A stretch of 64,000 nt of DNA from Clostridiales bacterium (GTDB lineage: Bacteria; Bacillota; Clostridia; Saccharofermentanales; Saccharofermentanaceae), in contig JAFWDK010000023.1 of the NCBI GenBank assembly GCA_017513085.1, positions 1 to 64,000 on the forward strand. The letters run 5' to 3'. A program made the translations under genes and the position numbers. Shown here piece after piece: positions 1-64,000 of the stretch (positions are counted from its first letter, which is position 1; the number at the start of each line of letters is the position of its first letter). The notes beneath the pieces were generated by a model. The model worked only from the letters and a program-made list of their open reading frames with translations. It was not told where the DNA came from and made no database searches.

Positions 1-95
1 AAGCATCTAGAAGAGATATTATCTGGTGTTTTGGGATATTCTCCTTGCCGGTATAATTTCACACACTTTAATTTGAATTCTTTACTGTAACGCAT

Positions 96-134
96 AAAAA
101 TACCCTCCTTACTGTTTGTCCAGTAAGGAGGGTA
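96..134 (-). terminator. Rho-independent terminator of the signalling operon
   Basis: 14-bp perfect stem TACCCTCCTTACTG/CAGTAAGGAGGGTA (101-134), with AAAAA at 96-100 giving a U-tract on the minus strand, ~100 nt after the stop at 232. Confidence 0.8.
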
Positions 135-231
135 CATATCATCGAAACAGTTCTCTTTCTTTTTTTCGTGCATCACTATTACAGTCCAAAAAGCACTTTT
201 CCATCCCGGACCGTAGTCCACGTCAACCTTG

Positions 232-2985
232 TCATACTCCGTTCTTTTTGTCTTCTTTATCCTTTTCGCGAAGGAGAAGTCCGAACGTTCCGGGGCCGCA
301 GTTTACGGAGATTGCCGGAGATGCCTGGCGGAAGTAAACTTCATCGAATCTTATCTTCTTATCGATCTGCTCACGGATCCAATCCAGATCGCGGTTGCTG
401 AGACCTACATATGTTACGAACAGGATGCGCGTATCGATAGGTTTCTCACTGGAAAGGCATGTGTTGATGTAATTCTTCCAGGCTCTCTTTCGGGAACCGA
501 AGTACAGCATACCCAGTCCCATCTTGCCTTTCTTAAGAACCAGGACAGGTCTTCCCATAAGGGAATTGACAAGATTGGCGACTCCTTTTCCAACCTGTCT
601 GGCGCGGGCAAGGAAATCGAGATTATCCACGATGAAGCTGGTATGTACTCTCTTCTTCAATCTTTCCAGACGGGCCAGAATCTCTTCCGGACTCTTGCCC
701 GCATCTGCCATCCGGCATGCCTCGATCGCCAGGATACCCTGCCCGCTCGAGAGGTGACCCGAATCAAAAACGAACACACTGTCGAAGGATTTAGCAGCTT
801 CGAGAGCGATCGGATAACCACTGTTCTCCACCTTGGAGGAAATGGCAATGTGAATGATATTATTCGCAGAAGAAAGCTGCTTGGCAAAGAAATCTTCCAT
901 CTCCTTCACCGACGGCGCCGTCGGCATGACCACGTGGTCACGGTCCTCCATATATTTCAGTATGCCGCGCGTGTCGATCTCTTTTCCGTCTTTAAAAACA
1001 CCCTCGGCCGTGCAGACTTTATGCGGGACCACTTCAATACCATACTTCTTCACGATTTCAGGAGGAAGATCCGCAACACTCTCCGTCGTGATGATGACTC
1101 TCTTTCTCTTCCGGTCACCACGCATCCAGGAAATCGACTCCTCCGCAATTTCAGTACGGTTACCGGTAATGTAGACAAGTTCTTTTGGAAGGAGACGGTA
1201 AAGCTCGTTCTCCAGATCGCTACCGCTTACCGGCTTGACAAGATAGCCGTCAAAATTCTCTTTTATATAGAGCTGTCGGTTTTCTTCGTCCGCGTTGGCG
1301 GTCAGCACGACTATGCTGGTCTCACGGCAACGGCCACCGGTCTGATCTACTATCCGTCGACGGCACTCGATACCGTCCATCTCCGGCATAAGGTGATCCA
1401 TAAAGATCACATCGTACTTAATGTTTAAGGTCTTTCGCAGCGCATCGGCTCCGCTCATGGCTGTATCGATCCGGATCTTCGTATCACGAAGAAGTTTTGT
1501 TACGACCATGAGATTGGCTTCGTTATCGTCCACCACCAGGATCCTGGCTTGCGGGGCTTCGAATTTCGGCACATAGTCTTCCTTCTGCCCGAAGGATTTA
1601 CTCTTATCGAAATTGTACTGCCCCATTTTGTTTTTGTTTTCACAGATCTGCGGGATCTCCACGATAAAAGTGGAACCTTTCGTATAGACACTGTTCACCG
1701 TGACTTTACCGCCCATCAGATCGACCAGTTGTTTTACGATGGAAAGGCCTAAACCGGTACCCTCGATGTGCTTGTTGGAATCCTCGTCCACACGCTTAAA
1801 CGCCGAGAAAAGATACGGGATGTCATCCGGCTTGATTCCGACGCCGGTGTCGGTCACGGAATAGAACATATTGCACGTGGCGTCATCGAGCATCTCACAC
1901 TGCACGGACAACGACACGGAACCTTCCTTGGTATACTTGATGGCATTGTTGATGATGTTGATCAGGATCTGCTTGATACGGACATCATCGCCGATCAGTT
2001 CATTGGGGATATCAGGCGAAACATCGACATGGAACTCCAGCTTCTTCTCTTTTGCACGGATCCACATCATGCCGACAAGATCCGAGAGCATTTCACCGGT
2101 CTGATACGGTGCCGACAGAAGCTGCATGCGTCCGGACTGGATCTTCGACATGTCGAGGATATCGTTGATCAGGTTCAGAAGAAGTTTACCGGCCGATTTG
2201 ATGTTGGCCGCATCTTCCATAACTTCTTCACTTACATCTTCTCTAAGGATCATCTCGTTAAGTCCGATGATCGTGTTGATCGGCGTACGGATCTCATGGC
2301 TCATGTTGGAGAAGAAACTGTTCTGCGCTTTGTTGAGCATCTCGATCTCCTGGTGCTGCCGGTTCGCTGCCACGATCTCCTTTTGCAGGCAATATTTCGT
2401 ATAAAGCATGACAATGCCCATGACGATCTGGAAGATCAGGAACACCAGGAAGTTTGTAAAAGTCGTACGGGTGATCAGTGCTTTTTCAGAATAAGCAATA
2501 TAAACGAGCGTCGTCATGGCCACATCCGAAACCGCCACCAGCGCGATGTATTCGATCGGGTTGAGGTAGATGCAGATCGGCACCATCAAGGAGACGGCAA
2601 GATACAGCGTTGTGTCCATCGAGTTATTGTAGTTGAGGTTAATGTACGCAAGTGTTATGACAAGACCGTACATGACCACTGCCAGAAAAGCACTTAGAAA
2701 GTGAAGCATCTTTATGCGATGCTCGAAGTCCTTCGAGGCGTACCGCATCAGCGCGAACCACAGAAGCGAGGATACGATCAGGATGATGTAACATGCCCGG
2801 TGCAGCGTCAGGCTGTTGCGGAATTCCGAAGGTTCCACGATCGACCAGATAAAATATCCGATCACGGCAAGCATGACGAAAAATACCATCGCATGTGTGG
2901 TCTTGACCGTGCCTTTATAGATCGAGGACACCGCTTCTTTGTCGTGGGAAGACGGTTTGAAAATGTAAGTCAGTAATCCTTTCAT
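232..2985 (-). CDS. Membrane hybrid sensor histidine kinase with receiver domain and C-terminal DegV/FakB-like domain
   Basis: ~6 N-terminal TM helices; H-box SHEIRTP; N/G boxes NIINNAIKYT, DTGVGI, GTGLGL; REC LVVDD...FMDHLMP...KP; C-terminal IITTESVADLP...ISSK...DSGHLSSGQG...CGPGTFG resembles DegV. Confidence 0.9.
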   Translation of the reverse strand: MKGLLTYIFKPSSHDKEAVSSIYKGTVKTTHAMVFFVMLAVIGYFIWSIVEPSEFRNSLTLHRACYIILIVSSLLWFALMRYASKDFEHRIKMLHFLSAFLAVVMYGLVITLAYINLNYNNSMDTTLYLAVSLMVPICIYLNPIEYIALVAVSDVAMTTLVYIAYSEKALITRTTFTNFLVFLIFQIVMGIVMLYTKYCLQKEIVAANRQHQEIEMLNKAQNSFFSNMSHEIRTPINTIIGLNEMILREDVSEEVMEDAANIKSAGKLLLNLINDILDMSKIQSGRMQLLSAPYQTGEMLSDLVGMMWIRAKEKKLEFHVDVSPDIPNELIGDDVRIKQILINIINNAIKYTKEGSVSLSVQCEMLDDATCNMFYSVTDTGVGIKPDDIPYLFSAFKRVDEDSNKHIEGTGLGLSIVKQLVDLMGGKVTVNSVYTKGSTFIVEIPQICENKNKMGQYNFDKSKSFGQKEDYVPKFEAPQARILVVDDNEANLMVVTKLLRDTKIRIDTAMSGADALRKTLNIKYDVIFMDHLMPEMDGIECRRRIVDQTGGRCRETSIVVLTANADEENRQLYIKENFDGYLVKPVSGSDLENELYRLLPKELVYITGNRTEIAEESISWMRGDRKRKRVIITTESVADLPPEIVKKYGIEVVPHKVCTAEGVFKDGKEIDTRGILKYMEDRDHVVMPTAPSVKEMEDFFAKQLSSANNIIHIAISSKVENSGYPIALEAAKSFDSVFVFDSGHLSSGQGILAIEACRMADAGKSPEEILARLERLKKRVHTSFIVDNLDFLARARQVGKGVANLVNSLMGRPVLVLKKGKMGLGMLYFGSRKRAWKNYINTCLSSEKPIDTRILFVTYVGLSNRDLDWIREQIDKKIRFDEVYFRQASPAISVNCGPGTFGLLLREKDKEDKKNGV

Positions 2986-5657
2986 GTTTCATCCCCTCCT
3001 TCCTCAACATCGACCGGTTCGAATTCCAGGATCTCCTCATCCGGCGCTTCAGCTCCGGACGTCTCGTCTCTCTTCTCACCTGTCCTGGGCGCATCGGAGG
3101 AGTCTGTCTCTTCCAAGCCTTCGGAAGCCTGCTTTTCCTCTTTCGCCAGGCGGATATCCTCCTCAAGGAATTCGCTTATGCCTTTTACCACCGTCGCATA
3201 TTCGCTCATGGCACTATAGTGATTGCCGGCGATGTACTCCTCACGCTTCTCCTTCGCCGCCAGCTCCAGTGCTTTTGCATCCTCCGAAAGCACTGACGCG
3301 CCGATCATTTTGGCAGTGCTCTTCAGTGCGTGGACCAGTATTTCGTAATTGTGCCAGTCACCGGATTCATAGTAATGGCCGATCAAGGGCGTCTTCTCAT
3401 CCGCTTCGATCGCGAACTGGACCAGAAGATCTTTATAGAACTGGAAATCATCCATGCAGTATTTCATACCGGCTTTCGTGTCAACGCCATAGCCTTTCAA
3501 ATGTTCTTTCAGCGTAATCGCGTTCACGACTTTGCTTTCCGGCTGACTCCGCATTGCCTCGAAGTCTATGGGCTTGATATCTTCCACATGGATCTCTTCC
3601 ATCGACACCATATTCTTCGGAAGGACCTGCCGCATGACACGCTCGAGTTCCTCGATCTCGATCGGTTTGCTGACGAATCCGTCAAAGCCTTCCGCCAGGA
3701 ACATCTGCTTGGCGGAACTCATTGCATTGGCCGTAAGCGCGACGATCGGGATCTCGCCGTTTTTACCGGATACATCCGAGCGGATCCGCTTCATGGCTTC
3801 GACGCCATCCATGCCACTCATCATGTGATCCATGAAAATGATATCGAAGCTCTTCTCCCGGCATATGTCGATCGCTTCCTGTCCCGAAAGCACGGTCGAC
3901 ACTTCCATGCCGTAATTACGGAAGATGCTTTTTCCGACTACGAGGTTCATCGGCTCATCGTCTACGATCAGCGTCTTCACGCCACGGCAGTACATCTTCC
4001 TGCCGACACTTTGCGCATCGTGGAGATTGGTATTCAATACGGAAACGACCGGGAAGCAATAGAACGGTTTTTCCATGACTCTGGCGCCTGATCCTTGCGG
4101 CAGGACGAAATCGTCATTGGCCACTACGACTACCAGTATTTCCTTCGCCAGGCTTTCGATCAGTTCCATATTCGATCCGTATTCTTCTTCCGCCACAAAC
4201 AGATGCGTCATATGGACGGATTCGTGCAGAAGCTTGAGATCTTCCGGATTATTGACACGATGCATCTGGATCCCTAGTCCTTTAACAATGTTCAAAACCA
4301 TGGAATTGTAGTAATCGCGGACCGCCGGATCCGAGAACTTTTCAAAATGCAGATATGCGCCGAGGATGAGCTGATCCGGATGTGCCACCGACATGCAGCT
4401 GGTCGGATCGACGACTTTCTGGGGAATACTGACGTTGACCGTAGTGCCGGAGTCCTTCTTACTCGTGATCGTCATGAAGCCGCCAAGAAGTGCGACAAAA
4501 CCGGAAACGATCGCCAGACCCAGACCCAGACCTCCGCCCATGCGGGAACGGCCGGAGTCAGCCTGGTAGAAACTGTCGTAAACTTTTTCGAGTTCATAAT
4601 CGGACATTCCGATACCGGTATCCGTCACCTCAATGCAGAGATTGATACCGTATTTCTGCGTTTCACTGGAGATCCTGACATACACACCGCCCTTACGCGT
4701 GTATTTTAAGCCGTTCGAGATCAGTGCGCGAAGGATCTTCTTGAGTTTGGATACATCGGAATGCATCACGGCCGGAAGCGCCGGATCCACGTCGATGATC
4801 AGCTCCACATCTTTCGACTTCTCACGACGAAGCTCCGTCACCAGATCGTGAAGGACCGACGAAAGCATATAGTCTTCATTGTTCGCCACGGATTTTTTCC
4901 GGTCGAGCTCGGAATAATCGAGAATATCGCTGATCTGCTCCGCGACTTTCCGTCCGGCATCGCGAACCGCGACCAGATCTCCCAGGATCTCTCTATTCTG
5001 CGATTTATCGATGCAGATACCGGTAAGACCTATTACCGCGTTGACCGGAGTACGGATCTCATGGGAAACATTAGCCAGGAAATCGTTCAATCTCTCCGTG
5101 TCATCCCGAAGTTCCACGATCTCATCCTGCGTACTCAGAAGCACTTGCGTCCACTTGTCGATGACGATCTTGGCAAACCATCCGATCAGGAAGATCAGGA
5201 TCAGATGCAGAATGAACCTTGAAATGATCAGCGCATCGAACTTCTCGTTGCCGACGATCCTGACGCCCACCTGATAAGCCATCGTAATGTAATAGGTGAT
5301 CTGCGCAAGCGTGATCAGTGCTTTGATACCCGTCATAGTCAAAAGAATGATCACCATTGCCATCACCAGTGCCAGGTCAAAAGCACTGGTAGGGTGAATG
5401 CCGTAAAAAAACGCCGTGCACATGATCAGGATCGCATAGATCCGGATGCGTACGGCGGGTGCGGTATCCTGACGAAAATGCAGGAGCCAGCAGACGATCA
5501 CGGCCACACCGACAAGAAGAAGCACCCATTTTTCCCATCCCATCAGGAATGTTTCAGCGACCAGCGCCGCTGCGAAAACGGTATACGTCACCAGGAGCAT
5601 CAGGTGTGAAGAATGGAAAAGTTCCTGTTGGTCTTTCATGTCATTGGAATTACTCAT
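2982..5657 (-). CDS. Membrane hybrid histidine kinase with probable pseudo-receiver, REC and Hpt domains
   Basis: TM N-terminus; SHEIRTP; NGLKYT, DTGIG, GLGLGL; REC IVDD...FMDHMM...KP; Hpt HALKSTA; 4-nt overlap with the next gene. Confidence 0.9.
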   Translation of the reverse strand: MSNSNDMKDQQELFHSSHLMLLVTYTVFAAALVAETFLMGWEKWVLLLVGVAVIVCWLLHFRQDTAPAVRIRIYAILIMCTAFFYGIHPTSAFDLALVMAMVIILLTMTGIKALITLAQITYYITMAYQVGVRIVGNEKFDALIISRFILHLILIFLIGWFAKIVIDKWTQVLLSTQDEIVELRDDTERLNDFLANVSHEIRTPVNAVIGLTGICIDKSQNREILGDLVAVRDAGRKVAEQISDILDYSELDRKKSVANNEDYMLSSVLHDLVTELRREKSKDVELIIDVDPALPAVMHSDVSKLKKILRALISNGLKYTRKGGVYVRISSETQKYGINLCIEVTDTGIGMSDYELEKVYDSFYQADSGRSRMGGGLGLGLAIVSGFVALLGGFMTITSKKDSGTTVNVSIPQKVVDPTSCMSVAHPDQLILGAYLHFEKFSDPAVRDYYNSMVLNIVKGLGIQMHRVNNPEDLKLLHESVHMTHLFVAEEEYGSNMELIESLAKEILVVVVANDDFVLPQGSGARVMEKPFYCFPVVSVLNTNLHDAQSVGRKMYCRGVKTLIVDDEPMNLVVGKSIFRNYGMEVSTVLSGQEAIDICREKSFDIIFMDHMMSGMDGVEAMKRIRSDVSGKNGEIPIVALTANAMSSAKQMFLAEGFDGFVSKPIEIEELERVMRQVLPKNMVSMEEIHVEDIKPIDFEAMRSQPESKVVNAITLKEHLKGYGVDTKAGMKYCMDDFQFYKDLLVQFAIEADEKTPLIGHYYESGDWHNYEILVHALKSTAKMIGASVLSEDAKALELAAKEKREEYIAGNHYSAMSEYATVVKGISEFLEEDIRLAKEEKQASEGLEETDSSDAPRTGEKRDETSGAEAPDEEILEFEPVDVEEGGDET

Positions 5658-8031
5658 TGCTTCTCTCCTTCGGTTTTATATCCGTATCTTCGTTGATGAT
5701 CTCGATCATAATATCGGCGAACCTTGGGTCGAATTGCGTGCCCTTTCCGTTCGAAAGCTCGCTTATGATCTTTTCTTGCGGCAATCTGGAGCGGTAGCTT
5801 CGGTCACTGGACATCGCATCATAAGCATCGGCCACGGCAATGATCCTGGCCACCTCCGGAATATCGAATCCGGACAGTCCATCCGGATATCCTTTTCCGT
5901 CGAAGCGCTCATGATGCAGTCTCGCCGCCACGGTCAGCTCCGGATCCTCTTTGATCTGCTCGAGGATCTGCGCGCCCATCGTCGGGTGCTTCTTGATAAT
6001 GGTGAACTCTTCATCTGTCAGTTTATCCGGTTTATTTATAATTGTATTAGGAATGCCGATCTTTCCGACATCATGAAGCAGTCCCATCATGTAGACCTCT
6101 TCCTGGCGGAATTCCGAATAGCCAGCGCGTCTTGCGATCCGTCTGGAATACTCTGCCACGCGTCCGGAATGACCTCGTGTATAAATGTCCTTTGTATCGA
6201 TCGCCGCCGCAAGCGATTCCACCACGTGGATCAGGAGCATCCTGTTCTCCTGCGTCTTTTTCTTCACTTCGTAACTCAGTTGGTTCTGAAGCGTGACCAG
6301 TTCGATCATGTGCTGCGCGCGAAGCAGAAGCACTTCCGGAACAAAGGGTTTGCGGATGAAGTCCATAGCCCCCAGCGCCAGACCTTTGCTCTCTGCGCCG
6401 GAACTCTCGTCCGCGGTCAGAAAGATCACCGGGATCTTCGACGCCGGGCTACTGATCAGGCGGAGCCTGCGCAAAGTCTCGTATCCGTCCATGTCCGGCA
6501 TCTTGATGTCCAAAAGGATAAGATCCGGATGCTGCCCGCCCTGCTCGATGTAGTTCAGGAGCGCCTGTCCGGACTTGAACGCCGTGACACGGATCCCGCC
6601 GGAACTCAAGATCTTACCGGCCACCTGAAGATTCATCGCATCGTCATCCACGATGATCACATGGCGGTCTTTTTTCTTATTGATCCTCTTCTCGTAATCG
6701 TTGCCCAGGAACTCACTTTCCCACGTCACGTCGAGTTCACGGCCCATATGCTCTTCCCATGTGTCCGTGATATGCTTGATGACCTTCTCCGTAGAATCTT
6801 CACGGATGTCCGTCAAAAAGACGAAGTACTGGTTTCGCCGGTTACGCATCAGAATATCGGATTTTCTCAGAGAATGCCGGATGTGATTGCCGAACTCATC
6901 GAGAAGATCACTATATCTCTCCGGAGAAATCTTTTCAGGCCTTGAAAGCGTAAAAAGCACCTTGCACGCGCTGACCCGGTTTCTTATGATATATCGGATA
7001 ATATACCTGTATACAGGTGCAAAAGAATCCTTATCCAGTTGCAGTGCCACATCCGGGATAGTCCTCTCACCCAGGATGCCAGAGATCGACCGGATATCCG
7101 GCACCATCTCGTCGTCACCATCATCGTCAAAAGCTTCCGCGCAATACAGACTGTATCCATGCTTGCCGTTTTTCTTAACAGTATAAAGAGATTTATCCGC
7201 CTGCTTGATCAACGTATTGTAATCGTTTCCATGGCGCGGAACATAGATTGCGCCGACCGATGCGCCAAGCGGGATATCCATGTCATTTCCCATCAGATCT
7301 TTGGCCATCGCCACAACTTCTTCGTTCAGCTTTCTCGTGATCTCCGCCACGGCCGAATCCGTCACGACGCCCTTGGCAAAAGCAACAAACTCGTCTCCGC
7401 CGAGTCTTCCGCATGTACTGCCTTCAGGCACTGCGCTTTTCACGATCCGGGCAAATCCAAAAAGGACTTTATCACCCATGTCGTGGCCGTAAATATCGTT
7501 TACGGGTTTAAAGGAATCGAGGTCGATCATCATCAGACAGCCGGTGCTCTCTGTACAGACCTTGGTCAGCCGGCTCTCGCTTGCGCCTTTATTCAGGAAC
7601 CCGGTCAGTTTGTCGATGGACGCTTCGCTCTTCAAGCTCCGCATCTCAGAGCGGCTGGACATGACATTATCGATACGGCGCATGAGCACGTCCGGATTAA
7701 AGGGTTTTCTGACAAAATCCGAAACACCCATTTCAAAACCACGGGTCTCGGTCTGGCTGTCTTCATCCGCAGTCAGGAAAATGACCGGCGTGGTCTCCGC
7801 GTTCACTTTTTTCTCGTAATCACGGAGAAGTTTGAGCGTCTCAAATCCGTCCAGTCCGGGCATCTTAATATCCAGAAGGATCAGATCCGGAAAACCCTTC
7901 TCCGGAATATAGTCCAAGAGCGCCTGCCCCGACTTCAAAGCAGTCACTCTCATATTGTTCCTGCTCAGTATATGACCTGCCATTTTCAGGTTAGCGGTAT
8001 CATCGTCCACTACCATGATCCAATTTGCCAT
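5650..8031 (-). CDS. Dual-receiver diguanylate cyclase / HD-GYP phosphodiesterase (REC-GGDEF-degenerate GGDEF-REC-HD-GYP)
   Basis: Two REC domains (VVDDD..LLDIKMP..KPF; IVDDD..LLDIKMP..KPF); DLDSFK..ND.YGH..GD and RLGGDEF; LLHDVGK and HHERFDGKGYP. Confidence 0.92.
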   Translation of the reverse strand: MANWIMVVDDDTANLKMAGHILSRNNMRVTALKSGQALLDYIPEKGFPDLILLDIKMPGLDGFETLKLLRDYEKKVNAETTPVIFLTADEDSQTETRGFEMGVSDFVRKPFNPDVLMRRIDNVMSSRSEMRSLKSEASIDKLTGFLNKGASESRLTKVCTESTGCLMMIDLDSFKPVNDIYGHDMGDKVLFGFARIVKSAVPEGSTCGRLGGDEFVAFAKGVVTDSAVAEITRKLNEEVVAMAKDLMGNDMDIPLGASVGAIYVPRHGNDYNTLIKQADKSLYTVKKNGKHGYSLYCAEAFDDDGDDEMVPDIRSISGILGERTIPDVALQLDKDSFAPVYRYIIRYIIRNRVSACKVLFTLSRPEKISPERYSDLLDEFGNHIRHSLRKSDILMRNRRNQYFVFLTDIREDSTEKVIKHITDTWEEHMGRELDVTWESEFLGNDYEKRINKKKDRHVIIVDDDAMNLQVAGKILSSGGIRVTAFKSGQALLNYIEQGGQHPDLILLDIKMPDMDGYETLRRLRLISSPASKIPVIFLTADESSGAESKGLALGAMDFIRKPFVPEVLLLRAQHMIELVTLQNQLSYEVKKKTQENRMLLIHVVESLAAAIDTKDIYTRGHSGRVAEYSRRIARRAGYSEFRQEEVYMMGLLHDVGKIGIPNTIINKPDKLTDEEFTIIKKHPTMGAQILEQIKEDPELTVAARLHHERFDGKGYPDGLSGFDIPEVARIIAVADAYDAMSSDRSYRSRLPQEKIISELSNGKGTQFDPRFADIMIEIINEDTDIKPKERSNE

Positions 8032-8121
8032 CTTGATCCCCCCGACAAACTATACGTGTTTCCCCAAACACGATTCCGACACATTCCACAACACACTATT
8101 TCATTATATCATCCAGGACCT

Positions 8122-10803
8122 TTATTCGTCCTGATCTTCCAATATATTTCCTTCCGGGAGGAATTCGAAGACCTCGCCTTCCTCCGACATATCCTCATCC
8201 GCCACGCCAAGTGTTTCCTCGATGTCGCGGACACATTTTTCATACATCTTCATGACCTTCCCATGACCGTCTTCCAACGTCATCTCATCGCCCCGTCCGG
8301 CCGCCGCTTCCAGATCGGCCGCCATCGATGAAAGCTTCTTCAGACCGATCGTCTTGGACGTACTCTTCAATGAATGAACATGGATCTCATAATTCTTCCA
8401 ATCCTTGCGCTCATAGCAATTCTGAAGATTCAGCGATTTCATCTTCTGCTCCATGCAATACTCCGCCAGGATCGCCTTATACATCTCCTCATCGTTCTGA
8501 CAGAAAAACAATCCCGTCTTCGTATCGACACCGGCTTTGTTCAGCGCCGCCAAAAGCGCTGCCGTCGTGCCTTCTTCTGCGTTCCCCTCTTCTGTTACGG
8601 GTGCTTGTTCCATCAGGATCTTGTCTTTCGGAAGATAATTCAGAAGCATCTTCTCCAGTGCTCTGGCATCCACCGGCTTCGTCAGGTAATCGTTGAATCC
8701 TTCTTCGATGTACTTTTCCTTGGCTCCACGTACCACATCCGCCGTAAGACAGATGATCGGGGTCTCGCGGTTTTTCGTATCCTCGCTTTCCCGGATCGTC
8801 TTCATGGCCGTCGTACCGTCCATTCCCGGCATACGCTGATCCATCAGGATCAGATCGTATTTTTTCTCTGAAGCCAGGCGTATCGCATCCTGCCCGGAAA
8901 TCGCCGTATTGACCTGAATGTCAGTTCTTTTCAAGAGATTGACCACAACAACGATGTTCATCTTGGTATCGTCAACGACCAGGATCTTCGCCTCCGGTGC
9001 CCGGAAGGATTCCTGATACGTCACTTCACCGTCTTCGTCATTCAGTTTCGCCTTGATATCACCCAGAGGCTCTTCGTCTTCGATCTTCTGCCACAGCTCG
9101 AACCAGAATGTGGACCCAACTCCGTACGTACTCTTCACCTTCAGTTCGCTGCCCATCAGGGAAAGAAGTTTTGTCGTGACGGATATGCCCAGACCTGTAC
9201 CCTCGATGTTCCTGTTGCGGACCACATCAAGTCTTTCAAAAGATTCGAAAAGCTTACTCATGTCGCTTTCCTTGATGCCGATGCCGGTATCTTTCACTTC
9301 AACATAGAGAAGAGTGGACGCATCCGGTCCCGGTCTTCTTTCCTTTTCGCGGATCGTCAATGTCACGGTTCCTTTTTCCGTATACTTTACGGCATTGGTC
9401 AGAAGATTCATGATGATCTCGTTTATGCGGGTATTGTCACCATAAAGCTCTGACGGGATATTCGGATCCACATCCAGCTCCACTTCCAGAAATTTGGCGC
9501 GCGCGCGTTCCGAGATGGAGTTCATCACATAGGCGATCTGCGATTTCACACTGTATCGCGCCGGCACGATCTCCATCTTTCCGTTTTCGATCTTCGAGAA
9601 ATCCAGGATACTGTTGACCAGCTGAAGAAGATTCTGGCCGGACTGACGGATATTTCTTGAATAGCCCCGGATATCCCTGCTGTCAGACTCTCTGTAGATC
9701 ACCTCATTCATACCGAGTATCGCATTGATCGGTGTGCGGATCTCGTGGGACATGTCCGCCAGGAACCGGCTCTTGGCTTCGCTGGCCTCATCCGCCGCCT
9801 GTTTCTCCAGTTTCAGCACATGCGCAGTATATTCCTGCTGCTGCTTGTTGAGTTTTTCGAGGACCAGCGCCAGGAAAACGGCAAACACGCCACCGACGAG
9901 GATGGCGATCACTTCCGTGATCAGGAAACCTTTCATGGAATCCCGAACCGCATACATCATCTGCGCCCGGCTCGTCGCAATGCCTACATACCAGCCTGTA
10001 TCCGCCATGGAAGTCACCACGATCCCACGGGTGACTCCGTCATAGTCATCGATATAGACCATCTCGCCCGATCCTTCCCGGATCGTATCGACCACTTTTT
10101 CATAAGAAACACCGGACACGTCCATAATGCCATGAGGCACGTCGTCAAAATCATAAGCCTCATCAGGATGCACGATCATGCCAAGATTTTCGTCCACCAG
10201 AAAAGCATAACTGTCCTGCGCCACTTCGGCTTCGCTGATAATATTCACCAACGTATCCACAAAAATATCGGCGGCCAGCACGCCCTGAAGCGTATCCCCT
10301 TTATAAACGGCTTTAGAGATCGTAATGATCGGCTGTTTCGTATCCGAATCCATGTACGGAGTCGAATAAAAAAGCGCCCGTGTGCTGGCTGCCGTTGTGT
10401 ACCATTCGCGGTCGTGGACGTAATCAACGGTACCATCCACCACAAAATCCGAGGCGCAAGCCATAGTGTTGTCCGGATAAGTAAAATAAAAGTCGTAAAT
10501 ATCGTCGTTTCTGTTCAGTTTTTCGTAATTGGAAAGCAGATATTGATGGAATGCCTCACGATCCCCGTCATATATGCCCGAGATCTCGATCTGGGTCGCA
10601 AGCGTGTCGATAATGGTTGCTTTCGTATTTATCCATGCCGTCAGCTCTCTCGAATACTTTTCCGCCGCAACGCGATAGTTTTCTTCTGACTGGGCAAAAA
10701 CACTCTTCTTGGCACGCTGATAACTGACCACTGAAAGCAGTCCGGTACTTGCCAGTACCACCAGCACGATCAAAAGCGTCATTCTAACCCGAAAACTCTT
10801 CAT
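8122..10803 (-). CDS. dCache-type hybrid sensor histidine kinase with REC and Hpt
   Basis: TM-extracellular dCache (REWY, PYMD, GVLAAD, YAFLVD..G.IVHP)-TM; SHEIRTP; NAVKYT; REC LMDQRMP; Hpt HSLKSTS. Start placed at MKSFRV (10803); the ORF is open to 10905. Confidence 0.88.
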   Translation of the reverse strand: MKSFRVRMTLLIVLVVLASTGLLSVVSYQRAKKSVFAQSEENYRVAAEKYSRELTAWINTKATIIDTLATQIEISGIYDGDREAFHQYLLSNYEKLNRNDDIYDFYFTYPDNTMACASDFVVDGTVDYVHDREWYTTAASTRALFYSTPYMDSDTKQPIITISKAVYKGDTLQGVLAADIFVDTLVNIISEAEVAQDSYAFLVDENLGMIVHPDEAYDFDDVPHGIMDVSGVSYEKVVDTIREGSGEMVYIDDYDGVTRGIVVTSMADTGWYVGIATSRAQMMYAVRDSMKGFLITEVIAILVGGVFAVFLALVLEKLNKQQQEYTAHVLKLEKQAADEASEAKSRFLADMSHEIRTPINAILGMNEVIYRESDSRDIRGYSRNIRQSGQNLLQLVNSILDFSKIENGKMEIVPARYSVKSQIAYVMNSISERARAKFLEVELDVDPNIPSELYGDNTRINEIIMNLLTNAVKYTEKGTVTLTIREKERRPGPDASTLLYVEVKDTGIGIKESDMSKLFESFERLDVVRNRNIEGTGLGISVTTKLLSLMGSELKVKSTYGVGSTFWFELWQKIEDEEPLGDIKAKLNDEDGEVTYQESFRAPEAKILVVDDTKMNIVVVVNLLKRTDIQVNTAISGQDAIRLASEKKYDLILMDQRMPGMDGTTAMKTIRESEDTKNRETPIICLTADVVRGAKEKYIEEGFNDYLTKPVDARALEKMLLNYLPKDKILMEQAPVTEEGNAEEGTTAALLAALNKAGVDTKTGLFFCQNDEEMYKAILAEYCMEQKMKSLNLQNCYERKDWKNYEIHVHSLKSTSKTIGLKKLSSMAADLEAAAGRGDEMTLEDGHGKVMKMYEKCVRDIEETLGVADEDMSEEGEVFEFLPEGNILEDQDE

Positions 10804-11074
10804 GCTTTTACGATTCGAAGCGCAACTGGAAACGGCTTCTACTATCCTTACCCCATTCCTGCCACAATACCCCAGTCGGCAGGCCTCTTTTGATAATTTT
10901 ACCATAGCGCGCCGTTTCGAAAAATGTACTCAACGTGACAATTTATTTAAATAAATGAATTTTCGGGCATGCGCGTTTAACAGGGCTTTTCGTAAGGATG
11001 TGTCTCTTCCTTGCTTTTTCTTCTTATTCCGAATATATTGTGTATAGAAGCACCTAGCGAAAGGAGAACACGAC

Positions 11075-11656
11075 ATGAAGAAATTCGAGATTACCGAAGT
11101 GCTGGAAGAAGCCTGCAAGCAGACTCTTTTATGCCGTATGTTCCTTAAATCCGATCCGAACTGCTATAACTGTTTTCCTCTCCAGAAGAGCGACGAGTTG
11201 TTTCTTTACATGGATGAACAGGACTTTCGTCTGGACGGGTATGTCGTGCGCCGGATCAAAGACGTTGTCGAGATCAGCAGCAAGGTCGACCTGACCAACG
11301 ATATCCTGGAAAGCGAAGGTGTCACTTCCGAGATCAAAAAGATCGATATCGACCTTTCATCCTGGGACCGTGTGCTTTTCTATCTGTCCGAGAAGCGTAT
11401 GAACGCCATTTTCGAGTCCGAAGACAGAAACAGCGGACAGATCGATTTCGTCATCGGCCGTATCGAGAAGAAAGACGACCGTTATCTCTATGTCCGCGGA
11501 TTTGACGCCGATGGAAAATGGGAAGACAAATCGACGCGCATTGCATTCTCCGAACTGATCTCCATATCTTTCGGGACACGCTATGTCGAGATCTTCTCCA
11601 AATATCTTCCGGTATGTCCGGTCGAACCGGAGATCTCACTTGTCAAGCCGGAATGA
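11075..11656 (+). CDS. Hypothetical soluble protein (193 aa)
   Basis: AAGGAG RBS before ATG; globular-looking sequence; no motif recognised. Confidence 0.75.
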   Translation: MKKFEITEVLEEACKQTLLCRMFLKSDPNCYNCFPLQKSDELFLYMDEQDFRLDGYVVRRIKDVVEISSKVDLTNDILESEGVTSEIKKIDIDLSSWDRVLFYLSEKRMNAIFESEDRNSGQIDFVIGRIEKKDDRYLYVRGFDADGKWEDKSTRIAFSELISISFGTRYVEIFSKYLPVCPVEPEISLVKPE

Positions 11657-11733
11657 CCCCCACCAAGGGAGTTCCCGAAAAACCGAAGAACACCAAGTCT
11701 ATTCTCATCAAATTCTCGCAAAGGAGGAAAACC

Positions 11734-11985
11734 ATGCACTATACGTATCGAACGACAGGAACCTGTTCCAGCAAGATCGATTTTGAGATCAACGATGGTG
11801 TGGTCACAGATGTGGTCTTCACAAACGGCTGTAACGGCAATCTGAAGGCCATCAGCAAGCTGATTGACGGCTGGACGGCAGACGCGATTGCCGAGAAGCT
11901 TGCCGGTAATACATGCGGCTTTAGATCCACTTCTTGTGCCGACCAACTTGCCCAAGCAGTTTTGGAAGCAAAAAGCAAGGAGTAA
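11734..11985 (+). CDS. TSCPD-domain small 4-Cys protein (TIGR03905-like)
   Basis: AAGGAGG RBS; Y.T.GTCS, F..GCNGNLKAI, CG.R.TSCADQLA. Confidence 0.85.
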   Translation: MHYTYRTTGTCSSKIDFEINDGVVTDVVFTNGCNGNLKAISKLIDGWTADAIAEKLAGNTCGFRSTSCADQLAQAVLEAKSKE

Positions 11986-12023
11986 TTCGGCAAAAAAAAC
12001 ACGTCCAAACTCCTACTAATACT

Positions 12024-12051
12024 TTGAATTTTGCTATAAATATGTTATAGT
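12024..12051 (+). promoter_or_regulatory. Putative sigma-A promoter of the subtilase gene
   Basis: TTGAAT-16-TATAGT with an extended -10 TG. Confidence 0.5.
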
Positions 12052-12104
12052 AGTCGTATTAGTTTTTTATCTAATGATATGGCTAGAAGAAAGGAATTAA
12101 GAAA

Positions 12105-14153
12105 ATGAAAAACAGTGTTTTGCTTAAAACGTTGGGTTTAACGTTAGTTGCAGGTGTAACTGTTTCTTCTCTGGGCATTCCGGCGAAGACGGTTTCTGCA
12201 GACGCAGACAAGGGCATCAATGTTGGAGATTACTCCATTAATCTTGATGAATCCCGCCCGCATGAAGCAAATGAATTGCTCATTTCAACCAAGGGTGTTG
12301 ATCTGACAGTTGACGCTTCCTCGTTAGGCTTTGCGTACTCCTCCATTGAGAAGGTAGACATCTCTTTTGATGACAATCTGTACCTTGTCAAGACTGATCC
12401 GAACGTCAAGACAGTTTCCGTTGCCGAGACTTTTGACGCGGACACATTCAACTACATCGAGTACAACTACATTAATGAATTGATCAAGCCGGTTACTCCT
12501 TATGCAGGAACAGGCTTGGAAGTTCCGGGCTGGCAGCACAAATATCTGGATTCCCAGTCTGCATGGACTACTCTGAGCAAGACAACACACAGCAAAGTCC
12601 GTGTTGCTATCATTGACCAGGGTGTCGATTATACACATCCTGAACTCGAAGGTCTCGTAAACAAGAACCTGAGCTATGACTGTCAGCGTGACAAGAAACT
12701 CGGTTCCGACGGATTCGGCGATCACGGTACTCACGTTGCAGGTATTGTCGGTGGAAGATACAGCGGCAGCTCCGATGTGAACCGCGGTGTTGCTTCCGGT
12801 GCGAAGAACGACGTAGTTGAGATGGTTAGTGTTAACATCTTCCCGTCTTCCGGCGGTGCTTCCGATCTGGTTTGCGCAAAGGGTATCACCTATGCTGCAG
12901 ATAAGAATTGCCGTGTAGCGAACATGAGTTTCGGTGGTAACGGTTATTCCAACACCATGGGCGGCGCTGTACGTTATGCATATATGGTCAAGGGTATGTG
13001 CCTCATCGCTGCGGCAGGAAACGAGTCTTCTGACATCTCTTCCTTCCCGTCCGACTATCCGGAAGTTTTCAGCGTAATGGCTTCCGATGCTTACGCAGAT
13101 CCGACGCTCTACAAGGGCGCAAGCTATTCCAACTATGGTTATGCTAAGGACGTTATCGCTCCTGGTTCCGTTATCAACAGCTCTGTTGTTGGTGGCGGTT
13201 TTGCAGAAAAGTCCGGTACTTCCATGGCTTCTCCGTGTGTAACCGGTGTTGCTGCTATGATGATTTCCGTAAATACTAAGATCACGCCTGCTCAGATCAA
13301 GACTTTGATCAAGAAGACCTGCCTGGATCTTTACAACAAGGGTTATGACCCGTACACAGGTTATGGTATGGTCGATGCAGGTGAAGCGGTTGTTGCTGCT
13401 AAGAACCTGAAGGCTTCCAGCGATATTTCTTCTTTCATCACAAGAAGCTACGAAGCTGCTCTGGACCGTGTTCCGGACGATGCTACAGTAGAGTACTGGG
13501 TTGGCAAGCTCAGCGAGGGCGCTACCGGTGCTGATTACATCAACTCTATCTGCAATGCTCCTGAGATCGAATCTCTCAACTACAATGATCGTGCATTCGT
13601 TAATATGCTTTACAATGCAATCTTCAATCGTGTAGCTGACAAAGATGGTATGTCCACATGGGTTGCTTATCTCGAGGCCGGCTGCAGCAGAAAGTCCCTG
13701 GTTGCTCAGTTCATCAACTCTGCTGAGTTCGAAGCTCTCTGCGATTCTTATGGTATCGAAGCCGGTAAGGCTGACTTTGATAAGGAAAGCGAGAGAAACC
13801 TCAAGGTTACTGCTTTCGTTAATCGTCTCTATGGCATCTGCCTCAACCGTGCTTCTGAAGAAGATGGTCTTGAGTTCTGGTGCGAGAAGATCAACAACGG
13901 CGAGTTCTCTGCACAGCAGATCGTTTCTTTCTTCTTCACCAGCCCTGAATATACGGCTCTGAACAGAAATGACGAAGCTTTCCTGAATGATCTTTACAGC
14001 GCATTCTTCGACAGAGAAGCTGATGCTGCAGGTTTTGCATTCTGGGCAGAACAGCTCGCTAACGGCACAGCTCGTGCTGACATTCTCTCCGGCTTCATCT
14101 ATTCCGAAGAGTTCAGCGCTCTCTGCGCTTCCTACGGTGTTCGCCAGTTCTGA
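12105..14153 (+). CDS. Secreted S8 subtilisin-like serine protease with C-terminal DUF4214-like repeats
   Basis: Signal peptide; catalytic IIDQG, DHGTHVAG, GTSMASP, oxyanion AAAGN; C-terminal repeats LY..F.R.AD..G..W..L..G...F..S.EF. Confidence 0.9.
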   Translation: MKNSVLLKTLGLTLVAGVTVSSLGIPAKTVSADADKGINVGDYSINLDESRPHEANELLISTKGVDLTVDASSLGFAYSSIEKVDISFDDNLYLVKTDPNVKTVSVAETFDADTFNYIEYNYINELIKPVTPYAGTGLEVPGWQHKYLDSQSAWTTLSKTTHSKVRVAIIDQGVDYTHPELEGLVNKNLSYDCQRDKKLGSDGFGDHGTHVAGIVGGRYSGSSDVNRGVASGAKNDVVEMVSVNIFPSSGGASDLVCAKGITYAADKNCRVANMSFGGNGYSNTMGGAVRYAYMVKGMCLIAAAGNESSDISSFPSDYPEVFSVMASDAYADPTLYKGASYSNYGYAKDVIAPGSVINSSVVGGGFAEKSGTSMASPCVTGVAAMMISVNTKITPAQIKTLIKKTCLDLYNKGYDPYTGYGMVDAGEAVVAAKNLKASSDISSFITRSYEAALDRVPDDATVEYWVGKLSEGATGADYINSICNAPEIESLNYNDRAFVNMLYNAIFNRVADKDGMSTWVAYLEAGCSRKSLVAQFINSAEFEALCDSYGIEAGKADFDKESERNLKVTAFVNRLYGICLNRASEEDGLEFWCEKINNGEFSAQQIVSFFFTSPEYTALNRNDEAFLNDLYSAFFDREADAAGFAFWAEQLANGTARADILSGFIYSEEFSALCASYGVRQF

Positions 14154-14184
14154 TCCTAGCGACCCGAAGAACAAAAACAAAATC

Positions 14185-14220
14185 AAGGAAGCTGTCTCAA
14201 ATGAGACAGCTTCCTTTTTA
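14185..14220. terminator. Probably bidirectional terminator, GCTGTCTC/GAGACAGC family
   Basis: AAGGAAGCTGTCTCA-AA-TGAGACAGCTTCCTT followed by Ts, between convergent genes. Confidence 0.8.
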
Positions 14221-14375
14221 TATATATACATTATAGATTCATATAGATTCTATCTTTGTAAGACCTGCCACCCGGTCTTTTCTCTAAGCCAAAGTCATCC
14301 TGTCAGAGGATAGTGCTCCGGATATTTACTGTTTTCATCAGTGGATTGCTTTACGCTGTTTTTCTGTATTATCCA

Positions 14376-16775
14376 TCAGCGGATGGTACCGACCTGGATC
14401 AGATGCTTACTCACGAATCTTCGAATACGGGAATTTTTGGCATTCTCAGTAGTCAACATCTTCTGCCCTAAATCAATCAAAGACTGTAGTTCTTCATTCG
14501 TTACTCCATCAGCGCTAAACGCAGCCTTCTGGGCAATAGAAACGAGCTTTCGGGAAGGGCGCTTCTTATACGGGATCAACGCAAGGCGTATATATCGATA
14601 GTATGCGCGGGCACGATTATTGACATTCCCTGAAGAAAACTTGTTTTTCCACCAGAGACAGTATCCTAACCTTATTATGAGCAGTACAACAACGATGGCC
14701 AAAATGACTAAGATCAGTTTTGCCCAGAATGGTATCTTTGTTCTGACTACAATCGATTGGCGCTCCTCTTCCATTTGCCTTACTGATTCGTGAAGTGACG
14801 CAAAACTCTGAGAGGATTCCGTGGTGACATCTTCACTTTCAAGTGTCGGTCTGGGTGTAATCAGCTCTTGTATCTTCTCGCTGGCGCGTGAGTGCGGGGG
14901 ATGATTCTGATCGAGATCGACTGCCAACTGGCTGTCAGTCTTAACCGTATTGAGTCCGAATCCCTCCATAGCATTCTGGTTTCCCGGGGTCGGATCGCAG
15001 AGCACCCATCCATAATCTTCCGTAAAGAACTCAAACCAGGCATGCGCATCTGTCGTGAACACAGGGCAAGAGTCCCAGTTTCTCACATTATTGAGCATAT
15101 ATCCGTTCACATACCGTGTCGGAACCCCGATCATGCGAAGAAGAATCGCTGCGGTAGTCGCATAATGCACGCAGAAACCTGTATCCGCGTCCTCGATAAA
15201 CCATTCGATAAAATCTTTGTCATCCGGCGGATATGGCGTGGAAGCATCATATGGATGGAGTTGTGATACCATCGCGATCACTCGCTCCACCTTCTCCTCA
15301 TCCGACAAATACCCCGGATCACTCATGCATTGTTTAAACCACACAGGAAGCACGTCACTGGTCTCGATCGCAGTCCAAGTGTCCGATGGAACATTCAGAT
15401 AACGTGAATACACCAGATCCAGGTATTCATCTGACCATGCACCGGCGACTTTAACCGGCACATTGTTGTATGCATATACGTATTTTGTACTGCCATTCAG
15501 TTCAGGTGAAAGCTCTTGAAGCATATCGGTGGTCCGTTCATGAATCTCACCGGCTCCTGTTTCTGAAGAGTGACGGTAATTGTCCGCATAGTACGGGACG
15601 GCTCGTCGGACTGCCTTGGCCTCCATCGTTACCTCAAGGATATATTTTCCTTCCAAAGGATCCGGCAAAACACCATTCAGATAGAACTCTTGCGGACTCA
15701 TGTCGATTTCGTCGGCCGTCCACACATTATCGCTGTATTTTCCCATAGAGGCAGTTTTCAGATAAATATACCGACTGGGCTCGACATCCATCGCGTATGT
15801 GGAATTCGGATAACGCTCGACCGTCATGATTTTAACTTCCGGTGGTTCGAAATCTCCAACCATACTCAGATCTTCCTTGCTTCCATCGTTCATGACGACA
15901 ACTTGTTTCGCAATGTCTGATATTACAGAACTTCCACTCCATTGCTTACCCTTCTCTTTCTGTTTAAAAAAATCCAGAACTGATTTTGGCATTTTATTGC
16001 TCAGTTTGGATACATCGGTTGCAATAGATTTAAAAAATGCTTTCTCCTTTTCCGCCCATTCGTTTTTGTTATATCCTTTCTGAGGGAAGATAATACCAAG
16101 TACCAGAAGAAGCGCCACGACCGGGAATGCCAGTCTAAGGACGATCTGGTCTTTTCTTTCCCCTTTTTCTTTTCGCAGGCACCGCAAACAAACCAACAAA
16201 ATGATAGATGCGATGACCATCTCACAGGAAAGCATGCTAGGGAATAAATAATCGAGGGCTATGGTACAAAGAATGTAGGGCAGACAGCTTGTCAAAGCAA
16301 ACCAGCACGAGCGGCGCCGCAGTACCACAAAAGAAGTCAGAGATGCCGGCCAGGTGGCAAGGAGCAGAAAGAATAGCGTAATCGAGTGATCGGAAGCCGA
16401 CACCTGCATTTTGGCAGCCGGAAGAGGGAGATCCCTGAACGTATACACCTTCAGCATTCTCAGAGTATTCCACATGGCGTCTTTCGCGCCGCCTAAATTC
16501 ATTAATAGAATGCCTACGCAGATCAAGGCATTGACGCCAAACATCACCAGAGGATATATCTTACTTTTTCTGCTGTTCACATATACTGCACCCGCCACAT
16601 ATAGTGGAAGGATCGTCAGAAGCATGACGAAACGAAGAGGCAGATCGTAGGTGCTTTGAACCAGCAGAGTCAGCCCGAGCGACAACGCCAAGGAAAGGGA
16701 AAATGCAAGTACGATCGTGCTTATTCCGATTTGAAGATCGCTTCTATTTAAGTTTTCGGACTTATTTTTTTTCAT
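14376..16775 (-). CDS. Membrane transglutaminase-like protein (TgpA-like architecture), copy 1
   Basis: Multi-TM N-terminus; GFCVHYAT (Cys), HAWFE (His), DPTP (Asp); C-terminal TM and tail. Confidence 0.88.
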   Translation of the reverse strand: MKKNKSENLNRSDLQIGISTIVLAFSLSLALSLGLTLLVQSTYDLPLRFVMLLTILPLYVAGAVYVNSRKSKIYPLVMFGVNALICVGILLMNLGGAKDAMWNTLRMLKVYTFRDLPLPAAKMQVSASDHSITLFFLLLATWPASLTSFVVLRRRSCWFALTSCLPYILCTIALDYLFPSMLSCEMVIASIILLVCLRCLRKEKGERKDQIVLRLAFPVVALLLVLGIIFPQKGYNKNEWAEKEKAFFKSIATDVSKLSNKMPKSVLDFFKQKEKGKQWSGSSVISDIAKQVVVMNDGSKEDLSMVGDFEPPEVKIMTVERYPNSTYAMDVEPSRYIYLKTASMGKYSDNVWTADEIDMSPQEFYLNGVLPDPLEGKYILEVTMEAKAVRRAVPYYADNYRHSSETGAGEIHERTTDMLQELSPELNGSTKYVYAYNNVPVKVAGAWSDEYLDLVYSRYLNVPSDTWTAIETSDVLPVWFKQCMSDPGYLSDEEKVERVIAMVSQLHPYDASTPYPPDDKDFIEWFIEDADTGFCVHYATTAAILLRMIGVPTRYVNGYMLNNVRNWDSCPVFTTDAHAWFEFFTEDYGWVLCDPTPGNQNAMEGFGLNTVKTDSQLAVDLDQNHPPHSRASEKIQELITPRPTLESEDVTTESSQSFASLHESVRQMEEERQSIVVRTKIPFWAKLILVILAIVVVLLIIRLGYCLWWKNKFSSGNVNNRARAYYRYIRLALIPYKKRPSRKLVSIAQKAAFSADGVTNEELQSLIDLGQKMLTTENAKNSRIRRFVSKHLIQVGTIR

Positions 16776-17670
16776 CCGCGTCCTCCTTAGGGATCTGCAT
16801 ATGAAGGATCTTCAAGATCGCCGTATCGAGATCTCTTTGAGACTCGATGTTAAAAGCGACCTCCCTCTTCTTTGGCGGCAGGACACGGATCTTGTGATCG
16901 ATGTCATGGCTGAGAAAATAGTTTGACGTGAACAGTAATTCGCCAAGTTTTTGGTCCATCTGATCACGATCGTTTTTTAGTTCGAGATAAACACGGGCAT
17001 GACCGAAACAAGGCTCCTGAGGTTCTTTGACCAGAATATGGTCGCGCTTGGCCGATAGTTTCCAATGAATATTCTTGACCGGATCTCCCACCATGTAATC
17101 ACGAACATCGTAGATCTCAGAATACGGCGCACGTGATTTTTTCAGCATGCGTGCTTTAAAACCGTTCGATTCCGGGATAATCTCCGGAATGATCGGGATC
17201 GGGCGAACCACCACTTCTTCTTTCAGATGGAATTTCTTGGAAACGAAGAAGAGCTTAAACAAGTCATAGACCTTATAATTTGAGGAAGTAAATACATATG
17301 TGCCGCAATGCTCGGTATTGATCGGGAAATGCTTCTCCCCGCCATGAGCAAACTCGATTTTTTTATAGTTCTGCTTGATATCGCTCATGATTTCCTGGCT
17401 AACCAGAGAAAGACGGCAGACAAAGAAACCGAAAACGCTCCGGCTTTCTGCCTTTACTACGATTTCTGCCTCTTTTCCGATCTGGACATTCTTAGGGACC
17501 TTGACTTCTATCCTGGTGTGAAAACTATTGATGATTGCCGAAATCAAAGAAATCGGCGGTATCAAGAGCAGGATCAGCATGCAATACCACGATAGCCACA
17601 TCTGATAAAACAGAAAGAACACTACCGAAGCAACAAGCATCAGAATGTATAAACACCAACTCTTTACCAT
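16762..17670 (-). CDS. DUF58 family protein, copy 1
   Basis: N-terminal TM pair; D.F.LF; VRDY..GDPVKNIHWKLSAK; sits between moxR and the transglutaminase. Confidence 0.88.
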   Translation of the reverse strand: MVKSWCLYILMLVASVVFFLFYQMWLSWYCMLILLLIPPISLISAIINSFHTRIEVKVPKNVQIGKEAEIVVKAESRSVFGFFVCRLSLVSQEIMSDIKQNYKKIEFAHGGEKHFPINTEHCGTYVFTSSNYKVYDLFKLFFVSKKFHLKEEVVVRPIPIIPEIIPESNGFKARMLKKSRAPYSEIYDVRDYMVGDPVKNIHWKLSAKRDHILVKEPQEPCFGHARVYLELKNDRDQMDQKLGELLFTSNYFLSHDIDHKIRVLPPKKREVAFNIESQRDLDTAILKILHMQIPKEDADEKK

Positions 17671-17684
17671 ACATCAGACCGCAA

Positions 17685-18617
17685 TCAGACTTTCGGTACA
17701 GCAGTAGAATGAATAATGGCTTTTGCGATCTCATCGCTGCTCTTCTCATTGACTTCCGCTTCAGGTGTTAAAATGAGACGATGTCCCATGACCGGATTAA
17801 AGACCGCCTGCACGTCGCTGGGAATAACAAAGTTGCGATCACAAAGATAAGCATATGCTTTGGCCATAGATGTCAGCGCCAGCGTTGCACGCGGACTCGC
17901 GCCTCGATCCAGGTCGGCATGTTTTCTTGTATTGGCAACCAGTGCGACGATATAGTCCAGCACGGCATCACTGACAAATGTACAGTCGACGTCGTTCTGC
18001 ATGATTAAGATGTCCTGGAGCGTCATGATCTGCTGGACGTTTTCCATCGGATTTCTGCCCTTCTCACGATTTTTGATCATGAGTTTTTCATCTACGACTG
18101 ACGGATAACCCATGGAAACACGGATAGCAAAACGGTCCATCTGTGAATCCGGCAGAAGCGACGTACCGGAAGCGCCGGACGGGTTCTGCGTCGCAATGAC
18201 CACGAACGGTTTCGGAAGCGCATAGGAATTGCCGTCTACGGTGACCTGTCTTTCTTCCATAGCTTCGAGAAGCGCGGACTGGGTACGTGACGAAGCGCGG
18301 TTCAGTTCATCTGCGAGGAAAAGGTTGTGAAAGATCGAGCCCGGCTGATAACGCATGCTTGAACTCATTTTGTCATACACGGAAAAACCGGTGATATCGG
18401 AAGGCAGTACGTCCGGCGTAAACTGTACTCGACCGTAATCCAGGCCCATGGTCTTTGAAAAAGCCAGTGCCATGGTCGTCTTTCCCACACCCGGAACATC
18501 TTCCATCAAGACATGTCCTCCGGAAAGGATGCCCGCCAGGACCATCACGATCGTATAGTCTTTACCACAGATCACCTTCTTGATCTCTTCCACGATTTGT
18601 TTTGTTTTAACACTCAT
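17685..18617 (-). CDS. moxR: MoxR family AAA+ ATPase, copy 1
   Basis: EDVPGVGKT, RVQFTPDVLPSDITG, ADELNR, ATQNP, GASPRA. Confidence 0.93.
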   Translation of the reverse strand: MSVKTKQIVEEIKKVICGKDYTIVMVLAGILSGGHVLMEDVPGVGKTTMALAFSKTMGLDYGRVQFTPDVLPSDITGFSVYDKMSSSMRYQPGSIFHNLFLADELNRASSRTQSALLEAMEERQVTVDGNSYALPKPFVVIATQNPSGASGTSLLPDSQMDRFAIRVSMGYPSVVDEKLMIKNREKGRNPMENVQQIMTLQDILIMQNDVDCTFVSDAVLDYIVALVANTRKHADLDRGASPRATLALTSMAKAYAYLCDRNFVIPSDVQAVFNPVMGHRLILTPEAEVNEKSSDEIAKAIIHSTAVPKV

Positions 18618-18671
18618 TCCCTTGTTCCTCGCTTCATTTTTTCATATCCCTTCGGATCTCCCGTGAGGCAC

Positions 18672-20525
18672 TTATCCCCGCATAGAGAAATATGCGCCGC
18701 CGTTTTCCATTTCGACTCCACGGTATTCCGCCAGTTCGCTTACCGTAACCAGCGTATAGCCTCTTGCGATCAGTTCCGGTACGATCACCTCGACTGCATC
18801 TGCCGTTGTGGTATAAAGATCATGCATCAGGACGATTTCCCCGTCTCTCGCATGCGAAAGCACTTCATCGATGACGTGCTGTGCGTTTCTGTATTTCCAG
18901 TCGTTGGTATCTACTGACCAGATGATCATGGGCATACCGACATTATTTCTGACTGTATTGTTAAATGCTCCGCCGACCGGTCTCATGATCTTCGGACGAA
19001 TACCGGTGATATTGAATACTGCGTCGTTGGCCTGTGAGATCTGGCTACGGATGCCGTCTGCGGAAAGCTTGGTAAGCGAAGTGTGATCCCATGTATGGTT
19101 TCCGATCTCGCAATCCAGATTGACTTCACGGATAAGGCAGCTTCTGTATGTCCTGCAGCGGTTTCCGACTACGAAGAACGTGCCGTGCGCCCCATACTTT
19201 TCCAGAACATCGAGGATACGGTTGGTAACCGGTGCATTCGGGCCATCGTCCCACGTCAACGCAATCACTTTCTCCGGTTTGGCAATAATGTTGGCGATCC
19301 CCATCTCTGCGAGGCGTGCCTTGTAATCCGCCGTCTTGGCAATCTCGGTAACGATATGGTATCTGGTAATTCCATTGTTAAGAGAGATCGATCCGGAGTT
19401 GATCTGACTGTCTGTGGCCTCTTTCCCGCAGGTAACACGATAGATCGCGCGGAGAAACGCTTCGTTATCCGAAAGATAGTTCCAGCAATCTTCCTTTGCC
19501 ACGATGGCTTTGATCAGGTCCTCCACTTTGCGGGAGCCATTCAATGCCGATGCCACGAGCTCATCCAGTTCCTCGGCCGTTGCCTGACGATTGGTAAGGA
19601 AGGGATAGCCTTGGGCAAGATATGCAGTCAGAGGGTAGTTCTTGTCTCTCGGACAAGTAAGCTCGACGGCTCCGGGCAGCATGCCGTATTTGGCGCACAG
19701 CGCAGAAAACTCGTCCAGGCAGGCAATCTGGTTGATGACATAACTGATGGAAACACCGTTGTTCAGGATTTCGGACCAGTACGTCTTTCCACTGTCGTCG
19801 ATCTCTCTGTCAAACATGGAAAGATAGACCAGAGCTAACTCCTCGTCCTGAGACAATCCTTTGTTCCGGAACTCTTCACTCTTTACGAAATTGTTGACGA
19901 TCTCCGCTGCGGAGATCTCGCCTTTGGCGATCCGTCCGGTCCAGTAGTTCAATCCGTCCACTTCCGGCTTGCGCTCCAGAAAAATGTTATAGGCACGGGC
20001 CACATAGGCCGTAACGTTCAGATTCAGGTCACGGTTCTCGATAGGTTTGACTTCACCGGGAACAATGTTGTACTTTTTGCAAAGGGTGGTGAATTCTTCG
20101 GAATGTGTAAATCCGTTAATGATGGCACTGATGCTGACTCCGCAATCCAGATAAAACAACCAGTAAGAAATTCCTGCTTCATCCGGATCACGATCAAACA
20201 TCACGTGATAAATGATGTCCATCTGCTGCTCCTGCCGGAGATCTCGAGCACGGAATTCTTCACTGATCATGAATTCGTTGACCAGATCGGCAGCCGTCCT
20301 CTCGCCTTTCACGATGCTCTCTTTCCAGAATAGGAAGCCTTCTTCTTCAGGCTCTCTTTCCAGGATCAGCGTATATGCCCGGGTAACGAAATCCCCAATA
20401 GGATCCTCTCCCTCTTCTTCTGCACGGATCAATGATGGCGTCATGCCCGAAAACAGGAAAGAGAAACAAAGCGTCAGAGAAAGAAGAAGAAACTTGAATC
20501 GTTTCTTTGGCTCGGAGAAATGCAT
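18672..20525 (-). CDS. Secreted polysaccharide deacetylase (CE4/NodB) with N-terminal DUF4214-like repeats, copy 1
   Basis: Signal peptide; three ~125-aa helical repeats; TWDDGP, HTWDH, RPVGG, DTNDW, LMHD. Confidence 0.88.
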   Translation of the reverse strand: MHFSEPKKRFKFLLLSLTLCFSFLFSGMTPSLIRAEEEGEDPIGDFVTRAYTLILEREPEEEGFLFWKESIVKGERTAADLVNEFMISEEFRARDLRQEQQMDIIYHVMFDRDPDEAGISYWLFYLDCGVSISAIINGFTHSEEFTTLCKKYNIVPGEVKPIENRDLNLNVTAYVARAYNIFLERKPEVDGLNYWTGRIAKGEISAAEIVNNFVKSEEFRNKGLSQDEELALVYLSMFDREIDDSGKTYWSEILNNGVSISYVINQIACLDEFSALCAKYGMLPGAVELTCPRDKNYPLTAYLAQGYPFLTNRQATAEELDELVASALNGSRKVEDLIKAIVAKEDCWNYLSDNEAFLRAIYRVTCGKEATDSQINSGSISLNNGITRYHIVTEIAKTADYKARLAEMGIANIIAKPEKVIALTWDDGPNAPVTNRILDVLEKYGAHGTFFVVGNRCRTYRSCLIREVNLDCEIGNHTWDHTSLTKLSADGIRSQISQANDAVFNITGIRPKIMRPVGGAFNNTVRNNVGMPMIIWSVDTNDWKYRNAQHVIDEVLSHARDGEIVLMHDLYTTTADAVEVIVPELIARGYTLVTVSELAEYRGVEMENGGAYFSMRG

Positions 20526-20694
20526 AGATCGATCACCTCAATAACTAATACCCTATTTTTATTATATAATATGCAAGCTTTGAAAAGTGACATATGTGAA
20601 ATATAAAAAGTTCTTTTTAAAATACTCGCAGTGAATTTCTCTTTCAAATCACCGTTTTGCGAAATATTGTTATACTAATCGGGACGAAACTTGT

Positions 20695-20723
20695 TTGTAT
20701 TCACCCTCGAATCATTATATAGT
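20695..20723 (+). promoter_or_regulatory. Putative sigma-A promoter facing a non-coding region
   Basis: TTGTAT-17-TATAGT; a second extended -10 TGtTATACT at 20668-20676. Confidence 0.6.
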
Positions 20724-20729
20724 TAAAGT

Positions 20730-20931
20730 GTATTGAAGAATAACGTGCTTCGGCATATTTTGGTTCAAGGGTTGGTTGAACTATTTGCCCACCGACATGA
20801 TCGTTCCTCTTTCGGTGAACAAACGAGACGGTTTTTGGTTTTTCCGTCACGATAATAAAGCGAAAGGTTTTCTCATTTCCTTCGCTTTTCAAACGGGGAT
20901 TGGTTTTTGTGTTTCCCAATCCCCCTTTTTT
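20730..20931 (+). ncRNA. Candidate structured small RNA (~200 nt, six hairpins, ends in an intrinsic terminator)
   Basis: Promoter upstream; hairpins at 20745-56, 20761-83, 20790-817, 20824-51, 20857-88, 20895-924, then a T-tract; no RBS-led ORF. Confidence 0.55.
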
Positions 20932-20947
20932 ATGCCCTTTTTCCGTG

Positions 20948-22804
20948 TTATCCACGTAATGAAAAATATGCTTCGCCGGCCTGAAGGTCGATGCCCTTAT
21001 ACTCGGCAAGCTCGCTGATGGTCACCAGCGTGAAGCCCTTCTCGATAAGTTTCGGCACCACATATTCCACGGCTTCGGCCGTTGTCTCGTAAAGGTCGTG
21101 CATCAGGACGATATCTCCGTCTCGAGCATTATTCAGGATCTCATCGATCACGTGCTGTGCATTTCTGTATTTCCAGTCATTCGTATCTACCGACCAGATG
21201 ATCATAGGACGGCCGACATTGGCAGCCACCGTGCCGCTGTAGGATCCTCCGACAGGACGCATCACTCTGGTGTGAACTCCTGCCAGATTATAGACCGCAT
21301 TGTCACAGTCGTTCATTTGCTGTTCGACCGCTGCCGCCGAAATACGGGTCAGTGTGGTATGGTTCCACGTGTGATTGGCAATCTCGCAATCCTGGTTGAC
21401 TGCCCGGATCACGGACTCCGAATACGGATTCACACGGTTGCCCACAACAAAGAAAGTGGCATGCGCGTCGTAAGGTTTCAGTGCATCCAGAATACGTGTC
21501 GTAACCGGCGTATACGGACCATCGTCAAATGTCAGCGCAAGAACTTTTTCCGGAACCTTTTTCTCCTCAGCGCCCTCGATCCCCAGCTCCGCCATCTTTT
21601 CCGCGAAAGCAGGTGCTTTTGTAATTTCTTTTAAAATATGGGATCTCGTAATGCCATGGTCCAGACCGATCTTATAGGCTTCGATCTTATCCGCTTCCGG
21701 CTGTTCGCCATAAAGGACTTCATAGACAGCACTGAGGAATTCATCGTTGGAAGCGAGAGCATCCTGGCTCTCGGACGATTCCAATACCGAAGACAGCATC
21801 TCCGTCACCTTCCGATCACCGGAGAGTAACTGACCGATCCCCTCGTTCAGTTCTTCCGGAGAAGCTACGCGCCCCGCCAGTTTCTCGTAAAAACGGGCAA
21901 TAAAACCGGTAAGCTCGTAATGCATGTCGCGAGGTTCAGTCAACTCGATGTTTCCGGGCAGGATACCCTTGCCGGCACATACGTTGGCAAACTCTTCGGT
22001 CTTTGCGATCCGGTCCACAACGAAATCCATGGATACGCCATGGGACAACACATCGATGTATTCGTTTTTTTCATTTTCATCGGGAAGTCTTCCCAGCATG
22101 CTTTCAAAAAGCACTTGAACGGTCATTTCGCGGGTGTAGCCGAGGTTTTTAAATTCATCCGTCTTCATGAAATTCAGGAGGAAATTCGAAAGTCCCGCCT
22201 GATTATTCACAAGCGCCGATGTCCATGTGTTTAATTCCGCCGCTTCAGGCTGTCTGCCGGTAAGCGAACGGCACATCCCGGATATGGCTACCGTCATCTC
22301 AGGATCCAGATCGCGCTCTTCCGTAATGGAAACATCACCGGGCTTGACCGAGTACCCGGCACAGAAGTTTTTGAACTCTCCGGTTCCGGCGATCGCATGC
22401 ACCAGTACCGCTTTGCTGACACCGCCCTGCAAAAGGCGCAACCAATACGCCTTGCCTTCCTGGTCCACGTCGTGACCCAGCATGGCACGGTAAACAACAT
22501 TCAGTTTTTCTTCTGTGGATAGACCTTTGGCCTGAAATTCCGCGCCTTCCGTAAGCGTGTCGATCATGGAGACTGCGGAAGAATTTCCCTTCTTCAGGTT
22601 CGGATACCAAAGACGGATATCCTCGATACCGGCTGTCCGTCCGAGGATCTCGGAAAAAGTCCGGTCAATATATGTCTCCAGAACATCCTCCTTTTGCAAA
22701 GCACGTGAAGGCGTCTGCAACAGAGACACCAATACAGCCAGGCACAAGAAAAATGTCACGACCCGGAACAGGAACCGGCAGGTCCGCCGAGTTGATTTCT
22801 TCAT
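20948..22804 (-). CDS. Secreted polysaccharide deacetylase (CE4/NodB) with N-terminal DUF4214-like repeats, copy 2
   Basis: Signal peptide; same architecture as 18672..20525; TFDDGP, HTWNH, RPVGG, DTNDW, LMHD. Confidence 0.88.
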   Translation of the reverse strand: MKKSTRRTCRFLFRVVTFFLCLAVLVSLLQTPSRALQKEDVLETYIDRTFSEILGRTAGIEDIRLWYPNLKKGNSSAVSMIDTLTEGAEFQAKGLSTEEKLNVVYRAMLGHDVDQEGKAYWLRLLQGGVSKAVLVHAIAGTGEFKNFCAGYSVKPGDVSITEERDLDPEMTVAISGMCRSLTGRQPEAAELNTWTSALVNNQAGLSNFLLNFMKTDEFKNLGYTREMTVQVLFESMLGRLPDENEKNEYIDVLSHGVSMDFVVDRIAKTEEFANVCAGKGILPGNIELTEPRDMHYELTGFIARFYEKLAGRVASPEELNEGIGQLLSGDRKVTEMLSSVLESSESQDALASNDEFLSAVYEVLYGEQPEADKIEAYKIGLDHGITRSHILKEITKAPAFAEKMAELGIEGAEEKKVPEKVLALTFDDGPYTPVTTRILDALKPYDAHATFFVVGNRVNPYSESVIRAVNQDCEIANHTWNHTTLTRISAAAVEQQMNDCDNAVYNLAGVHTRVMRPVGGSYSGTVAANVGRPMIIWSVDTNDWKYRNAQHVIDEILNNARDGDIVLMHDLYETTAEAVEYVVPKLIEKGFTLVTISELAEYKGIDLQAGEAYFSLRG

Positions 22805-23145
22805 TAAACGATATGCTCCGTAAACTTAGCTCCGCCGAGAATATGGAAATGTACATGCATTACAGTCTGGCCGGCATATTCTTTGCAATTGTTGATCACA
22901 CGGAAACCTTCCTGTGCGCCGGTAGCTTCAACCACTTTCGGAATTGCCTGAAGAACATCGCCAAGAGCTTCCTTGCCCTCGTCGGAAGACGCCATGTCGA
23001 GGATATCATCGAAGTGTTTCTTCGGAACCACCAGCACGTGGATCGGCATCTGCGGATTGATGTCCTTGAAAGCCAGGACCTTATCGTTCTCATAAACTTT
23101 AGTAGACGGGATCTTCCCTGCCACAATATCACAGAATAAACACAT
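22804..23145 (-). CDS. hinT: Histidine triad (HIT) nucleotide-binding protein
   Basis: CLFC.I..G.IP, AF.DI.P, GQTV.HVHFHILGG; GGAGGA RBS before the ATG at 23145. Confidence 0.92.
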   Translation of the reverse strand: MCLFCDIVAGKIPSTKVYENDKVLAFKDINPQMPIHVLVVPKKHFDDILDMASSDEGKEALGDVLQAIPKVVEATGAQEGFRVINNCKEYAGQTVMHVHFHILGGAKFTEHIV

Positions 23146-23273
23146 ACTGCTATCCTCCAACTCTAGTGATTTGATTCTATGCATATTCTACTCCAAAAGC
23201 ACTTGTCTTAAATAACATTTCCATCACATTTTGAAAAAAGTTATGCGAATCGCCGATGATCCCGCCTCTTCAA

Positions 23274-23309
23274 ACAATAAAGGGACCGCGCTAATATGTG
23301 CGGTCCCTT
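23274..23309 (-). terminator. Terminator-like hairpin after alaS
   Basis: AAGGGACCGCGC/GTGCGGTCCCTT inverted repeat, A-rich left flank. Confidence 0.65.
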
Positions 23310-23335
23310 CTTGGCATTCTATTCCTGTATATCTC

Positions 23336-26026
23336 TTACAGCATCTTCTCGAGCTCGGTCTTGACTGCAGCCAGTGCCTCATCGATCGCTGCCGGATTCT
23401 TACCACCGGCTTGCGCCATATTCGGACGGCCACCGCCGCCACCACCAACAATCGGAGCCACGGCTTTGATCAGGTTACCGGCATGCGCACCTGCCTTGAC
23501 CGCGCTGTCTGTCGCCATGATCACAATGTTGGCTTTGCCTTCGCAAGTGGAAAGCAGTGCAACGACACCATCACCGATCTTCTCTTTCAAAGAGTCGCCC
23601 AAGTCACGCAGCGCGCCCATCTCCACGTTATCGAGTTTCGCCGCCAGGAGCTTGACGCCCTTGACATCTTCGGTCTGCTCCAAAGAATTGCCGAGCGCTT
23701 CTTTTGCCGCCTTGGACTTCAGAGACTCGATTTCGGAGTTTGCTGCCTTCAGGCTGTTCTGCAGAGCAGCGATCTTGCTTACGATCTCAGACGGGTTGGA
23801 CTTAAGGAGTTTCGCCGCCTCATCGATCATTTTCTCGAGGTCCTTGTAATAAGCGGAAACACCATCACCGGTCAACGCCTCGATTCTTCTTACGCCGGCA
23901 GCGACACCGGACTCGGAAAGGATCTTGATCGAACGGATCTGGGATGTATTGCTGACGTGCGTACCACCACAGAGTTCTACGGAGAAAGCAGCCTTAAAGT
24001 CATCCTCGTTGTTTCCGGAAGTACCCTTGCCCATGCTGACAACACGAACGACATCGCCGTACTTCTCACCGAAAAGCGCCATCGCGCCGGTGGATACCGC
24101 TTCCTGCTGACTCATCTCATCTGTGCGTACCGGTAAGGATGCCGCGATCTCTTTATTTACGATGGCTTCGACCTTCTCAATCTGCTCAGCTGTCATGGCC
24201 GCATCATGGGAGAAGTCAAAACGCAGACGGTCCGGAGTAACCAGAGAACCCTTCTGCTCAACATGATCACCCAGCACGATCTTCAGAGCTCTCTGCAGCA
24301 GGTGTGTAGCGGAGTGGTTCTTACATGTATTGTTACGGTTCTCCTCATCCACGCAGATATCCGCGGTGCTGTCCTTGCTGATCGTTCCCTTGGAAACGAA
24401 ACCGACATGACCGATGCGGCCTTCTGCGAGATGAATGGCTTCTGTAACCGTGAACTCGCCACTTTCCGTCTTGATGATACCCTTATCACCGACCTGGCCA
24501 CCCATAGTGCCGTAGAAAGTCGTGATATCCGTAATGATCGTACCCTTTTCACCTTCTGCGAGGGAATCTTTCAGTGCTGTTTCGTCAGCCAGCGCGACGA
24601 TCTTACCCTTCGTATTCAGTCCTTCGTAACCGAGGAACTTAGTCTTGATGCTCTCGTCCAGCGCATCGAAAACACCGGCAGCAGTATTAAGCTTCGCAGA
24701 GAAGTTCGCATTGTCACGCGCCTTCTGTTTCTGCTCTTCCATAGAAGCCTTGAAGCCTTCTTCATCTACCGTGAGGCCTTCTTCTTCGGCCAGCTCGACA
24801 GTCAGCTCGATCGGGAATCCGAATGTATCGTAAAGATAGAATGCAGACTTACCATCGATCGTCTTCTTACCGGAAGCCGCGCTCTCTTCGAGGATCTTCT
24901 TGAATTCCTTCATGCCGTTCTCAAGTGTGCTCTCGAAACGCTCGATCTCCTTGGTCAGTTCGCTCAGGATGAACTCTCTGTTCTTAGTAAGAAGCGGATA
25001 ACTGTTCTTATAGATCTCATCGATGAAGATCGTCGCGATCTTCAGGATGTCTTCCTTCTTGAGATTCAGTGCGCGGGCATGACGGACGGCACGGCGGATC
25101 AGGCGGCGAAGTACGTAGCCTGCGCCAACATTGGCAGGAACAAGTTTCGCTGCATCACCGATCAGCATGACAGAAGTTCTCGTATGGTCAGCCAGGATAC
25201 GCATGGAACGTGTCTGCTTCTCATCTTCGTTATACTTCGCGCCGGAGACTTTCTCGATGTAAGCGATGACCGGTGCAAAGAGATCGATCTGGTATACATC
25301 ACGGGAACCGTTCAGGAAAGCCAGGATCCTCTCGAGGCCCCATCCGGTATCGACGTTCTTCTGCTTCAACGGTGTCAGTGTGCCGTCCTTATGCTTCTCG
25401 TACTGCATGAAAACGTCGTTTCCAAGCTCGGTATACTTGCCGCAAGAGCAACCCGGGCCGCAATCCGGACCGCAATCCGGGCGATCGGCAATATAGAACA
25501 TCTCACTGTCCGGACCACAAGGACCATACTCAAGTCCCCACCAGTTGTCGTCAGCGCCGAGGTAGTAAATGTTTTCTTTCTTAAAGCCGGAAGCGATACG
25601 GTACTCTGCGCCCTCTTCATCTCTCGGGGCATTCTCGTCACCGGCAAATACGGTTGCAGCCAGATGGTCCGCATCGAAACCGAACACCTGTGTCAGAAGT
25701 TCGAAGCTCCACTGGCATCTTTCTTTCTTAAAATAGTCACCCAGGCTCCAGGAACCCATCATCTCGAAGAAAGTAACGTGGCTCTTATCTCCGACGGAAT
25801 CGATATCGTTGGTTCGTACACAGCCCTGGACATTGCAAAGTCTTGTTCCCAAAGGATGCTTCTGACCAAGAAGATAAGGCATCAGGGGCTGCATGCCGGC
25901 CACGTTGAACATAACACCTGTCGAACCATCGGATACCAGTGAAACGGCACCGACATCCACGTGTCCACGGTCTATATAGAACTGCTTCCATGTATTTCTC
26001 AATTCATCTGAGGTAAATTGTCTCAT
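23336..26026 (-). CDS. alaS: Alanine--tRNA ligase
   Basis: F.VAGM, HVTFFEM.GSWS.GDYFK, VDTG.GLER, DH.R, F.LYDTFGFP, editing NHSATH and ELCGGTH, C-Ala GGGGGRP. Confidence 0.96.
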   Translation of the reverse strand: MRQFTSDELRNTWKQFYIDRGHVDVGAVSLVSDGSTGVMFNVAGMQPLMPYLLGQKHPLGTRLCNVQGCVRTNDIDSVGDKSHVTFFEMMGSWSLGDYFKKERCQWSFELLTQVFGFDADHLAATVFAGDENAPRDEEGAEYRIASGFKKENIYYLGADDNWWGLEYGPCGPDSEMFYIADRPDCGPDCGPGCSCGKYTELGNDVFMQYEKHKDGTLTPLKQKNVDTGWGLERILAFLNGSRDVYQIDLFAPVIAYIEKVSGAKYNEDEKQTRSMRILADHTRTSVMLIGDAAKLVPANVGAGYVLRRLIRRAVRHARALNLKKEDILKIATIFIDEIYKNSYPLLTKNREFILSELTKEIERFESTLENGMKEFKKILEESAASGKKTIDGKSAFYLYDTFGFPIELTVELAEEEGLTVDEEGFKASMEEQKQKARDNANFSAKLNTAAGVFDALDESIKTKFLGYEGLNTKGKIVALADETALKDSLAEGEKGTIITDITTFYGTMGGQVGDKGIIKTESGEFTVTEAIHLAEGRIGHVGFVSKGTISKDSTADICVDEENRNNTCKNHSATHLLQRALKIVLGDHVEQKGSLVTPDRLRFDFSHDAAMTAEQIEKVEAIVNKEIAASLPVRTDEMSQQEAVSTGAMALFGEKYGDVVRVVSMGKGTSGNNEDDFKAAFSVELCGGTHVSNTSQIRSIKILSESGVAAGVRRIEALTGDGVSAYYKDLEKMIDEAAKLLKSNPSEIVSKIAALQNSLKAANSEIESLKSKAAKEALGNSLEQTEDVKGVKLLAAKLDNVEMGALRDLGDSLKEKIGDGVVALLSTCEGKANIVIMATDSAVKAGAHAGNLIKAVAPIVGGGGGGRPNMAQAGGKNPAAIDEALAAVKTELEKML

Positions 26027-26068
26027 TCTTCTTTGTCTCCTTTGTCAACAAAGCCATCCGAAAAAACG

Positions 26069-26106
26069 GAAAAAGCAAGGCACGCGCATGTATTTCGCGT
26101 GCCTTG
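26069..26106 (-). terminator. Intrinsic terminator between transglutaminase operon 2 and alaS
   Basis: 11-bp stem CAAGGCACGCG/CGCGTGCCTTG followed by CTTTTT on the minus strand. Confidence 0.7.
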
Positions 26107-26197
26107 TAATTTTACATGATTTAGGCGAGAAAATCTATATATAGGTAAGGTAAAACAAGAAAAAGATATGCTCGCCGTCTCATGTATCCCGAAAGAC

Positions 26198-28585
26198 TCA
26201 AAATGGTAGCTTTTTTCTGATCCGGATCAGATCGAAAAGGTTTCTTCTGTATCGCCTGGATTTCACATACAGCGCATCCAGATGCTTCTCTTCTGCCTCG
26301 ACCAGCTGCTTTCGTTCTTCCTCCGTGATGCCTTCTCTACTGAATGCCGCCTTCATCGCGACCAGTTCACCCTTTTCGGAAGATCTGCCCTTTAATATCT
26401 TCGCCATTATCCGGAAGTATTTGTAGTATGCCCGGCTACTGAGGTTGATATCCTTGTTCCGCATCTTCGTTTTCCAATACAACTGGAATCCGAACCGAAT
26501 CCCCAACACCAGCACAAGCAGAGCACCCACGATGATCAGGAAGTGGATCATGAATGCGAACAATTTATTGAAGATCCCTTCAATAAATCTCGAACCGCTA
26601 AATGACTCATCCTCCTCTTGCCAGATTCCGTTGCCTGCCCCCTCGCTATGGCTGTCGGGATTGGCCGCTGTATTTTCCGTTACCGGCGTTGGCGTCGCAC
26701 GCGGTCTTGGCGTGACAAAAGTCGTTTCCGATCCGTACTTATATGCGATCGCATTGAAATTATAGTAACTTGCCGCTGTTTTATTTCCCGGAGTCGGGTC
26801 ATCCATCACCCATCCGTAGTCCGGGTGGAAATACTCGATCCATGCATGTGCGTTGGCAGTCGTGACCTCATGGCTGACGCCATCTTCCACATCTGTCAGA
26901 AGATATCCTCTGACATAACGGGCAGGTATCCCGAGCAGACGCAGAAGTACAACCGCTGTCGTCGCATAGTGCACACAAAAACCGGTCTTACTGTCGTGCA
27001 GGAACCAGCCGACAAAATCCATGTCTGAGGGAGGGAATGGCGTTTCCGCATCATATTCCCGCAAGGTCCGGACATAGGAAACGACCTTCTCCACGATCGT
27101 TTCTGTCGGCATGTTCACGCTTCCCGTCAGGATCTCCTGGTACCAATCCGGAAGCATGCCCGAGTCTAACACGCTTTTGAGTGTCTCGTCCGGGATCGAC
27201 AGGCAGTCCTCATAGATAAGATCCAGATATTCTTGCGTCCACTTCGGTGTATAGCGGACCGGCGCGTTATCGTAGGCATAGATATACTCTTTACCGCCAT
27301 CGTCCAGATGCACTTTCTCATTCATGTTATATGCTTCTCTTACCGAAATCTCCGGGGATTCCACATATGCACGGCTTTCCGGATCCAGGTGATACTGATC
27401 GACATAATACGGAATAAAAGCGTAGTCCGCATCAAATTCAGAAGTGACGTGCAGCGTATATCTTGCTTCCCGCTGCGTGATCGGGATTTCCGTAAAATAA
27501 TCGGCAGGAACCAGATCCGCGGCCCTGGAGGCCCATGAATATCCGTCAAACCAACTCATGGAGGAAGTTTTCAGATAAAGGAACGGCGTATTGTTCGCGT
27601 TAGATTCCGGGTACCGGTCGTTCTTTTCACGCACGACTGACATAAATCTCACACTTGGAGGCGTAAAGTTTCCGGCCTTCAGAAGGTCTTCGGTCTCCAC
27701 CGACAGACGAAGCACATCATTAGCAAGATGGTCGATCCTCACGCTGCCAAAATATGTTGTTTCATAGACTTTGCTTAACCCTTCTCGGGTGACGCCGTTT
27801 CCCCACGGGATACGACGCGAAACGGATTCAACAAAATCCCGCACCGAGGCGAAACGCTTCCGCGCAATCTCATCGTTTCTGTACTTGCTTTGCGGATTCA
27901 AAAGCACCAGAAACAGAAGTACTGCAAGGATCGGAAGGAACAAGACCGTCAGGTTCTGATAGGTGTTCTCCTTAGCGCTTTTCCTAACGTTACGGAAAAG
28001 GAAAAGCATCAGGATCCCGCATATCATGCCCACGCTCGAGGCGGTCGTCGGGGACCGGTAATTCAAGGAAAACGAGCATACGAGGAATGGAAGATAGCCC
28101 AGAAGCGCAAAGATGATCGGTTTCTTCCGAATGATCACCCAGGTAGTCAGAAATGCCGGGATCGTCGAAACCATCGACAGGAAGAACGTCATGCCGAAAG
28201 GATTTTCCATATAGTCCCCACCGGATCCTGGCAAGAAGCTGAGAGCATCATTTCCGAGTTTCGTGATAAATTGTGCCGCTGCGTCCTGGATCATCATGAT
28301 ATTCAGCATCATAGATCCTCCGAGCAGCAACACCAGCGCACCTATAACGATCAAGGTCAGGCGTATATCTTTTCTGGCGTGGATATAACTGAATCCGAAA
28401 GAAAAGATCGGGATAAAGAATATGAAACCGAATGTATCTGTCGCCAGATCATAGACACTCGTGAGCAACGACACGCTTGCAATGCCCAGAAGCGATGCCA
28501 TAAATCCCGCGAAGAAAAACGCCCATGGCGGAAGGCTTTCGCCCTGAGGGAAAGATAGGGTAAGAGGTGCTTTTTCATTGTTCAT
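26198..28585 (-). CDS. Membrane transglutaminase-like protein, copy 2
   Basis: Multi-TM N-terminus; GFCVHYAT, HAWIE, DPTP; same layout as copy 1. Confidence 0.88.
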   Translation of the reverse strand: MNNEKAPLTLSFPQGESLPPWAFFFAGFMASLLGIASVSLLTSVYDLATDTFGFIFFIPIFSFGFSYIHARKDIRLTLIVIGALVLLLGGSMMLNIMMIQDAAAQFITKLGNDALSFLPGSGGDYMENPFGMTFFLSMVSTIPAFLTTWVIIRKKPIIFALLGYLPFLVCSFSLNYRSPTTASSVGMICGILMLFLFRNVRKSAKENTYQNLTVLFLPILAVLLFLVLLNPQSKYRNDEIARKRFASVRDFVESVSRRIPWGNGVTREGLSKVYETTYFGSVRIDHLANDVLRLSVETEDLLKAGNFTPPSVRFMSVVREKNDRYPESNANNTPFLYLKTSSMSWFDGYSWASRAADLVPADYFTEIPITQREARYTLHVTSEFDADYAFIPYYVDQYHLDPESRAYVESPEISVREAYNMNEKVHLDDGGKEYIYAYDNAPVRYTPKWTQEYLDLIYEDCLSIPDETLKSVLDSGMLPDWYQEILTGSVNMPTETIVEKVVSYVRTLREYDAETPFPPSDMDFVGWFLHDSKTGFCVHYATTAVVLLRLLGIPARYVRGYLLTDVEDGVSHEVTTANAHAWIEYFHPDYGWVMDDPTPGNKTAASYYNFNAIAYKYGSETTFVTPRPRATPTPVTENTAANPDSHSEGAGNGIWQEEDESFSGSRFIEGIFNKLFAFMIHFLIIVGALLVLVLGIRFGFQLYWKTKMRNKDINLSSRAYYKYFRIMAKILKGRSSEKGELVAMKAAFSREGITEEERKQLVEAEEKHLDALYVKSRRYRRNLFDLIRIRKKLPF

Positions 28586-29477
28586 TCGGAAGCCCTCCTT
28601 CTATCTTCATCCGCAATATGCGACGCATCGTACGGTCCATCTCCTGCTTGGAACGGACTTCGAAGACCTGTGATTTTTTGTATCGGGAAACGATCTTGAC
28701 ACTCACCGGAATATCCTTGGCAAGAAAATACCGGATCGTAAAAAGCACTTCGCCCAGATTTTGATCCACGGTATCTCTTGTGCCCACGAGCGGCATCTCG
28801 ACGCGTGCCCGGCCGTGTGTCTCTTCTTGTGGCTCTCGAACCAGGATCTCGTCTTTTTTGGCAGACATCTTCCAGTGTACGTTTTTGATCGGGTCGCCAG
28901 GTATATATTCCCGGATGTCATATAGTTCGGAATAAGGTGAAACAGACTTCGACAATATCTTGGCCCGGAAGCCGTTCGAATCCGTCACGATCTCCGGCAT
29001 GCGCTGTATCGGCAATACCGGGATCTCGCCCTTAAGGTCAGCTTTTCTTGGGATCGGGATCAGACCGAACATGTCATAGACGCGCACCTTAAGCGACTCG
29101 ATCATATACGTACCGCAATGCTCTGTGTTGAGATTCACGGAATAATCCGTGCCGATCTGACAGACAAAGTGGTACTTTTGTATTTCGCCGCTCATCAGTT
29201 CTATGATAGTCATACGTACGGAATAAAGCTGTCCGGGAAGATTCTTTCCGCTCTTCGTGGAAAACACGATATCCGTTTCCATATTCATGGTGATCATCGG
29301 AGGAACTTTCAGGCGCACCTGAAAAAAGAGCGCCGTGCAGAAGCTGAAAACTATGGCGATCACCGGAATGGCGCCCAAAACCAGAAGCCAATACCAGGCA
29401 AACCACTGCTCATACACCAGGAAAAAAGCGATGGACCCTAAAACGGTAAGAATATAGATGATCCAATTCTTTACCAT
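28575..29477 (-). CDS. DUF58 family protein, copy 2
   Basis: DMFGL; IREYIPGDPIKNVHWKMSAK; colinear with 16762..17670. Confidence 0.88.
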   Translation of the reverse strand: MVKNWIIYILTVLGSIAFFLVYEQWFAWYWLLVLGAIPVIAIVFSFCTALFFQVRLKVPPMITMNMETDIVFSTKSGKNLPGQLYSVRMTIIELMSGEIQKYHFVCQIGTDYSVNLNTEHCGTYMIESLKVRVYDMFGLIPIPRKADLKGEIPVLPIQRMPEIVTDSNGFRAKILSKSVSPYSELYDIREYIPGDPIKNVHWKMSAKKDEILVREPQEETHGRARVEMPLVGTRDTVDQNLGEVLFTIRYFLAKDIPVSVKIVSRYKKSQVFEVRSKQEMDRTMRRILRMKIEGGLPNEQ

Positions 29478-29479
29478 TT

Positions 29480-30412
29480 TTATTTCCCCGAAACGCGTGT
29501 CTTCTTTACGATCTCTTCGGCAATCTTTTCCGTCTTCACTTCATTGAATTCTGCTTCCGGTGTCAGGATAAAACGGTGACTCATGACCGGAACAAATACT
29601 CTTTGCACATCTTCATCCGAAACGAAATCCCGGCCATCCATATATGCATAAGCTCTCGCCATTGCCGTCATGGCCAGCGTCGCACGAGGACTCGCGCCAC
29701 GTTCCAGGTCCGGGTGATTTCTGGTTGCATCCGCAAGCGCAACGATATAATCGAAAAGACGGTCGCGGATATGCACCTTGGAAGCTTCCTGCTGCATACG
29801 CACAAGATCTTCCGCGCTGCAGACCCGTTCTATGGTCTTCATCGGATCATTTCCATCCTGGCGGCTCATCAGCATGGCTTTTTCATCTTCATTTTTCGGA
29901 TATCCCATGGAAATGCGCACGGAGAAGCGGTCCATCTGCGAGTCAGGCAGAAGTGACGTTCCCGAGGCTCCGGACGGGTTCTGTGTGGCAAATACGATAA
30001 ACGGGCTCGGGAGCGGATATGTTTTCTCATCCACCGTAACCTGCCCCTCTTCCATAGCTTCCAGGAACGCGGACTGCGTACGTGAGGAAGCACGGTTCAG
30101 CTCATCGGCAAGGAAAAGATTGTGGAATATCGCACCTTTCTGATAGTGCATCTCCTTAGTGTCTTTATCGAAAACGGAAAAACCGGTAATATCGGAAGGC
30201 AGTACGTCCGGCGTAAACTGCACGCGTCCGTAGTCCAGGCCCATGGTCTTGGAAAAGGCCAATACCATCGAAGTCTTACCCACTCCCGGCACATCCTCGA
30301 TAAGGATATGTCCTCCGGACAGCATCGCCGTCATTACCAAACGGATCACTTCATCTTTTCCGCAAATAACTTTTTTAACTTCTTCAATGACCTGATTCTT
30401 TACATCCGACAT
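29480..30412 (-). CDS. moxR: MoxR family AAA+ ATPase, copy 2
   Basis: EDVPGVGKT, QFTPDVLPSDITG, ADELNR, ATQNP, GASPRA; 310 aa like copy 1. Confidence 0.93.
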   Translation of the reverse strand: MSDVKNQVIEEVKKVICGKDEVIRLVMTAMLSGGHILIEDVPGVGKTSMVLAFSKTMGLDYGRVQFTPDVLPSDITGFSVFDKDTKEMHYQKGAIFHNLFLADELNRASSRTQSAFLEAMEEGQVTVDEKTYPLPSPFIVFATQNPSGASGTSLLPDSQMDRFSVRISMGYPKNEDEKAMLMSRQDGNDPMKTIERVCSAEDLVRMQQEASKVHIRDRLFDYIVALADATRNHPDLERGASPRATLAMTAMARAYAYMDGRDFVSDEDVQRVFVPVMSHRFILTPEAEFNEVKTEKIAEEIVKKTRVSGK

Positions 30413-30536
30413 AGATCTACCCGCCGTTTCCTGCTATTCTGCCAGTCTCATTCAGAAGACGTCGCACTATATAAGCATTGTAACGAATGGAGGCGGCAAA
30501 AAATACGGACAGGTTAAAGACAATACAGGGAGAAAA

Positions 30537-31535
30537 TTAAGTTTCCAGAGCTTTTCTCAGGTGCTCGTGATACTGTTTGACGACGCTTTCCGGCCCGTAT
30601 ATTCCAAAAGCACCTTCGTACTGACTTACCCACGAGAAAAACGTCGGACTGATGCTGGCCGTGACGTTGGCAATCAGGTAATCCGCATTTTCAGGATCGG
30701 GGAAGATCGAAACATCCTGACTGAAACGATCGTAAAACTGTGTCAGCATATCCTTCCGGAACCGAAGCTGTACAGGTTCCGGCTTATTTCCATACATGCT
30801 GAAGGATGCTTCCACATAGCGGGCCACCTGGAAGTTCTTCGGCGGAGACACGAGTTTCTTCTTGGATTCGACGTGCACTTCCTTCATACGGTCGATACGG
30901 AAATGCCAGATCGCATCTTCCTTGCCGGCCGGATCCTTGTCCGGTCTCGCGCCGATGCAGTAATAGAAGCCGTTATGCCAGATCAGCGCAAAAGGATGCA
31001 GGACGTATCTTTGCCCGTCATGCTTATAGACTTCGCCTTCGCCGAAGCGGTATTCGATATACAGAAAAGAGACCGGGTGACCTTCATGCATGGCCTTTCG
31101 GATCCGGTTCGTGGTATAGATAAAATCGTTATTGGAAGAATGGTGACGCCCAATATAGTGGATCTGTTCATTTAATTCCGCCGCATGCCCTTTCGAAGTC
31201 AGGCTCTTCAGTTTCCGGATCAGCGTCGCCTTCTTCTTCTCGGTCATGAATCCGGCTGATTCCACGGCATCGATGAGGATCATGATCTCTTCCACTTCAA
31301 AATCTCTTTGTTCAATATAATAGCGGGGCGGACGGCCGAAACTTTCCAGCGCGGTCGAAGACGCCTTGATAGCTTCAAAGTCTTTGTAAAGCGCTTTGCG
31401 CTCAACGGAAAAGCCGCGCTCTTCAAGCTTCCCGAGTATCTCCTGGGTAGAAAGGCCATGATTCTCATCTGTCTCTTTGAGAAGGATCTCCAGAAGACTC
31501 AAAAGTCTTCCTCTGCCGTTTTCTGTATTGCCCAT
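30537..31535 (-). CDS. WYL-domain transcriptional regulator (wHTH-WYL-WCX)
   Basis: N-terminal wHTH (ETDENH.LS...ERKALYKD); F.Y, P.ALIW.NG.YY, FRIDRM. Confidence 0.88.
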   Translation of the reverse strand: MGNTENGRGRLLSLLEILLKETDENHGLSTQEILGKLEERGFSVERKALYKDFEAIKASSTALESFGRPPRYYIEQRDFEVEEIMILIDAVESAGFMTEKKKATLIRKLKSLTSKGHAAELNEQIHYIGRHHSSNNDFIYTTNRIRKAMHEGHPVSFLYIEYRFGEGEVYKHDGQRYVLHPFALIWHNGFYYCIGARPDKDPAGKEDAIWHFRIDRMKEVHVESKKKLVSPPKNFQVARYVEASFSMYGNKPEPVQLRFRKDMLTQFYDRFSQDVSIFPDPENADYLIANVTASISPTFFSWVSQYEGAFGIYGPESVVKQYHEHLRKALET

Positions 31536-31619
31536 TGTCCTTCCTCCCTTGCTATATATTATTTATTCTTTTCTAATTATATCTTTTTTCCTTCATAAAT
31601 AGAACTTTGCTAACTACCG

Positions 31620-31759
31620 TGATATAATTATTAGGCTTATGCGCCATCGTAAGTTACGGGGATATTCCAACGAAGGGTTCCCCCCTTTCCGTCGGCATTT
31701 TCTCCCCTTAGAAAAGCCCATCTGTTCCGACCGGCATCCGGGATACCGGCGGAGTTTTT
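31620..31759 (+). promoter_or_regulatory. Extended -10 promoter and structured 5' leader with terminator-like hairpin
   Basis: TGaTATAAT at 31620-31628; GC-rich stems; hairpin at 31726-31753 followed by GTTTTT, ~30 nt before the start codon. Confidence 0.45.
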
Positions 31760-31788
31760 ACGGGTAAGATATGAAAAGAGGACGTTCA

Positions 31789-33093
31789 ATGAATTCAATT
31801 TATGCAGATATTGCTGTCGCTGCGCCGAAGATCCTTCTTCCGAAAAAGGGAGTCGACCTTTCCAAATGGGCGGTCATCGCATGCGACCAGTTTACTTCTG
31901 AGCCGAAATACTGGGAACAGGTCGAGGAGATCGTCGGCACGAAGCCGTCCACGCTCCGTATGTTTCTGCCGGAGGTTTATCTCGAGAAGTGTCCGGTAGA
32001 AGAGATCGAGAAGAAGCTTTCCGATATCTCTTCTTCCATCAATGAATATCTGTCCGAGGGTATCCTGGAGGAGCTTGCTCCGGGTTTCATCCTTCTGGAC
32101 AGAAAGACCAAGTATAACGATTCCCGCCGCGGTCTGATGCTGGCGCTGGACCTGGAACAATATGATTTTACTCCGGGCAACAAGAGCCGCATCCGCGCAA
32201 CAGAGGGTACCGTTCTTTCCCGTATTCCCCCGAGAGTCCGCATCCGTGAGCGCGCTCCGATCGAGATGCCGCACATCATGGTGCTCATCGATGACCCGAA
32301 CCGCACGGTCATTGAGCCGGCGTGGGATGCACTTTCTTCCGACCCTGACAATCTCGTGTACGATACCGATCTCATGATGGAAGGCGGCCACGTCAAGGGC
32401 TACTTCACTAAGGACGGTTCTGATGTGGCCAATAAGATCGTCGAGGCACTTCGCGACCTTCTTGCTGCTTCTGATGACGGATTCCTTTTTGCCGTCGGCG
32501 ACGGAAACCATTCCCTTGCTACAGCAAAGACGCATTGGGAAAACATCCGCGAGAAGCTTTCCGCCGAAGACCGCCTGACACATCCGGCACGTTACTGCCT
32601 GGTCGAGATCGTGAATATCCATGATGAGGGATTGAAATTCGAACCGATCCATCGTGTTACCTTCGGTCTTTCCGTAGAGGAATTCAAGAAGCGTGCCGCT
32701 TCCTATTTCGCCGACCAGCAAGTCTCCTTTACCGACGCAAGTGCTTTTGCCAAGGAAGGCAGAAACGATGGTTCGCAGGCGATCCTGGTGACAAACGGCA
32801 AAGAAGATCTGTGTCTTTTGATCGGGAAACCGAAGCATACTTTGGCTGTCGGAACTCTTGCCGGATTCCTGGATTCGATCGAAGAAACCGATAAGATCCA
32901 TACGGACTATATCCACGGCGAAGACTCCGTCCGTTCTCTGGCCAACGAGAACTGTCTGGGATTCCTTCTTCCGGATGTTTCCAAGAATTCTTTCTTTGAG
33001 ACGATCTCCCGGGAAGGCGTATTCCCGAGAAAGACTTTCTCCATGGGCGAAGCTCCGGAGAAGCGTTACTATCTGGAAGCAAAGATGATCTGA
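31789..33093 (+). CDS. DUF1015 family protein
   Basis: WAVIACDQFTS, IRATEGT, FAVGDGNHSLATAK, FEPIHR, PRKTFSMG; AAGAGG RBS favours the ATG at 31789 (ORF open to 31771). Confidence 0.85.
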   Translation: MNSIYADIAVAAPKILLPKKGVDLSKWAVIACDQFTSEPKYWEQVEEIVGTKPSTLRMFLPEVYLEKCPVEEIEKKLSDISSSINEYLSEGILEELAPGFILLDRKTKYNDSRRGLMLALDLEQYDFTPGNKSRIRATEGTVLSRIPPRVRIRERAPIEMPHIMVLIDDPNRTVIEPAWDALSSDPDNLVYDTDLMMEGGHVKGYFTKDGSDVANKIVEALRDLLAASDDGFLFAVGDGNHSLATAKTHWENIREKLSAEDRLTHPARYCLVEIVNIHDEGLKFEPIHRVTFGLSVEEFKKRAASYFADQQVSFTDASAFAKEGRNDGSQAILVTNGKEDLCLLIGKPKHTLAVGTLAGFLDSIEETDKIHTDYIHGEDSVRSLANENCLGFLLPDVSKNSFFETISREGVFPRKTFSMGEAPEKRYYLEAKMI

Positions 33094-33145
33094 TGGTTGC
33101 TTTGTCCTTTGGGGCAAGACCGTAAGTTTTAGAGGTAGAGGGTAC

Positions 33146-34219
33146 ATGGCTGAGAAAACGTCTATTTGTGTAATCGGCGCCGGGCTTTCCGGTCTGGTTT
33201 GTGCATATAAGCTTGCACAGGCCGGTTTTCGCGTACAAGTCGTCGAGCAGCAATCCACGCCGGGTGGCATGCTGGCCTGTTCCCGTCTCGGCTCTGATTA
33301 CATCGAGCTTCTGCCTCACCATATCCGCAAAAGCGATCGTGCGCTGATAGCTCTTCTGAAGGACCTTGGTCTTTCCGACGAACTGCAATGGTACGATTCT
33401 CTTTGGTATGGGCGTGCAAGCAAAAAGAAACTGGGATATCTCAACAACGGGTTTCACTCCCTGCTTTCCGCTCTGGTTCAGGAGATCACTGATAACGAGG
33501 GTATCATCCAGTACGGATATACTGTGACGGAGATTGCCGAGAGCGAGGATCCGACGAGACCGAAATACCGTGTCCGCTGCATTCTGGCCGACACCACATC
33601 GATCATACTGGAATGTGATACGATCCTTTATACCGGTTCCTGCCGTAACCTCGTGCACATCACCCATCCGTTGAATATGCCGACCGACTTCCGCGATTCT
33701 CTCATGGACGTAACCTATCAGGCCAACATGTGCCTTCTGATGCTGATGAAGTATCCTTTCACGGAATGTTACTCTCGAATGATCGATGATGATGAGCCAT
33801 TTCAGCGGATCATCCAGCACACCAGCATGGTCGGTGAACGCCGTTACGGCGGTCACGTGCTGTATCTGTCCGGAAGTTTCCAGACATCCGCTCCGCTCTG
33901 GACCGCATCTGACGCAGACGTGTTTAAGTCATTTTTCAAGCGTCTTCAGTATATGAATCCCAGCGTTTCCCGCTCAGCTGTCCGCACCTGGCGTTTGACC
34001 CGGACACGCTATGCCAAACCGCTCAACCGGCCTTCGGACGAACTGCTCGAGCCGGTTCCGCGCCTTTTTGTGTGCAGTCTGGCCATGTCTGAGATTGCCC
34101 AGCAGGATGACTCGAAATACCGCATGGACACATGTGTTGCCCAGGCAAACCTTACCGTTAACAAAATCAAGGAGGTTTTTTCTCATGAAAAAGAACTCAA
34201 GAACTTCGAAGAGCAGTAA
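33146..34219 (+). CDS. FAD-dependent oxidoreductase (protoporphyrinogen oxidase / amine oxidase-like fold)
   Basis: N-terminal VIGAGLSGL...VVE....GG dinucleotide-binding motif. Confidence 0.8.
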   Translation: MAEKTSICVIGAGLSGLVCAYKLAQAGFRVQVVEQQSTPGGMLACSRLGSDYIELLPHHIRKSDRALIALLKDLGLSDELQWYDSLWYGRASKKKLGYLNNGFHSLLSALVQEITDNEGIIQYGYTVTEIAESEDPTRPKYRVRCILADTTSIILECDTILYTGSCRNLVHITHPLNMPTDFRDSLMDVTYQANMCLLMLMKYPFTECYSRMIDDDEPFQRIIQHTSMVGERRYGGHVLYLSGSFQTSAPLWTASDADVFKSFFKRLQYMNPSVSRSAVRTWRLTRTRYAKPLNRPSDELLEPVPRLFVCSLAMSEIAQQDDSKYRMDTCVAQANLTVNKIKEVFSHEKELKNFEEQ

Positions 34220-37200
34220 TGCTTCGAAGTCAGGAAAGCGCTCCGGAAAAGCTTCGTTTTCCAACCAGACTGCCTACGAACCTGATCTGGATGTTTTGGG
34301 AAAGATGCCGACGATCTCGGCGACAGATATGCTTCTGCGTTTCCTGACACTTCTTGTGCCGGCTCTGGTTGCCTTGCTTGCCGGGCTTATTTTAAAAAAT
34401 GATCTCAGCAGTTTCTTTACCTGGTGGGCAGCTTTCTATCTTTACAGTTGGGCGACCTTTCCACTCGTTGCCTATTTCTTCCGCGGGTTTGTCTCAACAG
34501 GATATGGTCTTTCCAAGAGTCTCGGTATCCTTTTGACGACCGGACCGGTTTGGCTGATCTCTTATCTCGGCATCTGGCAGAGTTTTAACCGTCCTATGAC
34601 CTTTGTCATGTTTGCCATTCTTGTCGCGGTCTGCTGGGGAATCCCGAAGACACGACGCGCAGCTTTGATCTCGATCTGTGATAACAAAAACATCCGCCAC
34701 ATTCTTCTTGAAGAAATCATCTTTACGATCGTCTTTGTCTTCCTTCTCTTCTGCAAGGGTATCGAACCGAAGATCAATGGTGAAGAGAAATTCATGAACT
34801 TCGGCTTTATGAATTCCATGGTCCGCTACGACGGTCTTCCGGCGAAAGACCAGTGGCTGTCCGGTTATTCCATCAATTACTATTACTACGGACAATATAT
34901 CTTCTCCTATTTGACCAAGATGCTGGGCACCACGACCGGCGTGGCATACAACATTTCCATGTGTGCCGCTATCGCATTGCCTTTCTCGTCCGCTTTTACA
35001 CTCGGTCAGATGTTTATCGACGGACTCATGCAAAAGCGCGATTGTCCTGTATCCAAGTGGTACCTGCCTTTTGCAGGACTTCTTTCTTCTGCCTGCGTTA
35101 TCTTTTTCGGTAACTCCCACTCTTTCTTTTACGATGAACAGAGCTTCGGAAATAAGATCCTGAGCTGGGGACTGTGGCAGAAGCTCGGCATCCACATCGG
35201 TAAAACAACAGAATTTTTCTACCCGGATTCCACCCGTTTTATCGGACACAATCCTGACCTTATCCAGGAAGGCCTTTCAACAGTTGGAGATAAGACGATC
35301 CACGAATTCCCGTTTTACTCGTATCTGATCGGCGACCTGCACGCGCACGTAGTCAGCATGACAATCGTCCTTCTGATCACCGCATTTATCTTCGTAGCCG
35401 TATTCCGGGCCAAATACGATAATGACCGGGATCAGAAGATCGTTCGCTTCCGTGGATTTAAGAAAAACATTGTCGGCGAGATGGGGCATCTCTTCCGTCC
35501 GGAATTCTTCTTTGCCGCTTATCTTCTGGGTCTGGCCCAGATGTGCAACTACTGGGATTTCCTGATCTACTTTATTTTCTGCTCAATGGGACTTCTGGTC
35601 TATAACGCGAGGCGCTCGACTTACCTTTGTTCCTTTACGAGTTTCCTTGTCTTTATCTTCGAAGTCGGCGGAATCCTGGGTGTCTATCTGAAGTTTAACA
35701 GCAATGTTTTTGTTCACCTTTGCCTACAGATCGCAATCTTTGTGATCGCTTATCTGTTAACGACAGTCTTCCCGACTGCGATTTCCAGAACAGGCCTCGC
35801 CATGTCGATGCTGTTCTCGATCGCCAGCTTGATCTCTCTGTCTTTCAACCTCAAATTCGAGATGATCTCCAATTTCATCGCACTCACAGACAGACATACT
35901 TCTCTGTTCCAGTTCACAATCCTCTGGCTGATCCATTTCCTGATCCCGCTTGCCTTGATCGTGCTTGTCGTTTCAACCAAACGTCACAAATACAAGAAGA
36001 ATCTCCTCCCCATCCTTCCTGCACCGCTTCCATTGGTAAAACCTGCGATGGACTTTAAGAAGGAAAAGAATAGCGACACTACTTCTTCGGAAGACGAAGA
36101 CAGCCATATCGAGAAGAGTGATTCTGATGATCGTTCTGCGGATCCGGACCTCGACTTCGACCCGGATACAGTCGTCAATAAAGCGCATATTCATCGTGCC
36201 CAGGACGCTTCGTCCGATCCTGATGTGAACGGCGGCACTTCTGATGAGGATGCAGATCCGAGTTTCCTGGCCCGTATCGCTTTACTGTTCCGCACACTGG
36301 ATTACTATTTCGCTAAGTTCGGTGATTTCCTGCTTTGCAAATTCTTCCGTCTGCGTTCCATCGTGGATATCTTCATGGTAGGCATGAGTTTTGTCGGCAT
36401 GATGATGATCCTCGCTCCGGAGATCATCTATGTACGCGATATCTATGGAGATGAATACCAGCGTTCCAACACCATGTTTAAGTTTACCTTTGCCGGATTC
36501 ATCATGCTGTCACTGGTTATCGGTTATACCGTATTCCGCTTTATGGCACATGTCACCCGGAAAGGAAATCTTTCCAACTGGGGTTTGACCGTTTCCATCA
36601 TCATGATCGTCCTGATCATCTTTATCCCGGGACACTATACATTACGTTCTCTCGATCAGCGCTCCGGCGAGATCAGCTCCGAACGCTATCAAGGTCTCGA
36701 TGGTACCGCATACTTGACCACCTACCAGTCTTCCTACTGGTTTGATGACCACAGGTATGATGACGACCGGGATCTCAAGAGCTACGAAGGAAATCTGATG
36801 GCCTATAAAGAAGCCATTGATTGGTTTAACTCCAATGTCAAGGGCAGCAAGAACATCTGCGAAGCCCATGGATTAAGCTATTCGGATAAATGTATCATCT
36901 CATCGTACACAGGTCTTCCGACCATTGCCGGCTGGCAGACACACGAGCAGTTGTGGCACTTCCAGGGCATGATCGATGACGAAGGAAATTTCGTGGCAGA
37001 TCCGGAAAGGGACGGCTGGAATAATATCGTCGGCCCGCGTTATGGTGATCTGCAGACCATCTACTCCTCTGCTGATGTCGATGAGGTCAGCAGACTACTG
37101 CACCTCTACGATGTAACTTATGTTATCTGCGGTGACATGGAACTGAGTCAGATGCATATCGTCAATTACTCCGTCTTCGATCAGATCGGCCAGGTGGTCT

Positions 37201-37244
37201 TCACTTCTTCTGACGGATCCCTGAAGATCTATAAGGTTCAGTAA
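34185..37244 (+). CDS. DUF2298 / YYY-motif polytopic membrane protein (possible GT-C glycosyltransferase)
   Basis: AAGGAGG RBS before ATG 34185; EKFMNFGF, INYYYYG, IHEFP.YS..GDLHAH, N.WD, NTMFKF, YTGLPT.AGW..HE..W. Confidence 0.85.
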   Translation: MKKNSRTSKSSNASKSGKRSGKASFSNQTAYEPDLDVLGKMPTISATDMLLRFLTLLVPALVALLAGLILKNDLSSFFTWWAAFYLYSWATFPLVAYFFRGFVSTGYGLSKSLGILLTTGPVWLISYLGIWQSFNRPMTFVMFAILVAVCWGIPKTRRAALISICDNKNIRHILLEEIIFTIVFVFLLFCKGIEPKINGEEKFMNFGFMNSMVRYDGLPAKDQWLSGYSINYYYYGQYIFSYLTKMLGTTTGVAYNISMCAAIALPFSSAFTLGQMFIDGLMQKRDCPVSKWYLPFAGLLSSACVIFFGNSHSFFYDEQSFGNKILSWGLWQKLGIHIGKTTEFFYPDSTRFIGHNPDLIQEGLSTVGDKTIHEFPFYSYLIGDLHAHVVSMTIVLLITAFIFVAVFRAKYDNDRDQKIVRFRGFKKNIVGEMGHLFRPEFFFAAYLLGLAQMCNYWDFLIYFIFCSMGLLVYNARRSTYLCSFTSFLVFIFEVGGILGVYLKFNSNVFVHLCLQIAIFVIAYLLTTVFPTAISRTGLAMSMLFSIASLISLSFNLKFEMISNFIALTDRHTSLFQFTILWLIHFLIPLALIVLVVSTKRHKYKKNLLPILPAPLPLVKPAMDFKKEKNSDTTSSEDEDSHIEKSDSDDRSADPDLDFDPDTVVNKAHIHRAQDASSDPDVNGGTSDEDADPSFLARIALLFRTLDYYFAKFGDFLLCKFFRLRSIVDIFMVGMSFVGMMMILAPEIIYVRDIYGDEYQRSNTMFKFTFAGFIMLSLVIGYTVFRFMAHVTRKGNLSNWGLTVSIIMIVLIIFIPGHYTLRSLDQRSGEISSERYQGLDGTAYLTTYQSSYWFDDHRYDDDRDLKSYEGNLMAYKEAIDWFNSNVKGSKNICEAHGLSYSDKCIISSYTGLPTIAGWQTHEQLWHFQGMIDDEGNFVADPERDGWNNIVGPRYGDLQTIYSSADVDEVSRLLHLYDVTYVICGDMELSQMHIVNYSVFDQIGQVVFTSSDGSLKIYKVQ

Positions 37245-37261
37245 GCTGAACTCCGATAGAA

Positions 37262-37308
37262 CAAAAAAAGAACGAAGCTGTCTCAAATGAGACAGCTTCG
37301 TTTTCTTT
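37262..37308. terminator. Bidirectional terminator, GCTGTCTC/GAGACAGC family
   Basis: AACGAAGCTGTCTCA-AA-TGAGACAGCTTCGTT with flanking A- and T-tracts; 26-bp core identical to 14188-14213. Confidence 0.8.
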
Positions 37309-37331
37309 GTCCTTCGTTATATTCAACTGCA

Positions 37332-37511
37332 TCAGTTGCCGCTAATGTCGACCTGGGCTTCTACGACCGATTCACCACGTATAGGAAGGATCGGTTCATT
37401 AGAAGTGGCATTGTATTCATAAAACCAAAGGACGATACCTCCGATGATAAATGCCAGGATCAACAAGCTCGCAACGATCTCGCCGATCAACTCAGATATT
37501 CGGATACTCAT
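37332..37511 (-). CDS. Small single-TM hypothetical protein (59 aa)
   Basis: GAGGGG RBS before ATG 37511; hydrophobic IVASLLILAFIIGGIVLWFY; terminator downstream. Confidence 0.55.
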   Translation of the reverse strand: MSIRISELIGEIVASLLILAFIIGGIVLWFYEYNATSNEPILPIRGESVVEAQVDISGN

Positions 37512-37695
37512 TTTCACCCCTCAAAATATTAAAAGATATGACATCCTCCGATATCTGAGTTCAGAATATACTAAACTTATCGGAAAAACAACCTTTTTCG
37601 AAGGAATGTCAGCAATTCAAGCAGAAGTCACAAACTTATCGTGCTTTTTGCCTGAAATATCGTGGAAGGCTCCATATCCGCTCGTCATACGGAGA

Positions 37696-38427
37696 TTACT
37701 GAATGTAGCCGATCTCCTGAGCCAGCTTCTTCTCGATCACAACGGTCGCATCACGATGCATGCGCATGAATGTTGCCGGGCACATCGGATCGATACGGTC
37801 ACTCATAAGAAGCTTGCTTGCCGCTTCTTTCTTGTTTCCGTTGATGATCATGATCAAAGCCTTGGCGCGCATGATGTTACCCATACCCATCGTTACGGCA
37901 TAGCGCGGAACCTCGTCACGATTTGCAAAGAAACGTGCATTGGCATCGATCGTAGACTCATCCAGGACCTCCTTGTGTGCGCCATCGATCAGAACCGGAC
38001 CCGGCTCATTAAATGCCAGATGTCCATCCGGGCCAACACCCAGGACCTGAATCTCGATTTCTGTCTTATCCAAAAGAGCATTGAACTCCTTGAGGTTCTC
38101 GTCCACATCACCGATTCCCTTGGCAACGTAGGTATTCGCTTTATCAATGTTGATATGGTCGAATAGATTGCTGTCCATAAAATAACGGTAGCTCTGATTA
38201 TGAGTCGGCTCCAGACCTACATACTCATCAAGGTTGACGGTATGGATCTTGGAAAAGTCCAGACCTTCTTCTTTGCATCGACGGGAAAGTTCCTGATACA
38301 TGCCTACCGGGCTGGATCCTGTTGCCAGGCCGAGTGTGCACTCCGGCTTCTCACGTACGACTTTCTCAATGATGTCTGCCGCTTTCTTGCTGGCGTCCTG
38401 ATAATTTTCTGCAATAATTACTTTCAT
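37696..38427 (-). CDS. nagB: Glucosamine-6-phosphate deaminase
   Basis: LGLATGSSP, NLDEYVGL, QSY.YFM, LGVG.DGH.AFNEP, NARFF. Confidence 0.95.
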   Translation of the reverse strand: MKVIIAENYQDASKKAADIIEKVVREKPECTLGLATGSSPVGMYQELSRRCKEEGLDFSKIHTVNLDEYVGLEPTHNQSYRYFMDSNLFDHINIDKANTYVAKGIGDVDENLKEFNALLDKTEIEIQVLGVGPDGHLAFNEPGPVLIDGAHKEVLDESTIDANARFFANRDEVPRYAVTMGMGNIMRAKALIMIINGNKKEAASKLLMSDRIDPMCPATFMRMHRDATVVIEKKLAQEIGYIQ

Positions 38428-38470
38428 AGATGTGCCTCCTTTGGCCTGAATGATTCATCTTTCTGGTTCA

Positions 38471-39139
38471 TTATTTCTGCTTGATCACGATATTTCCCTG
38501 ATCCTTGTAGATGCTGTTCTCAGGGATCACACCACGGACACAGGATGTCGGATACACATTGCTGTTTCTTCCGATCACCGTACCCGGATTCAATACACTG
38601 TTACAGCCGACTTCTACAAAGTCACCCAGCATCGCGCCGACTTTCTTTCTTCCTGTCTCGATCATCTCGTCACCGTTCTTGATCACAACAGGCAGCTTGT
38701 CGCTCTTGACGTTACTGGTGATGGAACCGGCGCCCATATGGGACTTATAACCCAGGATAGAGTCGCCGACATAGTTATAATGCGGAACCTGCACACTATT
38801 GAACAGGATCACATTCTTCAATTCAGTAGAGTTTCCGACCACGCATCCTTCGCCGACAAGCGCGGAGCCTCTGACAAAAGCACACTGGCGGACTTCTGTT
38901 TTATGTCCGATGATGCACGGACCTCCGATATATGCAGTAGCAAAAACTTTGGCATCTTTCGCGATCCAGACATCATCCGACGGATGGTCGAACTCATCTT
39001 CCGGAAGTGTTTTACCGATCTCCAGGATCAGATCCGAGATACCGGCGAGCGCTTCCCAAGGATATGTGAACTTTCCGAGATATTTTGCTACCTGCGGATA
39101 AGTCTGTGTTAGATCGTAAAGGTCATTGATCGTATACAT
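38471..39139 (-). CDS. Hexapeptide-repeat acetyltransferase, GlmU C-terminal-like (probable glucosamine-1-phosphate N-acetyltransferase)
   Basis: GNSTELKN, VPHYNYVGDS, GAGSITSN, G..K.GA.LGD; TAATG coupling to glmM. Confidence 0.8.
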   Translation of the reverse strand: MYTINDLYDLTQTYPQVAKYLGKFTYPWEALAGISDLILEIGKTLPEDEFDHPSDDVWIAKDAKVFATAYIGGPCIIGHKTEVRQCAFVRGSALVGEGCVVGNSTELKNVILFNSVQVPHYNYVGDSILGYKSHMGAGSITSNVKSDKLPVVIKNGDEMIETGRKKVGAMLGDFVEVGCNSVLNPGTVIGRNSNVYPTSCVRGVIPENSIYKDQGNIVIKQK

Positions 39140-40515
39140 TATTTCTTCACCTCCACAAGATGGCCGCTCTTTTCCATCGCAGCGATGATCGCATCCACCT
39201 GCTTCTCGCATTCTTCATAAGAACCTGCCTCAGACATTACGCGGAGAACCGGTTCCGTACCGCTCTTTCTAAGAAGAACACGTCCATTATCGCCGAGTTC
39301 TGCCGTGCAGGCATCCACCTGGGCTTTAACCGTCGGATCTGCGAGAGTTCCGTCCTTATCGTCAACGACAACATTCTTAAGGACCTGCGGATACATCTTG
39401 CAGCCGGAAGCCAGAACGGAAAGCGGCAGATTCGTCGCAAGAAGCACTTCCATCAGCATGATTGCTGTGATCAGGCCGTCTCCTGTGTGGGCATACTTTC
39501 TGAAAATAACATGTCCGGACTGTTCGCCGCCGATCATGTGATCGTTTTCTTTCATGTTCTCATATACGTAACGGTCACCTACCGCGGTCTTCTCATAAGC
39601 GATACCTGCTTCATCCAGTGCTTTGTAAAGACCGAAGTTGGACATGACCGTAGTAACTACAGTGTTATTCGTAAGCTGGCCCTTCTCCTTGAGATACTTC
39701 GCGCAAATGTACATGATCTTGTCGCCATTTACGACGTTTCCAAGTTCATCTACTGCCAGGCAACGGTCCGCATCGCCGTCAAAAGCAAAGCCCAGATCCA
39801 GTTTGTTATCCACAACATACTTCTGAAGACCTTCGATGTGTGTGGAACCGCATCCGGTATTGATGTTCACTCCGTCCGGTGTGTTGTTGATCACGTAGGT
39901 CTTCGCGCCCAGGGCATCAAATACGGCACGGCCGATCATCCAGGAACTGCCGTTCGCGCAATCCAATCCGACCTTATGCTTAGCATAGGACTTTGTTGCC
40001 AGTCCGGTAAGATAACCGATATAGCGGTTTCTTCCGGAATAATAGTCGATCGTCTTACCGATCTTATCTTCAGATGCAAATGGAAGTTCTGCGATCTCGC
40101 CATCGATATACTTCTCGATCTGGTCCTGAAGATCGTCATCCATCTTCTCGCCTTCCACATTCATCAGCTTGATACCATTATCGTAATACGGGTTGTGGCT
40201 GGCTGAGATCATCACGCCGCAATCAAAATCCTCCGTGCGGGTAATGTAGCTGACGCAAGGTGTTGTTGTAACATGTAATAAATAAGCATCAGCGCCCGAA
40301 GACGTGATGCCTGCTGCTAACGCGTTCTCATACATGTAAGAAGAACGACGTGTATCTTTTCCAATCACGATTTTCGCGGAACAATCCGCGCCTTTTTCCT
40401 GATGTTGTTGCATGTAGTACCAACCGAGAAAACGACCGGTCTTAAATGCATGTTCCGCCGTCAAAACTACCCCTGCTTTTCCACGGAATCCATCTGTTCC
40501 AAAATATTTTCCCAT
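39139..40515 (-). CDS. glmM: Phosphoglucosamine mutase
   Basis: YFGTDGFRG, ISASHNP, AFDGDADR, GGEQSGH, R.SGTEP. Confidence 0.96.
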   Translation of the reverse strand: MGKYFGTDGFRGKAGVVLTAEHAFKTGRFLGWYYMQQHQEKGADCSAKIVIGKDTRRSSYMYENALAAGITSSGADAYLLHVTTTPCVSYITRTEDFDCGVMISASHNPYYDNGIKLMNVEGEKMDDDLQDQIEKYIDGEIAELPFASEDKIGKTIDYYSGRNRYIGYLTGLATKSYAKHKVGLDCANGSSWMIGRAVFDALGAKTYVINNTPDGVNINTGCGSTHIEGLQKYVVDNKLDLGFAFDGDADRCLAVDELGNVVNGDKIMYICAKYLKEKGQLTNNTVVTTVMSNFGLYKALDEAGIAYEKTAVGDRYVYENMKENDHMIGGEQSGHVIFRKYAHTGDGLITAIMLMEVLLATNLPLSVLASGCKMYPQVLKNVVVDDKDGTLADPTVKAQVDACTAELGDNGRVLLRKSGTEPVLRVMSEAGSYEECEKQVDAIIAAMEKSGHLVEVKK

Positions 40516-40633
40516 GCGAAAATCTCCTTATTTTCGAATATACGGTAAAATTTTACACTTACGAAGACGAAATTAAAATACTTTCTCGTTGAATTTTACA
40601 TTTCAATATCGATACATCTTTGAACTTCAAAAC

Positions 40634-40661
40634 AAAAAACGCCGCTACAAGCGGCATTTTT
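40634..40661 (-). terminator. Terminator after the 40688..41251 gene
   Basis: AAAAACGCCGCT-ACA-AGCGGCATTTTT. Confidence 0.6.
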
Positions 40662-40687
40662 GCGATACTGTTTCGGTTTCGGAAGAA

Positions 40688-41251
40688 TCATTTCTTTCCT
40701 TTGGCAACAGGCTTTTTCGCAACTTTGGCATTCTTGGCCGAAGCCGCTCCTGAAGCAACACCCAGGATCTTCTGTTTTCTGTGCTGGCTGGTACCGCAGT
40801 CCACACGCACGCCACGCATCAGATCACGTCCGTAAACCTTGACCTGTCTTCCGCAAGAGCATCTGCAAAACCACTGCAGATTCTTACCACTCTTGATTCC
40901 GGTCATAGCCTCTACGGTAAGTTCTCCAAATACCTGTCCGGTCAAATCATCCATGGCCGCCGTCTCTCTTCTTGACTGGCCCTGAAAATCTTCCTCTTTT
41001 AACGGTTTTCTTGTCGTATCACGATAAGGGCAATTCTCATCAAAACAGTTGCTCACTTCCGTGTGAAGCAAACGATGGGAAGTGATCCGGATCTCATTTC
41101 CGCAATCACACTTGCACTTCCACACAACTTTCCCGTTAAATCTCTCTGCCGTCTCCTCCAAAGCGACCAGATGCCCAAACCGTTCACCCGCAATGTTCTT
41201 AACTTTACGGCCACGGCCCTCATTTTTTTTGTCTCTGATAATTGTCGGCAT
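40688..41251 (-). CDS. Cys-rich protein with two phage-type G..FG.L...W.C.C.CG repeats and a Lys-rich tail
   Basis: GERFGHLVALE...WKCKCDCGN and GQVFGELTVE...WFCRCSCGR; AAGGA RBS. Confidence 0.7.
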   Translation of the reverse strand: MPTIIRDKKNEGRGRKVKNIAGERFGHLVALEETAERFNGKVVWKCKCDCGNEIRITSHRLLHTEVSNCFDENCPYRDTTRKPLKEEDFQGQSRRETAAMDDLTGQVFGELTVEAMTGIKSGKNLQWFCRCSCGRQVKVYGRDLMRGVRVDCGTSQHRKQKILGVASGAASAKNAKVAKKPVAKGKK

Positions 41252-41370
41252 TCTTTGTGTTTCCTTTCCAAAAAAACACCATAATCGGTGTTCAACATGA
41301 ATATTTTACCATGATATATCAGAATCTCAATATAAAATTCTCTGACTTTTTAAAGGACAGGAAGTCCACG

Positions 41371-41417
41371 AAAAAGCTGTCTCCTTCCGATGAAAAACAC
41401 CTTCTGGAGACAGCCTT
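41371..41417 (-). terminator. Terminator-like inverted repeat after the ABC operon (GCTGTCTC family)
   Basis: GCTGTCTCC (41376-84) / GGAGACAGC (41406-14), AAAAA on the left, long loop. Confidence 0.55.
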
Positions 41418-41444
41418 GTTCATGTTCCGGAATATCCGAAACGA

Positions 41445-43400
41445 TCATTCTAATTCAAAAGCACCTGTGTACAGTTGATAATATTTTCCTTTTTCGGCGA
41501 TCAGGGATTCGTGGTCACCACGCTCAATGATGTGTCCGTTTTCGAGTACCATGATCGCTTTACTGTTCTGTACGGTAGACAGACGGTGTGCAATAACGAA
41601 TACCGTTCTGTTTTCCATGAGCGCATCCATACCTCGCTGAACGATAGCCTCGGTACGGGTATCGATGGAACTCGTCGCCTCGTCCAGGATCATGACCGGC
41701 GGATCGGCAACCGCTGCTCTGGCAATCGCGATCAACTGACGCTGACCCTGCGAAAGCTCTGCGCCGTTGGCGGTCAGGACCGTATCGTAGCCTTGCGGAA
41801 GCTTGCTGATAAAGTCATGGGCATTCGCCAGCTTGGCCGCCTCGATGCACTCCTCGTCCGTTGCTTTCAGGTTACCATAGCGGATGTTATCCATGACCGA
41901 ACCTGTGAAAAGATTCGTCTCCTGAAGCACGATACCCAATGAGTGTCGAAGATCCGCTTTCTTGATCTTGTTGATGTTGATATCATCGTATCGGATCTTA
42001 CCATCCGCAATATCGTAGAAACGGTTGATCAGGTTCGTGATCGTCGTCTTGCCGGCACCTGTCGCGCCAACAAAAGCGATCTTCTGTCCTGGTTTGGCAA
42101 AGAGCGATACATCATAGAGGACCTGCTTCTTGCCATCATAACTGAAGTCCACATCGAACAACCGGACATCGCCGCTTACCTCTTTATAGGTCAGAGTGCC
42201 ATCTCCATGAGGATGCTTCCAGGCCCAGACATAGTCTTTACTGTGCTTATGGGCGAGTGCCTCCTCCTCGGAAACTTCGGTCAGTTCTTCACCATTCTTC
42301 TTGCAGTGTACCAGCGTAACATATCCTTCATCCGTCTCGGACTTTTCATCCATCAGTTTGAAGATACGACCGGCTCCGGCCATCGCCATGATGATTGCAT
42401 TCATCTGCTGGGAAACCTGGGATACCGGCATAACAAATGCTTTGGTAAGTTGCAGGAAGGAAGCGATAACACCGACTGTAATGGCCTTTACCCCACACTG
42501 AATAGCCAGGAATCCACCTACGAAAGCCACGAGTACATAAAGGACATTTCCGATATTACCCATGATCGGCATCAGGATGTTGGCAAAGATGTTAGCCTTT
42601 GTCGCATTCTCGCAAAGTTCTCCGTTCTTCTTGTCAAAAGCATCTTTCGCGCGATCTTCGTATGTGAAAACTTTTACGACCTTCTGTCCGTTGACCATCT
42701 CTTCGATGTAACCGTTTACATCGCCAAGCGATGCCTGCTGCTTCACAAAATACGTTGCACTCTTTCCACCGATCTTGCCCATAAAGAAGATCATGGCAAA
42801 TGTGCCAAGCAAAACCATGATCGTCAGCTGCCAGCAGGTCACGATCATACCGACCAGCGTGGCAATGATCGTAATGGCGGAAGAAACCATGGACGGGAAA
42901 CTCTGGGAGATCATCTGCCGCAAGGTGTCTACGTCGTTGGTATAGTGGCTCATGACATCTCCGTGCGAGTGTGTATCGAAATAGGAGATCGGAAGAGTCT
43001 GCATATGCTTGAACATGTCGTCACGCACATTCTGCAATACATTCTGCGAGATCACCAGCATGATCTGACCCTGGAAAAGGTTGGCGATCACGCCGAAGCC
43101 GAACAATACGGCGACGATCCGGATCCATGTCAGAAGACTGGAGAAATCCACCGCGTCTCTTCCCGAGATCGTTGCCCGTGTCAGAAGCGGATCGATATAG
43201 TCATCGATCAGGTTCTTGATGAACATATTTCCCAGAACAGAAGTTACTGAAGCGACAATAATACATATAAATACGATACCCAGAAGGATCTTGTATTTTC
43301 CTGTCAGATACGAAAGCAGTCTCTTGACCAGTTTCATGGAGATCGGGTTTTTCTTTAAGTCCTCCCGATTCATAGGACGTGCTCCTCTCGGCGGCGGCAT
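41445..43400 (-). CDS. ABC exporter, fused permease/ATPase (heterodimer, consensus subunit)
   Basis: TM domain; GATGAGKT, LSQGQRQ, ILDEATS, IAHRL. Confidence 0.93.
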   Translation of the reverse strand: MPPPRGARPMNREDLKKNPISMKLVKRLLSYLTGKYKILLGIVFICIIVASVTSVLGNMFIKNLIDDYIDPLLTRATISGRDAVDFSSLLTWIRIVAVLFGFGVIANLFQGQIMLVISQNVLQNVRDDMFKHMQTLPISYFDTHSHGDVMSHYTNDVDTLRQMISQSFPSMVSSAITIIATLVGMIVTCWQLTIMVLLGTFAMIFFMGKIGGKSATYFVKQQASLGDVNGYIEEMVNGQKVVKVFTYEDRAKDAFDKKNGELCENATKANIFANILMPIMGNIGNVLYVLVAFVGGFLAIQCGVKAITVGVIASFLQLTKAFVMPVSQVSQQMNAIIMAMAGAGRIFKLMDEKSETDEGYVTLVHCKKNGEELTEVSEEEALAHKHSKDYVWAWKHPHGDGTLTYKEVSGDVRLFDVDFSYDGKKQVLYDVSLFAKPGQKIAFVGATGAGKTTITNLINRFYDIADGKIRYDDININKIKKADLRHSLGIVLQETNLFTGSVMDNIRYGNLKATDEECIEAAKLANAHDFISKLPQGYDTVLTANGAELSQGQRQLIAIARAAVADPPVMILDEATSSIDTRTEAIVQRGMDALMENRTVFVIAHRLSTVQNSKAIMVLENGHIIERGDHESLIAEKGKYYQLYTGAFELE

Positions 43401-45127
43401 TACTGATCGCCTCCTTTCTTCTGGGATTCATACACTTCTTTATAGATCTCATTATTCGCCAGCAGCTCCTCATGAGTACCCACCGCATTAATCTTACCGT
43501 TATCGATAACGATGATCTTGTCGGCATGTTCCACAGAGGAAATACGCTGTGCAATGATCAGCTTGGTCGTACCCGGGATATACTCGGCAAACCCTTTCTG
43601 GATCTGTGCGTCGGTAGCTGTATCGACTGCGCTCGTAGAGTCATCGAGGATCAGGATCTTCGGATTCTTAAGAAGCGCTCTGGCAATACAGAGTCTCTGC
43701 TTCTGTCCACCGGAAACATTGGTACCGCCCTGCTCGATATAGGTATCATATCCATCCGGAAAAGCACTGATAAACGAGTCTGCCTGTGCGATCTTGCATG
43801 CGTGGATCATCTCTTCATCTGTCGCATTCGGATTACCCCAACGGAGATTTTCCTTGATCGTTCCGGAAAATAATACGTTCTTCTGCAGCACCATCGCCAC
43901 ATTATCACGGATGACATTCAAGTCGTACTCCCGTACATCCACACCGCCGACCTTGACAGATCCGTCGGTAACATCGTAAAGACGCGGGATCAACTGTACG
44001 AAAGATGATTTTCCGCTTCCTGTACCACCGATGATACCTACGGTCTCACCGGACTTGATATGCAGATCGATATCTGACAGGCAGCTCTTCTCTTTTTTCT
44101 TGGAATAGCTGAAGAATACGTCATTAAAATCAATGGAACCATCCTTGACTTCCATGACCGGATTCTCCGGATTCGTGATATCCGGCTGCTCGTTCAGGAT
44201 CTCCGAGATACGTTCGGCCGAAGCACGTGAAATAACGATCATAACAATGATCATGGAAACCATCATAAGACTCATCAGGATCTGCATGGTATAGGAGAAC
44301 ATACTGCTGAGCTCACCTGTCGTCATATCTTTATTCACGACCAGTCTTGCGCCGACCCAGGAGATCAGAAGCATCGCGGAATAGATGCTGGCCATCATAA
44401 GCGGTCCGTTGAAATTCAGGGCTCGTTCAGCTTTGACCGAATCATCGCGGATGCTTTTGGAAACGGAAGTAAACTTCTCGATCTCATGATCCTCTCTTAC
44501 GAAAGACTTGACCACGCGGATGCCACGGACATTCTCCTGCACAACATTGTTCATCAGGTCAAACTTCTTAAACATACGGACAAAAATCGGATGCGCATAG
44601 CGGAAGATCAGGACCAGACCGATCATCAGGACCGGAGCGATGCCAAGAAGGATCAACGCCACTTTCGCATTGATATAAAAGCTCGCGCACATGGCAAAGA
44701 TCAGCATGATCGGTGCACGGACAGCAATACGGATCACCATCTGGTAAGCATTCTGAACGTTCGTGACATCTGTCGTCAGTCTCGTGATAATGCTTGATGT
44801 CTTGAACTTATCGATATTGGAAAACGAGAAGTTCTGAAGATTATGGAACATATCATGTCGTAAATTCTTCGCAAAACCGGCGCTGGCTTTGGCCGCTTCT
44901 TTTCCGGAAAGCGCGCCGAACGCCATGGATGCAAACATACAAACGAGAAGCAGAACGCCCATCTTCCAGACGTACCCCATATCACTCTTCTCGATACCAT
45001 TGTCGATCAGTTTCGACATTAGAAGCGGCATAAGAACTTCCATTACCACTTCGCAGGAAACGAGGATCGGCGCAAGAAGCGAGGATCTCTTGTATTCCCT
45101 TACGGATTTTAACAGTCGTTTTATCAT
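43400..45127 (-). CDS. ABC exporter, fused permease/ATPase (heterodimer, degenerate-site subunit)
   Basis: GGTGSGKS, VSGGQKQR, Walker B LDD (Glu to Asp), switch IAQR (His to Gln). Confidence 0.93.
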   Translation of the reverse strand: MIKRLLKSVREYKRSSLLAPILVSCEVVMEVLMPLLMSKLIDNGIEKSDMGYVWKMGVLLLVCMFASMAFGALSGKEAAKASAGFAKNLRHDMFHNLQNFSFSNIDKFKTSSIITRLTTDVTNVQNAYQMVIRIAVRAPIMLIFAMCASFYINAKVALILLGIAPVLMIGLVLIFRYAHPIFVRMFKKFDLMNNVVQENVRGIRVVKSFVREDHEIEKFTSVSKSIRDDSVKAERALNFNGPLMMASIYSAMLLISWVGARLVVNKDMTTGELSSMFSYTMQILMSLMMVSMIIVMIVISRASAERISEILNEQPDITNPENPVMEVKDGSIDFNDVFFSYSKKKEKSCLSDIDLHIKSGETVGIIGGTGSGKSSFVQLIPRLYDVTDGSVKVGGVDVREYDLNVIRDNVAMVLQKNVLFSGTIKENLRWGNPNATDEEMIHACKIAQADSFISAFPDGYDTYIEQGGTNVSGGQKQRLCIARALLKNPKILILDDSTSAVDTATDAQIQKGFAEYIPGTTKLIIAQRISSVEHADKIIVIDNGKINAVGTHEELLANNEIYKEVYESQKKGGDQ

Positions 45128-45624
45128 TCTTCTAAATTCCTTATCATTCTTTGTGTCAGTTCAATGTAAGTCTGTATTTCTTCTTCACTAAGTCCCCGGA
45201 CCAGTTTTTTCTCCACACCTGCGATGGTCGAATCGACCTTTTTCTTCGCCTGTCGTGCCTGCTCGGTCACGATGATCCTCTTCATCCGGGCATCTTTCTC
45301 TTCGCACTCACGGCGGATCGCGCCACGCTGCTCCAAAAGTTTCAAGATTCCGGTCGCTGTGCTGCGCTGGATATGAAACTCCTGCTCGATGTCCTTCTGA
45401 TAGACGGCATTTCCGAGTTCAAACTGGTAATTCAAATACCCCATAACGTGTGCCTGGACTGCAGTCAGCCTTCCCTCTGCGCAAGAAGCAAATTCCTGAT
45501 CCAATGCTTCATCAATGGTCAGACGGATCGACTTGGATAAATGGCGCACATAAGGTCCCATCCGGATCTCTTTTCCGAGGCCGTTAGGTAAAGACCTATT
45601 CTCAATCGGCATATTGTCTGATAC
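45124..45624 (-). CDS. MarR family transcriptional regulator
   Basis: QKDIE..F.I.RST.T.IL..LE..G.I.R....D.R; start uncertain (GTG 45624 after AGAGGGG, or ATG 45612). Confidence 0.88.
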   Translation of the reverse strand, partial: VSDNMPIENRSLPNGLGKEIRMGPYVRHLSKSIRLTIDEALDQEFASCAEGRLTAVQAHVMGYLNYQFELGNAVYQKDIEQEFHIQRSTATGILKLLEQRGAIRRECEEKDARMKRIIVTEQARQAKKKVDSTIAGVEKKLVRGLSEEEIQTYIELTQRMIRNLEE

Positions 45625-45664
45625 ACTCCCCCTCTTTTCCAAAATGGATCGTGCCTTCAAAATT

Positions 45665-45728
45665 GTTAGGATGCTAACTTATTTTGTTAGGACGCTAACA
45701 TAATATCTCTTTTGCCGATTCAAGTCAA
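45665..45728 (-). promoter_or_regulatory. Sigma-A promoter with two palindromic operators (probable MarR autoregulation)
   Basis: TTGACT-17-TATTAT on the minus strand; GTTAGGATGCTAAC (45665-78) and GTTAGGACGCTAAC (45686-99). Confidence 0.7.
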
Positions 45729-45753
45729 CATGAAAAACTACTGATCCTGACTG

Positions 45754-46416
45754 TCAGAGGATCTCCCAGATGATCGTGACAGTGTCTGCCACGTCAATAT
45801 CTTCCGGTTCCATATCTATTCCAAGCGCGCAGTCTTCGGAAATACCCGTCATAAATACTTTAGAGCGCTGCATCGTCGTAACTTCCATTCTTACATCTTC
45901 AAAGGAATAATCTATATGACGGATCTCTCCCAGAGTCACACCCGAAGCCGAAGCCAGGATCGTTGCTTTGTTTCTGGCATCGGCGACGGCTCCGGCCAGA
46001 AGAAGGTTCTTGGCCGCTTCCTGGTCTTTCACCCTGTAACTGACGCGGAATTCAGGTTCTGCCGGACACTTGGCCAGGCAGGTAAATACTTTTCCCAATA
46101 TCTCCTTATCGGAATCAAAGACAAGACGCAGCTCATGACAAAAGCGGTATCCCTTGAAACGCTGTTTCCAGACACCATTCTCGTCATAACCCTCGTACTC
46201 GGGTTCAATATCAAATCGTACCGTCTTGATCTCCGAAGCGGAAAAGCCGGCTGCTGCCAGAGATGCTTTCACGGCTTCACTATCTTCGGAAGCACGACGT
46301 ACCGCTTTTTCATAGTTTTTCTCGACATCACACACAGTAATACCGATACAAGTCTGATCCGGTTTAACCTTGATCAAGCCTCTTCCTGTTACACGCATCG
46401 TTTTTCTGGCATTCAT
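45754..46416 (-). CDS. SIMPL / DUF541 domain protein
   Basis: V.G.G...V.PD, I.T....I.PEY, AV.DA..KA..LA...GV.LG.I. Confidence 0.85.
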   Translation of the reverse strand: MNARKTMRVTGRGLIKVKPDQTCIGITVCDVEKNYEKAVRRASEDSEAVKASLAAAGFSASEIKTVRFDIEPEYEGYDENGVWKQRFKGYRFCHELRLVFDSDKEILGKVFTCLAKCPAEPEFRVSYRVKDQEAAKNLLLAGAVADARNKATILASASGVTLGEIRHIDYSFEDVRMEVTTMQRSKVFMTGISEDCALGIDMEPEDIDVADTVTIIWEIL

Positions 46417-46429
46417 AGCTTCTCCTCCT

Positions 46430-47176
46430 TTAGCTTATGTTATTCACGATCCCGATGGAAACATATCCGTCGATCAGAGCCTGAAGGTCGGTCCCTTCCT
46501 CCGCATGATCCCTATCGATCCAGTGGATCGAATATTCTCTGGTACCGTCAGCATACTCCTGCTCCAGACGATAGTAATCAACATACGGCGTGCCCATACC
46601 GACCCTTCTGTCCCGAAGGATGCCCTTGCAATCAGCAAGCGCGCAATCCGTAAAGTTGACATTGATCACCTTTCCCGGCATCAGATCCGAACCGAAGATC
46701 TCTTCCAGAACGATCGGCAGATAGTGATCTGTTACAGCGTGGCCGGCCCCGCTTGCCCGCTTGTCGAACGCAAAGCCTTCGGAAAAAGCAACGGCCGGAT
46801 ATCCTGTCATCGCTGCATCCAGTGCGGCGGCTACTGTGGCCGAGTACTGTATATCCGTTCCCACATTAAACCCGTTATTGATTCCCGAGAATACGATGTC
46901 CGGCTTCTGCGGCAGGATGCATTGGCATCCGATGCGCACACAATCTGAAGGCTGCCCGGAACATGAGAAGGCGTGTACGCCTTCAATGCCCAAATCATAA
47001 GGTTTCACCTTAAGCGGAACGTCGATCGTAAGACTGTGCGAAGCAGCACTGCGCTGTGTATCCGGTGCCACGACCCAGACCTCTCCATAGTTCAAAGCCG
47101 CCTGTGCAAGGCGCGCTAAACCGTCGGATCCGATCCCGTCATCGTTGACAATAAGTATCCTTCTGTTTTTTCCCAT
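46430..47176 (-). CDS. surE: 5'/3'-nucleotidase SurE
   Basis: ILIVNDDG, VVAP..Q.SA.S, G.P.DCV, SGIN.G.N, YS.TVAAA. Confidence 0.93.
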   Translation of the reverse strand: MGKNRRILIVNDDGIGSDGLARLAQAALNYGEVWVVAPDTQRSAASHSLTIDVPLKVKPYDLGIEGVHAFSCSGQPSDCVRIGCQCILPQKPDIVFSGINNGFNVGTDIQYSATVAAALDAAMTGYPAVAFSEGFAFDKRASGAGHAVTDHYLPIVLEEIFGSDLMPGKVINVNFTDCALADCKGILRDRRVGMGTPYVDYYRLEQEYADGTREYSIHWIDRDHAEEGTDLQALIDGYVSIGIVNNIS

Positions 47177-47194
47177 GATTTTTCCCTGACCCGC

Positions 47195-47497
47195 TCAGAC
47201 TTCAAAATCGAAGCAGCTTCTGATCTTCGCATATGGGCGGACTTTTCCGCTCGCTACGGCTACGTGATCCGGATGCACGGCATAGCCGGCAAGCGCCGCT
47301 TCATCTTCAAAAGTGGAATCCAGCATCAGGTCTGTATTCGAGCTTGCCAATCCTTCGGTCAGCACTTTGATCTCGATCAGCCCCGGAATTTTTCCGGCAA
47401 GGCCCTCAAGACCCTCTTTAATATTCTTCTTTACTTCCGCTTTCTCCTCATGAGAAAGCTCTTCCTTTAACGTCCAGATGATCACATGTTTTACCAT
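47195..47497 (-). CDS. Stress-responsive A/B barrel (Dabb) protein
   Basis: MVKHVI.W.LK, L.G.IPG, Y..HP.H, D.E C-terminus. Confidence 0.88.
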   Translation of the reverse strand: MVKHVIIWTLKEELSHEEKAEVKKNIKEGLEGLAGKIPGLIEIKVLTEGLASSNTDLMLDSTFEDEAALAGYAVHPDHVAVASGKVRPYAKIRSCFDFEV

Positions 47498-47695
47498 AGT
47501 AAATTCGCTCCGTTTTTCTGTGTGTTGTTCTTTTTCATCTTATCATATACTGCGTCGGAAATGGGATCTTCTTTTTCCGTAATTTCATCCGCAATAGCCG
47601 ACAGTCAGGTTCTTCTGATAAAGAGTATCATATATATATACTATGATATAATAGTTTGACATAAAGAATGAGGAGTTCTTTTTAAAAGGAGGAAA

Positions 47696-48760
47696 ATGAA
47701 TATGTTGAATACGATTTTACGGGTCCTGGGCTTTGCTTTGGTCCTTGGTGGAATTATTTTATTGGGCTGGAAGTCTTTCCAGAATACCGGAACGGTACCG
47801 CAGGGGGTTCCGGCTGCTAAAAAGAAGAGTTTCAAAAAACCGGCTCTGATTCTGGTTCTGCTCGGCGCTCTGTCTATCATTGCGTCTTTGGCTTTTACCA
47901 TTATCCCGACGGGTTATACCGGTGTTCGTGTAACTTTCGGTCAGGTTGAACAGCGCACGCTGAATAACGGTATCAATTTCCAGATCCCCTTGATCCAGGA
48001 GATCGTGCTGGTCAACAACAAGCAGCAGGATATCAAGTTTAACGATAATGCCATCTCTTCCGAGACCAGCGAGCGTAACACGGTAAACTTCCGCGGCATT
48101 ACTGTTACCTATCAGATCAATCCGGAAAAGTCCGCTTGGATCTTCGCTAATGTCACAAACTACGAAGCCGGTCTGGTCAGCGAGTCTCTGGTAGCTTCCG
48201 CGATCAAGACCACTTCCAAGACTTTGTCTCCGAACGACTGTACCAACCGAAGCATCATTGAGCCGAAAGCCAAGGATAATATTCAAAAATCACTGGATGA
48301 GAAATACGGCCCGGATGTCGTATATGTCAACAAAGTCGTAATCAACGACGCCGCTTTTGACTCGGAATACGACGAAAAGATCGCTAAGAAACAGCAGGCT
48401 CAGATCGATTACGAGACACAGCAGATCGAGAATAAGAAGAATATTGAAAAGGCAGAAGCGGATGCCGCTGTCATGAAGACACAGGCGCAGGCAAAGGCGG
48501 AGGCAAAAGTTATTGCTGCACAGGCTGAAGCGGATTCCAACAAGCTCATCAGCGACTCGATCGATGAGAACGTATTGCGCAACAAGTATTATGAGATCTG
48601 GGACGGTAAGCTCCCGGCTACCATTGTCGGCGCCGATGCAGCAGCTTCAATCCTGATCAATGCAATGCCGACAAACAACTCTACGTCCGGTTCAGGTTCA
48701 TCCAGTGTAACACCTACACCTGCACCGACGCCTACACCAACTCCGGCACCGGAGTCCTGA
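47696..48760 (+). CDS. SPFH / band 7 / prohibitin family membrane protein
   Basis: Two TM helices; IPTGYTGV..TFG, GINF.IP; AEA coiled coil; WDGKLP; Pro/Thr tail; AAGGAGG RBS. Confidence 0.88.
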   Translation: MNMLNTILRVLGFALVLGGIILLGWKSFQNTGTVPQGVPAAKKKSFKKPALILVLLGALSIIASLAFTIIPTGYTGVRVTFGQVEQRTLNNGINFQIPLIQEIVLVNNKQQDIKFNDNAISSETSERNTVNFRGITVTYQINPEKSAWIFANVTNYEAGLVSESLVASAIKTTSKTLSPNDCTNRSIIEPKAKDNIQKSLDEKYGPDVVYVNKVVINDAAFDSEYDEKIAKKQQAQIDYETQQIENKKNIEKAEADAAVMKTQAQAKAEAKVIAAQAEADSNKLISDSIDENVLRNKYYEIWDGKLPATIVGADAAASILINAMPTNNSTSGSGSSSVTPTPAPTPTPTPAPES

Positions 48761-48788
48761 TCAATTATATGAATGGGAGATTAATCTT

Positions 48789-50597
48789 ATGAAACGCAGC
48801 ATAGCAGCGATTCTTTCACTTTCCATCGTTCTTGGACTTGCCGGATGCAAGAATAAGGGCGACGAAACCAGAACAGAGAGAAGCACCAGAACGAAAAAGA
48901 CTGAAATCACCGAGACCGAAGATACGGAGAGTTCTGAAGAACCTACTGAAACAGAAAGCGAAACCGAGCCTTCCGAATCATCGGAAACTTCTGAAACAAC
49001 TGAATCCGAGACATCTGTCGAGTCTGACACATCGGAAACATCGGATTCTTCCGAGTCTTCGGAATCCTCTAAAGAATCCGAAAGTTCGGAGACTTCAGAT
49101 ACATCCGCGCCCACACCTACACCGGCTTCGATTCCGAAGATCACTTTTTCCAACAACCTGAAGAGCCTCGACTTGAAGCGCAGCAACAGGATCCGTGCAT
49201 ATTCCGAACTCTGCCCTTCTGCCGGAGAAAACTCGATGGCTGAGCTGAAAGAAGAGTTGGAATTCTACCAGATCGGATCCTCTGATTTCTCTAAACTCAC
49301 TACAGTGACCGATGCTATTTTTGATGGAAGAGCCAGACGCATGGATTCCTATTACGATCAGGCGCTTGCAACTTTCCACGACGACGTGCAAGGCCTTACC
49401 AGCGATGAGTTCTGGGATTATCGTACGAGAATGTTCCAAACCCACACCCGCGTTGCTCGGGCAGACAGCCAGATCTATTCTTTTGAGCTGACCGATGGTG
49501 TTTCGGACAGTTATTCAACACAGTATTTCAATCTGGATTCTTCCACCGGAGATTCAATCAAACTTGATGATGTCGTTTTAGACAGAGCCACGATGGCTAA
49601 GATCGTCGAGACTCTCCCGATCGGCGAAGGCTACGAAAAAGAAAACCTTCAACTGGCCTATGCCTCGATCGCTGATGCGCTTTCCAATAATAAAGAGGTA
49701 GACTTCCTTCTTTATCCGAACGCGATCCAATTCGCCTACACGATCAGAGTATACGATTATGATCAGACATACTTCTGCACCATTCCGACAGTTCTTCTGG
49801 GCGGAGTCGTGGATCTGAAATACTTCGGCGCCACCACCAAAAACTATTCTCTGGTTTTCGGTTCCAATAATACCTGCGTTTGGGATTTCGACGGTGACAG
49901 TACACCCGATGTTTTAAGCATCAACTGTGGAGATGACAACAGCAAGACGATCGACTTCATGTTCAACAACACCGCCTCGTCCATAACCAAGGAAAACAAA
50001 ATCTATTCGGACAATGGTTTCTATCCTTTGTACGTAAGCGTTACAGATAATGGTACATTTATCTACGTCGGATGTTCCAATGAGGATCCGGTCGATGGTT
50101 GCCTGGTCTTCTGTCTTCGCGCAGATGAAAAGATCGAGTTTATTGACGAGTGTGAAATTTTTGATTCTATCCCGTACGATCCTTCCAACTGCCGGATCAC
50201 CCCCAGATGTGATCTCCTCGGGACAGGCCATATGACCGTAAACGCTTCTATATTGGGTAATAACGGAATTCCTAAACCTATCGATCCTTTCTACGAAAAG
50301 AGCGGCGTGGGTGTTACCGTCAAGGAAATGAAGCTTGCCGGATACAGTGAAGAGGGACCTTTGGCCGGCGATACCGTCACGATCCCCAAGGGCACGTCCG
50401 TCCGCATGATCGGCATTGATTCCGCAAACGAAATGGCGCTTTTCACGACATTAAACGAAAATGAATCCGAGAACGTGATGTTCTATATGGCTTGCTGGAA
50501 AGAACATTACGATTACTCGGATGAGTATGACTTCTCGATCCATTACGATGGCGATTCTGCATATCAGCTCTTTGTCGGCCCAATGTATGCTGACTAA
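48789..50597 (+). CDS. Lipoprotein with Ser/Thr/Glu-rich linker and possible DUF3298/RsiV-like domain
   Basis: Lipobox LAGC; ~90-aa low-complexity linker; RAD..I.SF and FNLD..TG..I.L.DV. Confidence 0.75.
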   Translation: MKRSIAAILSLSIVLGLAGCKNKGDETRTERSTRTKKTEITETEDTESSEEPTETESETEPSESSETSETTESETSVESDTSETSDSSESSESSKESESSETSDTSAPTPTPASIPKITFSNNLKSLDLKRSNRIRAYSELCPSAGENSMAELKEELEFYQIGSSDFSKLTTVTDAIFDGRARRMDSYYDQALATFHDDVQGLTSDEFWDYRTRMFQTHTRVARADSQIYSFELTDGVSDSYSTQYFNLDSSTGDSIKLDDVVLDRATMAKIVETLPIGEGYEKENLQLAYASIADALSNNKEVDFLLYPNAIQFAYTIRVYDYDQTYFCTIPTVLLGGVVDLKYFGATTKNYSLVFGSNNTCVWDFDGDSTPDVLSINCGDDNSKTIDFMFNNTASSITKENKIYSDNGFYPLYVSVTDNGTFIYVGCSNEDPVDGCLVFCLRADEKIEFIDECEIFDSIPYDPSNCRITPRCDLLGTGHMTVNASILGNNGIPKPIDPFYEKSGVGVTVKEMKLAGYSEEGPLAGDTVTIPKGTSVRMIGIDSANEMALFTTLNENESENVMFYMACWKEHYDYSDEYDFSIHYDGDSAYQLFVGPMYAD

Positions 50598-50624
50598 GCA
50601 AATCTGAACCATACGCATCAAATC

Positions 50625-50659
50625 AAAAGGCGCTGCCATTGAGACAGCGCCTTTTATTT
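50625..50659. terminator. Bidirectional terminator (GAGACAGC family)
   Basis: AAAAGGCGCTGCC-ATT-GAGACAGCGCCTTTT between convergent genes. Confidence 0.75.
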
Positions 50660-50694
50660 GTCATGTATCTGATCCGTCAATGATGTGATGCTTC

Positions 50695-52299
50695 TCAGAA
50701 GAAGAGCTGGGTTACACGCAGCACTCCATCAATGGCACGAAGCTCGCTGAGAACATCCTCACTGAGTTCTTCGCTGACAGCCAGGAAAGACTGTGCTTTG
50801 GTGGATCCAGGCTTTACGCCCCAGTGCATCGCATTGATATTGATGTTGTGATCGCCGATCTTGGTCGCGATCTTACCAATGATGCCCGGAACATCTTCGT
50901 TCTGCATAGCTACTACGATCGGTGCCAGAGCAAAATCTGCCTGGTAGCCGAAGAAGCTTACGAGGACTTCTGTATCTTCACCGACGATCGTACCGGAAAC
51001 ACTGAGTTCGCGGCCTTCATCCGTTACGAAGTTTACTACGATCATGCTGGTATAGCGCTCGCACTGTGCACTCTTGCTCTCAACTACCTCGATGCCGCGG
51101 CTTTCGACGCCCTGACGGACGTTGACGAAGCTTACACGCTCATCGGAATGCACAGAAAGGAAACCCTTGAGGACCGAAAGTGTCAGGATACCTGTTTCCT
51201 GGCTGGCAAGTGCGCCACGGAATTCAACTTCGATCTTCTTAACCGGAACAGTCTCTGCCTGATAGTAGATCTTACCGAGTTTCTCAGCCAGATCCGCATA
51301 AGGACGGATCGCAGCCATATCGCCACTGAAAGCAGGCATGTTGATTGCAGCAACCAGTTCACCACGAAGTGCTTTTGCAACAAGAGAAGTAACAGCAGAA
51401 CCAACATTGTGGTTAGCTTCCTGCGTCGAAGCACCCAGGTGCGGTGTTACAACACAGTTCGGAAGTGTCAGAAGCGGGTTCTGATACTGCTGTTCGCCCG
51501 GAGCCTTATCGTAAGAAGGCTCCTTATCGAATACGTCGATTGCTGCTGCAGCAACCTGACCGGATTTAAGCGCATCATAAAGAGCGGCTTCGTTAACAAG
51601 ACCACCACGGGCAGCATTGACGATACGAACGCCCTTCTTGCACTTGGCAAGTTCTTCTGCGCCGACCATGCCGACGGTCTCTTTATTCTTCGGTGTATGG
51701 AAAGTAATGAGATCCGCAACAGCAAGAAGATCTTCGAGCTTCGCGCAACGCTTTACGCCAACTGTATCAAACTTCTCCTGTGTAATGTACGGGTCATAAG
51801 CAACAACTGTCATGCCGATTCCCTTGAGCTTTCTGGCTACGATAGAACCGATACGGCCAAGACCGATGATACCTGCTGTCTTACCTTCGAGTTCGTTACC
51901 GATCATCTGAGCACGACGGAAATCATCGTTATGGGCAGCCTCATTGGCATGGCAGAGATTTCTGAAAATCGAGAAAGCATGAGCTACTGCAAGCTCACCT
52001 GCAGCCATGATGTTAGCTTCCGGAGTATTCACGGCAATGATGCCCTTCTCTGTGCAGGCTGCTACGTCGATATTATCGATACCGTTGCCGGCACGTCCGA
52101 CAACTTTCAGGTTCTTGGCATTCGCCAGCAGATCCTTGTTGACCTGGGTAACGGAACGTACGATCAATGCATCGTAATCACCGATAAATCCCTTGATCTC
52201 GTCCTGGGAGCAACCCAGACGCTCGTCTACTTCAAAACCTTCGTCTTTAAGATACTGGATCGCATCTGCAGCGATCTTTTCTGCTACCAAAATCTTCAT
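50695..52299 (-). CDS. serA: D-3-phosphoglycerate dehydrogenase (long form with ASB and ACT domains)
   Basis: LIVRS.T, RAG.G.DNID, GLGRIG, N.ARGG, TPHLGAST.EA, ACT N.D.PG.IG. Confidence 0.93.
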   Translation of the reverse strand: MKILVAEKIAADAIQYLKDEGFEVDERLGCSQDEIKGFIGDYDALIVRSVTQVNKDLLANAKNLKVVGRAGNGIDNIDVAACTEKGIIAVNTPEANIMAAGELAVAHAFSIFRNLCHANEAAHNDDFRRAQMIGNELEGKTAGIIGLGRIGSIVARKLKGIGMTVVAYDPYITQEKFDTVGVKRCAKLEDLLAVADLITFHTPKNKETVGMVGAEELAKCKKGVRIVNAARGGLVNEAALYDALKSGQVAAAAIDVFDKEPSYDKAPGEQQYQNPLLTLPNCVVTPHLGASTQEANHNVGSAVTSLVAKALRGELVAAINMPAFSGDMAAIRPYADLAEKLGKIYYQAETVPVKKIEVEFRGALASQETGILTLSVLKGFLSVHSDERVSFVNVRQGVESRGIEVVESKSAQCERYTSMIVVNFVTDEGRELSVSGTIVGEDTEVLVSFFGYQADFALAPIVVAMQNEDVPGIIGKIATKIGDHNININAMHWGVKPGSTKAQSFLAVSEELSEDVLSELRAIDGVLRVTQLFF

Positions 52300-52316
52300 A
52301 TCTCGTTCCTCCCAAA

Positions 52317-53414
52317 TTATGCGTTCTGAGCTTTCAGCTCTGCTACTACTTCATCGAGATCCTTAAGCATTGCTTTGATCTCATCGATCGTTGTATCTGC
52401 CATGTGCGCGATACGGAATGTGGTTTCTTTTAAAGCACCATAACCACCGGACAGGAGGTATCCTCTCTCACCCATCTTCTTGTTGATCTCAGCAAACGGG
52501 ATGCCCAGTGTGTTCTTGATACATGTAACGGTTACGGAAAGATTATCCGGATCCGAGTACAGTTCTGCATTCTTTCTGGCCCAGTCACGAACCAGTTCCG
52601 CCATTTCGCAATGTCTCTTGTAACGGTTCTCCATGCCCTCTGCAAGGATGCAGTCAAGCTGGTAATCCAGAGCAAACATGTGGGATTCCGACGGAGTGGA
52701 CGGATACTGGAACGGCTTCTCGTTTACAAACTTTGCCAGTTCCACATAGTCGAAGTACAGACCTCTGTTCGGGATCGTCTTGGCTTTTTCCAGTGCACGG
52801 TCCGAAACGGATGCAATAGACATTCCCGGAGGCAGACCCAGACACTTCTGAGTGGATGTGATGCAGACATCGATGCCCCACTCGTCAACCGGAATATAGT
52901 CGCCACACATGGAACTTACTGTATCCACGCAAAGGATCACGTCCGGATACTTTGCCTTTAAGACTTTGGAGATCTCGCCGACAGGGTTGTGGACACCTGT
53001 GGAGGTCTCGTTATGTGTAACGGTGATCATGTCATACTCGCCGGAAGATAGAGCCTCATCGACCATTTCCGGTGTTGTGATCTGTCCCAGTTCGGAACGG
53101 AAAATATCTGCCGGAACGCCATTGGATGTTGCCATCTTATACCAGCGTTCACCAAAAGCACCAATGGAGAAGATCGCCGCCTTCTTCGCTGTGAAACATC
53201 GAACCGCGCCTTCCATAAGACCGCTGCCTGATGAAGTGGAAAGAATAATCGTGTTCTTTGTTCCCATAACCTTCTGAAGCTTCTCGGAAATTCCCTGCTG
53301 CAGGGCGGAAGCATCCTTGGTACGGTGGCCGATCATCGGCGTAGACATCTTTTCCAATACTTCACGGCGGACTTCTACCGGGCCCGGAATGAAAAGTTTC
53401 TTATGCGTACTCAT
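52317..53414 (-). CDS. Class V PLP aminotransferase (alanine-glyoxylate/serine-pyruvate family; probable phosphoserine aminotransferase)
   Basis: LFIPGP, GHR, G.FG.RW, HNETSTGV, D.VSS, QKCLGLPPG, FRIAHM; directly upstream of serA. Confidence 0.88.
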   Translation of the reverse strand: MSTHKKLFIPGPVEVRREVLEKMSTPMIGHRTKDASALQQGISEKLQKVMGTKNTIILSTSSGSGLMEGAVRCFTAKKAAIFSIGAFGERWYKMATSNGVPADIFRSELGQITTPEMVDEALSSGEYDMITVTHNETSTGVHNPVGEISKVLKAKYPDVILCVDTVSSMCGDYIPVDEWGIDVCITSTQKCLGLPPGMSIASVSDRALEKAKTIPNRGLYFDYVELAKFVNEKPFQYPSTPSESHMFALDYQLDCILAEGMENRYKRHCEMAELVRDWARKNAELYSDPDNLSVTVTCIKNTLGIPFAEINKKMGERGYLLSGGYGALKETTFRIAHMADTTIDEIKAMLKDLDEVVAELKAQNA

Positions 53415-53612
53415 CGTCAATTCCTCCATGTAATATATATAATTACGTACCGTACTATTGTAGACGTATTTTCCCTATTTTTCTAGTGCCAATCCATCTG
53501 CTTTTCCATTTTCGGCAAATTACCAAAAAAACCCCTCTGCTTTCCTGCTTTGCCGACAACCTGCCATGAACTTTAGCGAAATGATTTTTATTCGGGTTAT
53601 TTCTAAAAAACG

Positions 53613-53644
53613 AAAAAAAGAGGCTGTCTATGTAAGACAGCCTC
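53613..53644 (-). terminator. Terminator (GCTGTCT/AGACAGC family)
   Basis: A7 then GAGGCTGTCT-ATGTA-AGACAGCCTC, 30 nt after the stop at 53674. Confidence 0.75.
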
Positions 53645-53673
53645 GTAAGATCTGTTTCTTCTGTTACGCGGGA

Positions 53674-56600
53674 TCAGCCACCCTGCGGGAGCATGACTGC
53701 CGGCGGGAGCTTGACTGAATCGCCTGCCTTCGGCGTGTAGGATGCATCTAAGTTATTGTACTCCTTGATGAATGCTACTCGCTTATCCGACTCACTATCG
53801 ATCTTGGTTCCGTATACGTGATAGAACAGATCCCACCATGTACGGCATCCGCTATTGTCTGAGAATGTATAAACACCGATTGGAGCATCTGCCGGAACTG
53901 CTGTGGTTTCTGCCGCTGTCGTCGTGGTGTCTTCAGTCGCGGACGTATCGGAAGTCTCCTCAATCGATGTTGAAGATTCGCTGGTCTCGACCGGCTTCTT
54001 CTTACTGCTTCCGCAAGAGTGCACGATCAGAATAATGATCACGATCAAACAGATCACGGAGATCGCTGCCAGAATGAACGGCAGGTAGTTGGTCTCCTCG
54101 CCTTCCTCATCATCAAATCCATCGTCTACTTCTTCTACACGACGGCGAGGCGGGGCAACATTCGGTCTTCCACCCGGTCTTCTGTATTCTCCGCCCTGCT
54201 GACGCTTCGGCACACCAGGGACTTCACTCGAGGATACACTATTCTGCTGCATGTAAGCCGGAACCGAAGAAGCAGCGCCAGCCGCAGCATTGCTGTATGA
54301 ATCATCACTTCTTCCGGATGGTGCAAAATCAAACAGGTCTGCAACAGCCGGAGGCGGATTATCGAAATCGTACTGTTCTTCTGCCGGAGAAGCTCCCTCA
54401 AGGGATGCCGCATAATCGGCCGGTTCATCGAAAGAAGTATAACTGTTCACATTCTCGGCCGGTGCCTGATATTCCGGAACTTCTGCCTGTGGGGCAACAT
54501 AATCCTGTACGGCACTGACCGGTTCTTCCACATAGGGTGCCGGTTCAACAGAAGGTACCTCGTAGCCCGCCGGATCTCCGAAGCTCGGGGCAGCGTCTGC
54601 AACGAATGGAGAAACCGGTGTTCCGGCTGCCTTCGCTCCGCTGATCAGATCATCTTCATCAACCGTGTAAGAACCACGAGCATATACACCTGTGTCTTCG
54701 TAACCGATCGGCGTATCGCTGTTCGTCGGATATGTCGGAGGCGTATAACTCGGTGCCTCGTAAAGCGGCATTTCCGGAACATCGTTGGCGGAAGACTGTG
54801 CGGCTTGCGGAATATCGTTCGATGCGAAAGGAATTACGAAATCATCGCCCACTGCCGGTTCAGGCTGTTGCGGGGCCGGTATCGAAGAAGCCGGTTCGTA
54901 ATCCGACGGATACTCCAGATGCGACTCATACTCTTCATCTGCAGACGGTTCTGCGTCCCCAAAGAAAAGAGGAGTTTCGTCAAACTTCTTCGGATCGTTC
55001 TCAGATTCATTGCTCATAGGCGATTTCACCTCATCATCTGCCTCGAAGACAAGCGGGATCGTCTCGTCTGTCTCCGCAACCGCGCCAGAAGGAGCAATCT
55101 CGGGTTTCGCCGTCTCCTCCGCCGCCTGTTCGGCTTTAGCCGGCTCCGTCTTTTCAGTTGCCACGATTCCGCCAAACGGATCGTCACCGAGGAATAACGG
55201 TGCCTCATCCTTAGCTTCGTTCCTGGCCGGTTCAGAAGCCTTGTCTACAGGCGCCTGTCCACCCACTTCAAAAGAAACGTTCGCCGGTTCTTCTGTCTTC
55301 TTTTCTTCAACCTTATTTTCTTCGTTCTGTGCCTTAATAGCAGCCTTAAAGAACGGATTCTCACTATTTTTCACAGCTACGAAAGGTTCTTCCTTTTTCG
55401 GTGCCGGAGTTGCCGCCTGGGGCATAAGCGCACTCGCGGAAGGCATTTCCGTAACATCTTTGAGCACCGGAGTCTCCGGAGTTTTCGGCTGTACAAAAGG
55501 ACTGGACGCCGGAGCCGTCTGCATTGCCGGAGTTACCGGGAGAACGCCGGTATCACCGAAAGACGGAAGAGATGCAGATTTTGCATCCACTACCGGAAGG
55601 ACCTTTGTCGCGCCATCGTCAACCAGAGAAGATATCGTCGGAGCTGCCGGTTTCTGTGCAGCAACCGGTGCCGCCGGTACGACCGGAGCAGTAGGCGCCG
55701 CCGGAGTTGCCGGCTTCGCAGAAGAGTTCGCATTCGCTTCTTCTTTCATCAGATCATGGATATCGCCAAATACCAGCGGCGGTTCCGGAATCGGTGTTTC
55801 AATAGCTGTCTTCACGGCGTCAGCACTCTCTTTGGCAATGTCTGCGCCCTTGGAAGATGCCGCACCTGCCGCTCCCGCTACTGCACCTGCTACGGCACCT
55901 GCAGCAACGCCTGCGCCGGAAGCTCCAGCGCCGGCAGCCTCTGTTGTCGCATTGACCTGAGCCGCCACCTGGGAAGCAAATGTATTGATACGTCTTCTTT
56001 CTGTCTTATCAGTAACTGTAGTTTGCGGGACTTTCGGCTGAGCCGGGACCGCTGGTTCTTTCTTCGGCTCGACATCCTCGTCTTCGAAGAGCAGAGCATC
56101 CTTCGGAAGCGGCTTCTCTTCCTTCTTCGGGGATTCAAGCGGGATAGCCGGAGCGATGTCGTAATCGTCCACCTCTTCGCCATTATCTTCTTCCACTTCC
56201 TGAACGGCTTTCTTCTTCTTTCTTCCGAAGCCGAAGAAACCGCCACGGTCACTGGACGTAATGTCTTCAACAAAAGAGATCATGAACTGAAGCGGCACAC
56301 CCGGAAGTTTTGCCGCTGCTTCGGTCATTACTACGCTGGCCGCATCGCTCTGGTCTTCCGCATCGTAAAGGATACGGAGAAGTTCCTGCTGTCCCAAGGC
56401 CTCATAGACCTCGCGGTTACAAAGGATGATGCAGTCATCCAGTTTCAGCTGGGCAATATTGGAACACAATGCCGGCGCGGTCTTGGTCGCGCAGAAATTG
56501 AAAAAGTTATCGACTTTCTGTCTTTGTGTGTTGATCGCATCGATACGGATATCTGCCGCGGTCATCGGATACAGAGTATCGTCACGGTAAAGGAATGCCA

Positions 56601-57015
56601 GGCCCTTACCGATCGTGATCGCGAAAGCCTCTGCATCTTTGACGATTACGCCCGCAAAAAAAGGCGCGCGTGCATTATCCTGCTGAATCTTCATTCTTCC
56701 GGTAATGGAAGTTGCTGTATTGACCATCTCACCGATCTGGTCATCCAGAGATCTTCTTCCTGACTTCAATTCCGTGCCCAGGCGGCGCAATACCGGCTCA
56801 TAGGGCGGCAACACATTCGGATCCTGATCCGGATTCGTCTGGTGCGAAAAAATCGAAAAGAAAAAGCCTCTATCTTCTTTATCATTAGTCAGATCCGCCG
56901 AACGGGCCACGGTCTTGCTGGTCACGCGGCCATCCATGTAAAAGGCGTCTGTCAGTTCCGCTGTCGGGAAATATCTAGCTGTTAAAGTAGTCGCTAGACG
57001 AGTCTGCTTAGCCAT
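53674..57015 (-). CDS. Large membrane protein: degenerate PP2C-like N-domain, long acidic Pro/Ala linker, TM, C-terminal LysM-like domain
   Basis: GGAGGAG RBS before ATG 57015; PP2C-like pattern at aa ~50-250; TM LPFILAAISVICLIVIIILIV; C-terminal IKEYNNL...P.AG..VKLP. Confidence 0.7.
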   Translation of the reverse strand: MAKQTRLATTLTARYFPTAELTDAFYMDGRVTSKTVARSADLTNDKEDRGFFFSIFSHQTNPDQDPNVLPPYEPVLRRLGTELKSGRRSLDDQIGEMVNTATSITGRMKIQQDNARAPFFAGVIVKDAEAFAITIGKGLAFLYRDDTLYPMTAADIRIDAINTQRQKVDNFFNFCATKTAPALCSNIAQLKLDDCIILCNREVYEALGQQELLRILYDAEDQSDAASVVMTEAAAKLPGVPLQFMISFVEDITSSDRGGFFGFGRKKKKAVQEVEEDNGEEVDDYDIAPAIPLESPKKEEKPLPKDALLFEDEDVEPKKEPAVPAQPKVPQTTVTDKTERRRINTFASQVAAQVNATTEAAGAGASGAGVAAGAVAGAVAGAAGAASSKGADIAKESADAVKTAIETPIPEPPLVFGDIHDLMKEEANANSSAKPATPAAPTAPVVPAAPVAAQKPAAPTISSLVDDGATKVLPVVDAKSASLPSFGDTGVLPVTPAMQTAPASSPFVQPKTPETPVLKDVTEMPSASALMPQAATPAPKKEEPFVAVKNSENPFFKAAIKAQNEENKVEEKKTEEPANVSFEVGGQAPVDKASEPARNEAKDEAPLFLGDDPFGGIVATEKTEPAKAEQAAEETAKPEIAPSGAVAETDETIPLVFEADDEVKSPMSNESENDPKKFDETPLFFGDAEPSADEEYESHLEYPSDYEPASSIPAPQQPEPAVGDDFVIPFASNDIPQAAQSSANDVPEMPLYEAPSYTPPTYPTNSDTPIGYEDTGVYARGSYTVDEDDLISGAKAAGTPVSPFVADAAPSFGDPAGYEVPSVEPAPYVEEPVSAVQDYVAPQAEVPEYQAPAENVNSYTSFDEPADYAASLEGASPAEEQYDFDNPPPAVADLFDFAPSGRSDDSYSNAAAGAASSVPAYMQQNSVSSSEVPGVPKRQQGGEYRRPGGRPNVAPPRRRVEEVDDGFDDEEGEETNYLPFILAAISVICLIVIIILIVHSCGSSKKKPVETSESSTSIEETSDTSATEDTTTTAAETTAVPADAPIGVYTFSDNSGCRTWWDLFYHVYGTKIDSESDKRVAFIKEYNNLDASYTPKAGDSVKLPPAVMLPQGG

Positions 57016-57127
57016 AAAAAAGCTCCTCCAAATTATGGGTAAACCCACTACTTCCTGTTAATTATATCATAATGTCTTTTTATGCAAGCAGATGGAGTCT
57101 GAAAATTTCAACAAATTTCCAACTTTT

Positions 57128-58969
57128 TCACGACATTTCCTTAACATAGCTCTCCATATCTCTGGAAAGGGCGTCAAACGGTGCGCAGCCGAGGTCCAGA
57201 TAGGCTGTTATAACGTCTTCCGGAGAAACTTTTCCGTCCAGTTTTTCGATAGCAGTATTGATGATCTCGGACGTAAAAAGATACCCGAAAGCATACTCGA
57301 GCGCATAACCCTGGCTTCCCGTGATCCGGGTCCAGTATTCGTCCATGACTTTATCATCCTGTCCGTATTTCTTTATGTATGTCAGACAACGGTCATAATC
57401 CCATCCTTCGTACTCTACGCCCATGGAAAGTCTGGCAGAGACCAGCGCGGAATAGAAAAGATCCGCCATCCACGCCGATTGCGCTAATTCCTGCTCGAAC
57501 GGGGCATATTGGATCATCCTCCATTCGGAATACTGCGCCCAGCCTTCCGCGTACGGCAGACTGGCAGCAAACGCCTGATATTTGTTACCCAGCGTCTCCG
57601 CCTGATACTGATGCTGGTAGAGGTGACCCGGATACATCTCGTGGCTGACAATCGTAAACATATCGTAGCGCGAATCTTCAAAAAGTCCGGTATTCACCCA
57701 AACCTGGTGCTTCGTATAGTTATCGATCGGAGATACATAGTACATCGCCGGTGGCATGGACTCCGCGAATTCCTTCGGCACTTCATAGACAGCCACCGTA
57801 TTGCTGCCGATCGCCGGATAATGCTCCTTGGTAAACCGCTCACACCAGTCTCTCGCCTCATCAAAAGACAAGCCTCCGAACTGGAACAGTGTACCCTTTT
57901 GTTTCCATGTCGGATAGTAAGTATCGTAGATCTCATCGATCGACTTCTGTAAAAACTTGATGCCCTCTTCCGGCGTCATGGATGTACCTGACTTCGTCCG
58001 GAAAAGCGCTTCATAGTAATCTTTTCCTCCCGGAGCAGAGATCATGGTCTTGTTTCCTTTGGAGGATCCCTTCAAGGCAGTAAGCCTCTCGATCAGCATC
58101 TCATATGTCGGGAAGTACTTCTCTTCAAGTAATTCCGAATTCTTCCGGATGAAGGATTTAGATTCCGTAGAAGAAAGTTTCAGCGCGCCCACCCGGCTTT
58201 CAAATGTAGTGCGCATGAAGTGAACATCCTTGTCCTCGATCATCTTCTTGCAATCCTTGATGATCAGATCAAGTGTTTCATCCGACCAGCCGGCTCCCAT
58301 TGAACTTCTGGTCTCCTCGATAGTCATTGCATTATCGAAATACTCGTAGAAATCTTCCAGGATCTTCAAATACCGGTCGACATCCGACTTGCTCTTGAAC
58401 TGGATCAAGGACATAAGGAGCGGGTAAGAGATCTGTTGTCCGGAAGACGGATTCAATGCAGGGATGAACTGATGGTGTTTGTAAACTTCCATCTTGTTCT
58501 GAAAATCAAAAAGCATATCCTCTCTCAGCCTGTTTTCACTTTCACTGAGATTGGAAGTATCCAGTTTTTCCAGATAATCGATACACTCCTTGTACGAAGC
58601 CACAGCCTGATCATAGATCGCATCACTGTTCGCGGCCAGACCTTTGGTCGGCCAATCCGTATAATACCTTGTCGGGTCGTCAAAGGAGTAGTATGTATTC
58701 AGAATATCCGGTGAGCCGACAAAAAGGCTCATGTCCAGATCGCGCAGTTTTTTCGCGTCTTCTGTCATGTCGTCATCCGTCGGTACCACGATACCCCACG
58801 GATCAGACGGTTCCTGTCCTTTTTTGGTGGTCAGCGTCGGCGGCGTGGCCACAGCCCTCTGTCCGGAACTTCCGGAACAGGCTGCTAATGGCATTATAAA
58901 GGAGGCAACAGTCAGAACAAGCGCCCCTCCTCGTAGTGTCTTTTTACTTTTCATATCCCCAAAATGCAT
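57128..58969 (-). CDS. DUF885 family lipoprotein (putative metallopeptidase), copy 1
   Basis: Lipobox LAAC; HEMYPGH, EGWAQY, Y.FG; start uncertain (58954, 58969 or 59008). Confidence 0.85.
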   Translation of the reverse strand: MHFGDMKSKKTLRGGALVLTVASFIMPLAACSGSSGQRAVATPPTLTTKKGQEPSDPWGIVVPTDDDMTEDAKKLRDLDMSLFVGSPDILNTYYSFDDPTRYYTDWPTKGLAANSDAIYDQAVASYKECIDYLEKLDTSNLSESENRLREDMLFDFQNKMEVYKHHQFIPALNPSSGQQISYPLLMSLIQFKSKSDVDRYLKILEDFYEYFDNAMTIEETRSSMGAGWSDETLDLIIKDCKKMIEDKDVHFMRTTFESRVGALKLSSTESKSFIRKNSELLEEKYFPTYEMLIERLTALKGSSKGNKTMISAPGGKDYYEALFRTKSGTSMTPEEGIKFLQKSIDEIYDTYYPTWKQKGTLFQFGGLSFDEARDWCERFTKEHYPAIGSNTVAVYEVPKEFAESMPPAMYYVSPIDNYTKHQVWVNTGLFEDSRYDMFTIVSHEMYPGHLYQHQYQAETLGNKYQAFAASLPYAEGWAQYSEWRMIQYAPFEQELAQSAWMADLFYSALVSARLSMGVEYEGWDYDRCLTYIKKYGQDDKVMDEYWTRITGSQGYALEYAFGYLFTSEIINTAIEKLDGKVSPEDVITAYLDLGCAPFDALSRDMESYVKEMS

Positions 58970-59033
58970 AGTGTTATGTGCTTCCGCCACGGCACCGGAC
59001 TTTGGCACCGTGGCAGAAGATTCGTCTATAGTA

Positions 59034-60989
59034 TTATTTCTGCTCGTCTACATAGAGCTGCATGTACTTGGACAAAAGGTCGAAATTGCTCGGGCCCATG
59101 TTCAGGTAAGCGGCATGGATCTTATCTACGCTGACATCCGGATTATTCTTGATCGCATCGTTAATGATCTGGGTGCAGTTCATGTTTCCGAAGCAGTAAG
59201 GCGTAATGTAGCAAGGAATCTCCACGTCCATGTCATAGAAGAACTCCGCTGCCTCGCTTGCCTGTCCGCCGAAAAGAGGAGTCAGATATTTCACCACATC
59301 ATCATAGCTCCAATCCTCGTAGTGGATACCGATATCCACGCGAGCATGGATATAGTAATTGACAAGATCTTTGTTCAGCTTGAAATAACGGTAAATATTC
59401 TGGCTATAATCGGTAAGACCCATGATGTAGTTCTCGCAATATGTGGACCAGCCCTCTTTATATGCCGTGGATCCGCCGGTCTTCTGATAATAGTTGTTCA
59501 GATGGGCAATGTGGTAAACCGCCTCATAAAGGTGGCCCGGGTATGCCTCGTGCGCAACGGTCGGGATCATATCGCCCAATCCGGTGCTGTTGTCATTCAG
59601 AAGCAGCTGGTTCTTCTTAAGGTTATCAAGCTGTGTGGTCATATAGGCAGCCGGTGAGAAGTTCTCTGACATTTCCTTCGGAACATGGAATGTGTAGTAC
59701 TCATGATCCGGAAGCGCCGGGAAATCGGTTTTGATCTTATCTTTACAGAATTCGATGTCTTTTTCAAAAGAACCCGTCGTGTATTCGTCCGACTGATTCG
59801 ACATGATCTGCTGCTGTTCCTGCGGAGTCATCTTGAATACAAGCTGAGTCATCTCCTTCGTCGTGGAGTCGATCTTATCCTCGAGAATCTTGATGGCTTC
59901 TTCTACTGTCAGCGAAGTACCGGAACGAAGCTGGAAGTAATACTCGTAGAATTCTTTTCCGTCTTTCAGTTCACAAAGATGGCCTTGTGTCTTCGCGGTA
60001 CCGTAAAGATCCTTGATGCCCTTCTCCAACATCTGGTATGCCGGGAAGAAGGCTTCCTCAAGTGCTTTTTTATTCTCATCGATCAGACGTGTCTTCTCAG
60101 CCTGATCGATATCCAGTGCATTGATCTTCTCATCAAATGTCGTGAAAAGATAGTTTCCGTCGTGGTCTTTATAAACAGCCACGCAGGAATCCGCAATATT
60201 TTCCAGATACTTGTCTGGAAGAGAATTGCCCAATTCTGCTCTCTTCTGCTCATACTTCAGAAGGGACTCGAAGTAAGGATAGGTATCTCTCAGCATTTTG
60301 ATATAGCGCTCGGCAGATTCAACATCTTCGATCTGAAGTGTCGCGAAAAGGAGCGGTAACTCCGTCTGAACGCCTGTCAAAGAGTTCAGTGTGGCCGTCA
60401 TGTACTCGAATTTTTCGCCTCTCTTAGAGAACTCGATATCAGCTTTGATGGTCTCATAGAGCATCTTGTCTTCCAGACTCAGATCATCAACATTGATCTT
60501 TGCCAGTTCTTTTTCAATCTCTTCGACTTCTTTCTTATCGTTCTCGTCGTCTTCTTCCGACCAGCATTCCAGTCCCTGTTCCGGCCATTCGATTCCAAGA
60601 TTTTCAGGATGGTCGAGTGTAAACTCCAGGTCAATGATGTCACTGAAACTCTCCTTAAAGAGCTTCTCGTCCAGATCGTGAAGGATCTTGGCGGATTCAC
60701 CGGAAGGTGCAGCGGTGGACGATGGAGTAGTATCTTTGGTAGTATCGTCTGCAGTAGTATCATCTGTGGTATCTGCAGTGGTGTCATCTGTGGTATCTGC
60801 AGTGGTGTCATCCGTGGTTTCGTCAGTTGTGTCGTCCGTGGTTTCTTCCGTAGTTTCCTTCGGCTCGTTAGTTTCACGGCTCGTTCTTGTTTTGCTGGTT
60901 CTTCTCGAGCATGCACAGCTGAAGATCAAAGCTGTCGCCAACACAACACAGCCCAGTTTGCGCATGATCGTTCGAATTGATTTTTTCAT
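59034..60989 (-). CDS. DUF885 family lipoprotein, copy 2, with Thr/Asp-rich linker
   Basis: Signal peptide ending SCAC; HEAYPGH, EGWSTY, ARVDIGIH; AAGGAG RBS. Confidence 0.88.
   Translation of the reverse strand: MKKSIRTIMRKLGCVVLATALIFSCACSRRTSKTRTSRETNEPKETTEETTDDTTDETTDDTTADTTDDTTADTTDDTTADDTTKDTTPSSTAAPSGESAKILHDLDEKLFKESFSDIIDLEFTLDHPENLGIEWPEQGLECWSEEDDENDKKEVEEIEKELAKINVDDLSLEDKMLYETIKADIEFSKRGEKFEYMTATLNSLTGVQTELPLLFATLQIEDVESAERYIKMLRDTYPYFESLLKYEQKRAELGNSLPDKYLENIADSCVAVYKDHDGNYLFTTFDEKINALDIDQAEKTRLIDENKKALEEAFFPAYQMLEKGIKDLYGTAKTQGHLCELKDGKEFYEYYFQLRSGTSLTVEEAIKILEDKIDSTTKEMTQLVFKMTPQEQQQIMSNQSDEYTTGSFEKDIEFCKDKIKTDFPALPDHEYYTFHVPKEMSENFSPAAYMTTQLDNLKKNQLLLNDNSTGLGDMIPTVAHEAYPGHLYEAVYHIAHLNNYYQKTGGSTAYKEGWSTYCENYIMGLTDYSQNIYRYFKLNKDLVNYYIHARVDIGIHYEDWSYDDVVKYLTPLFGGQASEAAEFFYDMDVEIPCYITPYCFGNMNCTQIINDAIKNNPDVSVDKIHAAYLNMGPSNFDLLSKYMQLYVDEQK
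60740..60860. repeat. Coding tandem repeat (12/24-bp period) encoding DTTDDTTA
   Basis: TCATCTGTGGTATCTGCAGTGGTG exact at 60760-83 and 60784-807, with degenerate flanking units. Confidence 0.8.
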
Positions 60990-61169
60990 CAGGTTTCTCC
61001 TTCCATCCGACTCTCTTCTGAGTCATTCCTTTCCTAAAGCAAATACGGTCTTTTGACCGATAGTCTTATTCTCATGTGTCATTTAATCATATAATATTCT
61101 GCTTGTCATGACTAATTGATCACTCTTTATCAAATTTTTAACTTTATTTTTTGCTCAATTAGACAGGTG

Positions 61170-62297
61170 TTATTCGGTAACTTTCTCACTTCGATAGCTG
61201 AGAAGCGTAATGGCCAGGAGAACAAATGCCATGACAAACAGCGATATGGCCACCATCATCATATTGGCAAGCTTTACTCTGGAATGCAATACATCCTGGA
61301 AAACAATACATATGTTATAGACCGGGATCAGATAGTGAAGGATCGGCGAAGTCCCGAAGCGGAACATCGCCAGCATGGCCGCCATGGTACAGGCCAGCGT
61401 AACCGGAAGCTGTGCGATCTGCGCCTGATTTGCATTCTTGCAGAACAATGAGATCAGTATCCCCAGATTGGAGAACAGATAACAAAGAAGCAAGGCATAA
61501 AGCAGGATCAGCAGGAACTCTGCCGTACTCACCTTGATGCCGGCAAACCCGAATACATCCTCCCATCCATTCGCTTCACAGAGTTTACTGCCTAAGACAT
61601 CCAACCCTATGTAGATGCCGCTGCTGAACAAACTGATGAGAGACACCGACCAGATCTTGCCCATGATCAATGACAAAGGCGAGACCGGTGACAGAAGCGC
61701 CTGATAAAATGTCCCCCGCTGCTTTTCCCCGGCAATACTGTCCGAAGCAAAGTTTGAAATGTTCGCGGTAAGCGGGAGGATCAGCATGTACGGGAGAAGC
61801 ATGGCGATCAGACGGTTGTCATCTTCTTTTTTGTTCAGATCCTCCGCAACGACTTTTCGGAAAGAAATGTCCGGATGCCTGCCCCGGAAAAGTTCGGAAT
61901 AGATCTCTCTGACAAAAGAATCCGCCGTGGATTTGAGGTAGGACGAGATCGTGTCTTCTTCGTGATAATAGATATTCACATTGTGCAGATCAGAAAAATC
62001 CACCAGAACATCGTATTTATGGAAAGACTCCGACTGCATAAAAACTGCCGGCTCTTCCGTGACAGATACCACATAGATCTGCTTTTCGTCGAGTTCTCCG
62101 ATGTTGAGACGGTCCATATTGATCCCGTAAAAATACAGAGTATACTCTTCCGCCTGGGTCGTTGTCGGGCGGATCACTGAGATGCCGACCGTGATCATCA
62201 GAGAAAGGATCGGCAGCACGAAAAAGCCGAAGATCATGCTTTTATCCTTGAAGATCTTCGCTATCTCATGTTGAAATATCAATCGTAATCCGTGCAT
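61170..62297 (-). CDS. ABC-2 type permease (NatB-like)
   Basis: DSIAGEKQRGT...LL.P.....I.GK; multi-TM; IPVYN. Confidence 0.85.
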   Translation of the reverse strand: MHGLRLIFQHEIAKIFKDKSMIFGFFVLPILSLMITVGISVIRPTTTQAEEYTLYFYGINMDRLNIGELDEKQIYVVSVTEEPAVFMQSESFHKYDVLVDFSDLHNVNIYYHEEDTISSYLKSTADSFVREIYSELFRGRHPDISFRKVVAEDLNKKEDDNRLIAMLLPYMLILPLTANISNFASDSIAGEKQRGTFYQALLSPVSPLSLIMGKIWSVSLISLFSSGIYIGLDVLGSKLCEANGWEDVFGFAGIKVSTAEFLLILLYALLLCYLFSNLGILISLFCKNANQAQIAQLPVTLACTMAAMLAMFRFGTSPILHYLIPVYNICIVFQDVLHSRVKLANMMMVAISLFVMAFVLLAITLLSYRSEKVTE

Positions 62298-62324
62298 CTT
62301 TCGTCTTTTTCCTGTTCCTGGTTT

Positions 62325-63080
62325 TTACTTTTTCGTGATGATGGCCTGCTCCACATGGTTTTCTTCATAAAGCTTTACGAATGCCTCATCGATCGTCGAA
62401 ACATTCTGCGAGGAAGCCAGATCCGAAACATTGCCGCAATAGACGCTTCGGCCGTCGACGATCACGCCGACACGATCCGCAAGACGGCTCACCAGATCCA
62501 GAATATGTGTGGAAAGAATGATACACTTTCCCTCCTGCTTCAACCGAAGGATATACTTCTCGATCAGTTGTTGTGTCAGGATATCCAGACCGTTTGTGGG
62601 CTCATCGAATATGATCGTATCCGGATCATGCAAAAGACAGATTGCAAGCGAAGTTTTCTGCTTCATGCCGGTCGAGAACGTCTCATAACGTCTTTGGGAG
62701 AATTCGGAGATCCCGAAATACTCAAAAAGCTCTTCCTTATTCTTCTTGATCTGTGATTCTTCCATCTCGTACAACCGTCCGTAGTAGTTCGCCAGCTCGT
62801 CCGGTGTAAATTGCCCGTCAAGACGGATCTCATTCGTCAAGAAGGCGATACGGCGACGTACTGCCAGAAGATCCTCATTGATGTCTTTTCCATCGTACGT
62901 GATCTTACCGGATGTCGGGATCAAAAGCGTGGAAAGCATCCTCATCGTCGTGGTCTTACCCGCGCCGTTCGGTCCGAGGAGCGCGAATATCTCGCCGTCG
63001 TTCACTTCCAGAGATACATCTTTGACCGCCTCGACTTTGTTCTTTTTAAATGTTTTTTTCAGATGTTCGATGGTAATCAT
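62325..63080 (-). CDS. ABC transporter ATP-binding protein (NatA-like)
   Basis: GPNGAGKT, FSTGMKQK, FDEPTNGLD, STH; ATGA overlap with the upstream permease. Confidence 0.92.
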   Translation of the reverse strand: MITIEHLKKTFKKNKVEAVKDVSLEVNDGEIFALLGPNGAGKTTTMRMLSTLLIPTSGKITYDGKDINEDLLAVRRRIAFLTNEIRLDGQFTPDELANYYGRLYEMEESQIKKNKEELFEYFGISEFSQRRYETFSTGMKQKTSLAICLLHDPDTIIFDEPTNGLDILTQQLIEKYILRLKQEGKCIILSTHILDLVSRLADRVGVIVDGRSVYCGNVSDLASSQNVSTIDEAFVKLYEENHVEQAIITKK

Positions 63081-64000
63081 TCGTTCGTCCTTTCCCACAA
63101 AACAGATGACAGTAGAATACCCAGCGCAAAGATCAGCACGCTGATCAGAAAAGCCGTGCCGATCGCCATCAGATCTCCTTGTCCCCGACAGATCGACTTG
63201 ATCGCGATGGACCAGTTCGCTACCGGAAAAAACTTGACGGCTTCATTTTTCGTAAAAGTCGGGATCATGGAGCTGATCGAGATCAGGACCATGCCTGCCG
63301 AAGAAAACAAAGATGCTTTTTTCGTCTGAGTAAACGCAGAAGCGATAGTCATAAAGATGGCCGTCGTCACGAGCGTTGCCGAAAGAAGAAGCAGGATCAT
63401 AAGCGGGAGCCAGGATAGGTCTTTTCCGGCAAGGTCACAGATCGTGCGGAACTGATCCGGATTCCATATACGGAATGCCAGGATCGACGTCAGCACACCA
63501 ACCAGGCCGGAAAGGAAGATCTCCAGCATCAGGACCAGCGTTTTTCCCAGAAGGATCTTGCGCAGGCTTGCCGGGCAGAGTACCAGCGTATCAAAAGTGT
63601 GACGTTCTTTTTCACCGGTCACGGAATTGGCAGAAAGCGAAAGCGCATTGCTGGCCATGGTCAGGAAGATCAGCATGCCGATCAGCCCCGTCATACGATC
63701 CAGAAAAGACTCCAGTATATCTTCTTTGGACGAAAGATCGATCATATTTCTTTCCGGGTAATACTCCATGACTTCGTAATAGATGTCTTCTCCTTCAAAA
63801 GCGAAGCAAAGCGCGTCCGCGAGGTCCGCAGCATCTTTTAGGCATTGGGCGGAAGACAGGATCTCCGAGTCATAATACAGGACTATGGTTTCCTGCGAAA
63901 CCACGACCGCACAGTCGATCCTGCCCTCTTTGACCTCTGTCAGCGGATCTCCGCCGATGGCTTTGGAAAAGTTCGGATAGTCTTTCAGCACGATATCGGC
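63077..64000 (-). CDS. ABC-2 type permease (NatB-like), 5' end beyond the window edge
   Basis: GEKERHTFDTL.L.P.....ILLGK; multi-TM; frame open to the window end. Confidence 0.82.
   Translation of the reverse strand, partial: ADIVLKDYPNFSKAIGGDPLTEVKEGRIDCAVVVSQETIVLYYDSEILSSAQCLKDAADLADALCFAFEGEDIYYEVMEYYPERNMIDLSSKEDILESFLDRMTGLIGMLIFLTMASNALSLSANSVTGEKERHTFDTLVLCPASLRKILLGKTLVLMLEIFLSGLVGVLTSILAFRIWNPDQFRTICDLAGKDLSWLPLMILLLLSATLVTTAIFMTIASAFTQTKKASLFSSAGMVLISISSMIPTFTKNEAVKFFPVANWSIAIKSICRGQGDLMAIGTAFLISVLIFALGILLSSVLWERTNE

What the first reader, a model, noticed from the sequence alone, without database searches (positions are those of the whole stretch)
20695..20931. Candidate ~200-nt small RNA: own promoter, six hairpins, repeated GGUU motifs and U-rich loops
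Seen: between two minus-strand deacetylase genes, a plus-strand TTGTAT-17-TATAGT is followed by GUGC-UUCG-GCAU; UGGUUCAA/UUGAACUA (loop GGGUUGG); CACCGA/UCGGUG (loop holds anti-SD-like UUCCUCU); GACGG-UUUUUGGUUUUU-CCGUC; AAAGCGAAAGG-UUUUCUCAUUU-CCUUCGCUUU; and GGGGAUUGG-UUUUUGUGUUUC-CCAAUCCCC plus a U-tract. The last three stems all close GG-UUUU...UUU-CC, and GGUU recurs about seven times. The hairpin 2 loop can pair with CCAAUCC of the terminator. There is no RBS-led ORF, and it does not resemble tRNA, SRP, 6S, tmRNA or a riboswitch I know. Inference: a multi-site protein sponge (CsrB-like logic with a different motif) or a base-pairing regulator. On the minus strand the same stems show GGAA at the loop edges.
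Basis: partly seen in the sequence, partly recalled or inferred. Interest (0 to 1): 0.78.

Follow-up and report, generated by a model that had tools for sequence, protein, structure and literature searches.

The report
Genus-wide small RNA with terminator-loop seed
This is a real small-RNA gene of uncultured rumen Clostridiales, in no RNA-family catalogue, whose invariant last hairpin loop probably pairs with the leaders of drug-export-type ABC transporter mRNAs.

Summary
Window 20695-20931 carries a plus-strand promoter, six hairpins and a U-tract, and matches no Rfam family.

It is the 204-nt "long form" of a single-copy small RNA seen in 23 of 24 genomes of the genus. The family comes in 68-74, 100-106 and 204-215 nt versions.

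All versions share three features:
- a 25-nt upstream element at a fixed 51-nt distance from the -10 box;
- a covarying terminator stem;
- an invariant G/U-rich terminator loop.

The module is inverted between species, which argues for an autonomous gene. RNA-library contigs cover its body.

The terminator loop is complementary to an AAACACA(U/A) box in the leaders of three ABC-exporter genes. The box is kept in 52 of 60 orthologous leaders, against 1 of 24 for a control gene. The base next to the box changes with the loop.

I read it as a base-pairing regulator with GcvB/LhrC-like logic. A CsrB-like sponge is unlikely: CsrA was not found, and the repeated hairpins are not conserved. It is a new family of a known kind. 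No targets have been tested experimentally.

The parts
20661..20685 (+). Conserved 25-nt upstream promoter element GAAATATTGTTATACTAATCGGGAC, at about -70 to -45. Probably an activator site; it also contains an extended -10-like TGTTATACT.
   Evidence: The pattern (<=1 mismatch) is found in 23 of 24 genus genomes, never more than twice per genome, with 0 hits for the reversed control. Only 3 of 276 genomes elsewhere in the order have it. TTGTTATA lies exactly 51 nt from the -10 box in 18 of 18 loci.
20695..20700 (+). -35 box TTGTAT (weak, 3 of 6 matches to TTGACA).
   Evidence: TTG is kept in the four long forms and in most other loci. The promoter scan did not call it.
20718..20723 (+). -10 box TATAGT.
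   Evidence: TATA[G/T]T sits at the same position in 18 of 18 family loci.
20730..20933 (+). Predicted small RNA, about 204 nt. The start is inferred as 7 nt after the -10 box; the end is the U-tract.
   Evidence: RNA-library contigs cover 20744-20897 and 20754-20899 at 100% identity. Neither end has been mapped.
20745..20756 (+). H1, GUGC-UUCG-GCAU. Present in G000 only.
   Evidence: Folds in G000. The 5' arm is not kept in G013, G020 or G009.
20752..20789 (+). GGCA...UGCC closing helix enclosing H2 (20761-20783, apical GGUUGG).
   Evidence: The domain folds in all 4 long forms, although the inner register differs. GGCA, GGTTGG and TGCC are invariant in alignment A1.
20790..20817 (+). H3, CACCGA-loop-UCGGUG. 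The 16-nt loop CAUGAUCGUUCCUCUU is antisense to a Shine-Dalgarno + spacer + AUG.
   Evidence: UCGUUCCUCU and the 5-bp stem are invariant in 4 of 4 long forms. The loop's reverse complement reads AAAGAGGAACGAUCAUG.
20827..20848 (+). H4, GACGG-UUUUUGGUUUUU-CCGUC. Lineage-specific hairpin with a U-rich loop.
   Evidence: Kept in G013, lengthened to a 7-bp stem in G020, and replaced in G009. Its loop ranks 26th of 3467 against the ABC2 leader.
20857..20888 (+). H5, AAAGCGAAAGG-UUUUCUCAUUU-CCUUCGCUUU. Lineage-specific hairpin.
   Evidence: The stem sequence is different in G020 but a hairpin is kept there (read by eye). G009 has another hairpin at this place.
20895..20924 (+). Terminator hairpin. 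Stem 20895-20903 / 20916-20924; the 12-nt loop UUUUUGUGUUUC (20904-20915) is the proposed seed.
   Evidence: Across 18 genomes, 8 of 11 stem pairs change on both sides, 95.8% of cells are paired, and 0 of 500 shuffles reach this. The loop and the three closing pairs are invariant. Complementarity to ABC-gene leaders.
20926..20931 (+). U-tract of the intrinsic terminator.
   Evidence: A T-run follows the hairpin on this strand in all 18 loci.
18672..20525 (-). Divergent neighbour: DUF4214 + polysaccharide deacetylase gene, 617 aa.
   Evidence: A homologue lies next to the small RNA in every genus locus examined.
20948..22804 (-). Convergent neighbour: paralogous deacetylase gene, 618 aa.
   Evidence: In the loci examined, this second paralogue beside the RNA is seen only in the long-form genomes.

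Best explanation
Window 20730-20933 (+) encodes a stand-alone trans-acting small RNA. It is the enlarged 204-nt version of a single-copy family found throughout one genus of uncultured rumen Clostridiales.

Proposed mechanism:
- Transcription starts from a sigma-A-type promoter with a weak -35 box (TTGTAT-17-TATAGT). This promoter probably depends on a protein bound to the fixed 25-nt element upstream. The same element drives a second small-RNA gene elsewhere in the genome.
- Transcription stops at an intrinsic terminator.
- The terminator's large G/U-rich loop (UUUUUGUGUUUC, continuing into the CCC of the stem) is the family's universal seed. It pairs with C/A-rich AAACACA(U/A) boxes that lie in or just upstream of the ribosome-binding sites of several ABC-exporter mRNAs. 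These comprise two ABC-2-type systems and a BceAB-like system. Pairing most likely lowers their translation.
- The long form adds further single-stranded loops. H3 (UCGUUCCUCU plus anti-AUG) is a second, anti-Shine-Dalgarno seed; its best conserved candidate target is a cell-wall amidase mRNA. The U-rich H4 loop may reinforce binding to the same A-rich leaders.
- Hfq, which the genome encodes, may assist.

Shown: the gene anatomy, its conservation, stem covariation, module autonomy, and the complementarity together with its conservation. Inferred: the transcript ends, the activator, the pairing in vivo, and the direction of regulation.

Confidence by part: about 0.85 that this is a real plus-strand small-RNA gene; about 0.5 that the terminator loop acts on ABC leaders.
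For: 1. Gene anatomy
- The -10 box TATA[G/T]T sits exactly 51 nt from the upstream TTGTTATA in 18 of 18 loci, and a T-run follows the terminator on this strand.
- Terminator stem: 8 of 11 pairs show changes on both sides, 95.8% of cells are paired, and 0 of 500 shuffles reach this. Four U-G or G-U cells would be mismatches on the other strand.

2. Autonomy
- The RNA is a single copy in G000.
- It always lies between HIT and a DUF4214-deacetylase gene. It is co-directional with them in 5 genomes and opposite in 14.

3. Distribution
- Seen in 23 of 24 genus genomes.
- The loop pattern is found in 21 of 23 genus genomes, against 17 of 118 elsewhere in the family. That outside rate is at the level of the reversed-pattern control, and the 6 outside loci I read contain no hairpin.

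4. Shared promoter element
- 39 hits in 24 genomes, never more than 2 per genome, 0 control hits.
- The second copy precedes another conserved terminator-ended RNA of about 105 nt.

5. RNA libraries
- Two bovine-gut metatranscriptome runs of one study each give a 100%-identical contig, covering 20744-20897 and 20754-20899.

6. Seed and targets
- The longest non-self perfect complements of the loop region in G000 are 15 nt and 14 nt. Both lie in the leaders of two ABC ATPase genes. Two further ABC ATPase genes are among the next hits.
- Duplex energy ranks among 3467 crude 5' regions: ABC1 2nd, ABC3 10th, ABC2 27th.
- An AAACACA box lies within -80..+6 in 17 of 21 (ABC1), 17 of 17 (ABC2) and 18 of 22 (ABC3) orthologues, against 1 of 24 for the MurB control.
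- Each genome's own loop matches its ABC1 leader with shuffle p <= 0.024 in 15 of 20 genomes.
- The base after the box is A in 11 of 15 boxes in the four genomes whose loop has U at that position. It is U in 29 of 42 boxes where the loop has A.
- G020's private loop GUUG faces CAAC in its ABC1 leader. G016's extra U faces an extra A in its ABC2 leader.
- AAACACA is the commonest of its 21 permutations in G000 5' regions (37 genes). ABC ATPases are enriched among those genes: 5 of 37 against 47 of 3470, Fisher p = 1.2e-4.

7. H3
- Its loop is an exact antisense of AAAGAGGAACGAUCAUG.
- An Amidase_3 gene keeps 10-11 nt of complementarity at its start site in all 3 other long-form genomes.

8. Hfq is present at 52 bits.
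Against: - Neither the start, the end nor the strand of the RNA has been measured. Contigs cannot show them, and DNA can be present in RNA libraries.
- The promoter scan did not call the promoter. The upstream element contains an extended -10-like TGTTATACT, so the transcript could start about 50 nt earlier.
- The minus strand folds with a better z-score.
- The targets rest on my own crude gene calls and on complementarity alone.
- A-rich leaders favour such matches. The reversed-target control reached 9-11 nt in G000 and G013.
- Ranked by energy, only 2 of the top 25 predicted loop targets carry a Walker A motif.
- The 11-nt MurB site of G000 is kept in none of the 23 orthologues.
- No box, or no better than shuffles, in the ABC1 leaders of G007, G016, G006 and G014; G013 gives p = 0.08.
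- In 5 genomes with an A-type loop, ABC1 has A rather than U after the box. G009's ABC2 has U opposite U.
- The four U-type genomes are one clade, so the covariation amounts to about three events. The Fisher p of 0.005 is not corrected for relatedness.
- The C/A box could be kept simply as a translation enhancer.
- H3 has no outstanding target. The best of 7571 start sites is -24.6 kcal/mol in a smooth distribution, and 2 of the 3 candidates tested were not conserved.
Confidence: 0.55

Rival explanations
1. The RNA is mainly a protein-binding RNA or sponge. Its several GG-(U-rich)-CC hairpin loops and U-rich tail titrate an RNA-binding protein, either Hfq or an unknown protein that binds U-rich loops, rather than acting through base pairing.
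For: - Three G000 hairpins close GG-U-rich 11-12-nt loop-CC.
- GGUU is over-represented: 7 occurrences, reached by 3 of 1000 shuffles.
- Mid-size forms also carry an internal GGAUUG...UUUCC copy resembling the terminator.
- Loop invariance would equally fit a protein site.
- Hfq is encoded.
Against: - No CsrA gene was found, and no loop carries GGA.
- H4 and H5 are not conserved in G009. The 68-74-nt forms have only one such hairpin, so multi-site binding cannot be the family's core function.
- Loop variants are matched by changes in unlinked mRNA leaders, which a protein site does not predict.
Confidence: 0.12
2. There is no trans-acting function. The hairpins are terminators or stabilisers serving the flanking deacetylase genes: a 3' end for the upstream gene on the minus strand, or bidirectional termination. 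Any plus-strand transcript would be a by-product.
For: - The region lies directly after the stop codon of the 20948-22804 gene on the minus strand.
- The minus strand folds strongly, z = -5.72.
- The RNA is always next to a deacetylase gene.
Against: - T-runs follow the terminator only on the plus strand.
- The whole module, including its promoter and upstream element, is inverted relative to the same neighbours in 5 of 19 genomes. This is incompatible with a strand-specific role in their mRNAs.
- The -10 box and its 51-nt spacing are kept in 18 of 18 loci.
- An invariant 12-nt loop is not needed for termination.
Confidence: 0.1
3. The match between the terminator loop and the AAACACA(U/A) boxes does not reflect RNA pairing. 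Instead, a common DNA- or RNA-binding factor recognises the same short box at all these sites, or the match is coincidence with a general C/A-rich translation enhancer. The small RNA's real seed, such as H3 or the 5' tail, and its real targets lie elsewhere.
For: - The box is short and lies in A-rich leaders.
- It is generally enriched in 5' regions: 37 genes in G000.
- A change in a factor's specificity would also make all its sites change together.
- C/A-rich elements are known translation enhancers (passage in PMC4474525).
Against: - Matches run beyond the 7-nt core into lineage-specific flanks of the loop and stem: 15 nt in G000 ABC2, 14 nt in G000 ABC1, 13 nt in G016 ABC2, and GUUG/CAAC in G020.
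- In the mRNAs the box is always on the sense strand, and in the small RNA it is always antisense.
- The loop sits on a stem that covaries at the RNA level.
Confidence: 0.13

Closest known systems
LhrC1-5 of Listeria monocytogenes (PMC4132741; passages read)
   Same: - A Firmicute base-pairing small RNA in which the terminator loop itself binds the target's ribosome-binding region.
- Redundant pyrimidine-rich sites spread over several loops.
- Its promoter needs an element upstream of -53 for a response regulator (LisR). The element here lies at about -70 to -45.
- Envelope-related targets and neighbours.
   Different: - No sequence or Rfam match.
- Single copy rather than five copies.
- The seed here is G/U-rich with a terminal UUUCCC, and it pairs with C/A-rich boxes rather than with the Shine-Dalgarno sequence alone.
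- The regulator and the inducing signal are unknown here.
GcvB of enterobacteria (PMC4474525, passages read. Sharma et al. 2007 was seen only as a reference-list title. That GcvB's seed is G/U-rich is recalled, not read.)
   Same: [quoted passage not shown] Hfq is encoded in the genome.
   Different: - GcvB is proteobacterial, and its seed is an internal single-stranded region, not a terminator loop.
- Its targets are amino-acid and peptide importers. The candidates here are exporter-type systems (ABC-2 and BceAB-like).
- No Rfam GcvB match.
RsaE/RoxS (Rfam RF01820; papers seen only as a search listing and abstracts)
   Same: - Firmicute small RNAs of about 100 nt with C-rich loops that mask Shine-Dalgarno sequences.
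- RsaE is the best sub-threshold Rfam match, both for this RNA and for its sibling that shares the promoter element.
   Different: - Scores are 15.3 and 15.1 bits against a 79-bit cut-off, with E-values of 7.2 and 3.9. This is not a member.
- The universal seed of this family is G/U-rich, not CCCC.
CsrB/RsmZ-type protein sponges
   Different: - The plus-strand loops carry no GGA motif.
- No CsrA gene was found.
- The repeated hairpins are not conserved.

Membership tests
Any Rfam 15 family | Covariance-model score at or above the family's gathering score | tested here: not met
   0 matches in the 64-kb window. 0 matches in 10 related loci covering mini, mid and long forms and the sibling RNA. 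At E <= 10 only chance-level hits appear.
RsaE/RoxS (RF01820) | Model match (79 bits) with conserved C-rich (CCCC/UCCC) loops | tested here: not met
   15.3 bits, E = 7.2. Only the UUUCCC at the terminator loop edge and the UUCCUCU in H3 resemble such loops.
CsrB/RsmZ-type sponge | Multiple GGA-containing loops, and a CsrA/RsmA protein in the genome | tested here: not met
   The plus-strand loops are GGGUUGG, CAUGAUCGUUCCUCUU, UUUUUGGUUUUU, UUUUCUCAUUU and UUUUUGUGUUUC; none contains GGA. A PF02599 search of the 99.4%-complete genome gave 0 matches.
Stand-alone bacterial small-RNA gene | Own promoter and own intrinsic terminator, conserved as a unit independently of the neighbouring genes | tested here: met
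   The -10 box is at a fixed spacing in 18 of 18 loci. The terminator stem covaries and is followed by a T-run. The module is inverted between species.
Stand-alone bacterial small-RNA gene | A discrete transcript with defined 5' and 3' ends | tested here: inconclusive
   RNA-library contigs cover 20744-20899, but contigs give neither ends nor strand.
Base-pairing small RNA with a conserved seed (GcvB/LhrC-like mode of action) | A conserved single-stranded seed with conserved, co-varying complementary sites in target mRNAs | tested here: met
   The loop is invariant in 18 of 18 loci. The box is kept in 52 of 60 ABC leaders against 1 of 24 control leaders. The base next to the box tracks the loop variant: 11 of 15 and 29 of 42. 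This is computational evidence only.
Base-pairing small RNA with a conserved seed (GcvB/LhrC-like mode of action) | A regulatory effect on the targets in vivo | not testable with these tools
   Needs reporter or knockout experiments.
Riboswitch or cis-acting leader | A co-oriented downstream gene under the element's control | tested here: not met
   In G000 the next gene is convergent. Orientation relative to the neighbours differs between species.
Small-protein gene | A conserved reading frame with a ribosome-binding site | tested here: not met
   The only plus-strand ORFs start with TTG, encode 40 and 80 aa, and lack a Shine-Dalgarno sequence. Indels between the long forms break the frames.

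The most novel reading that the evidence does not exclude
The family is a modular, seed-accreting riboregulator.
- A 68-nt core consists of a purine-rich 5' tail and a terminator whose loop is the seed for C/A-rich boxes of ABC exporters.
- In some lineages this core grew to more than 200 nt. It did so by duplicating its own terminator hairpin and adding new loops (H3, H4, H5), each a further anti-initiation-region seed.
- The long form would then link Bce-type peptide-antibiotic export, ABC-2 exporters and cell-wall hydrolase expression in one envelope-stress circuit.
- That circuit would be driven by a dedicated activator site shared with a RoxS-like sibling RNA.
Probability: 0.25. Interest if true: 0.65.

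Novelty: new member of a known kind. Interest (0 to 1): 0.5.

Why it matters
- Almost nothing is known about riboregulation in the uncultured Clostridiales that dominate rumen communities.
- This case offers a gene, a seed, a promoter element and three named candidate target operons, one of them a BceAB-like peptide-antibiotic transporter with its two-component system. All can be tested with simple reporter assays.
- The same RNA occurs at 68, about 104 and about 210 nt in sister species. That makes it a natural series for studying how small RNAs gain seeds and targets.
- It is also another example, after LhrC, of a terminator loop serving as a seed. Target-prediction pipelines usually ignore such loops.

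Tried and rejected
- Exact or near-exact target of the H3 loop. A 19-nt complement allowing up to 3 substitutions found only the locus itself and two non-start sites. An energy scan of 7571 start sites gave a smooth distribution with no outlier.
- Flanking deacetylase start sites as targets. The duplexes are weak: H3 gives -13.1 and -9.5 kcal/mol, and the terminator loop gives -6.3 and -9.7 kcal/mol, ranking about 7000th and 3700th.
- RNAalifold on MAFFT alignments of the long and mid forms. The consensus was poor outside H3 and the terminator because the variable hairpins do not align. I used single-sequence folds instead.
- Hits in contig C26. I first dismissed the terminator-like and element-like hits there as chance. 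The first turned out to be the reverse complement of the ABC1 start region. The second is the extended -10 box of a divergent gene.
- A loose pattern search for the loop complement across the genus, allowing 2 mismatches, was no better than its control.
- MurB as a target: the site is present only in G000.
- Two H3 candidates, a 223-aa protein and a nitrogenase-like oxidoreductase, are not conserved as targets.
- Outside the genus, loop-pattern hits are at control level and the six I read are not hairpins. Of 47 hits to the H3 pattern across 185,579 species, only 3 are homologues.
- Known operator or sigma-factor motifs recalled from memory (Rex, ResD, Spo0A, ECF, sigma-H, CcpA) were compared by eye with the upstream element. 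None fitted convincingly, and none was tested.
- Read cover. Runs X2 and X3 laid no contig on the flanking genes, and run X4 laid contigs on the flanking genes but not on the small RNA. Run X1 is only guessed to be RNA.
- Literature. Three searches turned up no description of this RNA. Sequences cannot be searched in papers, so this is weak evidence of absence. Supplementary files were not consulted.
Full report
**Observation**

- TTGTAT lies at 20695-20700, followed by a 17-nt spacer and TATAGT at 20718-20723.
- Six hairpins follow: H1 20745-20756, H2 20761-20783, H3 20790-20817, H4 20827-20848, H5 20857-20888, and the terminator at 20895-20924. U6 lies at 20926-20931.
- The minimum-energy fold of 20728-20935 on the plus strand contains all six hairpins (-58.3 kcal/mol, z = -2.28; 3 of 200 shuffles fold as well).
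- GGUU occurs seven times. Shuffles give a mean of 2.4, and 3 of 1000 reach seven.
- No Rfam family reaches its gathering score anywhere in the window. At E <= 10 only chance-level hits appear, the best-fitting being RsaE at 15.3 bits against a 79-bit cut-off.
- The flanking minus-strand genes (18672-20525 and 20948-22804) are DUF4214 + polysaccharide-deacetylase proteins, 43% identical to each other.

Three results count against taking the observation at face value.
- The tool's promoter scan does not list the promoter, because its -35 box is weak.
- Its terminator scan lists nothing, because the loops exceed 8 nt.
- The minus strand folds with a better z-score (-5.72).

**A genus-wide gene, not a local oddity**

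The 251-nt region is single-copy in its 3.06-Mb genome.
- Among 40 relatives, BLAST found full-length homologues in two genomes (84% and 70% identity). In nine others it found only the terminator part.
- A scan of one genome from each of 185,579 species for the H3 pattern gave 47 hits. Only three are homologous. Their records are titled 'Clostridiales bacterium' MAGs, two of them from buffalo and yak rumen.
- I read the loci around the terminator hits. One architecture appears in 23 of the 24 genomes of the genus. The exception is G015, which is 80% complete.

The architecture has four parts:
- a 25-nt element, GAAAnATTGTTATAnTnnnnRGRAC;
- a -10 box TATA[G/T]T exactly 51 nt after TTGTTATA (18 of 18 loci);
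- a body of variable length;
- a terminator hairpin with a T-run.

From the inferred start to the U-tract the RNA measures 68-74 nt in 4 genomes, 100-106 nt in 10, and 204-215 nt in 4 (G000, G013, G020, G009). The finding is therefore the long form.

**Terminator**

In 18 genomes the 11-bp stem is 95.8% paired. Eight pairs change on both sides (0 of 500 shuffles reach this; slid controls give 0-2 such pairs). The 12-13-nt loop UUU(A/U)UGUGUUUC and the three closing pairs do not vary. G018 later showed a U-A to C-G change in the outermost of those three pairs. Terminator function does not require an invariant loop on a covarying stem, so something else must constrain the loop.

**Strand and autonomy**

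The RNA always lies in the same neighbourhood: AlaRS, HIT, the small RNA, then a DUF4214 deacetylase. The whole module, from the upstream element to the T-run, points the same way as these genes in 5 genomes (G001, G011, G004, G005, G019) and the opposite way in 14. This rules out a strand-specific role within the neighbours' mRNAs and defines the unit. In the loci examined, the long-form genomes are the ones with a second deacetylase paralogue, so that the RNA sits between two of them. The T-run, the -10 box and four U-G or G-U cells in the terminator stem all favour the plus strand.

**Promoter element and a sibling RNA**

The 25-nt element (<=1 mismatch) occurs 39 times in the 24 genomes. 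It never occurs more than twice per genome (exactly twice in 16), and the reversed control gives no hit.
- Elsewhere in the order, 3 of 276 genomes have a hit, none in a comparable context.
- The second copy (G000:C11:27136-27160) sits at the same distance from a good TTGAAA-17-TACAAT promoter. It precedes a conserved RNA of about 105 nt with UAUCCUC(U/A)UCCUCAC and CAUCCCCAAUGG motifs and a U7 terminator. This RNA has no Rfam match either.
- The fixed spacing across a variable spacer sequence suggests a protein site at about -70 to -45.
- The element also contains TGTTATAcT, an extended -10-like sequence. A similar sequence serves as the likely promoter of an unrelated gene. An upstream start therefore cannot be excluded.

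**Expression**

Two bovine-gut metatranscriptome runs of one study each yield a single 100%-identical contig on the 1.2-kb stretch I laid. The contigs cover 20744-20897 and 20754-20899. Contigs show that the sequence is present in an RNA library. They do not show strand or ends, and they cannot exclude DNA carry-over.

**What is conserved in the long form**

- H1 is not conserved.
- GGCA...UGCC closes a domain around H2 in all four long forms, but the inner register differs.
- The 5-bp stem of H3 and UCGUUCCUCU in its loop are invariant.
- H4 and H5 are kept in G013 and remodelled in G020, where the stem sequence changes but the hairpins remain. In G009 they are replaced by two unrelated hairpins.
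Mid-size forms carry an internal GGAUUG...UUUCC stretch resembling the terminator. This suggests growth by duplication of the terminator hairpin; I inferred this by eye and did not test it.

**The terminator loop as seed**

I scanned the G000 genome for perfect complements of at least 10 nt to the loop region.
- The two longest non-self hits are 15 nt (AAACACAAAAACCAA, ending 26 nt before the ATG) and 14 nt (GGGAAACACAAAAA, running from the Shine-Dalgarno sequence to the A of the ATG).
- Both lie in leaders of ABC ATPase genes. I call them ABC2 (G000:C8:4486-5238) and ABC1 (G000:C26:64885-65880).
- Two more ABC ATPase genes (C6 and C14) are among the next hits (Pfam).
- ABC1 and ABC2 are followed by ABC-2-type permease genes. 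ABC3 (C14:215160-215987) is followed by an FtsX-type permease and faces an OmpR-family response regulator. From general knowledge this is the BceRS-BceAB layout.
- Duplex energies are -24.1, -18.9 and -20.7 kcal/mol. Among 3467 crude 5' regions ABC1 ranks 2nd, ABC3 10th and ABC2 27th.

Conservation of the box across the genus:
- An AAACACA box lies within -80..+6 of the start in 17 of 21 ABC1 orthologues and 18 of 22 ABC3 orthologues.
- It lies there in 17 of 17 ABC2 orthologues of at least 87% identity. Five lower-identity hits were left out of this count.
- In the MurB control, whose G000 leader happens to carry an 11-nt match, it is found in 1 of 24.
- The leaders are otherwise poorly alignable, and the box sits at different distances from the start.
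- Each genome's own loop matches its ABC1 leader better than shuffled leaders do (p <= 0.024) in 15 of 20 genomes. The exceptions are G007, G016, G006, G014 and G013.

Covariation of loop and box:
- The loop differs at one position. It is U in the long-form clade and A elsewhere. The base following the box is A in 11 of 15 boxes in the former genomes. In the latter it is U in 29, A in 12 and C in 1 of 42 boxes.
- G020's private GUUG faces CAAC in its ABC1 leader.
- G016's extra U faces an extra A in its ABC2 leader, giving a 13-nt match.
- The U-type genomes form one clade, so this amounts to roughly three independent compensatory events, not 57.

Enrichment in G000:
- AAACACA is the most frequent of its 21 permutations in 5' regions (37 genes; the others range from 8 to 30).
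- Regex-defined ABC ATPases are enriched among those 37 genes: 5 of 37 against 47 of 3470, Fisher p = 1.2e-4.
- By eye, 9 of 19 genes with the 8-nt versions of the box are ABC components, and several others are lipoproteins.

Results against this reading:
- The energy-ranked top 25 contains only two Walker-A proteins.
- Reversed-target controls reach 9-11 nt in the A-rich G000 and G013 leaders.
- C/A-rich boxes may be kept as translation enhancers in their own right.

**H3**

The H3 loop is the exact antisense of AAAGAGGAACGAUCAUG, that is, a Shine-Dalgarno sequence, a spacer and a start codon. Many start sites therefore pair with it, and none stands out. I followed three strong G000 candidates into the other long-form genomes. 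Only an Amidase_3 gene (N-acetylmuramoyl-L-alanine amidase, G000:C24:89413-90606) keeps 10-11 nt of complementarity in all three. Its whole leader is conserved, so this is only a lead. H3 does not match the ABC leaders, ranking about 2800-3400 of 3467.

**Protein partners**

Hfq is encoded (52 bits). No CsrA gene was found. No plus-strand loop carries GGA.

**Comparison with known systems**

In mode of action the closest cases are LhrC and GcvB.
- LhrC has UCCC sites in loop A, in a single-stranded stretch and in the terminator loop, all able to bind lapB mRNA. Its promoter needs a LisR-responsive element upstream of -53 (passages of PMC4132741).
- GcvB binds C/A-rich elements in and upstream of the ribosome-binding sites of ABC-transporter mRNAs (passages of PMC4474525; the title of Sharma 2007 was seen in its reference list; that the seed is G/U-rich is recalled).

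The RNA can be assigned to neither family, nor to RsaE/RoxS or CsrB. No covariance model matches, and the copy number, seed location, taxon and target class all differ.

**Verdict**

- It is a new family of a familiar kind: a promoter-to-terminator small RNA that most likely acts by base pairing.
- Its universal seed lies in the terminator loop. The long form described here adds lineage-specific seeds.
- The sponge reading is not supported.
- I put the existence of the gene at about 0.85. I put the terminator-loop/ABC-leader mechanism at about 0.5.
- Everything about targets is computational and rests on crude gene calls. Transcript ends, the regulator and the direction of regulation are all inferred.

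Noticed in passing
G000:C11:27136-27330 (outside the window; locus L100 about 1500-1700, L030 about 337-530): A second small-RNA-like gene shares the same 25-nt upstream element. It has a TTGAAA-17-TACAAT promoter, a body of about 105 nt with UAUCCUCUUCCUCAC and a CAUCCCCAAUGG loop, and a U7 terminator. It is conserved in 13 of the 13 genus loci read. Its best Rfam hit is RsaE at 15.1 bits, far below the cut-off.
   Followed up: partly
window 18672-20525 and 20948-22804: Two tandem paralogous DUF4214 + polysaccharide-deacetylase genes, 43% identical, bracket the small RNA. In the loci examined, the two-paralogue arrangement goes with the long form of the RNA (G000, G013, G009, and probably G020).
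   Followed up: partly
loci L005, L008, L088, L079, L083 compared with L081, L085, L087 and others: The whole small-RNA module is inverted between species while the flanking genes keep their order. A palindromic TTTCGCGAAA lies at the promoter-side edge in several loci. I did not work out how the inversion arose.
   Followed up: no
G000:C14:213660-217484 (L208): A BceAB-like module: an ABC ATPase and an FtsX permease, with a divergent OmpR-type response regulator. The ATPase leader carries the GGAAACACAAAACCAAA box. In 10 of the other genus genomes this module lies about 3 kb from the ABC2 orthologue, on the same contig and divergently oriented.
   Followed up: partly
G000:C26:64700-64890 (L029, L134): A divergent promoter region lies between a gene encoding MNRDIMGLIVKREDGSEIVNYDDPQFP... 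and ABC1. That gene is preceded by GGATTGTTATAATTTTGTGGAA, an extended -10 box that resembles the small-RNA upstream element. The same arrangement occurs in another genus (G161, L125).
   Followed up: partly
upstream of the deacetylase genes: window about 20586-20612, and loci L081, L085 and others: A conserved motif, (A)AATGACATATATGCAATTTTC (AAAGTGACATATGTGAAAT in G000), always lies upstream of the deacetylase gene in the same orientation. It is probably that gene's promoter or operator.
   Followed up: no
window 16762-18617: A MoxR-type AAA ATPase gene (17685-18617) and a DUF58 gene (16762-17670) lie downstream of the deacetylase on the minus strand. This is an ordinary MoxR-DUF58 pair.
   Followed up: no
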